This document shows positions 1 through 64,000 of a DNA stretch of 64,000 nt, piece by piece. A program made the position numbers and the translations under genes. A model generated the notes under the pieces. It was not told where the DNA came from, made no database searches, and saw nothing but the letters and a program-made list of their open reading frames with translations. How positions within the stretch are numbered: position 1 is the stretch's first letter; every line of letters starts with the position of its first letter. This stretch comes from Salpingoeca rosetta (taxonomy: Eukaryota; Protista; Choanoflagellata), in the NCBI GenBank assembly GCA_033442325.1, contig JAWQFM010000022.1, forward strand, positions 248,001-312,000. The letters are read 5' to 3'.

Positions 1-25
1 TGTACATCAACAATTCAGCCGTTCA

Positions 26-4890
<4,865 letters not shown>

Positions 4891-5183
4891 GCTGGTGCGT
4901 GTGTGTGCCTGTGTCTGTGTTTGTTGGTTGTCTGTGGTCGTATGACTTGCGCGGTTGTCGTCTGCTTGTGTCGTCAGTCAATTGCCGTCTGTTTGTGTTG
5001 TCTGCTTGTGTTGGGCTTCGTTTATGTCAGGACAAATGCATCACCATCACCAGCATCCCTTCACACACACCATCACTTCCACTCCAACCCACAAGCAACC
5101 AGTGCCAGTTGTGCACAGTCATCTTCGTCCAACACCCACAATGATGAGTCATCAATAACCAAAACGCCGATGACTCATCACAT

Positions 5184-6243
5184 TCACATCTTTGCCACGA
5201 GCAGCGCTGAGCCGTGGATAGTGCTGGGTGACGTGGACATGGACGTGAAGGTGGAGGTGGAGGAGGTGATGTCAAGCCATCCGCCACGCGACACCACAAA
5301 CGACCCGCTGCTGTCGTCATCGGCATCATCATCATCAGCATCGTCGTCGGCATTGGTAGCATGGCCTGCGAGTACGTTGGTGAGCACGGCGCCTTCGTCC
5401 AGCCCGCACTTCCACACGGGCAACACGATCGCGGCTGCTCGCTGGCCTTCCTCAGCCGTGCTCGCAGTTGTTGCGATGGTACCACCGGACCGCACAGCGA
5501 CGCAGATGACCACAGTGCCCGCGAGCCACCGAGCAAACGCAAACACGTCGCCGTGCGCATACAGCGGCACATATGCGCCGTACTGCAGCGCGGGCGTGGC
5601 CTTGCGGACAGCAACAAGCCGCTGGTAGTGCGCAAACAGGTCCTGGCGCCATTCCTGCCGGTTCCAGGGGAAGCAGCGGCGGCAGTCCGGGTCCTTGCCA
5701 CCCTCCACGCCAACCTCATCGCCATAATAAATGCAGGGCGTGCCAGGGTACGCAAACAGCACTGTGGCGGCGGCCTTGAGCTTGGCAACGTCGCCCCCAA
5801 GCAGCGTCAGCATGCGCGGCGTGTCGTGGCTGTCGAGTTGGTTGAACAGGGCCAGCTGGTTTTCCCACGGTATCTTGGCGCGCGACTCGCACAGCCACGA
5901 TGAGAGCTCGCTGGCGTCCAGGTGGATGGGGTCGCCAATCAGGTCGGTGCCGGCGAAGAACGCGCGCATGGGATGCAGGAACGTGTAGTACGCCATGCAC
6001 CCGTCCTCCTGGTCACCTTGCAGCCACTGCCAATGATGGTGGGAGGGGGAAGAAAATGAAGGGGATGAGGGAGACGAGGGAAAGGTGAACATGGAAGACG
6101 AGAGCGCACGTGGAAGATAAGCAGCAGCAAAGAACAAACAACTGGCACATACTTCACGCGCAAATATCCAGCCACACACGCGCGTACGCACTTGTGCATC
6201 AGCACATGTATATGCACAACACAACAACACAACACAACAACAC

Positions 6244-6302
<59 letters not shown>

Positions 6303-8619
6303 ACCTGGGTTGCCTCGTAGAAGTGTTCGCCGAGGACGTAGGCCTGCGGGTTGGTTTCCTTGGTGGCCTGGCGGAACTGACGCACGTAAAAGGCGTTGTT
6401 GGTGGCGTTGGCACCTTCGCCCAGCATGTGGATGACATCGAAGCGCCAGCCGTCAATGGCATATGGCGGCCGCAGCCAGTGCCGAATTACAGCCCGCTCC
6501 TCCGCATACAGGTACGCGCGCACTTGCGGGTTGGCCAGGTTCAGCTTGGGCAGGCTGTCGTACCCGAGCCAGGCCACGTAATCATCGCCCTTGCCCATGT
6601 CAGCACCGCCTTCTACCACCACCTCTTCCGCTTCCAGCACCTCATCTGCTTCAGTGTCCACAACGGCCCGCGCTTCGCCTGATGTCCCCTCTTCTTGCTC
6701 TCCTCCTCCTTCACTGCTCGTGTCGTCATGACGGCGCGTGCGGCGGTGGCGGCGGTGCAGGAAGAAGTAAAAGTCGCGGAAGGGAGACGTTGGGTTCTGG
6801 AATGCACCCGTCGACCGCGCCAGCGTACCACCATCGCCATCACGACCGCCATCACCATCAGCATCATCAGCATCAGCATCAGGGTCGCCACGGCCGCTGT
6901 TTGTACCACCACCATCACCACCACCATCATGAGTGTGTGCAGTGTCAACAGCAGCGTCGTGGCTGCCAGCCGTGACCTTGCTGTGCGAGTGTGGTGGTCG
7001 TGGCGACGTGGCAACAGGTGCGCGGGTGGCGGTGGTGACGGCGCCGGATGGCACGTGTTTGATGGCATCGCCATACTTGTCGAACCAGTGGTGGTGCACG
7101 CTCGTGTGGTTGAGCACCGCGTCCAGAATGATGCGCATGCCACGCGCGTGCACGTCTTTGCAGAGGTGCTGCAGTGCCCCGTTGCCGCCCAGGTGCGGGT
7201 CTACGTTCATGTAGTCGACGGTGTCGTACTTGTGGTTGGAGAGAGACGTGAAGACCGGGTTGAGGTACAGCGCAGTGACGCCCAGCTCGTCGCAGAGGTA
7301 CGAGAGCCTGTTGCGGACACCAATGAGATCACCGCCGTAAAACTCGCTGCAGCGCGCCTCGTCCGTGTCTGTCACGGGCTGCCCCCACTCCCGCGCGTGC
7401 ACGGGGTGGCCCAGATACAGGTACTCGCCCTCCTTCACGCTGATGCTCGGGTCGCCATTGCAGAACCGGTCGGGGAAGATCTGCACAGATGTGTGTGCGT
7501 GTGTGTGTGTGTGTGGGTTGGGGGGGGGGGGTTGAATGCATGCATGCACTGGGAGGTGTGGGGAATGGGCGTAGGGCCGCCCACAAGGGCCGCCCACACA
7601 CACACGCACACACACACACAAACACACACACACACACACACATACACCATATACACACACACACACAAACACACACACATATACACACACACACACAACA
7701 ACACACACATACACACACACACACACAACAACACACACAACACACACACAACACACACAAACCGACGAAATAAACAGCTCTCAATGCGAGTCCTTTACAT
7801 AGTTGTAAGCAGGGGACTGTATCCGCGACCAAATTCAGTTTGTCATCCGGCGCTTCAAAACAAGGAGAGAACCTTGAGTTCGTTACCACTATACACACAC
7901 ACACACAAACACACACACATATACACACACACACACACAAACACACACATACACACACACACACACACAAACACACACAAACACACACACAAACACACAC
8001 ACAAACACACATACATATATACCTGGTAGAAGACTTGGCTGGCGACCCAAGACGGTGGCTTGCAGGACTGGTTGTAGCGAAAGTGGTACTCCTTGCCAGG
8101 AAGACGCGGCACGAGCTCGCCACGCGCATCCAGCCACCACTGGCGGCGCCCCTGAATGAACTTGAACACGTAGTGCGTCTGGTCGCGGTCCTCGTTGAGC
8201 GGGATGCACGCACACCAGAAGCACAAGCGCGAAGAGCGGACGCGTGGCGGTGTCAGCTCCAGCACGCCCTCATCACCACCACCACCATCGTCGTCGTCGT
8301 TGCCGTTGGCGGCGGTGGCGGTGGCTGTGTGTGATTGAGTGTTGCTGTCAGGCTGTGGGTCAGCCTCGGGTTGGTCGCTCAGCTTGAAAGAGTGGCGCTC
8401 GAGTGAAGACAGCTTCGCCATGGAAACGAGGTGCTCCTCGTTGTCTGGGTCGCAGCGGACCGCGACGCGATCAAACGCAAAGCCTTGCGACTCACCACCA
8501 TCACCACCAACGTCATCTTCATCCAGCGGCGCCGTTGCCAGCCACACAAGAAGCTGCGGCTTGTGCTTGCCAACAGGGCTCGCCCATTCGCTCGTCTGCC
8601 CATGGAACGCAAAGAACAT
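5184..8619 (-). CDS. malZ: Maltodextrin glucosidase, GH13 MalZ-like (3 exons: 8619-8023, 7480-6305, 6026-5184)
   Basis: Motifs DNEE, 'PPSWVASQVFYQ|IFPDRF', FYGGDL, 'LGVTALYLNPVF..SNHKYDT', DAVLNH, GWRFDVIHMLGE (nucleophile D), GEHF (acid/base E), FNQLDSHD and 'PGTPCIYYGDEVG...DPDCR' are colinear with E. coli MalZ as recalled. Both introns are GT-AG and phase 0. Confidence 0.93.
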
Positions 8620-8866
8620 CTTCGACGCGGGCAGTATTGTGTTGTGACGCTGTGGTGTGTGGTGCTGGCGGTATGATAGGTGTGGTGTGTGATCTTGTGG
8701 TTGAGGCTGTTGTGGTGGTTGAGGAAGAAGAAGCAATGAAGCAGTGATCAATGATCATGTGTCGCACACAAGTTCAGAGAGTTTTCCCCAATAAAAAGCG
8801 AGCAAAAACAAACAAAGGCAACGCCGGAAGGACTCACTCTACTGCACTTTGTGGTGTTGCGTGAAG

Positions 8867-10010
8867 ATGAGCGGAACGGAGCAAGCAAACGTCGATGCGC
8901 TCTTCGCCCAGTTTGGGCTCTCGGTGCGTGGTCGTCGTCGTCGTGGCTTGAGCTGCGTCATGCGCAGACTACAAACAACCTCACGTGCATGTCAACCATC
9001 TCACACACATGCACACACACACATGCACACACACATGCGCGAAACAAACAAACAACAAACAGGCGGAGCTGGCGCGGATCAAAAAGCAACTGCAACAGGA
9101 TGGCCGGATGAAGAGGCCGTCACCGACGGGTTCCAAGGCGCCATCCCCGCCTGTCTCACACCAGGACACCACCTTCGAGGCCGTCCTGCAAGACCTCCCA
9201 GGTGTGTGTGTATGTGTGCGTGCGTGTGTGTGTGAGTGAGATTGTGTGAGAGTGAGAGAGAGATTGTGTGACGAGCATGTTGGCTCCCGCACTTCCACCC
9301 GCGTGTCAGAGTCCCTGTTTGTGTCTTTTTCTGCTCACACAAGCGTATTTACTTGACTTCCTGCCGCGTTGGTGTTTGGCAGGCAACAACAGGCCGGATC
9401 TCAGCGACAACTGCACGTGAGCGCCAAAACCCGCTGCGTTGCTCCCTCTGTGTCTATCGCATGCGCTCCAATGCCCCTCATCATACATGCGTTCGTGTCT
9501 GCTTCGTACGTTCGTGTCTGTCGCTTTTTGGGTGTGTGTGTGTGTGTGTGTCTAGGTTGCACAGCGTCTTGAGCAATCCAGGGGTTCGAAGAGACATGAC
9601 CAGCATCTCCAGCAGCCAGTTCCGCAAATCCTTTCGCTTCCTGGAGCCGGTCGGTTTGTGTTGGAAGGAGGAGGGGGTAGGGTATTGTGTGGGTTGCTTT
9701 ACTGCCTATCCTTTCATCTCTGTCTTCTTTTTTGCTCTTCTCACTACATGTACATGCGCACTCACTCACTCGCTCGCTCACTTACACTCACACTCACACG
9801 CACACGCACGAAATATTGCTCGCAACTCTGTGTGCAGGCTCAAGATGCATACGGCATCACAGAGGGGCCGAGCGAGGTCGAACACACACGACGCACGCCG
9901 TCGTCACAGCCGCAATCACAGTCACAATCGCGCGCGAGGGAAAGTGCGGAGGTGAAAACAGAGGAGCAGGAAGAGCCGCCAGTTGTGGGACGCCCCGTCC
10001 TCACAGAAAC

Positions 10011-10067
<57 letters not shown>

Positions 10068-10424
10068 CGTGCGTGCGTCAGCTTGTGCTTTGGACCGCGA
10101 AAGGAGAAGAGTGAGGCACAATTGGTTTTCATATGCACTTGGTTGAGCATCATCAAGTGTACTCACGCGCTTGTACGTGGTCGCGGCTGCAGACACAACA
10201 CCGCGGCCCATGGCAAAGCTGCGGATATCGCTCAAGGGAACAACAGCGGTGCGTTGGCTAAGGGATGGAGAGAAGGTGGTGGTATTGTGGTATTTGTGGG
10301 GGGGGGGGTGGTGGCGGTGAGGAGAGAGGGGGAGATGTCGAAAGGTTGGCTGGGGTCGGCTCTTGCTTGTCATGGTTGGTTGGTTGGTCAACTTGATCTC
10401 ACATGGATGTCTGTGCAACCGCTG

Positions 10425-10513
<89 letters not shown>

Positions 10514-10526
10514 CACACTCACACAC

Positions 10527-10569
<43 letters not shown>

Positions 10570-10608
10570 CGTACAAACAAACACACAAACGCGTACAAAC
10601 AAACACAC

Positions 10609-10647
<39 letters not shown>

Positions 10648-11197
10648 CACACACACGCGCGCGCGCATTTGTTAGAGTGTGTCGGGTGGTGGCGGCGAGA
10701 GGAAGCGAGCAAAGCGTGGTGGTGGCGGTGCAGGGTGAAAGGCAATACATAATAAACGACGGCAATTTGATGTCATATCGTACTACGCTTGGCAAGACCG
10801 ATGATGGTCGTGTCCCGACCACAACACACCACATGCCCTTGTCATCCCTACTTCCCCCCCCCCCTTTAATGTTCCTCGTTGCCTTGTCTTTCGTTTCTCT
10901 CTTCGTCATCATGCCAATCCGCCTCTTCCTGCACGCACCCGCCCTCCCACCGTTGACCGAATCCTTTGTACCGCCTTCTGTTATCTTTGGTCAAATCACC
11001 TCCTTGTCATGTGTGCTCCATCTTCCCACCCTCCCACCAAACCCAAAGCTTGGCATGCAACCAAGCACACTGTTGCACGTTTTACTTCTGTACGTGATCT
11101 GAGGCTTCGCTACAAGGGCAACAAACAAATGGAAACACTCGTTCAGCCAATCCAACCAACACAAGAGCACTCAGCCAACCCACATCCAGTACCATAG
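8867..11197 (+). CDS. Hypothetical protein (about 8 small exons)
   Basis: ATG 8867 '[19 protein letters not shown]|[10 protein letters not shown]...'. In-frame GT-AG exons can be chained (...[10 protein letters not shown]|AQDAYG...|[18 protein letters not shown]...|[12 protein letters not shown]...) to TAG at 11197. No family recognised. Confidence 0.55.
10428..10656. repeat. (CA)n microsatellite, intronic
   Basis: Long interrupted CA tract. Confidence 0.97.
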
Positions 11198-11244
11198 CCC
11201 CCCCCCCCTCCGAAACACACACACACACACACACACACGCACCA

Positions 11245-23745
<12,501 letters not shown>

Positions 23746-24096
23746 TTTACACGTCGGGTCGTGTGTCGAGCGCCCTTATAGCTACGCTTTGCCACCACGA
23801 TGAGTATGACGAACGTGTTGTTGAGCAGAAGGGTCGTCGTCCACAAGCACAGCAAGTGTGCTTGTTTGCCTTGATTTGCCGAAAATTATTTACTTCACCG
23901 CAACTCTTCCATAACTGCTGCTGGTTTGGTGGACCGCCAACAACGCACAAACCAAACTCCCTTCCTTGCTTGCGAGCCTTTCTTCCTTCCTTGCTGTGCT
24001 TGCTTCCTTTCCTTCCTTTCTTCTTTGCTTGTTTGCTTCACTTGCTGTTGGCTTGCTTGACTGTTTCTGTCTCTATCTGTTTGTGGTTGGCGCATC
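23746..24096. promoter_or_regulatory. Putative bidirectional promoter, BTAF1/IER3IP1
   Basis: 351-bp microsatellite-free, AT-richer spacer between divergent ATGs. Confidence 0.55.
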
Positions 24097-24771
24097 ATGT
24101 TTATGCTTGGGTCGCTGTTTGAGGCGGCGTTGTTGTTAGTCAACGCTGTCGCCATCCTTCAAGACACAACCCCGAGTTTGCACGAAGGGAGGCCGCCAGT
24201 CAAACGATTCCTTGCAAAGAGTGAGTCCTGTGTGTGCGTGCGTGCGTGCGTGCGTGTGTTTGTGCGTGCGTGTGTGCGTGTGTGTGTGTGTGTTTGTGTG
24301 CGTGCGTGTGTGTGTGTGTGTTGTGATTGTTTGCTATGTGCTTTTTTTTTGCTTTGTGTGTGTGTGTGCCGCTTGTTTGCTGCTCTCTGGTTTGTTCCAG
24401 CACACCAGTCGTGCTGACGGCACATGCAACACATTCACGATGCAACTGCAGTGGGATGGACGCATGCTGAGGACGAAACAAGCGTCAAGGGAAAGATTAT
24501 CACCATGATTAACGCCGTCAGAACACTCATGAGATGTAAGTACAACGCTGATGTCACGGCAGGTGTACCATGCCGTGTGTGTGTGTGTGTGTGTGTGTGT
24601 GGTGTGGGTGTGGGTGTGGGTGTGTTTGTGCGTGTGTCCCGTAACTTGCAAGTGTTTTTGTCACCATCATACAGCACTCACTTCTTCGCTCCTCCTCTTG
24701 TCCCACCCCTGGCAGTGCCTTTGATCTTCGTCAACTTGCTTGTTGCGGTGTACCTCATTCTCGCTGGTTAA
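24097..24771 (+). CDS. IER3IP1: Yos1/IER3IP1 ER-Golgi membrane protein (exons 24097-24220, 24452-24535, 24716-24771)
   Basis: Spliced product 'MFMLGSLFEAALLLVNAVAIL...RFLAKMGW...SVKGKIITMINAVRTLMRLPLIFVNLLVAVYLILAG*' carries the Yos1 signatures (NAxAIL, RFLxKxGW, VRTLMRxPLI, terminal G). Confidence 0.93.
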
Positions 24772-25221
24772 GTGGGCGCTTCCGCTGATGCAAGCTACGC
24801 GATTCAGTAAAATTGGAGCAACGATGGCGTCGCTGTTACACGCGCTTGCGCTGCTCCACTGGCGATTGTGGCAACCAACTTGCTGATGTATTTGTTGATC
24901 ATGTACTCGGATACATGCAATGCCCCGTGGCTGCTCTCTTGGGCTGATTGCTTTGTTTGCTCGATGGAATGGGCTGGTTTGTTGGGTTCGTTGATGTGCA
25001 TTGGTTTGTTTGATATGCACAGAGACTTGAGGCATGAACGTGTAAGTAAAAGACAGCAATGAAGCAAGGCAGAAGAACAAGACGTCAATATCGAAACTAG
25101 AAGCAGCCCACAAGAAAACAAAGGTGGGACAGGAAGTGACTGGGCACGCAAGACACGCAACAGCTTAACAGCAGCCGTCACACAACGCCATCGCACCGCT
25201 GCAAGCCATGCTCGCATACCC

Positions 25222-25268
<47 letters not shown>

Positions 25269-25283
25269 ACGCGCGCGTGTGCA

Positions 25284-26498
25284 CTATTGGAACATCTCCT
25301 CTTCCTCCATGCAGTCCTCCTCATCCTCTTCATCCCCAATGTCGAGATCCTCAAAGCCGTCAACGGACTCGGCGCCATCCGCATCATCGTCATCCTCGTC
25401 ATTGGTGGCGGGGGTGGCGGGCGGTGGTGCAACTTGCTCCTGCTCCTGCTGCTGCTGCTGCTCCTGCTGCTGCTTTGCCTCCTCTTGCTGCTGTTCCTCG
25501 TCTTGCAGTTCTTCCTCCTGTTGCTCTGGTTGCGTTGGCGTGGTGTCTTCGCTGCTGTTGGCCTTCTCTTCCGCAGTGTTCTTGGCGTTCTCATCACCAT
25601 CACCATCACCATCACCATCACCATCACCATCATCATCACCATCATCATCGCCAACACCATCATCTTCGTCGTCACCGTCTAGGGAGGAGTCGATGTCGCT
25701 GAGGGAGTCTGGCTCGTCAGGGTTGGCCGCCTGCGCTACGCACTTGCTGCACCCGCACTCAAACAGATACCCGCGTCTGCAGCGTGCAGGGAGGGGATGG
25801 GGATGGGTTGGATGGTTGGATTGGGGGGGGGGGTGGGATGGGTGGAGCGGGTGAGCACGGAACTCAACGACAACAACAGACGGGCGCACACGACACGAGC
25901 AGCTGCTGCTGTTCGCGTATGTTCATGTACATGCGCACGCAAATGCACTCAGAGAGTGTAGCGGCATGATGATCATCACCACCACCATTACCACCACCAC
26001 CATTGCCATCACCATTGCCATCACCTGAGTTCGTCCCAGCGGTCGTTTCTGCTGGCGGAGAGAAGCTGGTCGTCAAGATACGAAATAAACACCTCCTAAT
26101 GGTGGCGGTGGTGGTGATGGTGTTGTTGTTGGCGGTGAGAAGAAGAGCGATAACTGTTGGTGGTGCTGTGGGTGGTGCTGTGGGTGGTGCTGTAGGGAAC
26201 GAGCAGTGCAGTGACAATCAGCGCCTCCCAGCAGTCAACAATTTCAACCCTGCACACAACCAGCACTGCAACAATAACAACAAACACTTCACCACCACAA
26301 CTACAACCAACAAATTACGACTACAACAGCGAGCTAATCCCACCGCACCTCGCCCTTTGCAATGGCCGTTGTTGCGACGACCTCCACGGTGCAGTCGCCA
26401 TATTTGAACTGGCACTCCGCATTCGCCTCGCAGCTGTGGTTGCCTGCAAGCAAGGGCATTGGTAGTGACAACAGGGCGTGAGAAGGTGATGCAACGAT

Positions 26499-26558
<60 letters not shown>

Positions 26559-26685
26559 TGTGTGTGTGTGTTTGCGTGTGTGTGTGTGTTTGCGTGTGTG
26601 TGTGTGTGTGTGTGTTCGCGTGTGTGTGTGTGTGTTTGCGTGTGTGTGTGTGTGTGTGTTCGCGTGTATGTGTGTGTGTGTGTGC

Positions 26686-26719
<34 letters not shown>

Positions 26720-27273
26720 ACGCGCGCTTTTGTGCAGTACAGCTAAGCATGTCACAGCACAGCTAAGCGTATCACGGTACAGGACGCAGCAAGCTCCATG
26801 TATTGCCATCAGACGTACATGCGCTCTGGTGGAAGAAGATTCCCGTTCCCTCCGCGTCCAGAAACTCGCCGCTGTCTGCTCGCACACATGCATTATGCAC
26901 ATGGAGCGATCATGGTGAGCGGTTCGACAAGAGAGATACGTGGCCTTGAGCGAGACAGACGAAATAGTCACGTCAAACCTTCTGTGCATACATGTGTGTG
27001 CATGTGCGCGCATGTGTGTGCGTGTGTGTGTGTGTATGTGTGTGTGTCCGTCTGTCTGCCTGTCCGTGTGTGTGCTTCAATGCAGTGCACTCACGCTCAA
27101 ACATGACTTCGTAGACATTGTCCATGAAGTCGCTCGCCTGAACCAACGTTACCGCCACAACCGGGCACATGCAAGAGCATGAAGTGAGCGAGCGAACAGG
27201 GAAGTGCAGCGAGCACCTCATGACAATCAGTAACGACCACACAACCTTGTCACCAATCCACCACCCGATGTAC

Positions 27274-27348
<75 letters not shown>

Positions 27349-27958
27349 GCTGTGGTCGTCACCTCCTGGCGCTCGTCATCGGAAATGGACGCCTGCGCAA
27401 GCGCAATATCGTACTGCGACACAGAACTGCACCAGAGAGAGAGAGACGCGCACGAAGGAATAGGTGAGTTGAACCACGCAAACCAGTCAGCCACGTGGTA
27501 TCAGGCAAAGCGCACATGCGCAAACACACGATCGTGCGTATGTGCTGAAGATTCTTGCTGCTCCCCTGTCTCTCTTCCGTTAACACACACGCACACACAC
27601 AGACATTTCACACACACACACAGACATTTCACACACACACACACACACTCGCACACACTCTCTTCACACCGCACTTCACTTTGCTCCCCCCCCTCCCAAT
27701 CGCCCAGCGTTGACGGCTGACCTTGACCCGATGCCGAGGGAGTTGAGGCCAAGCAGCGCCCACAGCTCAAGATACCTCTCCGTCGCCCACTGCGACGCAC
27801 ACACACACACACACACACACATGGACGCAAATGTAAGGGGTGCGCAGTGATGTTAAGGGGAGAACAAACAAGAGAAGGCATGAGTATGTGGTTCCGTTGC
27901 CGTATTTCTGCACATCCTCACATTCATACGTGCATACTAACACGCGCATACAAGCACC

Positions 27959-28008
<50 letters not shown>

Positions 28009-29577
28009 TACACACACACACAAATACACACAAATACACACACGTACACAAATACACACAAATACACACACGTACACAAACACATTGCTACACACCTGCA
28101 TGGCGAGGCCGATGTCGTGCTTGTCCGACCAGGAGTTGACAATGTCGATGATAAACGGCTGCATAGCGTGCACATGGTCGACGTGTGGCGGATCAAGCAG
28201 CTTGTGCGTGTGCATTTTCCCGCCAATCTCGGCCTTGGTGTGATGGCACAGCACGTCCAGTGCCTTTAGCGTCGTCGTGTCGCCCTGCCAACGCCGTGAC
28301 AAGTCGAGGACGCAGAGAGAGGTGATTGGTCGGGGCTCGCGCACATGCGGGCTAACACACACACGCACACACACGCACACACACACACACACACACTCTC
28401 TCTCTCTCACACACACACACGCACGCACGCACACACTCAAACCCCTGTTGCTTACGCTGACGAGCTGTGCGAGGAGCCGGACAATGAGCATGGCAGACGT
28501 CGTCTCCGGCGGCGTGTGCACTTGCCTGCAGTTGAGGCCATCACATGACACGCGCACACAATGGATGAGTATGTCAGTTGTTGGTCAACGGACAGCAGTG
28601 CTATCATGTGGTGCTGAGGAAATGGTGTTACATATGTGTGTGTGTGTGTATGCGCGCGTGTGGCGACACTGCGCTTGACAAGCAGGAAGCAAGTAAAGCA
28701 TGCAGACGTGCAGACGTGCAGATGCCATCGCATGCGCAGCGGGGGACATTGTACGAGAAAAGACAACTTCAACGAATACGGGCGTACATCCAGGCCTCTT
28801 CCAGGGCGGTGAGCAGGGCGGCGCGTTGGGGGTCGCCGGGACAGAGGACCTTGTGGTGCAGCTGCCATGCCTTGTCACGGCATGCCTCATTGCAATACAC
28901 CTCCTCGCACTGCGTGCAAGTCACGCGTTCCCGGCCGTTGTTTGGGCACAGCTCGGGGTGCGGCAGCTTCACGTCTTGCCCAGCAAGGCGGCTATCCAAT
29001 GGGCGTTGTGTCCCAAGCAAGCAAGAAAAAGACAGTCGTGGCAAAACCAAGGTGTGTGGGCCATGAATACAGGACCAATGCAAGTTCATTGCGGATGTGT
29101 GTGTGTGCATGCGTGTGCGTGTATGTGTGCGTGTGCGTGCATGCAGAAGTTGATGGTTAGGAAGACAACAGAAAGCTGTCGTGAACATCATGCAACAAAC
29201 ACGCTGAACTAAATGGGGTGATGTCGTGAGTGAAATGAGCACAACTCACGTGGCCATTGCCTCTGCAGACTCGAGGGAGCGAAGGCAGTGCGAGCACGCA
29301 ACATAGCCACACTTGCGATTCCAGGAAAACTGCCCAGCAAACACACACACACACACGCACACACACACACACACACGACAGACATAGCGCGCATGTGTGT
29401 GAGGAGCGTCAAGACGTGACTTGGCATCGAAACGCGCCACGTACGAAAGAGCGTCGTCACTGGCACATGCAGTGTCGACACAAGTTGGCTCACCTGCGCA
29501 CACACGAAAGGCGTGTCCTTCAGAACAACGTCGCCGACAATGTAGTCCTTGTCAGCCACCAGCCGCCGTTCCGTCAT
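25284..29577 (-). CDS. SMYD5: SET and MYND domain lysine methyltransferase, SMYD5 ortholog (about 12 exons)
   Basis: '[20 protein letters not shown]', 'LPHPELC', MYND 'CTQC...YCNEAC...HHKVLC', 'HTPPETTS', 'EFLDAEGTG...QSAC|NHSCEANA', 'ISYLD', post-SET '[10 protein letters not shown]' and a long acidic C-terminal tail typical of SMYD5. Confidence 0.92.
26499..26720. repeat. (GAT)n followed by (GT)n compound microsatellite in an SMYD5 intron
   Basis: About 20 GAT units followed by interrupted GT repeats. Confidence 0.95.
27274..27348. repeat. (CAT)n microsatellite, intronic
   Basis: About 25 CAT units. Confidence 0.95.
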
Positions 29578-29814
29578 GGTGCTTGTGTAAACAATTGGCA
29601 CAACGCGACGCTGCTCAGTGCAACCGAGAGTCGAAGACGGTGTGCTGTGTGCTGTGCTGTGTGCTTCCACGTGCCTGCTTGTTGCTTGTGCTTGTTTGTG
29701 TTTTGCTCCTTGCGGGCTTTTTACCAACGCCAGCTGAGTGTGTGGTAAATTCATGGACCGAGTTGGTAAAATCACTGAGCACGTTGGCAAAACCATCGCA
29801 GCAGTGCATGCAGG
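29578..29814. promoter_or_regulatory. Putative bidirectional promoter, SMYD5/EF-hand-metaxin
   Basis: 237-bp spacer between divergent ATGs, with repeated TGGTAAA/TTGGCAAA-like words. Confidence 0.5.
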
Positions 29815-30526
29815 ATGGCGGACGGTGACAAGATGCAGGAGCAGGTGGTGCGACGGCTGTTTCGAGCCTGGGACCTGGATGGAAACGGCTCCTTGTCGCA
29901 CACGGAGGTGAAGCGAGCCATCCGCGCGCACCCGGCGTTGCGCAAGCACATCACAAAGGAAGTTGGACCGCACTGGCAGGTAAGATGTTCAAGACACGCA
30001 TGTAGTGTATGTGTGTGTGTCTGTGTGTGCGTGTGCGTATGTGTGTGTGAGTGTGTCTGTGTGTGTCTGTGTGTGTATGTGTGTGTCTGTGTGTGTCTGT
30101 GTGTGTCTGTGTGTGTGTTGTGTGTGTGTGTGTATGTGTCTGCCTGTGTACGCACTTGTGTACATGTGTGCTTCGTACTGTCCTGCAGCCCCTTGGTGTC
30201 ACCGTTTGCCGTCGCCTTCGACCTACCTTCTTCGCCACCTGCGTGCCACCACCTTCTGCCGCTCATATGTGTGGTCTTCAATTCTACAGCAATTGTTTGA
30301 TGACTTGGACACGAACCATGATGGCATGATTGAGGAGCAAGAGCTGGCGGACTTCTTCCGCAAGCACGGCTTCAGCATCCCACTCACACTGGTGGAGGAC
30401 GTCATCAAATCAACCGAACAGCAACAACAACAACAGCAGCAGCAACAACAACAACAAGGGCAACAAGAGCCACGAGAGTCAGCTGCGACGCCTGCAGCCG
30501 CCACAATGAGCGCGCCACAGCAGCAG

Positions 30527-30570
<44 letters not shown>

Positions 30571-31779
30571 GCAGCCTCAAGACGAATCGACCGTACATCA
30601 ACAACTATTGCAAGAGGCGTCTGCCATCCTGTCACGAACTCCACGGGATGGCTCGACACAGCTCACCCTCTACCAGCAACCACCAGGTGTGTGTGTGTGT
30701 GTGTGTGTCTGTGTGTCTGTGTGTGTGTGTGTCTGTGTGTGTGTGTGTGTCTGTGTGTCTGTGTGTGTGTGTGTGTCTGTCTGTCTGTCTGTCTGTGTCT
30801 GTCTCTTTGTGTGTGTCTTTGTGTCTGTGCATGTGTGTCTGACTTCGTGCACATGCCTGTCCCTCTGTGTTTTGTTTCTTGTCTGCCCGTCTCTGCCTCG
30901 CTGTTTGCTTTGCCTCACACGCCTTCCCTCTCCTTTCGTCACAGCCTGGGGTGTGTGCTCCAGTTCCCCTGTGAGCATCGCAATCCAATCCTTTTGCACC
31001 TTCCACCAGGTACAGCCAACGTGCCTCCTTGTTGTGTGTGTGTGTGTGTGCTCGTTGTGCGCACGTGACTTGAACGTTGTCTTCATCCATCGCCATCACC
31101 ACCACCGCGGCAACCATCCCTCACGCTTTCTGCCTCCCCCCACCCATCAATATCCTCCAACGCAGATCCCGTTCCAAGTCGTCAACACAACCAACACCGC
31201 CATGTCCACACGAGGTGTGGTGCCCAAGCATGTGAATGCATCACGCTCCCATCGTTTTCTTTTTTCGCGTATGCCCGTTCTTCGCCTTATTCATATCTTC
31301 CTCTTGCTCCTCGCCTCCACCAATCAACCACGAACTTAAAACACCAACCACTCACCCCCAACCCCTCCACTCCCTTCCTTCCTCCGTGTCACCTGACACC
31401 GCCTGCTGCTGCAGACGTGCTGCCACTTCTTCGTGTCGGCGCGGACCGCGTGCTGGAGACACCAGAGGCCATCTTCCAGCACCTCAGCAAAGTGCGTACG
31501 TGCGTGTGTGTGTGGGGGGGGTACTGGAAAGAAGGGAGTGCTCTTTGTGTATGACATTACGCGCACACAATGTGGAGGCACTGTCATGCGCGCACACTTT
31601 CGCACATGCTCACATTCACATGCACATTCACCACCACCAACAGCTATCAGATGCAAATGACACTAACGGCAGCAGCGGTGGCGATGAAACGAGTGCGGAC
31701 GTGAGCGCATATCTCGCCCTCGTCCTGCCGCTCTTCAACATCGCGGTAAGGACACACACGCACGTACACGCACACACAT

Positions 31780-31874
<95 letters not shown>

Positions 31875-32736
31875 CACACACTCTCGCACACACGCACGCA
31901 CATGCACACTGGTTCATGCAGCGCTCACGATGTGCGCTTGTGCCGTGTGGCAACTGCGTTGCTGCTCCACAGGAAACACTGGTGTGGGAGGAGGCCGGCA
32001 ACCGGGTGGCTGTTGGGCAGGATGAGCTGTGCACATATCCGTGGCCGCTGCAGGTGCTGCTGGCGTGGCGCAGAAGAGTCGCCGCACGCACCGCCGCACA
32101 CACGCGCAGGCAATTCCAGCCCGCTGACGTCAGTAGTGTTACGAGAGAGAGAGTGTGTGTGTGTGTGTGGGTGGGTGCGTGTGTGTGTGTGTGTGTGTGT
32201 GGGTGTGTGGGTGTGGGTGCGTGTTGCATGCGTGCAGTTGCTTCCACGGTCTTGACACACGAACCGCTGCCCATCGCTGTTCAGGTTGAGCAGGAGATTG
32301 ACGACATCTTCTGCGCTGTGAGCGCAAAGCTCGCCACATGCGCCCCGCACATCGTCGCAAACAGGTGGCGTGCCCAAGCTACTGTCGTTCGCTGGTAATG
32401 CTGGTGGTGCTGGTGCCGGTGATGGTGCTGGTGCTGGTATTGGGAGTGGTGACAAGATGCTGGTGCTGGTGCTGGTGGTATTGGGGGTGGTGGTGGTGAA
32501 GAGATGTGCGTAATGTTATGTAACACCAACGCTGACCGCATTCCCATCTCACACCACGTCCCCACGCGCGCCTGCTTGGACACACCAACAGGTTTACGTT
32601 TGTGGATGCGGTTGTGTATGGGGTGCTGGCGTGGGCGCTGCACGCACCGCTGGCCGTCAACCCGTTCAAGTCGCGACTTGAGCGCTTCCCGGTCCTCCTC
32701 TCCTTCTACCACGAACTCCAACGCATCCTCGATTGA
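29815..32736 (+). CDS. EF-hand pair + polyQ linker + metaxin (MTX2/Sam35-like GST-fold) fusion, about 411 aa, 9 exons
   Basis: Exons 29815-29979, 30290-30686, 30945-31009, 31166-31214, 31415-31491, 31644-31745, 31973-32128, 32285-32364 and 32592-32736 are all GT-AG and phase-consistent. EF loops are DLDGNGSLSHTE and DTNHDGMIEEQE. Metaxin motifs: 'TLYQQPP-AWG..SPVSIAIQSF', 'AMSTRDVLPLLRVG', 'YPWPLQVLLAW', 'AVSAKL', 'TFVDAVVYGVL'. Confidence 0.82.
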
Positions 32737-32993
32737 ACGGGGGAGCGACGTGTGTGTGTGGGGGGGGGGTGTCTGTGTGTGTCTGTCTATGTCTGTGTGT
32801 GTATCTGTGTGTGTCTGCGTGTGTGTGTCCGTCCATCTGTCCGCCTGTCTGTCATTTTGTTCTTTAATGTGGCTGCATGCTGCTTGTGATGTTCACTTGA
32901 CAAGCCAATACACAACTTCGCCATCGTTTATTGCAAAGAACTACAGCACCACCAGTTGGTTACACCTCCACCACCACCACCACCACTGACTCA

Positions 32994-35900
32994 TCAGCAG
33001 TACAGCTGCACCAGCCACTGGTTTGCGGCCTCCAGGGCCCCTGTCAGCGCTTGCTGCGCACACGCCAACACCTCCACCCCGCCCTGCCACGGATCAGGAT
33101 CATGCGGTGCAAGGTCGCTTCCCAGCTGCCGTTCCTGCTGCTGGTTGTGGTTGTGGCAGCGTGGTTGTTGCACTGGCTCTGATGTCTGAGATGATGTTGG
33201 CGCAGGAGTGGTGGTGGCCGTTGTGGTGGTCGCCCTGCCCGTTGTTGCTGCTGCTGCTGTTGCTGCTGCTGCTGTTGTTGTGGTGGTGGTGGTGGTGGGG
33301 GTAATGACACCTGGCTGACGGCGTGACGATTGCGATGGAGGAGCTTTGATCCACTTGACCATGTCCTCCAGAAAGGAGATGAATGCCGTGCCCCACACCT
33401 CGTCTGTGTCGCTGTCGAGCGTTGAGGCAACCTGAACAGCGCACACCAATCACGACACCAGCGGGCAACATCAGCATGCAGCCATCATGACATGAGTGCA
33501 TCTTCACACACGCACACGTGCCCGCTCACACACACACACGCACACACGCACACGTGCCCGCTCACACACTCACACACACACACGCACACACACACACGCA
33601 CACACACACACACGCACACACACACACACATGTACCTGGGCTGCGAGCAGGGAGAACCAGAGCAAGAGGTCTGGCTGCGCCGGTGCTACAACAGCCTTGA
33701 GATGTATCGCCAGCGCAGCCATGTCCCGCGATGATGCAGGTGATGTGAACGGAAGGAACGCGCGCACACAGCACGCCTTCCACGCTGCGCGCCACCAACA
33801 CACGTCCACGCTCCCACCGTCATCAGCTGCTGCTGTTGCTGTTGCACATTTGCCTCCCCCACCACGAACACCACCATCACCACCACCACCACGAACACCA
33901 CCATCACCACGATCACCACGACCTCCTCCCTCAGTGGCATCCCCCGCGACCAGCCCGGCCATCACGGCGACAACGGCGCCAAAATCCGCCGCTGCTGCGA
34001 TGCGATCCAGAGTCTGCAGCACTGTAGTCGAACCGTCTTCATGTACGTGCTGGCACTGCTCTGCTGCTGCTGCTGCTGCTGCTGCTGTGGTTTCTCCTCT
34101 CTCTGCTGTCTCTTCTGCTGTGCAGGCTGCTGTGCCTTCGGCTGTTTCTCGTGTGCTTCGTGCTGCCAAAGTCGCCTCAGTCGCCACACAGCCAGATGCA
34201 CGGAGCACAGCTGCGAACAACACCGCATACGCGTTGTGTGCCCCCTTGTGCTGTTGACGCTGCGTGTGTATGTGCAGCAACGCTGCAATTGCCCGCACCT
34301 CCACCTCCACCTCCACACACGCCATCGCCACCACGCGCTGTCCACCAAGCATCCTCAACTCCTGCGCAACCGCCTGCAGCCCACCATGCACATGCACCTG
34401 CTGCTGCTGCTGCTGCTGCTGCTGCATAAACGGGATGCGTGCCACCATATGGTGTCGCGGACGGCTGTAGATGAGATGGGCGGATGGCGGGCAGGCGGAG
34501 AGACGCGCAGTAGCAGATGGCTGTGATGACCGTGCCAGAAACGATGATGATGATGATGATGATGATGATGGTCGTGGCACTGGTGATGAGGACGGTGGCT
34601 GCGCCGGCCCAGACTGCTGTGTGGTGCACGTGGTGGCGTGCAGGGATGTGAGGAGAATGGAGATTCCCACGCGAGTGATGACGCTGAGATGTGACGACGC
34701 CACCAGCTGCAGCAACGTGTCATGCACGCGAAGAAGCAGCGCCGTCGATTGCCCACACGCGCGCACCATCAGCATCCGTTGCGCCCGGGTGTGCATGGAT
34801 GCGAACACTGGCAGCGCCAGCGCCGTACAGCTGCCCCTGCTTGACGCTGTGCCATGTGCATGTGCTGGCGCCTGTGATGCCAGGTCGGGCGCGTGTGCAG
34901 ATGCGCGTGTGCGCTGCGGCTCGCGGAGGGCTCGCTGCGCCGTGCCCCCTTTGTGCGGCTGGACTATGGTGCGCAGCGTGTGGAAGAGAGCGTCTGCCAA
35001 GAGGGCGTCGCTGGACAGCCAGAGCGATGCGGCCGCGGGTGCCGGTATTGTGGCAAGATCAACCCCACACTGCATCTGCAGGGCCTGACCAAATGCCAGG
35101 GGAAGGCCATGGCGTGCACACCCTTGGTGGCGTGGGTCGTGTTGGTCGTGTTGGTGGTGGTCCCGTCGATGATCGCGCTGTTGCTCCTGACGCTCCTGAC
35201 GCTCCTGACGATGGTGATGCTGGCGATGGTGATGGTAAGGAGAGGCATCATCGGCGCTGATTGCCTGATGACCTGCCAAGGTGGAGTGGCGGGACTGTGC
35301 CTTGAGTTGAGCGAGGACAGAAGATATGCTGCGGCTGTGGCTGGTGAAACCGCTCAAGCCAGTGCTTGTTGCTGTTGTTGCTGCTGCTGCTGCTGATGAT
35401 GCTGCTACGTCATAGCGAGGCTGACGGTGGTGACGGCCGCTTGTGCGTGGCCGCTTGGCTGGAGGGGCACCACCTTCCTCGCTGTTCCAGGTCTTGCACG
35501 AGCAAAGCGGAGCACGTGCAAGGACAGCTGCAACGGCAATGGCTAGGGCGCGCGTGTGTCGTGGGTGCTGGTGCCTCATCTCCGGGGTGATTGGATCCAC
35601 AATGGAGGCCACATGCTCCCAAACACACTGGGCACCAGGTATCCTCATCATGCTGCTGCCGCTGCCGCTGTTGTCGATGCTGAGAGACGTGGGCCACATC
35701 ACACTCCCTGCCACATCGTTGTTGAAAAGCCCCACGGCACGCTGCCTTTCCTGCTGATATCGCTGCTGTTGTTGGTGCAGGAGGGTTTTGAGGACACGCA
35801 GCCTGTCTGCTGCCAGCTGGACGTTCTCTGGCATGCGAGTTGGCGGCTTTGGGCTTCGCAGGGTGGATTGTGGCCCCGCATCGCCACTGACAGCAGCAAC

Positions 35901-36410
35901 CACGGTCTGGTGCAGAGCGATTCCACTCGGTTGTCCATTGGCGGATCTTCTTGCTGCAGCTGTGGTTGCAGTTGTGGCTGTGGTTGCAGTTGTGGCTGTG
36001 GTTGCAGTTGTGGCTGTTGGCGTGCTCAGGAGCAAGTGGGGTGGACACGATGCTGGTGCGTGCTGAAGCAGGTGCAAGCACCACTCGTGGGCAGCAGCAT
36101 GCTCATCGTCCAGCGTTTTTGGGATGGCGTGCAGGCTGCCAAAGGCGACAACGCACTTGAAGACGAGCGGCAGCAGCTGCCGTGACCTGGCTACCACAGT
36201 GCTGCCCATCAGCACCTCCAAAAACGCGCCAAAGGATGGCAGCAGCCTCAGGGTGTGCAGGGGCCCGCTGCTTGCCTGAATCACATGATACACCTCCTCC
36301 AGCAACAGCTTTAGCCGACGCGCGTGCTGCACAACTGCCACTTCCACGTCCCCATCCACACTTGCCCACGCGGCCACCGCATCCCGCAGCCCAGCAACAT
36401 CCTCCTCCAT
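32994..36410 (-). CDS. Large helical protein with FANCC-like blocks (exons 36410-33636, 33431-32994)
   Basis: A 925-codon first exon joins a 3' exon through a phase-0 GT-AG intron. Segments 'AWASVDG...[18 protein letters not shown]...LPSFGAFL...LVFKCVV', '[13 protein letters not shown]' and '[18 protein letters not shown]' follow the residue pattern of human FANCC as recalled. Low-complexity inserts separate these blocks. Confidence 0.6.
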
Positions 36411-36780
36411 CCTTCCATCTGCACTGCAGCGAGAGCGCGCGAGCGCAAGTCGTCGTCGTCGTTTGTGGTTGTTGCCTTCCCTTCATCAATGCTGCGACTG
36501 AATTCAGTCGCCAGCATAACCCCATACACGCGTGCTGCGCCAACGTTGTTTTGTTGGTTGGTTGGATGGGAACGAATGGGCGCGCAACTGCTGTGCTTCC
36601 CATTGTCTTGGTTGTGGTCTGGTGAGACTGTTCTTGTAGCTTTCGCTTTGCAGCCTGCTCCCTGTGCGGCCTCCTCCCTTGTGGTCGCTTCACCATTGCT
36701 TCCTCTTCTTCTTGATCTCCCCGTGCTCTCCTGGCCATCTGTCTGGTGGCCGTCGTTCCTCACCCATCATCATCATCATC

Positions 36781-41099
<4,319 letters not shown>

Positions 41100-41165
41100 A
41101 ATCTCGTGATGGATGTGGAAGAGTTGTGGATGCAGTAGCAAATTTTCGGCTCACCGCGGAACAAG

Positions 41166-41990
41166 ATGACCACCAGCAGCAGTGTGGATGCGCTGGTATC
41201 GCCTGCGTTGGTGGTGAATGCCAGCATCGCTCGCCGCAATGCAGAGCGCATGCTGGAACGCGCAGCCGCCTTGGGCGTTTGCGTACGCCCACATGTGAAA
41301 ACGCACAAGACAATCGAAGGTTGTACGCAGCTGCTGTTGTGCCTATCCTCATGCATTAAACTACAATCATAATGGACCCAAAGTTGGATGTAACAAACAT
41401 CTCGTGTGTGTTTGGTTGTTTGTTCGTGTGTGTGTGTGTTCGTGTGTATGTGTGTGCGCGTTTATTGGTGCGTCTGTCCGTGTGCTAACAAAGATAAGTC
41501 ACGTCTTTCTGTGACGTGACGTTATTACCTCTCACAGACGTACGCTTGTTGGGTCGTGGCAACAGGCACGCTGCTGCAGACGGGCGGACGACGATCCCGC
41601 ATTGTGGTGTCCACCCTGACGGAGCTCAGGTACTTCCTGGAGCACAAATTCAGCGATGTGTTGTACGCAGTGCCGCTCGGCGTCGACAAGATCCAGCCCA
41701 TCGTCTCGCTACATCTCAACGAGAGCAACGACTTCCAGGTGTGTGGGCTGAGGACCAAAGATGGAAGAGGAGGTACAAGCAGCCGCTGTTGCTCCTCTGC
41801 TCGCCTGAGCAACGATCTGCTCCATTGATACATTGGTGCATTCCTTCCCTTGCGCCCTCCCTTCCCACCAGGTGCTAGTTGACTCGCCAGAGCTATTGGA
41901 GAAGCTGCACACTGCACTTCGCACCTCCGAATCACGATGCCCTCTACCCGTGTGGATCAAGATTGACTGCGGGTACGTCCATCTGTATGT

Positions 41991-42063
<73 letters not shown>

Positions 42064-42899
42064 TGTGTGTGTGTGCGTACATGTGCCTGCGTACGTGTGT
42101 TTGCTTTCCAGTTGATTTGACTCGCTTGTCTGCGTGTGGACCCATTTGTAATACGCGTTAAGTTGCTGTGCGTGTCGCTGTGTACGCCCACCCCCAAACT
42201 GACACCTCATTCGTTCTTTGGTTCCATTGCCATCATTCAACATAAGGTATCATCGTGCCGGCGTGCAGGATCCAGAGGATGTGTTGGCATTGGCCCAATC
42301 TATCAAAGAGCCGCTGACTACGCTTCGAGGTGAGAACGGAATGTGGTGCATGCTGAACGCATGTGCTTTCCTGTTTGACGCTGTGCCCAAAGTGCACCTT
42401 GCTGCTGACACCTACCTCGCTCGCTTTTGCCGTGCTTGCAGGCGTGTACACGCATGCGGGTATGTCCTACGGCTGCCGCCATCCAGACCAGATCCAAGAA
42501 TTGGCAGCAACAGAGCGGGACGCTGTCGTCGCTGCAGCAACACTGTGTGTGTGTCTGTGTGTATGTGTGTCTGTCTGTGTGTGTATGTGTGTCTGTCTGT
42601 GTGTCTGTGTGTGTGTGTGTGTGTGATTTTCCGAGCTTCGCGTCGAGCCTGTAGCACCACTAGCCCACGCCTCACATTCATACGCGTGCTCCTCAACCCA
42701 ACAGGCTTCGAGACAACGGCATCGCTGTGCCCGACGTGGGTGTTGGGTCCACACCAACATGTAGCCACCCGCCTACATCAGGGCTTGAAGGCGTCACTGA
42801 AATGCACCCAGGCAACTACCTCTTTTATGGTGCGAATCACAATCTCGTCACGTGATGTCCGAACTCGTCCCTCTTGGCTGGATGACCTGTTTCTTACAC

Positions 42900-42973
<74 letters not shown>

Positions 42974-44081
42974 GCAACGTTTCGACGTTGCTGTAACAGA
43001 CGAGATGCAGGCGCAGATTTCCTCGTGCTCAAGGTTGGGCTGGTGCAAACAGTGCTGCTGAACATGGCCCGAAAATACCCGCCAATGCCACTGTTGCTGG
43101 CCGTGCAACACTAACTCCAGCCACCCTTGTCCCGCGGTGCTGCATTTGTAAATTTGTGTTGTTCGTTCACCAGAGAGGACATTGCCGCTTTCGTCATAAC
43201 GCGGGTGATTGGCGTGTATCCAAAACGAAACCAAATCTTGATTGGTACGCCTGGCGCGTTGCTCTCCGTGGCTACCTGCGTATAAACCTTGTTTGTCTTG
43301 TGTTTGTGCCTCTGTGTGTGTGTGTGTCTGTCTGTCTGTCTGTCTGTATGTATGTATGTGTGCCTTGTTTGCCTGTGTGTCTATACTTGCACCTGCACAT
43401 GCACCTGCACGTGTGTCTCTCTCTGTCTCTCTGTCAGCTCAGTGGAGATTGATGACCGGCAACCGTGGGATGTGTGTCCATTTCGCTGTCTTCGCGTTTT
43501 GTTTTGTGTGCCCATCACAGACGCGGGATGGACAGCCACGTCTTCCCAGGGAGCAGGTGAGATGCAGAGAAACTCGAAAGAGAGGTGTTGGGGTTGAGAG
43601 GTGGCTTTGGTGCCACACCCGCTGTCTTTCCAGGACTCCGCAGCTCCTAACTGCTGTAATGTGGTGCCGTATTGCTCCTTTTGCATCCCCAGATGACAAC
43701 TTTGGCGGATTCATCGATCACCCAAACCTGAAGTCGGTTCACTTGTGTGTCTGTGTCTGCATATGTGTGCGTGTCTGTATGTCTATCTGTCCGTATTTCT
43801 ATCTCTGTGTGTGTGTGTGTGTACATCCATCCGTCTGTCTGTCTGCCTGCCTGCTTGTCGTTGCTCGCTGCCTTCATTTTCATTTACGATATCCAATACC
43901 AATACAATCTCGTTGCTGCTTCCTTGCTCGCGTGTGTTAGGTTTGTGTCCATGTCGCAGGAGACGAGTGTGCTGACGTCTAATGATGGCAGCCCTCTTCC
44001 TTTCGAAAACCTCAAGCTCGGCACCATCCTTCGAATCAGACCATACCATGTATGCGTGTATATGTGTGTGTTCGTGCGTGT

Positions 44082-44146
<65 letters not shown>

Positions 44147-44336
44147 AGTTGGCGTATCTGCTTCTGCACCAGCGTTCATGTTTTGCATTATCTCCATGAG
44201 TTGCTGTGTCTCCTCTCACGGCATGTTTTATATGTGTGTATGTGATAAGGCGTGCGCAACGTGCGCTATGCACACGACGCTGCATATCATGGAAGATGGC
44301 AAGATCACGACTGTGTGGAAGAACGAGTGCCGCTGA
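41166..44336 (+). CDS. DSD1: D-serine dehydratase / D-threonine aldolase family PLP enzyme (fold type III), about 12 exons
   Basis: 'SPAL', 'RPHVKTHK' (PLP lysine), 'VSTLTE', 'IKIDCG|YHRAGV', 'YTHAG.SY', 'VGSTPT', '[10 protein letters not shown]|D', 'DAG' and Zn-ligand 'PYH|AC'. Confidence 0.88.
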
Positions 44337-44382
44337 TGCCTCTGCCGCGTGGCAAATAAGTGGATGACATTGTCTGCTTGTG

Positions 44383-44413
<31 letters not shown>

Positions 44414-44587
44414 GATGTCTCCTCTTAAGTCTGCGGGCCCTTGCACCAGCTGTTAAGTTGTGGCGTTCGGCTTGTGCAGTTTGTGGCTGTTGATGGAGAT
44501 GTTTATTAAACCCTAAATGTACTACTTGGTCACGTGCACTCAAAGAGTGAGACGGCAAAGCAAGATAGCATGCCGTCCGGTGCACAG

Positions 44588-44697
<110 letters not shown>

Positions 44698-44781
44698 GCC
44701 GGAGCACTCTCTTGCGTGGCGTGCCGTGCCGTGTTGCGTTGACAAACCACAAGCCACAACGAAGAGGTCTTGACAATGCCT

Positions 44782-47700
44782 TCAAGTCATGTTGTCCTGT
44801 GCCTCGGTGAGGTGCATCTCCAGCTCGGTAAACGTGGGGCGGGCCTGCGGCTGCTGGCGCATGCAGCGCTCTGCCAATTCGGCATACCACTGCACACACG
44901 TCTCTGGTTGGTGTGCAAACATGAGCAAAGGATGTGAGGGCGAAAACAAGGTGGTGAGGGAGGAAGCAACAGCGTGAGGAACAAGCAGTCATCGCGCTCA
45001 AGCGAAAGCAAGAGACAACCCCCTTACGCCCCGCAGCTCACACAGCCCACATGAACAACCAAAACGAACAATAACGCAACTCACAGTAACATACACCCAT
45101 GACGCAACTCACAGCAACGGCAACAGCGACACCGACAAGAAACCCCCTCCTCCCCCCCCCCCCCACACACACACACGACCAACCACGCGACACACTTGGG
45201 AATCGAAGGCGTTTCCCCTCCTTGAGAAGTTTCTCGAGGGTGAGCAGGAGCGGGCCGTTGAAGTTTCCGCCTTTCTCTTGCGAAATGAGGTCGGGCACAG
45301 CCTCAGCCGCAATCTCCCACAGCAGCACGCCGAAGCTGAACACGTCTGCCTTGGAGTTGTACATGGTCCCGTCAAGCGCCTCGGGCGCCATATACAGCGG
45401 GGTGCCCACGCCAGCCGTCATCGTCATGTGCAGGGTCATCAGGCCAACCTGACACGAGTACTTGACGTCCTGCTCAACACCACCGTTTGCATCTGGGGCG
45501 CTGTCCACACGTGCACCGGCCATGTGCTCTGGGCCCTCCATGCTCGTCACCATCGTTGCAGACGCGCCAGTTCCCCTGCGGGTGCTGCCGTGTGTGGCCC
45601 CGACGGGGCTCATCAGGCACTGGCGAATGGATCCAAAGTCCGTAATCTTTGCCCGCAGCGTGGCCGACACTAGCACATTGCCGCTCTTCAGATCCCTGTT
45701 GGTGTGACGCAGCGAACAAGGAAAGAAAGCGCGGGGAAGGAAAGCCGGGGAAGGAAAGAAAAAAACACACGCATGACAAGAGAAGAGTGTGTGTAAGCAA
45801 ATTGACATGGCATCACACAACCACATGCTTGCACACAGAAAACACCACATACACACACATACACACACACATAAAACACCACACACTCAGAAAATACCAC
45901 ACACTCAGAAAATACCACACACATACACCAAAAAAAAAAAACACACACGAAATCACAATACATCACACACACACAACACACACACACACACGCAACACAA
46001 ACCTGTGAATGTGGCCGAGGCTGTGGATGAACGCCATGCCGCAGGCAATATCGCGCGCAAGCCGAACTTTCAGGTCCCACACGGTCTTCGGCCACGACTG
46101 CAGTGTGGACGCAGCAAGGGCGCCACCACTCGTCTGCAGATCATCGTGCTGCTGTTGTTGCTGCTGCTGGTACTGCTCAGCGAGAATGGCCTCCAAATCC
46201 TTCTCCAGCAGCGACTTGAGGGCGCCAAGCGCAACGTGTTCCAAGACAAGAAAGGGGCTGTTCGTGTTGGGGTCTGTGCCCGCGCCAAAGAACCGCACCA
46301 CGTGTGGGTGCCGTGTCCGCTGCAGGAACTCCACCTCCTTCTCAAACTCAAGCACCGTGCTCTCGTCAAACATCATCAGGCTCTGCTTCAACACCTTCAC
46401 CGCCACCATTACCGTGTCCCAGCTCGCAAGCCAGACCTCGCCAAAGGCGCCCTCGGAGCCCGCGTCAATGCGCCGCACAAACGCCAGCTCCTCGTGCCCA
46501 ATCTCCCACGCCTTCTTCAGCGCCATCACTTCCTCGTCCCTCTCCTCAATCAACCGCTTCTGCAGCTCATTCTCAGACTCCAGCCCAAGCCGGTACAGCT
46601 TGCTGCGCGTGTAGGTGCGGTAGAGGGCAAGCAGCCCAAAGGCCACCGTGACGCCTGCCAGCATGGTGCCCACGGCAATGCCGGCCACTTGCGCAGACGT
46701 CAGCGTGTCCGGCACACACACGCCGCCCGAGAGGCGGAAGCGCGACTGGCACTCGCACTCGTACGCGTAGGCCAGCAGCGTCACGGCGTCCTGGTTGCCG
46801 GTGCGCGGGCGAGCGCGGACGGTGGTGAGGAACGGCTGGCAGGCGATGGCGGCGGTTGGGATGTTGAACACGGGGATGGTGGGGCGGCTGGGAACCACCT
46901 CCAGCGAGGCCTCCTGGGCGAAGGAGCGGGAGCTGATGATGGTTGGCTCCGACACCACCGCGTTGATGAGCTGCGGGTCGTTCAGACTCGGGTTGTCGGA
47001 GAGGTCGAGGGCAAGCACCGTTGCGAGACACACGCGCACGAGGCGCTGTAGGTTTCCCGGGTGGGAGAAGCTTTCGTTGAGCATGCGGCGCGCAAACAGC
47101 AAGGTTGCACCCCACGTCACGCAGAACGCGTTGGAGTAGGGCAGGTTGGTCTCGGTGACGTCCATCACGTGAACGCGCGCAACGCGAAGCGAGTGCAGCT
47201 GCTTGCAGCCAGCAACCACGATGCTGCTGATGCTGCCGGGCACGGTGATCTGCTTCAGCATGGGGTTGTGCGGGAGCAGCAGCGACTCAATGCTGATGTC
47301 ACGGCACAGCGTGAGCTCCGTGTACCCCGTCTCTGTGAGCAGCACCTCGTCCGCATCTTGCGTGAGCAGGCTGCACAGCAGGTCTGATGACGCGTACGTC
47401 TCGTCCATGCCCGGCCAGCCAAGGTCAAAGTTGCGCAGGCGCACGCCAATGTCGAAGAGCGTGTGCAGGAAGCGCGGCGGGAGGGCGAGGTGGCGTGCCT
47501 GCAGTGTGGTGAGCCCGGACGCTGCCGTCCACGTGTGCAGCTTATCCGGGTCAACCAGCAGGCGGCCGGGGCGCTGGCGATGCGCAGAGACGGCGAGCAC
47601 CGTCAGATGCGTGAGGGCGAGCATGGGGGTGAGGTCCACCTCGCCAATGAGGTGGTTGTTGAACTGCAAGGTGTGCAGCCGGGGCAGCTTGGTCACGTCT

Positions 47701-49742
47701 GGCGCGTGGTGCAGGCCGTTGTCGTTGATGTCGAGGCGAATCAGAGCGGGAAGCGCGTGTGAGAACGCCGTCAGCCGGTTGTGTGCGAGGGTGAGGGCGA
47801 CGAGGGCGCGCGGGCCGGAGAAGACGTTGGGCGGCAGCGAGGTGAGCTCGTTGTGCTCGAGGTGCACCTGCACCAGGCCCGCGGTGTTGCGGAAGAGACC
47901 GGACGGCAGGGAGCGCAGGCGGTTGTTGAAGAGCTGGATGGTGGACACGATGGTCAGGTGGGCGAAGATGTCGGGGTGCAGGGCGGTGATGTGGTTGCGA
48001 CCGAGGCGAAGGGAGAACAGCCTGCTCGTGGCGCGAAACAGGCCCGGGGGCAGGGAGGTGAGCATGTTGCTGTCGAGGTGCAAGGTGCGCAGCAGTGGGG
48101 TGACCGCAAAGAGGTCTGGCGGCAGCTCTGTGAGGAAGTTGTCGTCGACAAACACGGCCTGGAGGCCTGGTTGGTTGGGAAACAGCGCGGGCGGGAGGTG
48201 GAGGAGGCGGCAGCTGGACAGCATCACGCTGCGCAGGCCCACGAGCGGGTCAAAGAGGCCCTTGGGCAGCGTTTCCAGCGGGTTCTGGGTGAGGCTCAGG
48301 TCAGTGAGGCTGGAAAGGGCGCTGAAGGTGTTGGCGGGGATGCGGGTGATGACGTTGTTGGTGAGGCGGAGCGCCGTGAGGCGGGTGAGGTAGCGGAAGG
48401 GCTGGCCATTGACATCGCGGATGCGGTTGAACTCGAGATGCAGCACGCCCAGCTGTGCCGTGTCCTCAAATGCGACGGGGTGGACCATGGTGATCAGGTT
48501 GCCGTTGAGATAGAGGGCGGTGAGTGTGGTCATGTTGGCGAGCGCCCCTTGCGGCAGCTGCGATAAGTGGTTGCCCGCAAAGTCAAGCTGTCGAAGAAAC
48601 GGGGCGCGTGTGAAGGGCTGCGGGAACTCGCTGTTGCGCTGCACGATGGACCAGAGATCGTTGTTGACGGCGCTGATGCCGATGAGGGACGCGCAGCTGT
48701 TGAGCATGTTGAGGACCAGCTGGTTGAAGTTGAGGCTGCTGAGGGCGACGTGGGTGACAAACGACCAGTCGCCGTTCTCCAGCACCCAGCGCAGCTGGTC
48801 AGCCTCCACAACGCCAGAGGTACGCAGCATTGCCGGGCGCACAGCCTGCGTCACGCTCAAGAGCGTGCGCGGGTCAAACGCCGAGACGTTGCTGTTCTCG
48901 CTTGCATCGTGTGGCAGGTCAAAGGTGATGTTGAAGGTGACCCTTTCGCCGCGCTGGGTTGGCACGGTGCAGTTGTGCTCAAGGACAAGGGACGACAACG
49001 AGCAGCTCACCACGAGGGCCGTCTCTGATTGCACGCGTCTTTGTCGGTGCAATACCCCGACCTCGTCACTGTCACTGTTGTAGTTGTTGATGGGGTAGTC
49101 AATGAGGCCGTCGTGGCTGTTGGTGGGGGAGTCATTGTGGTCGTCGTAGTGGCTGTCAATGCCGGGCTCGAGACGCGGCCGCTGCAACTGCTGCTGCCGC
49201 TGCTGCCGCTGGCGTATCAAGGGATGCTGCCCGAGTTGTGGTAGAAAGCTCTGCAGCTGCGGAGTGAGGCGCGGCAAAACCGGGTCAGGTCGTTGCGCCG
49301 GCTGATGTGGTGGCAGCGGCTGTGGCTGCTGTGGTGGCAGCGGCTGTGGCTGTTGTGGTGGCTGTGGCTGTTGTGGTGGCTGTGGCTGCCGTGATTTGTC
49401 AGTGTCGTGTTGCGTGTGCACTGTGCTGTGTGCTGAGGTCACAGACGGGGTGCAGAAGTGATCAAGGGCGTCGTAGACGGGGCCCAGCACGGCCTCTCTA
49501 GCGCCATCATGCGTGGCGTCGCTTGCGAGAAGGGAAGACGCTGTGTGGAGCGCAGTTCGAGCACGCTCGCACGCCAACGCATCTCCATCCTGGACAGTTG
49601 TTGTTGTTGTTGTCGTTGTTGTTGTCGAGTGTGCTCGCACGTGCATGTGCACGTTGTGCAAGGAGCACAGCAGCAACAACACGATGGTGGAGCGCGCTGC
49701 GGCTACGGCAAGGACGCCCCGCTGCATGGGCGCCTTCCTCAT
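44782..49742 (-). CDS. LRR receptor-like TKL protein kinase (signal peptide, LRRs, EGF-like motif, TM, kinase; exons 49742-46003, 45695-45196, 44903-44782)
   Basis: N-terminal hydrophobic stretch, many typical LxxLxLxxNxLxxLP repeats, 'YECECQSRFRLSGGVC', TM 'VAGIAVGTMLAGVTVAFGLLALY', then kinase motifs GAFGEVW, VAVK, H|RDLKSGN, DFG, GTPLYMAPE, DVFSFG and 'RPTF'. Confidence 0.93.
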
Positions 49743-49880
49743 CCCTGGGGATGTGCTTATGCGTGAGCTGAGGTTGGTGGGGCTGTGGGGTTTGGAGGTG
49801 GATTGGATGGAGATGCGGATTGGCTGGTGGTCGTTGCAGGAGGAGTTGTCGAGCGCGATGGTGAGTCAGCTCACGTTTGT

Positions 49881-49934
49881 GTGGCGCGAAATTTGGCAAA
49901 CACACCGCAACTTATCAGCGCCGCCAAATTTGAA
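49881..49934 (+). promoter_or_regulatory. Putative E2F and CHR cell-cycle elements upstream of the GTSE1-like gene
   Basis: GGCGCGAAA at 49883-49891 (reverse complement TTTCGCGCC, E2F consensus), and CCGCCAAA immediately followed by TTTGAA at 49921-49934. Confidence 0.4.
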
Positions 49935-49956
49935 TTGGGAACTGTGCAACGAAGCT

Positions 49957-50172
<216 letters not shown>

Positions 50173-50188
50173 AACACAAGCGTACGTG

Positions 50189-53100
50189 ATGGAAGAGGAC
50201 GGGCTTGTGGACTTGGCTGCGTTGGATGACGCAGCGCTGTTTGATGTTGGAGATGGCAAGGACACGACATCGTTCTCGTTTTGTGGATCTGAGTCGCCCA
50301 TCACCAACACCAGCGCACACGATACCAAGCATGGTGCAAGAAGACCCTTGCCGCGCACACAGTGGACTAATCTCCCAGGTTGTGTTGTGCATGTGTATGG
50401 TTGTAAAAAGGGGAGGTGGTGCATCACAACGACAGAGAGACGCGTTGCAGAACCTGTCAACTCTCATGCTCACCATATACAAACGCAAACATTCCAACAC
50501 GAACTCACCTCATCACGCACTCACCTTATCACGTACTCAAATCACACACGAACGTCATCACACACTCATCTTGCCGCATCAACAACATGATTTGCTTGAA
50601 CAGACACCGATGACTTGGACGATGTGGAGCTGTTTGCTTCGACGGAAGAAGACAATGTGGGCAGCGACGCGCTGGGTTTTGTTTGGTGGACCCGTTGTTG
50701 CAACTGCGCTACTTGTTGTGTCTTCCTCAAGCATGAGCCTCACGACCGTGTTTCGTGCCTGCTTGGTAGGGCAAAGGGTTTTGGGACACGGACGACGATG
50801 ACTTTGCAGACCTGGTGGACGATACCGATTCGCTGTCGAGCGGCAGTCGCAAACCATCAACGTCAACGACACCTCCAATGTCTGAATGCACAACAGGCAG
50901 CAACAGCAACAACGTTGATGCAGCCGCTACCACGACGACGACAGGTCGCCCCAACACAACCAACAGCACAAGCGCAGCCAACAACGCCAACAGCGTGCAG
51001 TTGATTGACCTCAGCAGTCCTCCTCCAAAGCAAGTATGCAGTGGCAAAGTAGCGGCAAAGCAACCAGAGGGAGCAATGGGTGAGACAAGCACAAGCGACG
51101 TTGCTGAACCACATGGCAACGACACGTACCAGAAGACCAGCCATGCTAGTGAAGATGATGGCAACGAGGATGATGACGAAGATGATGAGGTCTTCTTCGG
51201 AGAGCCAACCGTTCTTGAGCAATGCTACGCCACCCTCCGCGGCCTCAAAGAAGAAGGTGCGCGCGTGCGTGCATGTGTGTGTGGGTGTCTGTCTGTCTGT
51301 GCCTGTGTGTGTGTATCTGTGTCTGTGTGTCTGTGTGTGTCTGTGTGCGTCTGTGTGCGTCTGTGTGTGTGTGTCTTTGTCTGTGTCCGTGTCTGTGTGC
51401 GTGTGTGTCTGTGCGCGGGTGTGTGTCTGTGTGTGTGTCAGCTTTCCTGGTTGTCTGACTGGTTTGTCTGTTCGTTTGTGTGTCTCTCTGTCTGTTTGTT
51501 TGTGTACTGCCTGCCTGCCTGGCTGGCCACACGCGCGCACGTGTGCGGCTACTGCTTGGTCCTTCCACGCTCACAACAAGTTTCGCTGTGCCATCAACGA
51601 TGTGTACGCAGAGCAAGCTGGTAAGGGTGCAAGTGCGTCAAACAGCGAGCCAAGAACACACGCAATCACAGACAGAGACGGTGGCGCTGGTGAAGCGGAA
51701 CCAGAAGAGGAGGATGACGAAGACGATGAAGACGATGAAGATGAGGTGTTCTTTGGGGAGATTTCGTCAAAGGAGTGCAAGAAGCGGGTGACGTTCCTGC
51801 AGCAGGCATTGCAGCAAGACGCGCGCATGCACAAGCAGGAGCAGCAATGGAAGGCAAGGCAGCAGGAAGAGCAGGAGAGGAAGGAACGACAGGAGAAAGA
51901 GCGGCGAGCGCGGGAGGCGGCCGCTGCGGAAGAGGAGAAGAGGCGACAGCAAGAACAACACGAGCAAGAACAAAGACAAAAGTGGGCAGAGCAGAAAGCA
52001 CGTGAGCGCCCTCGCCGCGTGCTGGCCGTATTCCAGGAAGACTACGCCACAGACAAGACAAAGACCAAGGAGGAGGAAGACCAGCACCCCTCCAAGCTCG
52101 CACGATTCTCAGGCCTCCCCAAACCAACAGCGGTACTGTTTGGCCCTTGTTGTGCTTGATGTGTGTGTTTGTGTCTGTGCGTGTGCATGTATTATGCGTG
52201 TGCATGTATTGTGTGTGCGCATGTATTGTGTGCCTGTGTGTATTGCGTGTGTGCCTTTTCGTGATTGTGTGTACATGCGTTTTTCTGTGTGCGCCTGTGT
52301 GTGATTGTGTGTGTATGCGTATGTGTCTCTGTGTGCCTGTCTGTCTGTCTTGCTTTCTGTCTTCGCGTGACGAACGGAGTACTTGACTGACTCGCTCCAT
52401 CCCTGACTGCCTTCTCGCTCTGTTTCTTGGGGGTTAGCTTGGATCTGACTCCCCGACATTCACGCGGAGCATCGTGTTTTGTGGCAAAACAAAGTGAGTC
52501 CCAGTCCTGCTGCTGCATGCGAGTGAGACAGTGAGGAAGAGACAAAGAAACACAGAGAGCGAGAGGGTGGATGGGTGCTTGCGAGAAATGTTGTTGCAGC
52601 GGTTTATGCAGTGTGCATATTTGGGCGGTACTGTACGCTGCGCGTGCATGTATTGCTTTTCTTTCTTGCAGTGAATCAATCGCTCATTAGTGGCGTCAAC
52701 TCCCCCCCCCCCTGAATTGCGTTCAGCCCCGGCCGCCTGCTGCGTGAAATCACAAACAATAAGCACGACAGCAACGCTGGTGATGGCGGCATCAAGCCCG
52801 CGAAGAAGCCACTTGCCCTCCAGCAGCGTACACAAACGGCAACAGCAACGAATACGACCAAGCCGCTGCTTCAAGTGATTGCAGCAACTGACCCGAAGAA
52901 AGCGCCTGTCACAGCTCTGCAACCGAAGCCAACGATCACAACAACACGGAAAGCAATGTCCGCAGCACCAACACCAGCATCAGCAACGACAGTGCCAGCA
53001 TCAGCACCCGAGCTTTCCACAACAGCACCAACATCAAGCGAGGCCCAGTCTTCCATCAAGACGGACTCAGCTACAGCACACAGCACCAAGAATGAAGACA

Positions 53101-54064
53101 AGGAGGAAGAAGACGTGCGGCCTGAACTGCTGAATGCGCTGGCCCGCGCGAAACAGCAGCAGCAGCAACGCAAGCCAGCTGGAGCAAAGGCATCGGCCCT
53201 GGTGCGCGGGAAGAAAGGGGCGCCAACAAGCAAGCGGCTGGCGGCTGGCACATCGCTGCTGCGTCCTCCTCGCTGTGGCCTGCCAAGAAGAGCCGGAAGT
53301 GCGTTTACGCCCACAACAGTAGCAACAGCCGGTGGCAATGGGGCCACAGCCGTGCCTTCGTCCAGTGCCACAACAGCAAGCACGGCAGCCACTGCTGCAA
53401 AAGGCAACACGAAAAGGTCACGGAAGACGATGAAGTCGAGGCTGGCCGTGGCAGCACGAAGAGCACCAAAGGCAGTGACGGCGGCCCCAGCACCGCAAGC
53501 AAAGGCGCCGGTTGCAGCGGCTGAGGAGGCGCGCGAGCGTGAGGAGGCCTTGCAGCTGTTGGAGGAGTTCCCATCCCCGTCAAAGGCAGATGCCAAGGTG
53601 TGCTGCCACATGGCGGTGTGTGGTGTGTGCCGTGGTGTGTAGTGATGCTTGGGTGTGACTTTGGCCGTTGCTGTTGTGCAAACACTCATGCACAGCGGTT
53701 CTCCTTTTCTGTGATTGTGTGATGGAATTTTATGATTTTAGAATACGTGGAAGGTGTGTCACTCGCCCGAGGCACCAGGAGTCAACACAAAGGTGAGATG
53801 TGTGTGTGTGTGTCTGTCTGTCTGTCTGTGTCTGTGTGTGTGTGTGTCTGTGCCTGTGTGTGTCTGTGTCTGTGTCTGTGTGTGTGTGTGTCTGCGTCTG
53901 TGTGTCTGTGTGTCTGCTGGAGCTCTATTGCTTCCTTTGGCCCCTCGTTGACGGTTTCGTGCTCGTGGTGCTGTGTTGTGTTGGTGCAACGTTGCCTTCA
54001 GAGCCAATGGTCTCCCGTGAAGCGGCCAAGGACGTTTGATGAGATTCAGCAGCTCTACTACTAG
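50189..54064 (+). CDS. Intrinsically disordered protein with two GTSE1/PSRC1-type DEVFFG motifs (GTSE1-like)
   Basis: Multi-exon ORF chain. Motifs: '[15 protein letters not shown]' (~51181), '[14 protein letters not shown]' (~51735), LIDL (51001), SGLP (~52108), 'RLLREITN' (~52734), a basic Ala/Pro/Thr-rich region, and a last exon '[20 protein letters not shown]'. Confidence 0.6.
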
Positions 54065-54283
54065 ACTACTGACGCCGCGAGGCGGGAAGATCGCGATACT
54101 GTGTGTCTGTGTCTGTGTGTGTGAGCGTGTGTGAGCGTGTGTGAGCGTGTGTCTGTGTGTCTGTGTGTGTGAGGCTGTGGACAGAAAGAGCCAATGCAGT
54201 GCTTGCTTTGTTGCTGTACGATGCAAGCTGCACTTGGATTTCTTGTGTTGCAAATGTGTATTGTTCCTTGTGTTTCCTGTGTC

Positions 54284-54354
54284 CTTCTTCTTCTTCTTCT
54301 TCTTCTTCTTCTTCTTCTTCTTCTTCTTCTTCTTCTTCTTCTTCTTCTTCTTCT
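54284..54354. repeat. (TTC)n microsatellite
   Basis: About 23 TTC units, intergenic. Confidence 0.95.
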
Positions 54355-54804
54355 TGTGTTTGTGTTACCGCCGCCTCGTTTGTTTGCTTGAGTGATGTGA
54401 CATGATGATAATGGGAACTCTCCTACTGTCTGTACTTGTCTGTACTGTAGTACTGTTTGACCTGTTTGTTGGTAGCGCCATCAGTCGGCCTTGCGGCTGC
54501 CGCGCCCCCGAGTGACTACCGTCACCCTGTCCTCCTGCTGTCGATTCAGTGGAGAGTAAACAACTCCAGTAGTGAGAGGAACCGATTTGGTGGAGGGGGG
54601 GGGGGACCAAGAACCGAGGAGACCCGACTCACCCTGCAAGAGACACCGCTGAGGCTGTTGCTCAAAAGAGAAAGGACCCGCGTACACGTCCAACCTGTGG
54701 AAGGAGGCTCCGGCCGATTTGTGTTGGATATTTTCATTCAATTTTCCTCCTCCAACACCAAACACAAACAAACAACAAGCAAGCCACCAGCACGATCAGC
54801 CAGA

Positions 54805-55002
54805 ATGCCTCGTTCCAGCAGTTCCAGTGGTGATGGTCGGGATGGGTTTCAGGAATCAACCGCAAGTGAGAATGGTGCTGTTGACGAGCGTGCCAAGTTG
54901 ATCATCGATGCGATTGCGTCCAAGGACATGCGCCCTCTCGAAGCAACGTGCGAATCTGCCCTGTGTTTTGCGTGGGGTGTGGGTGGGTGGATGTGTTTTG
55001 CG

Positions 55003-55073
<71 letters not shown>

Positions 55074-55177
55074 NNNNNNNNNNNNNNNNNNNNNNNNNNN
55101 NNNNNNNNNNNNNNNNNNNNNNNNNNNNNNNNNNNNNNNNNNNNNNNNNNNNNNNNNNNNNNNNNNNNNNNNNTACG

Positions 55178-55256
<79 letters not shown>

Positions 55257-55491
55257 GTGCACCCTGTGATTGCGTGTGCTTGGGTGTCCGTGTGCTGGTG
55301 GTGGAGTTTCTTGAGATCGACTTTGCCAGTTCTCTCCACCCAACAACACACATGTCACACCGCCTCTTTCTTTCACTTGCTTGCTTTTGTCGCATGTGTT
55401 AGGCTTGACAACATGCACCTGGGAGAACACGGCTCCCAACTCCTCGCGGACGCACTTCAAAACAACACTTCGCTTGAATGCCTTTCGTGAG

Positions 55492-55580
<89 letters not shown>

Positions 55581-56475
55581 ACGGGCGCAAGGTGGAAGAG
55601 GGCTTTCCCGTGCAGTCGCATTGATGTTCGAAAGGTCCACGTTGCACTTGTCACTGGCATTTTGGTGCTTCCCATTTCTCGTTTCGCCGCTCTCTTAGCC
55701 GCTGCCAGAGAGCTGACACCACAGAACACACCAACCATGAATGCTTAGACTCCGGAATTGTGGCATCGGTGCCATTGGTGCCTGCTACATTGCAAGTGCC
55801 CTCAAGGACCACCCTTCACTCAGCCAACTCAAGTAGGGATGAACTGAGTGAGAAAGAGAGAGAGTGTGTGTGTGTGTGTGTGCTTTGTGTTTTGTGCTCT
55901 GTGCTCTGTGCTCTGTGAGAGAGTGAGAGACAGAATGTGCTTGTGACTGAGTGTATGTGTGTGTGTGCGTATCTGCGCTTGCTTGCTTGCGCTGTGGTGT
56001 GCACGTGCGTCTGCAACCTGCTTGCAGTGCGGGCGTGAGCAGACGGCACACGTGCTCCCTGTTTTGATCCATGTTGATCACCTCAGCTCAAACATGTGCT
56101 CCTGTGTGGTTTCCAGGCTATGTGGGAACGACATCCGAGATGAGGGCGTCGACTACCTGGCGCGTCATTTGAAGCAGAACAAACGCCTGAAGCACCTTGA
56201 GTAAGCTTGGAGCGAAGGGGGGGGGGGACAGGCATGTGATGATTGTCGTGCACGACATTTTCGGCTGTTGACCTGTTGACAGCACCGTGCTCATCTTACA
56301 CGTGGTCATGATCGCGTGTTTTGCTTGGTCTGATGTTCATTGGCTTTCTTCTTTCAGCCTGAACAACAACCCCATGACTGAGCAGGGCGCACATTCGCTG
56401 CTCCTCCTAGCCAACGCTCGCAGACTCACCACGCTTGGGTGGGTTGTCGTGCCTTGGGCGCTCGTGGCCAGGTTC

Positions 56476-56529
<54 letters not shown>

Positions 56530-59244
56530 TGTGGGGGGTGGGATCTGTAAATGTGCTTGTGCGCTGCGCCTGTGCGTGTGTGCTCGCCAGTGTGATTGAA
56601 TGTGTCTGTAGTTCGTGTCTGTGCTCGCACACTGTGACGTGAGCAGTGTGTTCAGCTGACAGCCTCAAATGTCGTGACATGCTTTCCGACCGAACATGGC
56701 AGGCTGGCACGCTGCGGCCCAGACGTCGCACGTGTCCTGGGGAACGGATTGCCTTCGGATATCACCACCACAATCCACTGGTGCGTGTGCCCTGCCTGTC
56801 TGATTGTATCTGTGTATATGTGCCTGCGCCTGCCTGCCTACCTCTCGGTGTGGCACTGCGTGTGCGTGTTGTCTTGTCCGTTTCATTTTTCCTGCGTCGC
56901 CACAGCCGCATTGCATCTACTCGCTGTTCCAACTTTGTGTTTCAGGTTCCCTGTTCTGTCTGCATGGGTGATCTACGCGAGCGTATGCTCGCAACAAACA
57001 CACCTCTGCCATTCTCTCCTGCTCCAACGTCATGCTGTGCCTGCAGGGAACCACTGAAGCAGCGCATCTATGAGAGTTTGCGGCCAGTGCAGCGAGGCGA
57101 GCAGTCACCTTCCGCTGCAGACCAGGCGCAGCGCAACTTTGACGAGCAGCTCAGAGATGAGGTCAAGCGCTGGCAGCGCAAGCAAGGGAGGCCAGTGGGT
57201 GCTGACCACCAGCAACCAGAGCCTTCCAAGAAGCCACGACCACCTGTTCCGCCAAAACCAGCAAAACAACCGCGCCAACCAGCACCAACACCAGTGCCGC
57301 CACGGCGGCAATCACCCTCACACCAAGACCCCCATGACAACGACAGCAGCAATAGCAACGGCAACAGCAGCGTTCACGCTTCATCCTCCGCCGAAGAGCA
57401 AAAACGTCTGCAGGAGCGTGTACGTGCGCTGGAGAAGAGGGAGGAGGAGCTGGTGCGACGGGAGCAGGCACTGAAGGCGAAGCAGCAGCAACTCGACCAA
57501 CGCGCCCGCAAGGAAGGTGCGTGTGTATGTGTCTGACTGCGTGTACGTGTTCGTGTGCGCGTGTTGCTTGTGCCTCTGTGCGCGAATTTGTGCCTGGATG
57601 TGTGCATGTGCACTGACGCACATCGCACTGCTCTGAATATTTTTTTCTTTGTTCCCTCACTTCCCTTCTTGTTTCACGTTCTTGTGCTTGGTTTATTTGC
57701 TCACAGGCGAGCTGTTGCGACAGCTGGAGGATCATACAGGTTGGCTGTTTCTCGTGCATGTCACTGCCTCGAGTGTGGATGAAATCATCCCTCGTTGCGC
57801 ACTGCGGCAGTGCATCTGCTCTTACACCCCCGTGTCTCTGCTCGCGCGTTGACCCACATGCGCAACCTATCACATGTGCCTTGTGCACATGCACATACAC
57901 ACATACGCACAGACACACATGCACGCTTTCGTGCCTGCACCTTCATGCAAACCCGCATCAATCATACACACGCACGCTCACGCACGCGCCTTGCGCTTGC
58001 ACATGCACCCTGCTCAGAGTACCTGCTTCGTCTGAATATCCCGTATGAGCAGCTAACGGAGAAGAAAGTGGCAAAGGATGCGCGCGGAAACGTTGTGCAT
58101 GTCCGCAGCGGTGACCTGTACTCGGCCGTGTTCGACGGCAACCGCGTTGCGCTCAAAGAGTTTCGCCACATTGACAGGCGCCCACGCTGGTCTCATCTCC
58201 TGCGCCATGGCAGCAACCGCTCCATTGACGATGTGATTGAGAATGATGGTGACAGCAATGGAAGCGGTAGTTTCTGCATCAAACGTGACAGCACCGGCGC
58301 TGTGATCACGCCCGACATGCGCTCACTGTACCGGGAGGCGCTGATCCTGGCATCCCTGCGCCACTCAAACATTGTGCAGTTTCTCGGGCTCTGCTACGAG
58401 GAGCACACCAAGCACCTGTACTTTGTGCTGTCGTGGGCAGACAACGGCTCTCTGTGCGAGTACATGCACGTGAAGAAGAAGCCACTCGACGACACACACA
58501 GGCGGCGCATCTTGAGCGAGGTGGCGGGTGCCATCAGCTTCTTGCACATGCACAGGGTGGTGCACCGAGACATCAAGTCCCCCAACGTTCTGCTGGACAG
58601 CTTCCTCTCTGCAAAGCTGACGGACTTTGGCGAAAGCACCTTCAAGGCCAAAGACAAGACCGACGTCACACATGCTGCGGGCACGCCAACGTGGGCATCC
58701 CCTGAGCAGCTCTTGGGCGCACCCGCGCACCACCCAGGAGACGGCGGCAGTGGCATCGGCACCCTGCGTGCAGTCACAGACGTGTTCTCGTTTGGCTGCC
58801 TGGTGTGGGAGGTGTGGTTTGGCGTCAAGCCGTGGCACCACGGCAAGTACGCGCCGCACGGTGCGTCGGTGGCGGAGATCGCTGGCAGCTACAGTCGCGG
58901 CGAGTATCTTCCTCTTGACGAGAGCATCAATGGGCGAATGTTACCAGACCACCTCCGGGCTGTCCTGCGCTGCTGCTTCACCGATTCAAGCGTCCGCATC
59001 GCCTCCCCCATGGTGCACGCCATGCTCAAGACCCAGTACGAGATGGACAAGCAGAAGCGGGAGGACTTGCTGCATGGACCTTCCGACGCCATGTGGAAGT
59101 TTCCCCTGGCGCTTCGGCAGACGCTCAGTGCCACGCAGCTGACCACACGCGCCACTGTCAACATTGCCTTGCTGTCCCTGGACAACCACCTTGACCAAGT
59201 CACAAAGGTCCGTGTCTGGATGCGTGAGCGCGTGCGCGTTATGT

Positions 59245-59315
<71 letters not shown>

Positions 59316-60423
59316 GTTGTGTGTGTGTGTGCGTGTGTTGTGTATGCGTGCGGATGGGTTGTGCAGCTGCTGCCACTGCTGCGGCGACTGCCACTGCTGC
59401 TGCTTTGGTTGTTGATACATTCTCATTTCCTTGCTTTTCTCAACCCCCTTCTTGGTTCTCGTGTATTCCCATGTCCATGTGCCCCTGCCCGCCTCTGTGC
59501 CTACATCACAGCTGCTGCATCAGGCAGGGGGTCGCACGGCCCAGGAACGTGATCCGTTGAACCCCTTCGGCCATCGCCTCGCTCGCGTCGCCATCACGTG
59601 GGACGAGCAGAAGCTTGCTGCGTTCAACAGTGCCATCCACCGCAACGATTGCCGCTACCGCGGGCACCTGTCCAACATGAGCCATGCGTTTGCACCCCGC
59701 TATGCCTTCGATCCAAACACGAAACACGTGCTCGACGACGAAGAACGGGCTGTGCTGCACCGCGTGACCATGCCGGGCGTCTACAGCATGCTTGAGCCCC
59801 ACCGCGCACAGCGCAGTCCTTTCCTGCGCATTCAGCGTGTGTTCCACGGCGTGAGGGACCTGGGTGCCATCACGGGCATCCTAGGCGGTGACTTTGCGCG
59901 TTTGCAGAAGACAGATCCTGGCTGGTTTGGCGCAGGCGTGTATTTCACGCCAGACCTCGACTATGCACTCGCGTACACGCAAGCGTGCTCGTTGACGGGC
60001 AACAACAGCGGCGTGTCCGACAAAGACGAGCCTGGCCTGTCCAATTTTGTTGCCGGCCTCAAATTGGCGCCTGACAAGCTGCACCGTGTTGTGCTGGCAT
60101 GCGACGTGCAGTATGGCAACCCGTACCCAGTCACCCACGACTCGTTCCACCCAGCCGTTGAGGCGACCGCGTTTCCGACGCCACCAGCAACCCCGACGTC
60201 TCGGGAGGAGCAGCCGCCGCCGTGGAAGTCGTTTGGCGGCCGCCCGCTCATTGGCGGCCACGACGCACACGTGGCCGTGGTCAACTTTTCCAGCGGTGAT
60301 GTCGAGCACGCGACGCCGTTCCTGAGCCACGCCGAGTGGGGCAAGGGGGCTGCGGTGTCGGAGATTGTCGTTGATGAACCGCAGTGCATGCTTGTTCGAG
60401 CCATTCTGGTGTTTGAGGCGTGA
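54805..60423 (+). CDS. Cytosolic RI-type LRR + Pro-rich/coiled-coil + TKL kinase + PARP-like ADP-ribosyltransferase fusion, about 1052 aa, 10 exons
   Basis: Exons 54805-54947, 55403-55486, 55749-55832, 56117-56200, 56358-56438, 56703-56780, 57047-57516, 57707-57739, 58018-59207 and 59512-60423 are phase-consistent. LRRs include 'LGEHGSQLLADALQNNTSLECL' and 'NDIRDEGVDYLARHLKQNKRLKHL'. Kinase motifs: VALK, HRDIKSPN, DFG, GTPTWASPE. ART motifs: 'RVFHG', 'TDPGWFGAGVYFT..YALAY', 'SEIVV'. Confidence 0.85.
55074..55173. other. Assembly gap (100 N) inside a (TG)n intronic tract
   Basis: Run of N flanked by GT repeats in intron 1 of the LRR-kinase-PARP gene. Confidence 0.99.
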
Positions 60424-61144
60424 GAAGTTGAGAGGTTTTGGGATCAAGGTTGAAAAGTGCGGAATGAGAGAGAGAGAGCGCGCGCGCGTGCGCTGGAGAG
60501 GCGTGTTGTTACACCTTTGCGTTTGAGGGATGCGGCGTTACACCGCAAGTGATGTCACATGCCACTTGACTATACCGTTTGCTTTGCGGGCCATGCCATG
60601 TTTGACACCACTGTTTTCATGTTTCTGAGTAGTAAGCGGGTTGCTTCCTGAAACACGTCACCTGACTCGCTGAAATGAAAGACGCGCAAATGGCAATGGC
60701 AGTGCAACGCATGACACATGACGCATGGCACGTGACAATCTGAGCAATGACATGACACGACACTTGTGGCCCTTTTGGGCGATGGGAGGGCGTGTCGCAA
60801 ATTTGCGACAATGAATTTTGTCACGTCTTGCACAGTCATCAAGGTTGAATTTGTGCACAGTCACGAAGTGAACAGTCACGCGTGTGAATAATCTCCAAAT
60901 CGATGCACGCACCGTCGCAGGTGTCATTTTCACAAGCGCCAGTCAGTTCCAACCAGACACGGAATTAATCTCTTGTTCGTGGGAGAAACACCCCAGAGTG
61001 CTTGCAGTTATTACCGTGTGAGCAGGATACTTGGATACCAGTGTGCCTTTGTCTTTGTTTCGCAAGTACTGGCATCTCGAACGCGGTCCAGAGTACTTTG
61101 AGCGAAAGGACTGAAGCGTCACTCACAACGGAAGCAGCGGCATC

Positions 61145-61760
61145 ATGAGTGGTACCTACTATGGTCTCTGTACGATCCCCACCTTCGATTGTCAAGAGGA
61201 TCTTGGGGTGACGATCAAGAACACCAGGACCCAGGAACGCATCCAAACGGACACGCTGCACGTTTCCTGCAAGTCTGACAAGTTTGACGCGCACAAGAAC
61301 ATGGCTGGGATGGTCATCTGGCAATACGGCGGCAAGACGGATTGGCGCCTGAACGGCGTCCACTGCAAGAGCGGCTACATCTACGTCCGCCACACGGAGA
61401 ACATCCAATCAATCAAGAGCTCGCAGGGACAGGTGCATGGCAAGCTGTTCAAGGCGCTCTTTGGCGTGGAGCCGGGAGAGGACGTTGTTGGGACGGGCTT
61501 TGCCTACGTGAAGGGGAAATGGAAGTTCAACTCGTTCACCTTCAACGCATCATCCAGCGACGGCTGGCATGACACCAAGAAGAGAAGAAGGGTGCAAGCG
61601 ACGAGGAGCGTCGCGTCATTCGGGCTGCACTGGACCACTGGATCGCAACAGGTCGTCAAACCTTTGTTGTTGGGAGCGGAAGTACAACGACAGGGACAAG
61701 CAGCTCGTGCCATTGCCCTTCGCCCTGCGCGCCTCATCCTGCACCATTTGCCTTCTGTGA
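61145..61760 (+). pseudogene. Intronless gene of unknown family with two apparent frameshifts
   Basis: Strong GC3 coding signal from ATG 61145 to 'GWHDTKK'. Protein-like sequence then continues in a second frame ('GASDEERRVIRAALDHWIATGRQTF') after an 8-nt insert at 61583-61590, and in a third frame ('ERKYNDRDKQLVPLPFALRASSCTICLL*') after about 61670. Confidence 0.6.
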
Positions 61761-62121
61761 GACCGATCTTGTCCATCGCCCAAAGCACTGGCGCACGCTG
61801 TTTGGTTGAGCGCACGTGTTGTCAATTCCACGAGGGCACAAGCAAGCAACGGCACTAGTCACTGCCAATCCGCGCTGTACTTCTGAACAGAACGTGTGCC
61901 GTGCGAGCCTTCTTCTTCCCTTCCTACATCAAATGCGACCACTTCACCCCTGTCGTTGCCTTCTCCCTTGCTATGCTCCTAACGTGCTCCATGCTGTGGG
62001 TTTGTTTACTTTCGTCTTTGACATCAACACGTATCCATTACACAAGTCATCAACAAGAGGAAACGCAACTCAAGCGCATCAATCCTGTGACAGAACCCCA
62101 CACAACCTCCTTCCCTTCATC

Positions 62122-62180
<59 letters not shown>

Positions 62181-62229
62181 CGCACAGTGCTTCATGGGAC
62201 GGCTTGCCTAGTTGCATTGTGCTGGGGAC

Positions 62230-62946
62230 TCATTGGATCTGGGAGTACTCATACACGGTTCCCTTATCGAAGGAGAGTCTCCTGTACTTCTCATCGAAGA
62301 GGAGCATGAGGAGGAAGGCGACGAGGCAGCTGCCGCCGAGCGTCCAGTTCACCCACGTGTTGCCAAGCCCAGGGATGGATGGCATGATGAGGAAGATGAG
62401 GCAGCCCACATTGTTGAGCGTCGTAATCACCGTCGTCGTCGTTCCCTCGTCAATGGGATACGTGGCCTGAATGAGTGCGAGTGAGTGAATGGGTGGGTGT
62501 AAGTGATGTCATGTGACATGATGTGATATGACGTGATGTGTGAGGTGCGCACACGTGCTGGTGAGTGCACACGTACATGCGGGCACACACGTGTATGCTC
62601 AAAGGCGAGGAAGCGAGTACCCCGCCCCCCCCCAAAAAAAAAGTTCTGTCCCAAGTTGCACACGGTGTGCACCACCACGTTCACACGAACCTCGACTGCA
62701 GCCTCGAAGAACAGGGGCATGCTGGCGTTGATGAGCGTTCCCGTGACAATCCCAGAGATGTACACCATCATGGTGGTGTTTGGAATCACATCCAAACACA
62801 CGAGCGAAAACCACACGCCGGCACCGGCCGCACCCAAGCACAGAACCTGCAGAGAGAGAGAGAGTGTGTGTGTGTATTGTGTGTGTGTGTGTGTGTTAAA
62901 TGTTTGTATGTGTGCGTGTGTTGAACGTGTGCGCGTATGTGAATGC

Positions 62947-63016
<70 letters not shown>

Positions 63017-63856
63017 CCGCCTGGGCGTTCAAGAAGGCAAGCAAGGCATCGCACAGCACCACGGGCGACATGATCGCAGTGTCGTGGCACCACGGCACCA
63101 CGCCACACAGTATCACACAACAGGACATACTGCAAAACGGACCAGGATGATGGTCTTCATGCGTCCACCGAGAGAGTCTGCAACTTTGGCGACGATGATG
63201 GCAACAACACATCCAACCATGGTGGAGTAGAACCCGAGCCACCCGCTCTCGTCTTGCGCCCGATTCTCAGGCAAAAAGTTCTCCAGATTGGGTAGCAGGT
63301 ACGCACTCCACCCGGTAAACACGCCTGGTGGTTTGGCGTGTATGTGTTGCGTGAGAGAGAGTGAGAGACAGAGAGAGAGAGAGAGAGAGTGTGTGTGTGT
63401 GTGAGTGAGTGTGTACATGCAGTACTTCACAGGAAGCACAGCAAAAACGTGAGCAGCAGCAGCGGCAGCAGTCTCCCAGCTGCCACACACGTGCCTTAAC
63501 TCTCACACTTCGCACAACCCAACACCACCAACGTCAACGATGACATGAATCCCCAACCCGCACGTTCCCCCATTGTCTATCCTATTTCGCCCCTGACCAT
63601 CTCACCGGTCATGACGCCGTACGCGGCGCCGACGGACCAGAACGACTTTGAGCGGAGGATCTGCAGCAGTCCGCTGATGAAGGACACGCGCTTTGTGCTG
63701 GCAGACAGCGTGGGCGGTGTTGGCGGCTTGTTGGGGAAGTAGATGAGCACGCACAGAAGGCACACCGTGCACCACAGCGCCTCGCCCCACATGTACCACA
63801 TAAACTGCAGGATGGTGTGTGTGTGCGTGTGTGCGTGTGCGTGTGCGCGTACGTGC

Positions 63857-63932
<76 letters not shown>

Positions 63933-64000
63933 TTGGTAAGCAGACGCGAAAGCAACCATTTACATGCGAGTGGGAGCGTGTGTGAGGACACACGAGGGGA
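62230..64000 (-). CDS. SLC49A4: MFS transporter, SLC49A4/DIRC2 (FLVCR family)-like, 3' part; 5' end lies beyond the window
   Basis: 'LIYFPNKPPTPPTLSA', 'AYGVMT|GVFTGWS', 'GWLGF', 'PLFFEAAVE|ATYPIDEG', 'WVNW' and 'Y.RL..D' match SLC49A4 motifs as recalled. Stop at 62230. Confidence 0.85.

Follow-up and report, generated by a model that had tools for sequence, protein, structure and literature searches.

The Salpingoeca rosetta locus 29815-32736 holds a predicted plus-strand gene in which a pair of EF-hands is joined through a glutamine-rich linker to a C-terminal region of the GST_C_6 class. On balance, we favour the reading that this is one gene composed of an EF-hand pair, a Q-rich linker and a metaxin-type domain, most likely metaxin-2/Sam35, by which Ca2+ would be coupled to metaxin function. 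All positions refer to the window, i.e., the whole 64-kb stretch of DNA that was analysed. The gene comprises nine exons with GT...AG borders at all eight introns, and the spliced exons add up to 1236 nt, equivalent to 411 codons plus the stop codon, with neither internal stops nor frameshifts; the 411-aa protein proposed in the first-pass annotation was thus recovered. The product would carry the EF-hand pair at residues ~8-85, followed by a linker of ~80 residues and a metaxin-type GST-fold domain of ~235 residues.

The gene start was placed in exon 1 (29815-29979, 55 codons), because a neighbouring minus-strand gene, divergently oriented and containing a zf-MYND exon, has its start at 29577, only 237 bp upstream, and because the exon 1 ATG is the first after an in-frame TGA at 29776, 36 nt ahead of it. 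Past exon 1, the only in-frame Met codons preceding the metaxin-like domain are residues 13 and 73 of exon 2; intron 2, when read in frame, contains no ATG. With the neighbouring gene that close and no start codon in intron 2, exons 1 and 2 are the only places where the metaxin-like part can start. Its proposed N-terminal half continues through exons 3 (30945-31009), 4 (31166-31214) and 5 (31415-31491), all with consistent splice sites and frame, followed by the inter-domain region in exon 6 (31644-31745). Exon 7 (31973-32128) contains a YPWPL motif, the GST C-terminal domain begins in exon 8 (32285-32364), and the stop codon lies in exon 9 (32592-32736).

The codon-usage log-likelihood favoured the model frame in seven of the nine exons, among them exon 1 (+9.1 bits), exon 5 (+8.7 bits), exon 6 (+10.4 bits), exon 7 (+6.6 bits), exon 8 (+5.7 bits) and exon 9 (+12.2 bits), while the introns carried no signal. 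The frame was not favoured in exon 3 (-7.2 bits over 65 nt), and codon usage was neutral in exon 4, which at 16 aa is below scannable size. It is very improbable that the model arose by chance from open frames in repeat-rich DNA, or that it describes a pseudogene that is not expressed. The TG-rich introns do give long stop-free frames, such as the 451 codons across exons 2-4, GT/AG choices are numerous, and exons 3 and 4 stand without codon-usage support. However, three independent domain matches occur in the correct order, the GST_C_6 match is significant even genome-wide, and wherever a coding signal was obtained it was confined to the model frame, uninterrupted by any frameshift or stop. 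A 444-aa ORF at 30005-31339 was rejected as a protein, as it consists of exons 2-4 together with the two TG-repeat introns between them, which are free of stops.

A canonical EF-hand loop was taken to be 12 residues long, with Asp at position 1, Gly at 6, a hydrophobic residue at 8 and Glu at 12, and to be flanked by helices. The PROSITE-style pattern matched DLDGNGSLSHTE in exon 1 (29872-29907) and DTNHDGMIEEQE in exon 2 (30308-30343), and no further match occurred among the ~128,000 six-frame positions of the window. With Pfam, EF-hand_6 was the match on exon 1 (E 4.2e-6) and EF-hand_7 that on exon 2 (E 1.2e-5), while EF-hand_6/7/1 ranged from E 4e-6 to 8e-5 on each of the two exons. Pattern uniqueness and E-values of about 1e-5 on each exon therefore bear out the two canonical loops described earlier. 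Once intron 1 (29980-30289; GT...AG, mostly a (TG)n microsatellite) is removed, the loop starts are 41 residues apart, so that the EF-hands form a pair. All liganding positions are canonical in both loops, and Ca2+ binding is predicted from these residues.

The connection between the EF-hands and the downstream domain can be read directly from exon 2 (30290-30686), as the first-pass annotation had pointed out. Its first part (30290-30412) encodes EF-hand 2 with the exit helix, its middle (30413-30655) a low-complexity linker with 47% Q and Q runs of 13 and 19, and its end (30656-30686) 'TQLTLYQQPP', which is proposed to form the first strand of the metaxin-like domain. All three lie in a single uninterrupted exon, with no in-frame stop before exon 3. 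The linker of ~80 Q-rich residues is probably disordered.

An alternative that starts from the same exon is that the main product is a metaxin of ~283 residues without EF-hands, whose translation would start at Met 73 in exon 2 on a transcript beginning in intron 1 or exon 2, with the EF-hand exons confined to a minor isoform or to a short transcript of their own. This in-frame Met does lie between the two polyQ runs, and a word search with exon 2 within its open frame returned no database protein containing it among candidates of 244-777 residues. Nevertheless, we consider such a product quite unlikely. No in-frame stop separates the EF-hands from exon 3, the frame being open from 29984 to 31336; the codon usage of exon 1 is of the coding type; and the exon structure is conserved in a paralogue. 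The database blank says little here, as the same database also missed the neighbouring 946-codon ORF.

The paralogue in question, a gene on contig C1, likewise encodes this EF-hand module in two exons, with the split at an identical codon and phase, which supports the splice between exons 1 and 2. Exon 1 shares 40% identity over 47 aa with the first exon of the paralogue, and the residue at which the two exons end is the same; for the second exons, identity is 68% over 22 aa. Both genes carry a two-exon EF-hand pair with the same exon split and a polyQ/acidic linker. In the C1 gene, the EF-hand module is followed by an assembly gap, and downstream there is only a weak Arfaptin/BAR-like match, whereas the partner in the gene described here is metaxin-like.

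The class of the C-terminal region was assigned through exon 9, which matched GST_C_6 at ~32587-32712 (E 4.6e-5, profile positions 24-62 of 64) with 23.5 bits, below the gathering cut-off of 28. When the 55-Mb genome was scanned with GST_C_6 in six frames, exon 9 was recovered at E 0.0022 as one of only two loci. The nearest ESM Atlas clusters to exon 9 were all GST_C_6 as well, with scores of 0.90-0.94. These sequence comparisons support placing the C-terminal half within the metaxin/FAXC-type GST fold. GST_C_6 is the metaxin/FAXC-type C-terminal domain and is common to metaxins, FAXC and bacterial proteins; the exon 9 match indicates the domain class, not the metaxin-2 subfamily.

The GST_C_6 match already reaches position 62 of 64 and the protein ends 7 residues past it, which leaves no space for a C-terminal transmembrane anchor. 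The sole hydrophobic peak (Kyte-Doolittle 1.61) falls inside the conserved GST_C_6 helix, in line with the earlier claim that a C-terminal TM is missing. Such an absence is expected of metaxin-2 and separates MTX2 from MTX1/MTX3.

The assignment to metaxin-2/Sam35 proposed in the first-pass annotation was supported in part. Exons 3, 7 and 9 encode the motifs that it named, SPVSIAIQSF, YPWPL and TFVDAVVYG, and the GST_C_6 class was recovered on exon 9. The N-terminal GST/Tom37 half, on the other hand, found no match exon by exon, and no metaxin was retrieved. Among the domain families considered at that stage, the exon-wise Pfam scan thus returned EF-hand_6/7/1 and, below its cut-off, GST_C_6, but neither Tom37 nor GST_N, and exons 3-8 gave no Pfam family match at all. 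For the N-terminal GST/Tom37 domain, exons 3 and 5 and the read-through of exons 2-4 were blank, as would be expected even for a true member with pieces of 16-25 residues. On the genome scale, Tom37 was found nowhere, and the locus was not among the GST_N_4 matches.

The metaxin-2 identity is argued from the order of the motifs. All nine exons are putatively collinear with human MTX2, with 'TQLTLYQQPP' presumably corresponding to the MTX2 start (shared TLYQQ), AIQSF to AVQAF, YPWPL to an identical motif, and VDAVVYG to LDALVFG; this order would be closer to MTX2 than to FAXC or MTX1. On the basis of this putative correspondence to human MTX2, the C-terminal ~235 residues are most likely the S. 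rosetta metaxin-2/Sam35 orthologue. Exons 7 and 9 each occur once in the genome, and no other metaxin candidate was found there by GST_C_6, GST_N_4 and Tom37 profile scans or by searches with these two exons.

The second GST_C_6 locus of the genome, G000:C3:2401575-2403221, is a FAXC-like gene. It shares the Pfam class, but its exons of 40-47 residues have clear GST_N_3/GST_N_4 matches (18-31 bits), and the stretch read contains no EF-hands. GST_N_3/GST_N_4 went undetected in the exons of the EF-hand/metaxin-like gene, which are shorter, so that this contrast is not decisive. The C3 gene was rejected as a metaxin-1 because of its FAXC-like appearance, judged in part by GST_N_3/GST_N_4. GST_N_4 matches on contigs C19 and C10 were rejected as metaxins as well, and were read by us as CLIC/DHAR-like, PTGES2-like and sigma-class GST.

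The comparison with the C3 gene also bears on whether the gene is real but its C-terminal half belongs to another GST_C_6 member, either FAXC-like or a lineage-specific GST-fold protein; the protein would then not be the metaxin-2 of the SAM complex, and its EF-hands would regulate something other than beta-barrel assembly. GST_C_6 is the only family-level match and is not specific to metaxins, the locus lacks a Tom37 or GST_N_4 match, and no search retrieved a metaxin. We nonetheless regard this alternative as unlikely. A separate FAXC-like gene already exists in the genome, and its exons, of similar size if somewhat longer, match GST_N_3/GST_N_4, unlike those of the gene described here. Furthermore, BLAST detected no similarity between the last exons of the two genes, profile and exon searches of the genome yielded no other metaxin candidate, and the putative motif order would fit MTX2 better than FAXC or MTX1.

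Exon-wise searches against 5.8 billion and 1.8 billion proteins, the PDB and metagenomes returned no relative and no metaxin. A word search with exons 7 and 8 (lengths 114-362 aa) gave chance matches to translated intron only. With HMMER against the 1.8 billion representatives, exon 7, the intron and exon 8 together gave four matches, all located on or mainly over an intron-derived Cys/Val-rich stretch. Exon 7 produced no match in the metagenome scan and no usable one in the ESM Atlas. The neighbouring 946-codon ORF likewise returned nothing when used as a query, so these database blanks say little and are no proof that the gene is unannotated. No PDB sequence matched exons 7-8 or exon 9 either, which fits the statement that the human SAM complex structure is unsolved (bioRxiv 10.64898/2026.03.15.711473). 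In the literature searched, no account of an EF-hand-bearing metaxin was found, in agreement with the first-pass statement that known metaxins lack them.

Metaxin-2/Sam35 is a peripheral subunit of the Sam50 complex on the mitochondrial outer membrane, located at the opening of the Sam50 barrel. Sam35, the homologue of metaxin-2, covers the cytosolic face of Sam50 with its N-terminal region, and an MTX2 knockout is complemented by N-terminally FLAG-tagged MTX2 (bioRxiv 10.64898/2026.03.15.711473). The S. rosetta protein resembles MTX2/Sam35 in its C-terminal module of ~235 residues with a GST_C_6-type end, in the missing C-terminal anchor, in being single copy and, putatively, in the motif order of human MTX2; genes for the partners Sam50 and Miro are both present in the genome. 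It differs by ~175 extra N-terminal residues, i.e., the EF-hand pair and the polyQ linker.

Ca2+ control of the Miro-TRAK/metaxin system has so far been attributed to Miro. In animals, Miro, MTX2 and TRAK work together as a complex, and MTX-2 binds MIRO-1 and TRAK-1 (PMC7782850). The Miro (Gem1) GTPases are associated with the outer membrane and sense Ca2+ through a cytosolic EF-hand pair, a location and a function that the S. rosetta protein may share. In contrast to Miro, the gene described here encodes neither a GTPase domain nor EF_assoc domains, and a separate Miro gene exists; the fusion would place the sensor on the metaxin itself.

For the favoured fusion of EF-hand pair and metaxin-type domain, we envisage that the tethered EF-hand pair would bind Ca2+ and that its Ca2+-bound form would switch contacts, either with a partner protein or with the metaxin/SAM surface itself. 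Cytosolic Ca2+ might in this way be coupled to metaxin function, be it beta-barrel assembly or a Miro/TRAK-type positioning of mitochondria. A bolder version, which we put forward as speculative and rather improbable, is that the unicellular organisms most closely related to animals have a metaxin-2-borne Ca2+ sensor for mitochondrial outer-membrane functions, which would gate SAM/MIB activity or motor-adaptor binding beside or instead of the EF-hands of Miro.

A 2021 survey reported metaxin-like proteins to be absent from choanoflagellates (bioRxiv 10.1101/2021.01.05.425400). The gene would fill this gap, in a genome with at least two genes of the GST_C_6 class. If the bolder version above is true, it would represent a second, independent route for Ca2+ control of mitochondrial biogenesis or positioning. 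S. rosetta is amenable to transfection and editing, and a metaxin carrying an EF-hand pair itself would amount to a natural experiment on the point at which Ca2+ enters the SAM/Miro-TRAK machinery.

The studied gene (29815-32736, plus strand) lies in the window G000:C22:248001-312000, and GT and AG dinucleotides on either side of the exons served to delimit them within the stretch 29500-33100. This placed exons 1 to 9 at 29815-29979, 30290-30686, 30945-31009, 31166-31214, 31415-31491, 31644-31745, 31973-32128, 32285-32364 and 32592-32736, all on the plus strand. Together they amount to 1236 nt, or 411 codons plus a TGA with no internal stop, and the 411-aa length given by the first-pass annotation was thereby reproduced. 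Codon usage was scored with a table derived from the neighbouring open exon of 946 codons (33573-36410, minus strand). The model frame ranked first of three in seven of the nine exons (+5.7 to +24.9 bits), exon 4 (49 nt) was neutral, and in exon 3 (65 nt) codon usage spoke against the model frame (-7.2 bits); the introns mostly scored about 0 per codon, with an inconsistent frame preference. With the exon 3 score on one side and the open frame and the seven scoring exons on the other, an artefact or pseudogene at this locus is highly improbable.

A stop-free frame of 451 codons (29984-31336) spans exons 2-4 together with both TG-repeat introns that separate them. An ORF of 444 aa at 30005-31339 in the mechanical ORF list was rejected as a protein, as these exons share a frame and it reads through the stop-free introns. 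Microsatellites of the (TG)n type fill most of introns 1 (29980-30289), 2 (30687-30944) and 7 (32129-32284), and intron 6 (31746-31972) is mostly microsatellite as well, (CA)n followed by (CT)n.

The two canonical EF-hand loops that had been claimed for the N-terminus were borne out by Pfam, with exon 1 alone matching EF-hand_6 (E 4.2e-6) and exon 2 alone matching EF-hand_7 (E 1.2e-5). Both loops, DLDGNGSLSHTE and DTNHDGMIEEQE, fit a PROSITE-style EF-hand pattern. These are its only two matches when all six frames of the 64-kb window are considered, and the starts of the loops lie 41 residues apart once spliced, a spacing that suits an EF-hand pair. The remainder of exon 2 is a linker of 47% Q with runs of 13 and 19 Q, and the exon ends in TQLTLYQQPP; EF-hand 2, the linker and the start of the metaxin-like part are thus on one exon, as had been proposed.

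When the genome was searched with exon 1 and the head of exon 2, a second gene with a paralogous module was found on contig C1 of the S. rosetta assembly (G000:C1:3352451-3353791). Its first exon is 40% identical to exon 1 over 47 residues and stops at the same residue (HWK vs HWQ) in phase 0, and its second exon opens with 22 residues that are 68% identical to exon 2, followed by a long acidic segment and a linker with roughly 40 Q. As the EF-hand split is kept, the C1 gene independently supports the splice between exons 1 and 2, and the EF-hand pair with a low-complexity linker is an N-terminal module reused in this genome. 3' of the C1 module lie an assembly gap and then exons, perhaps of the same gene, whose sole match is a weak Arfaptin/BAR-like one (E 0.012). 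Five EF-hand exons in tandem, 34-37% identical to exon 1, were observed at G000:C3:566072-570516; this local family may be a source of copied EF-hand modules.

An in-frame TGA precedes the ATG at 29815 by 36 nt, and a divergent neighbour (28772-29577, minus strand) starts at 29577 and runs leftward, with a MYND zinc finger exon (Pfam E 5.7e-5) that looks SMYD-like by eye. The two genes stand head to head with start codons 237 bp apart, which leaves no space for further 5' exons and suggests a common bidirectional promoter. On the 3' side, 257 bp separate the stop codon from the end, at 32994, of an ORF on the minus strand. Exon 1 aside, in-frame Met codons before the metaxin-like domain occur only at residues 13 and 73 of exon 2, and intron 2 has none when translated in the frame that exons 2 and 3 share; the metaxin-like part is therefore not a separate gene starting 3' of exon 2. 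A form without EF-hands is possible only via a transcript starting inside intron 1 or exon 2, with translation from Met 73 of exon 2, and with the splice between exons 1 and 2 supported by the C1 gene, it is quite unlikely that such a transcript dominates.

At the C-terminus, exon 9 alone matched positions 24-62 of 64 of GST_C_6, the Pfam class of metaxin/FAXC-type GST C-terminal domains (E 4.6e-5), at 23.5 bits, which falls below the cut-off of 28 bits. When the entire genome (55.4 Mb, 68 contigs) was scanned in six frames, exon 9 was one of only two loci (E 0.0022), its closest ESM-Atlas clusters were GST_C_6 families (scores 0.90-0.94), and exons 7 and 9 each occur as a single copy. Of the metaxin-type GST fold drawn downstream by the first-pass annotation, the GST_C_6 class of exon 9 held, while exons 3-8, taken one by one, gave no Pfam family match. 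The absence of a C-terminal transmembrane segment was upheld, because the protein ends 7 residues past the GST_C_6 match and its sole hydrophobic peak sits within the conserved helix of that domain. Such an anchor tells metaxin-1, which has a C-terminal helix of this kind, from metaxin-2, which does not.

Tom37 had no match anywhere in the genome. No metaxin was found in two exon-wise word searches, in a full HMMER run against 1.8 billion representatives (intron-derived chance matches only), in the ESM Atlas or JGI metagenomes queried with exon 7, or in the PDB queried with exons 7-8 and with exon 9. Since the exon-wise queries had only 16-52 residues against databases of billions of sequences, these blanks reflect a limit of power and are not evidence against homology. 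The neighbouring 946-codon ORF also remained blank, in Pfam and in a word search of 5.8 billion proteins, and so the blanks were not read as the locus being unannotated.

All nine exons appear to be collinear with human metaxin-2 (MTX2), whose motifs fit at TLYQQ, at AIQSF (AVQAF), at YPWPL (identical) and at VDAVVYG (LDALVFG). The specific metaxin-2 call derives from this motif comparison and is a lead, not a test; on balance, a real EF-hand-metaxin-2 fusion is somewhat favoured. That the fusion is real and its partner another GST_C_6 protein would also accommodate the exon 9 match, fits the order of the motifs less well, and seems unlikely to us. The other GST_C_6 locus, at G000:C3:2401575-2403221 (also delimited as G000:C3:2401524-2403199), has clear GST_N_3/GST_N_4 exons besides GST_C_6, is presumably FAXC-like, and showed no BLAST similarity to exon 9. 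The remaining GST_N_4 matches in the genome seem to be GSTs of CLIC/DHAR-like, PTGES2-like and sigma-class type.

The genome also encodes Sam50 (Omp85 domain, E 4.6e-18) and Miro (EF_assoc_2, 28.7 bits). Metaxin-2 is a homologue of yeast Sam35, and human MTX2 tolerates an extension at its N-terminus, since the protein with an N-terminal FLAG complemented a knockout (bioRxiv 10.64898/2026.03.15.711473). MIRO-1 and TRAK-1 are binding partners of MTX-2 in neurons of C. elegans and humans, and calcium control in this system is ascribed to the EF-hands of Miro (PMC7782850). No paper on a metaxin with EF-hands was found, the literature naming both being concerned with Miro, nor one on S. rosetta together with metaxin. 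Given the Sam50 and Miro genes and the metaxin-2 literature, a peripheral SAM/metaxin subunit is the most likely working model. The EF-hand pair would then be a Ca2+ sensor on a flexible tether at the cytosolic side of this subunit, and the Ca2+-bound sensor would contact either the complex or a partner; whatever goes beyond the fusion of an EF-hand pair to a protein of the GST_C_6 class we infer. With the gene on contig C3, the studied gene makes two GST_C_6-class genes in one choanoflagellate, although a 2021 survey reported no metaxin-like proteins in choanoflagellates (bioRxiv 10.1101/2021.01.05.425400).

Follow-up and report, generated by a model that had tools for sequence, protein, structure and literature searches.

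A Salpingoeca rosetta gene joining leucine-rich repeats, a TKL-like kinase and a predicted PARP-type ADP-ribosyltransferase domain in a single transcript

Two choanoflagellate-restricted classes of fusion proteins, the Kinase TLRs and a second fusion class, have a kinase joined directly to LRRs, to an effector-type domain that uses NAD+, or to both, within a single polypeptide, and streamlined signalling on cues such as bacteria has been proposed for them (Richter 2018, PMC6040629). Both classes end in a TIR domain, and the Kinase TLRs carry a transmembrane (TM) segment and extracellular LRRs. Animal NLRs (NOD2, NLRP) and ribonuclease inhibitor (RI) contain 28-residue RI-type LRRs encoded by modular, phase-compatible repeat exons. 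ROCO/LRRK kinases (LRRK2, Dictyostelium Roco) combine cytosolic LRRs with a TKL-group kinase and, to our knowledge, have no ADP-ribosyltransferase (ART) domain. ART domains of the PARP/ARTD family (human PARP10, PARP15, tankyrase 1/2, PARP4) have a common fold with an H-Y-E triad. A protein kinase is not reported as a fusion partner in the PARP-family surveys PMC2964712 and PMC4245714.

The gene described here lies in a window of 64,000 nucleotides of S. rosetta DNA (contig JAWQFM010000022.1), to which all positions refer. It is expressed and probably encodes a cytosolic protein composed of LRRs, a linker with a charged helix, a TKL-like Ser/Thr kinase and a divergent PARP-type (diphtheria-toxin-like) ART domain, belonging to a lineage-restricted family and acting by dual modification. 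It resembles the choanoflagellate fusions in its taxonomic restriction and in the pairing of its domains, and differs from the Kinase TLRs in having no TM segment, RI-type LRRs that are presumably cytosolic, and a predicted PARP-type ART in the terminal position. With the animal NLRs it shares the repeat type and the arrangement of the repeat exons; unlike them, it is without NACHT, CARD, PYD or Death domains, has only about five repeats, and carries a putative effector that is enzymatic (kinase and ART). It shares cytosolic LRRs and a TKL-group kinase with the ROCO proteins but has neither Roc nor COR. A literature search found no paper describing the LRR-kinase-ART architecture, in agreement with the earlier note, which had presented it as having no characterised precedent. 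The gene itself is already in the public databases, where the kinase is its only label.

The gene occupies positions 54805-60423 of the + strand and consists of ten exons with GT..AG junctions, all in phase, which encode 1052 aa followed by one terminal stop ( Table 1 ). The translation is identical to the database protein P0010 (XP_004991232.1 / F2UIB1 of S. rosetta), annotated only as "serine/threonine protein kinase", confirming the ten phase-consistent exons that had been read from the DNA letters. Two RNA contigs, each from a different study (X5, 3465 nt; X7, 3406 nt), contain all nine junctions, which are also seen in stranded raw reads. The contigs include the junctions of the LRR exons, and the kinase-to-ART junction 59207|59512, on which the claim of a single chain depended, is crossed by seven stranded raw reads as well as by both contigs. 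No ATG occurs within the 54752..54804 stretch upstream of the start codon. These results confirm that LRRs, kinase and ART belong to one real gene transcribed as a single mRNA.

Two observations could suggest an artefact, either a false joining of an LRR-kinase gene to a neighbouring PARP-like one or a loss of coding sequence to a run of N. One is the assembly gap itself, which no DNA contig bridges. However, RNA joins 54947 directly to 55403 across it (both contigs, at contiguous record coordinates, and three stranded raw reads), which places the gap within an intron and leaves no exon of the dominant transcript concealed there. The other is the paralog PTSG_08612, whose annotation shows a separate PARP-domain protein of 367 aa that begins exactly at the ART exon; this model is probably truncated, since its locus (L001) has a kinase exon just upstream. 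In addition, a single ORF encodes both kinase and ART in a Microstomoeca transcript, and the two independent contigs run from 5' UTR to 3' UTR through every junction, together with the raw reads at the two junctions in question. An artefact of this kind is therefore exceedingly improbable.

Table 1. Features of the LRR-kinase-ART gene and its surroundings (positions within the window).
Feature	Position	Strand	Basis
5' UTR, minimum extent	54752..54804	+	RNA contig starts (X7 at 54752, X5 at 54772)
Exons 1-10	54805-54947, 55403-55486, 55749-55832, 56117-56200, 56358-56438, 56703-56780, 57047-57516, 57707-57739, 58018-59207, 59512-60423	+	gene model
Exon 1: start codon and N-terminal aa 1-48, hydrophilic	54805..54947	+	gene model; 3' junction in RNA
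Gap of 100 N in the assembly, within intron 1 between (TG)n arrays	55074..55173	.	transcripts splice across without extra letters
Exons 2-6 and introns: five RI-type LRRs, aa 49-185, one repeat per exon, exons of equal phase	55403..56780	+	LRR_6, PDB matches, RNA junctions
Exons 7 (57047-57516) and 8 (57707-57739): Pro/Gln/Arg-rich linker, then charged heptad-like helix of ~55 aa; aa 186-353	57047..57739	+	composition, sequence; junctions in RNA
Exon 9: TKL-like kinase and conserved 'MID' linker, aa 353-749	58018..59207	+	Pkinase, PDB matches
Kinase catalytic codons: K399; HRD-Asp537; DFG-Asp555	58155-58157; 58569-58571; 58623-58625	+	
Intron 9, 304 nt, with (TG)n array, between kinase and ART exons	59208..59511	+	spliced out in RNA
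Exon 10: predicted PARP-type ART domain, aa 750-1052, and stop codon	59512..60423	+	AF2, VIA, Foldseek, family profile
Putative triad codons: His861; Tyr893; Glu1033	59845-59847; 59941-59943; 60361-60363	+	
3' UTR, extends past 60600	60424..60600	+	RNA contigs and reads run on to 60600

The repeats, four regular ones of 27-28 aa and one degenerate, are of the RI type that had been proposed for them: the Pfam model LRR_6 scores 30 bits on the full protein against a cut-off of 23.4, and searches of the PDB with the LRR region recover an RI-like protein (E 1.8e-24), NOD2 (4.9e-23) and RNH1 (4.6e-22), with RI/NLR-type matches ranging overall from 1e-24 to 1e-12. Repeats of this type are also present in RanGAP, CARMIL and axonemal proteins, so that RI-type LRRs alone are no pointer to immunity. 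Pfam searches of the full protein gave no match to a NACHT or NB-ARC NTPase (E <= 0.01) or to TIR, and no Roc GTPase or COR. Between LRRs and kinase lies a low-complexity linker, which has no sequence similarity to the linkers of the paralogs and cannot be aligned with them; at the same position, weak matches to coiled-coil families occur in the paralogs. No TM-like segment is present in the full protein, in which the Kyte-Doolittle score of 19-residue windows peaks at 1.39, and its N-terminal end is hydrophilic, in line with the earlier reading of a chain without signal peptide or TM segment and suggesting a cytosolic protein.

The kinase domain is matched by Pkinase at 118.6 bits, well over the cut-off of 31.7 (E 4e-34 on the full protein; 7e-35 in a separate search). 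Its catalytic set is complete (K399 in the VALK motif, helix-C E459, H535-R-D537, N542 and D555-F-G), and the closest PDB kinases are the Raf-like/MLK TKL members CTR1, TNNI3K, RAF (RAF1) and MAP3K12/DLK (E 3e-22 to 2e-16), bearing out the proposed TKL kinase with intact VALK, HRD and DFG. Of the 18 kinase exons of paralogs, 16 retain the K/E/HRD/N/DFG residues. Unlike the Raf-like and MLK kinases, which also have other flanking domains, XP_004991232.1 has a degenerate glycine-rich loop, V-R-S-G-D-L-Y as against G-x-F-G-x-L-Y/F in the paralogs, in which the first glycine is lost and one glycine is left, and an N-lobe insert of 27 aa that separates strand beta3 from helix C. Together these changes could weaken kinase activity, which is not assured because the canonical glycine-rich ATP loop is missing.

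An ART domain with an H-Y-E triad had been proposed for the last exon, and fold prediction gives a PARP catalytic fold in which the triad is conserved. The AF2 model (pLDDT 92.3, pTM 0.90) was compared with 48,161 chains by VIA, and the best 17, with Z 11-14.4 over 150-174 aligned residues, are all catalytic domains of PARPs; the next match scores 7.8, and diphtheria-toxin-type ARTs reach Z 5-6.4. The best 50 Foldseek matches are all PARPs (E 2.5e-6, probability 1.0), and atlas searches by shape and by features also lead to PARP clusters. A profile of the family matches in the PDB only PARPs (PARP13, 4, 10, 12, 15, 16 and TNKS) and exotoxin A, with PARP13 the best. In these alignments PARP13 has its triad-His position opposite the family's 'vfHG', and the family's 'GaGlYfT' is aligned with 'GKGIYFA' of PARP13 and 'GSGIYFS' of PARP4.

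The domain contains the conserved motifs FHG, GVYFT and SEIVV (F-H-G, G-x-Y-F and E-I-V-V in general form), with His861 and Tyr893 retained in at least 90% of the 42 family members and the full triad in 38 of 42, as well as in 20 of 22 scored genomic copies. His861 and Tyr893 are 32 positions apart, similar to the His-to-Tyr spacing of PARP10. Glu1033 is a candidate equivalent of the PARP catalytic Glu, judging from its S-E-I-V-V motif, its conservation (38/42) and its place in the model, where the penultimate strand spans E281-287 in domain numbering; the VIA alignments extend through the C-terminal strands of PARPs. The Pfam PARP model PF00644 scores 15.4 bits on XP_004991232.1 and 17-20 bits on paralogs, below the cut-off of 26.7, which makes the domain a distant member of the PARP family. 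It also differs from the described PARPs in that about 140 of its 303 residues fall outside the aligned PARP core, as additions specific to the family, and in its position C-terminal to a protein kinase. Taken together, the model and its matches support a true ART fold of the PARP type in which H-Y-E is conserved.

Such a fold could nonetheless be silent. PARP13, RCD1, SRO1 and TASOR are inactive pseudo-PARPs, and the top structural matches of the domain include precisely these (PARP13 Z 13.6, RCD1 13.5, SRO1 12.4, TASOR 12.3). A pseudo-PARP of the PARP13/ZAP, plant RCD1/SRO or TASOR type would serve in docking, NAD+/ADP-ribose sensing or regulation of the kinase, leaving a protein that is functionally an LRR-kinase; the best sequence match to PARP13, the missed PF00644 cut-off and the residues outside the core would fit this. 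However, H-Y-E, G-x-Y-F and G-H-D are near-invariant over the 42 diverged members and in paralogs at 40-55% identity, unlike in known pseudo-PARPs, and such constancy despite divergence indicates selection for catalysis. A silent domain is thus considered quite unlikely, and a catalytically competent ART is preferred.

Strong ART exons number 23 in the S. rosetta genome, 18 of them with a kinase exon directly upstream, and the copies are partly clustered (contigs C4, C11, C21, C23 and C26). The kinase-ART pair thus appears to be a fixed two-exon cassette. The N-terminal repeat module varies among paralogs, being LRR, ankyrin or none, with changing repeat numbers, and identity of XP_004991232.1 to the paralogs is 28-32% in the N-terminus, 32-48% in the kinase and 29-54% in the ART. 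S. rosetta and Microstomoeca are the only sources of named relatives, and the family profile also finds a distant relative in Paulinella (P0032), which passes PF00644 at 34 bits. XP_004991232.1 is probably an old and diverged member of this family, which is restricted to the lineage and has about 23 ART copies in S. rosetta. One paralog, P0019, is without kinase and joins LRR, Roc, COR and a weak TIR match to the same ART; it is the only member of the family in which Roc and COR were seen. The variable repeats and this ROCO-like member fit a sensor/effector family and, equally, ordinary signalling.

In the mechanism considered most likely, the LRR module would bind a protein or ligand partner, and this input would control the kinase, probably via dimerisation or autophosphorylation, as in other TKL kinases. 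The ART domain would use NAD+ to ADP-ribosylate its own protein and/or recruited targets. With the LRR input controlling the kinase and the ART using NAD+, one polypeptide would therefore write two modifications on one input. We infer the enzymatic activities, the coupling between domains and the nature of the input, and the scheme is offered as a proposal.

An immune-type role for this protein is plausible. In its strictest form, a molecule of microbial or viral origin would be sensed by the LRRs, leading to oligomerisation, kinase activation and an ART that modifies invader or host targets or consumes NAD+, as an analogue of NLR and TIR systems. The lineage-specific, partly clustered expansion is consistent with such a function, as are the fast-evolving, swappable LRR or ankyrin repeats on a conserved enzymatic core, the NOD2/NLRP class of the LRRs, and the combination of the same ART with LRR-Roc-COR and a possible TIR in P0019. 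Also, choanoflagellates are without canonical NLRs and have other specific LRR/kinase/TIR fusions that have been proposed to sense bacteria (PMC6040629). However, the protein has no NACHT or NB-ARC NTPase, its type of repeat is just as characteristic of RanGAP, CARMIL and axonemal proteins, and in the closest recent pair of paralogs the LRRs have not diverged in excess. The TIR of P0019 is below the Pfam cut-off and without PDB sequence match, and choanoflagellates have commonly expanded kinase families for signalling other than immunity (PMC4054682). A dedicated immune or conflict sensor-effector is thus doubtful, and the broader dual-modification reading is preferred.

As a more speculative extension, of similarly low probability, the 23-copy LRR/ankyrin-kinase-ART family and its LRR-Roc-COR-(TIR?)-ART paralog might constitute an independently evolved cytosolic pattern-recognition system of choanoflagellates, in which the repeats switch on a kinase and an NAD+-dependent ART effector. 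If true, this would be an analogue of the NLRs in the closest relatives of animals, in which canonical NLRs are missing.

Enumeration of GT/AG sites over 54500-60800 gave one consistent solution, a ten-exon model on the plus strand (see the table) in which all introns are GT..AG and the spliced reading frame of 3159 nt encodes 1052 aa with one terminal stop. Its translation is identical to P0010, the S. rosetta protein XP_004991232.1 / EGD76860.1 / UniProt F2UIB1, publicly named only "serine/threonine protein kinase". The window corresponds to G000:C22:248001-312000 of the 55.4-Mb assembly.

Exons of the gene and (TG)n arrays in its introns
Feature	Position	Strand	Basis or location
exon 1	54805-54947	+	GT/AG site enumeration
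exon 2	55403-55486	+	GT/AG site enumeration
exon 3	55749-55832	+	GT/AG site enumeration
exon 4	56117-56200	+	GT/AG site enumeration
exon 5	56358-56438	+	GT/AG site enumeration
exon 6	56703-56780	+	GT/AG site enumeration
exon 7	57047-57516	+	GT/AG site enumeration
exon 8	57707-57739	+	GT/AG site enumeration
exon 9	58018-59207	+	GT/AG site enumeration
exon 10	59512-60423	+	GT/AG site enumeration
(TG)n array	55006-55073		intron 1
(TG)n array	55180-55253		intron 1
(TG)n array	55496-55579		intron 2
(TG)n array	56478-56533		intron 5
(TG)n array	59242-59343		intron 9

The region 54700-60600 (5,901 nt) was compared with four public sequencing runs. X5 (3465 nt) and X7 (3406 nt), RNA-derived contigs that come from different studies, extend from the 5' UTR (54772 and 54752, respectively) to past 60600, and their exon blocks agree with the model; seven joints are explicit in the alignment, and joints 55486/55749 and 55832/56117 were deduced from X5 and X7, whose pieces have contiguous record coordinates there. 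The joint between the kinase and ADP-ribosyltransferase (ART) exons, 59207/59512, is present in both RNA contigs and in seven raw reads with six distinct starts. In the raw reads the first mate lies on the minus strand, consistent with a plus-strand mRNA in a standard stranded library. The earlier note had placed both enzymes in a single gene, and one mRNA indeed carries them; the alternative of two merged genes was rejected on this RNA evidence.

Intron 1 contains an assembly gap of 100 N (55074-55173) flanked by two perfect (TG)n arrays. Joint 54947/55403 crosses it without extra letters in X5, X7 and three stranded raw RNA reads, so the dominant transcript includes no exon hidden by the gap. 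Arrays of 28-52 copies, all in one orientation, occur in introns 1, 2, 5 and 9. Contigs of X1, a probable DNA run, retain the introns and break at every array, and the 100 N therefore need not equal the true gap length; the gap is caused by one of these arrays. At 56216, in the G-run of intron 4, X1 has one extra G (single contig, depth 19.5), a difference in homopolymer length that leaves the coding sequence untouched.

The C-terminal domain (aa 750-1052) scores 15.4 bits with the Pfam PARP model, below the 26.7 cut-off. A profile of ten homologues searched against the PDB matched PARP4 alone, and a 42-member profile recovered 57 sequences, every one a PARP catalytic domain or exotoxin A (PARP13 at 2.3e-5; PARP4, 10, 12, 15, 16 and 14; TNKS1/2; exotoxin A). 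In these alignments the F-H-G of the family falls on the triad-His position and its G-x-Y-F on G-x-G-I-Y-F. Single-sequence AlphaFold prediction of the exon reached a pLDDT of 32, and a usable model came solely from the 42-sequence alignment (pLDDT 92.3, pTM 0.90). When this model was scanned against 48,161 chains independently of Foldseek, the first 17 matches were PARP catalytic domains at Z 11.0-14.4, among them PARP10, 15, 13, RCD1, TNKS2, PARP3, TNKS1, PARP4, SRO1, PARP1, TASOR, PARP2 and PARP16; the next match scored 7.8 and diphtheria-toxin-type ARTs Z 5-6.4. PARPs also made up all 50 of the top 50 Foldseek matches, and PARP clusters were returned from the ESM-Atlas both by features and by shape. 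The last exon thus encodes a PARP-type ART fold, as had been proposed from its motifs. The proposed H-Y-E triad holds as three conserved residues, His861, Tyr893 and Glu1033, retained in 38 of 42 family members and 20 of 22 scoreable genomic copies; its E-I-V-V motif, place on the penultimate strand and conservation suggest that Glu1033 is the catalytic glutamate. H-Y-E alone cannot tell a mono- from a poly-ADP-ribose product; PARP3 and PARP4 carry it and are mono-transferases.

The kinase domain is recognized by Pfam in the full-length protein (Pkinase, E 4e-34). Its nearest PDB kinases (CTR1, TNNI3K, RAF and MAP3K12) belong to the TKL group, and the catalytic residues K399, E459, HRD-D537, N542 and DFG-D555 are present, in agreement with the TKL kinase with intact motifs described earlier. 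The first glycine of the G-x-F-G loop of the family is lost in this copy, and about 27 extra residues lie between strand beta3 and the HRD motif. Paralogs whose identity is otherwise only 40-55% keep both catalytic centres, which speaks for both enzymes being in use.

Residues 49-185 form four regular leucine-rich repeats of 27-28 residues and a degenerate fifth, encoded one per exon (84, 84, 84, 81 and 78 nt) in identical phase. Pfam detects LRR_6 at 30 bits (cut-off 23.4) in the full-length protein; run on single LRR exons, it gave almost no matches. The ribonuclease-inhibitor class assigned by the earlier note is confirmed by matches to a ribonuclease-inhibitor-like protein (1.8e-24), NOD2 (4.9e-23), RNH1 and NLRP14/5, yet it is not specific to immunity, because LRRC34, RanGAP, CARMIL and axonemal LRR proteins match as well. 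PF27087, in the precomputed Pfam list, occurs on LRR-bearing members, including P0010 and the kinase-less paralog P0019, and not on LRR-less ones. The linker (aa 186-353), a Q-, R-, P- and E-rich stretch with a charged, heptad-like helix some 55 residues long at its end, has no detectable similarity to paralogs, which show weak coiled-coil family matches at this position. Complex prediction for two copies of the helix (aa 296-356) scored 0.12 against a mark of 0.32, and counts neither for nor against pairing. The protein scan found neither a signal-like N-terminus nor a TM-like segment, as previously read. Other readings of the protein were rejected: NLR for absence of an NTPase, ROCO kinase for absence of Roc-COR, and receptor kinase or TLR for absence of a TM segment.

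Searching the S. rosetta genome with the ART profile revealed 23 strong copies (E <= 1e-52), each one uninterrupted exon, and 14 weak PARP-like matches. Of these 23 copies, 18 are immediately preceded on their own strand by a paralogous kinase exon, usually with the conserved "MID" linker between kinase and ART, indicating that kinase-intron-ART is a fixed cassette. In the protein studied here this linker spans aa 701-749. Three main architectures are seen among annotated paralogs: LRR-linker-kinase-ART, linker-kinase-ART, and the ankyrin-(kinase)-ART form of Microstomoeca roanoka. S. rosetta and Microstomoeca are the only named sources of the tight family, which is also represented by marine metagenome fragments; kinase and PARP are fused in more distant proteins of Didymoeca costata, Paulinella chromatophora (SidE_PDE-kinase-PARP) and Apiculatamorpha (WD40-kinase-ART). 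The gene studied here has no close paralog, the best being 48% identical over 767 aa, and identity to paralogs is 29-54% in the ART, 32-48% in the kinase and 28-32% in the LRR region, with the linker unalignable. Older paralog pairs differ in LRR number (P0011 and P0170 by 166 aa) and show excess LRR divergence, in a comparison of divergence and not a test of selection; the most recent pair, P0155/P0171, shows no such excess.

Several loci depart from the common pattern. L016 (G000:C4:1055563-1056378) and L021 (G000:C4:1057394-1058161) are tandem ART exons about 1 kb apart on one strand with no kinase exon upstream, and in L016 Asp replaces the triad Glu. In the tblastn alignment a frame change interrupts the kinase exons of L007 (G000:C4:1108366-1117738) and L009 (G000:C23:783227-792527), the latter with D-L-A in place of DFG; these loci may be pseudogenes or reflect assembly indels. 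At L001 (G000:C26:509163-518526) the public model PTSG_08612 (P0001) describes a 367-aa "PARP catalytic domain" protein that stands alone and whose start coincides exactly with that of the ART exon; the model is probably truncated, because a MID linker and a paralogous kinase exon sit just upstream on the same strand. The Paulinella chromatophora transcripts P0032 and P0156 (1267 aa) encode a SidE-type phosphodiesterase (104 bits), a kinase and a PARP domain (34 bits, above cut-off). This pairing of SidE phosphodiesterase and ART resembles the Legionella SidE phosphoribosyl-ubiquitination machinery, but comes from a eukaryotic transcriptome and has a kinase in between.

The earlier note proposed this protein as a candidate innate-immune receptor/effector. 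The lineage-specific expansion and genomic clustering of the family speak for such a role, as does the combination of a constant effector core with an N-terminus that varies and looks sensor-like. So does P0019 (PTSG_11903, 1728 aa, encoded outside the window), which contains LRR_6 (61.8 bits), Roc (63 bits), COR-A (62 bits), TIR_2 (25.8 bits, below the cut-off of 28) and the same H-Y-E ART domain at 1298-1556, and has no kinase. Its layout is ROCO/NLR-like, with two putative NAD+-using domains at the end; its TIR stays a weak Pfam match, because phmmer of that region against the PDB gave no match. Choanoflagellates also lack NLRs, yet other fusions of LRR, kinase and TIR that are private to them have been proposed as sensors of bacteria (PMC6040629). 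However, the protein has no NTPase switch, its LRR class is common to housekeeping proteins, and choanoflagellate kinase families also expand for other reasons (PMC4054682). On balance an immune role for the family is possible but rather unlikely.

In the most likely mode of action, the LRR module would bind a partner or ligand and this input would control the kinase, as the precedent of dimeric TKL kinases suggests; the ART would use NAD+ to modify its own protein or recruited substrates.

No description of this architecture was found in the open-access literature searched, in keeping with the earlier note, which knew of no characterised example: the PARP-family surveys PMC2964712 and PMC4245714 do not mention a kinase-fused PARP, and neither the S. 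rosetta genome paper, the choanoflagellate kinase paper nor the choanoflagellate innate-immunity survey (PMC6040629) mentions PARP or ADP-ribosylation. The gene and protein are already public, with the ART domain unnamed in the NCBI annotation; the domains are known, the PARP subfamily is divergent, and the expanded architecture is undescribed. About 20 genes annotated as plain kinases carry a PARP-type ART missed by standard Pfam screens, which is why neither PARP-evolution surveys nor those of choanoflagellate immune-like genes picked it up. Choanoflagellates, the sister group of animals, serve in reconstructions of how animal signalling and immunity began. Because S. rosetta can be cultured and manipulated genetically, the hypothesis is directly testable. 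A fixed kinase-ART cassette would couple phosphorylation and ADP-ribosylation within one chain. Should the family turn out to be a sensor-effector system, cytosolic sensing would have been solved here in a new and independent way, with the same parts as in animals and plants, ribonuclease-inhibitor-type LRRs and NAD+-consuming effectors.
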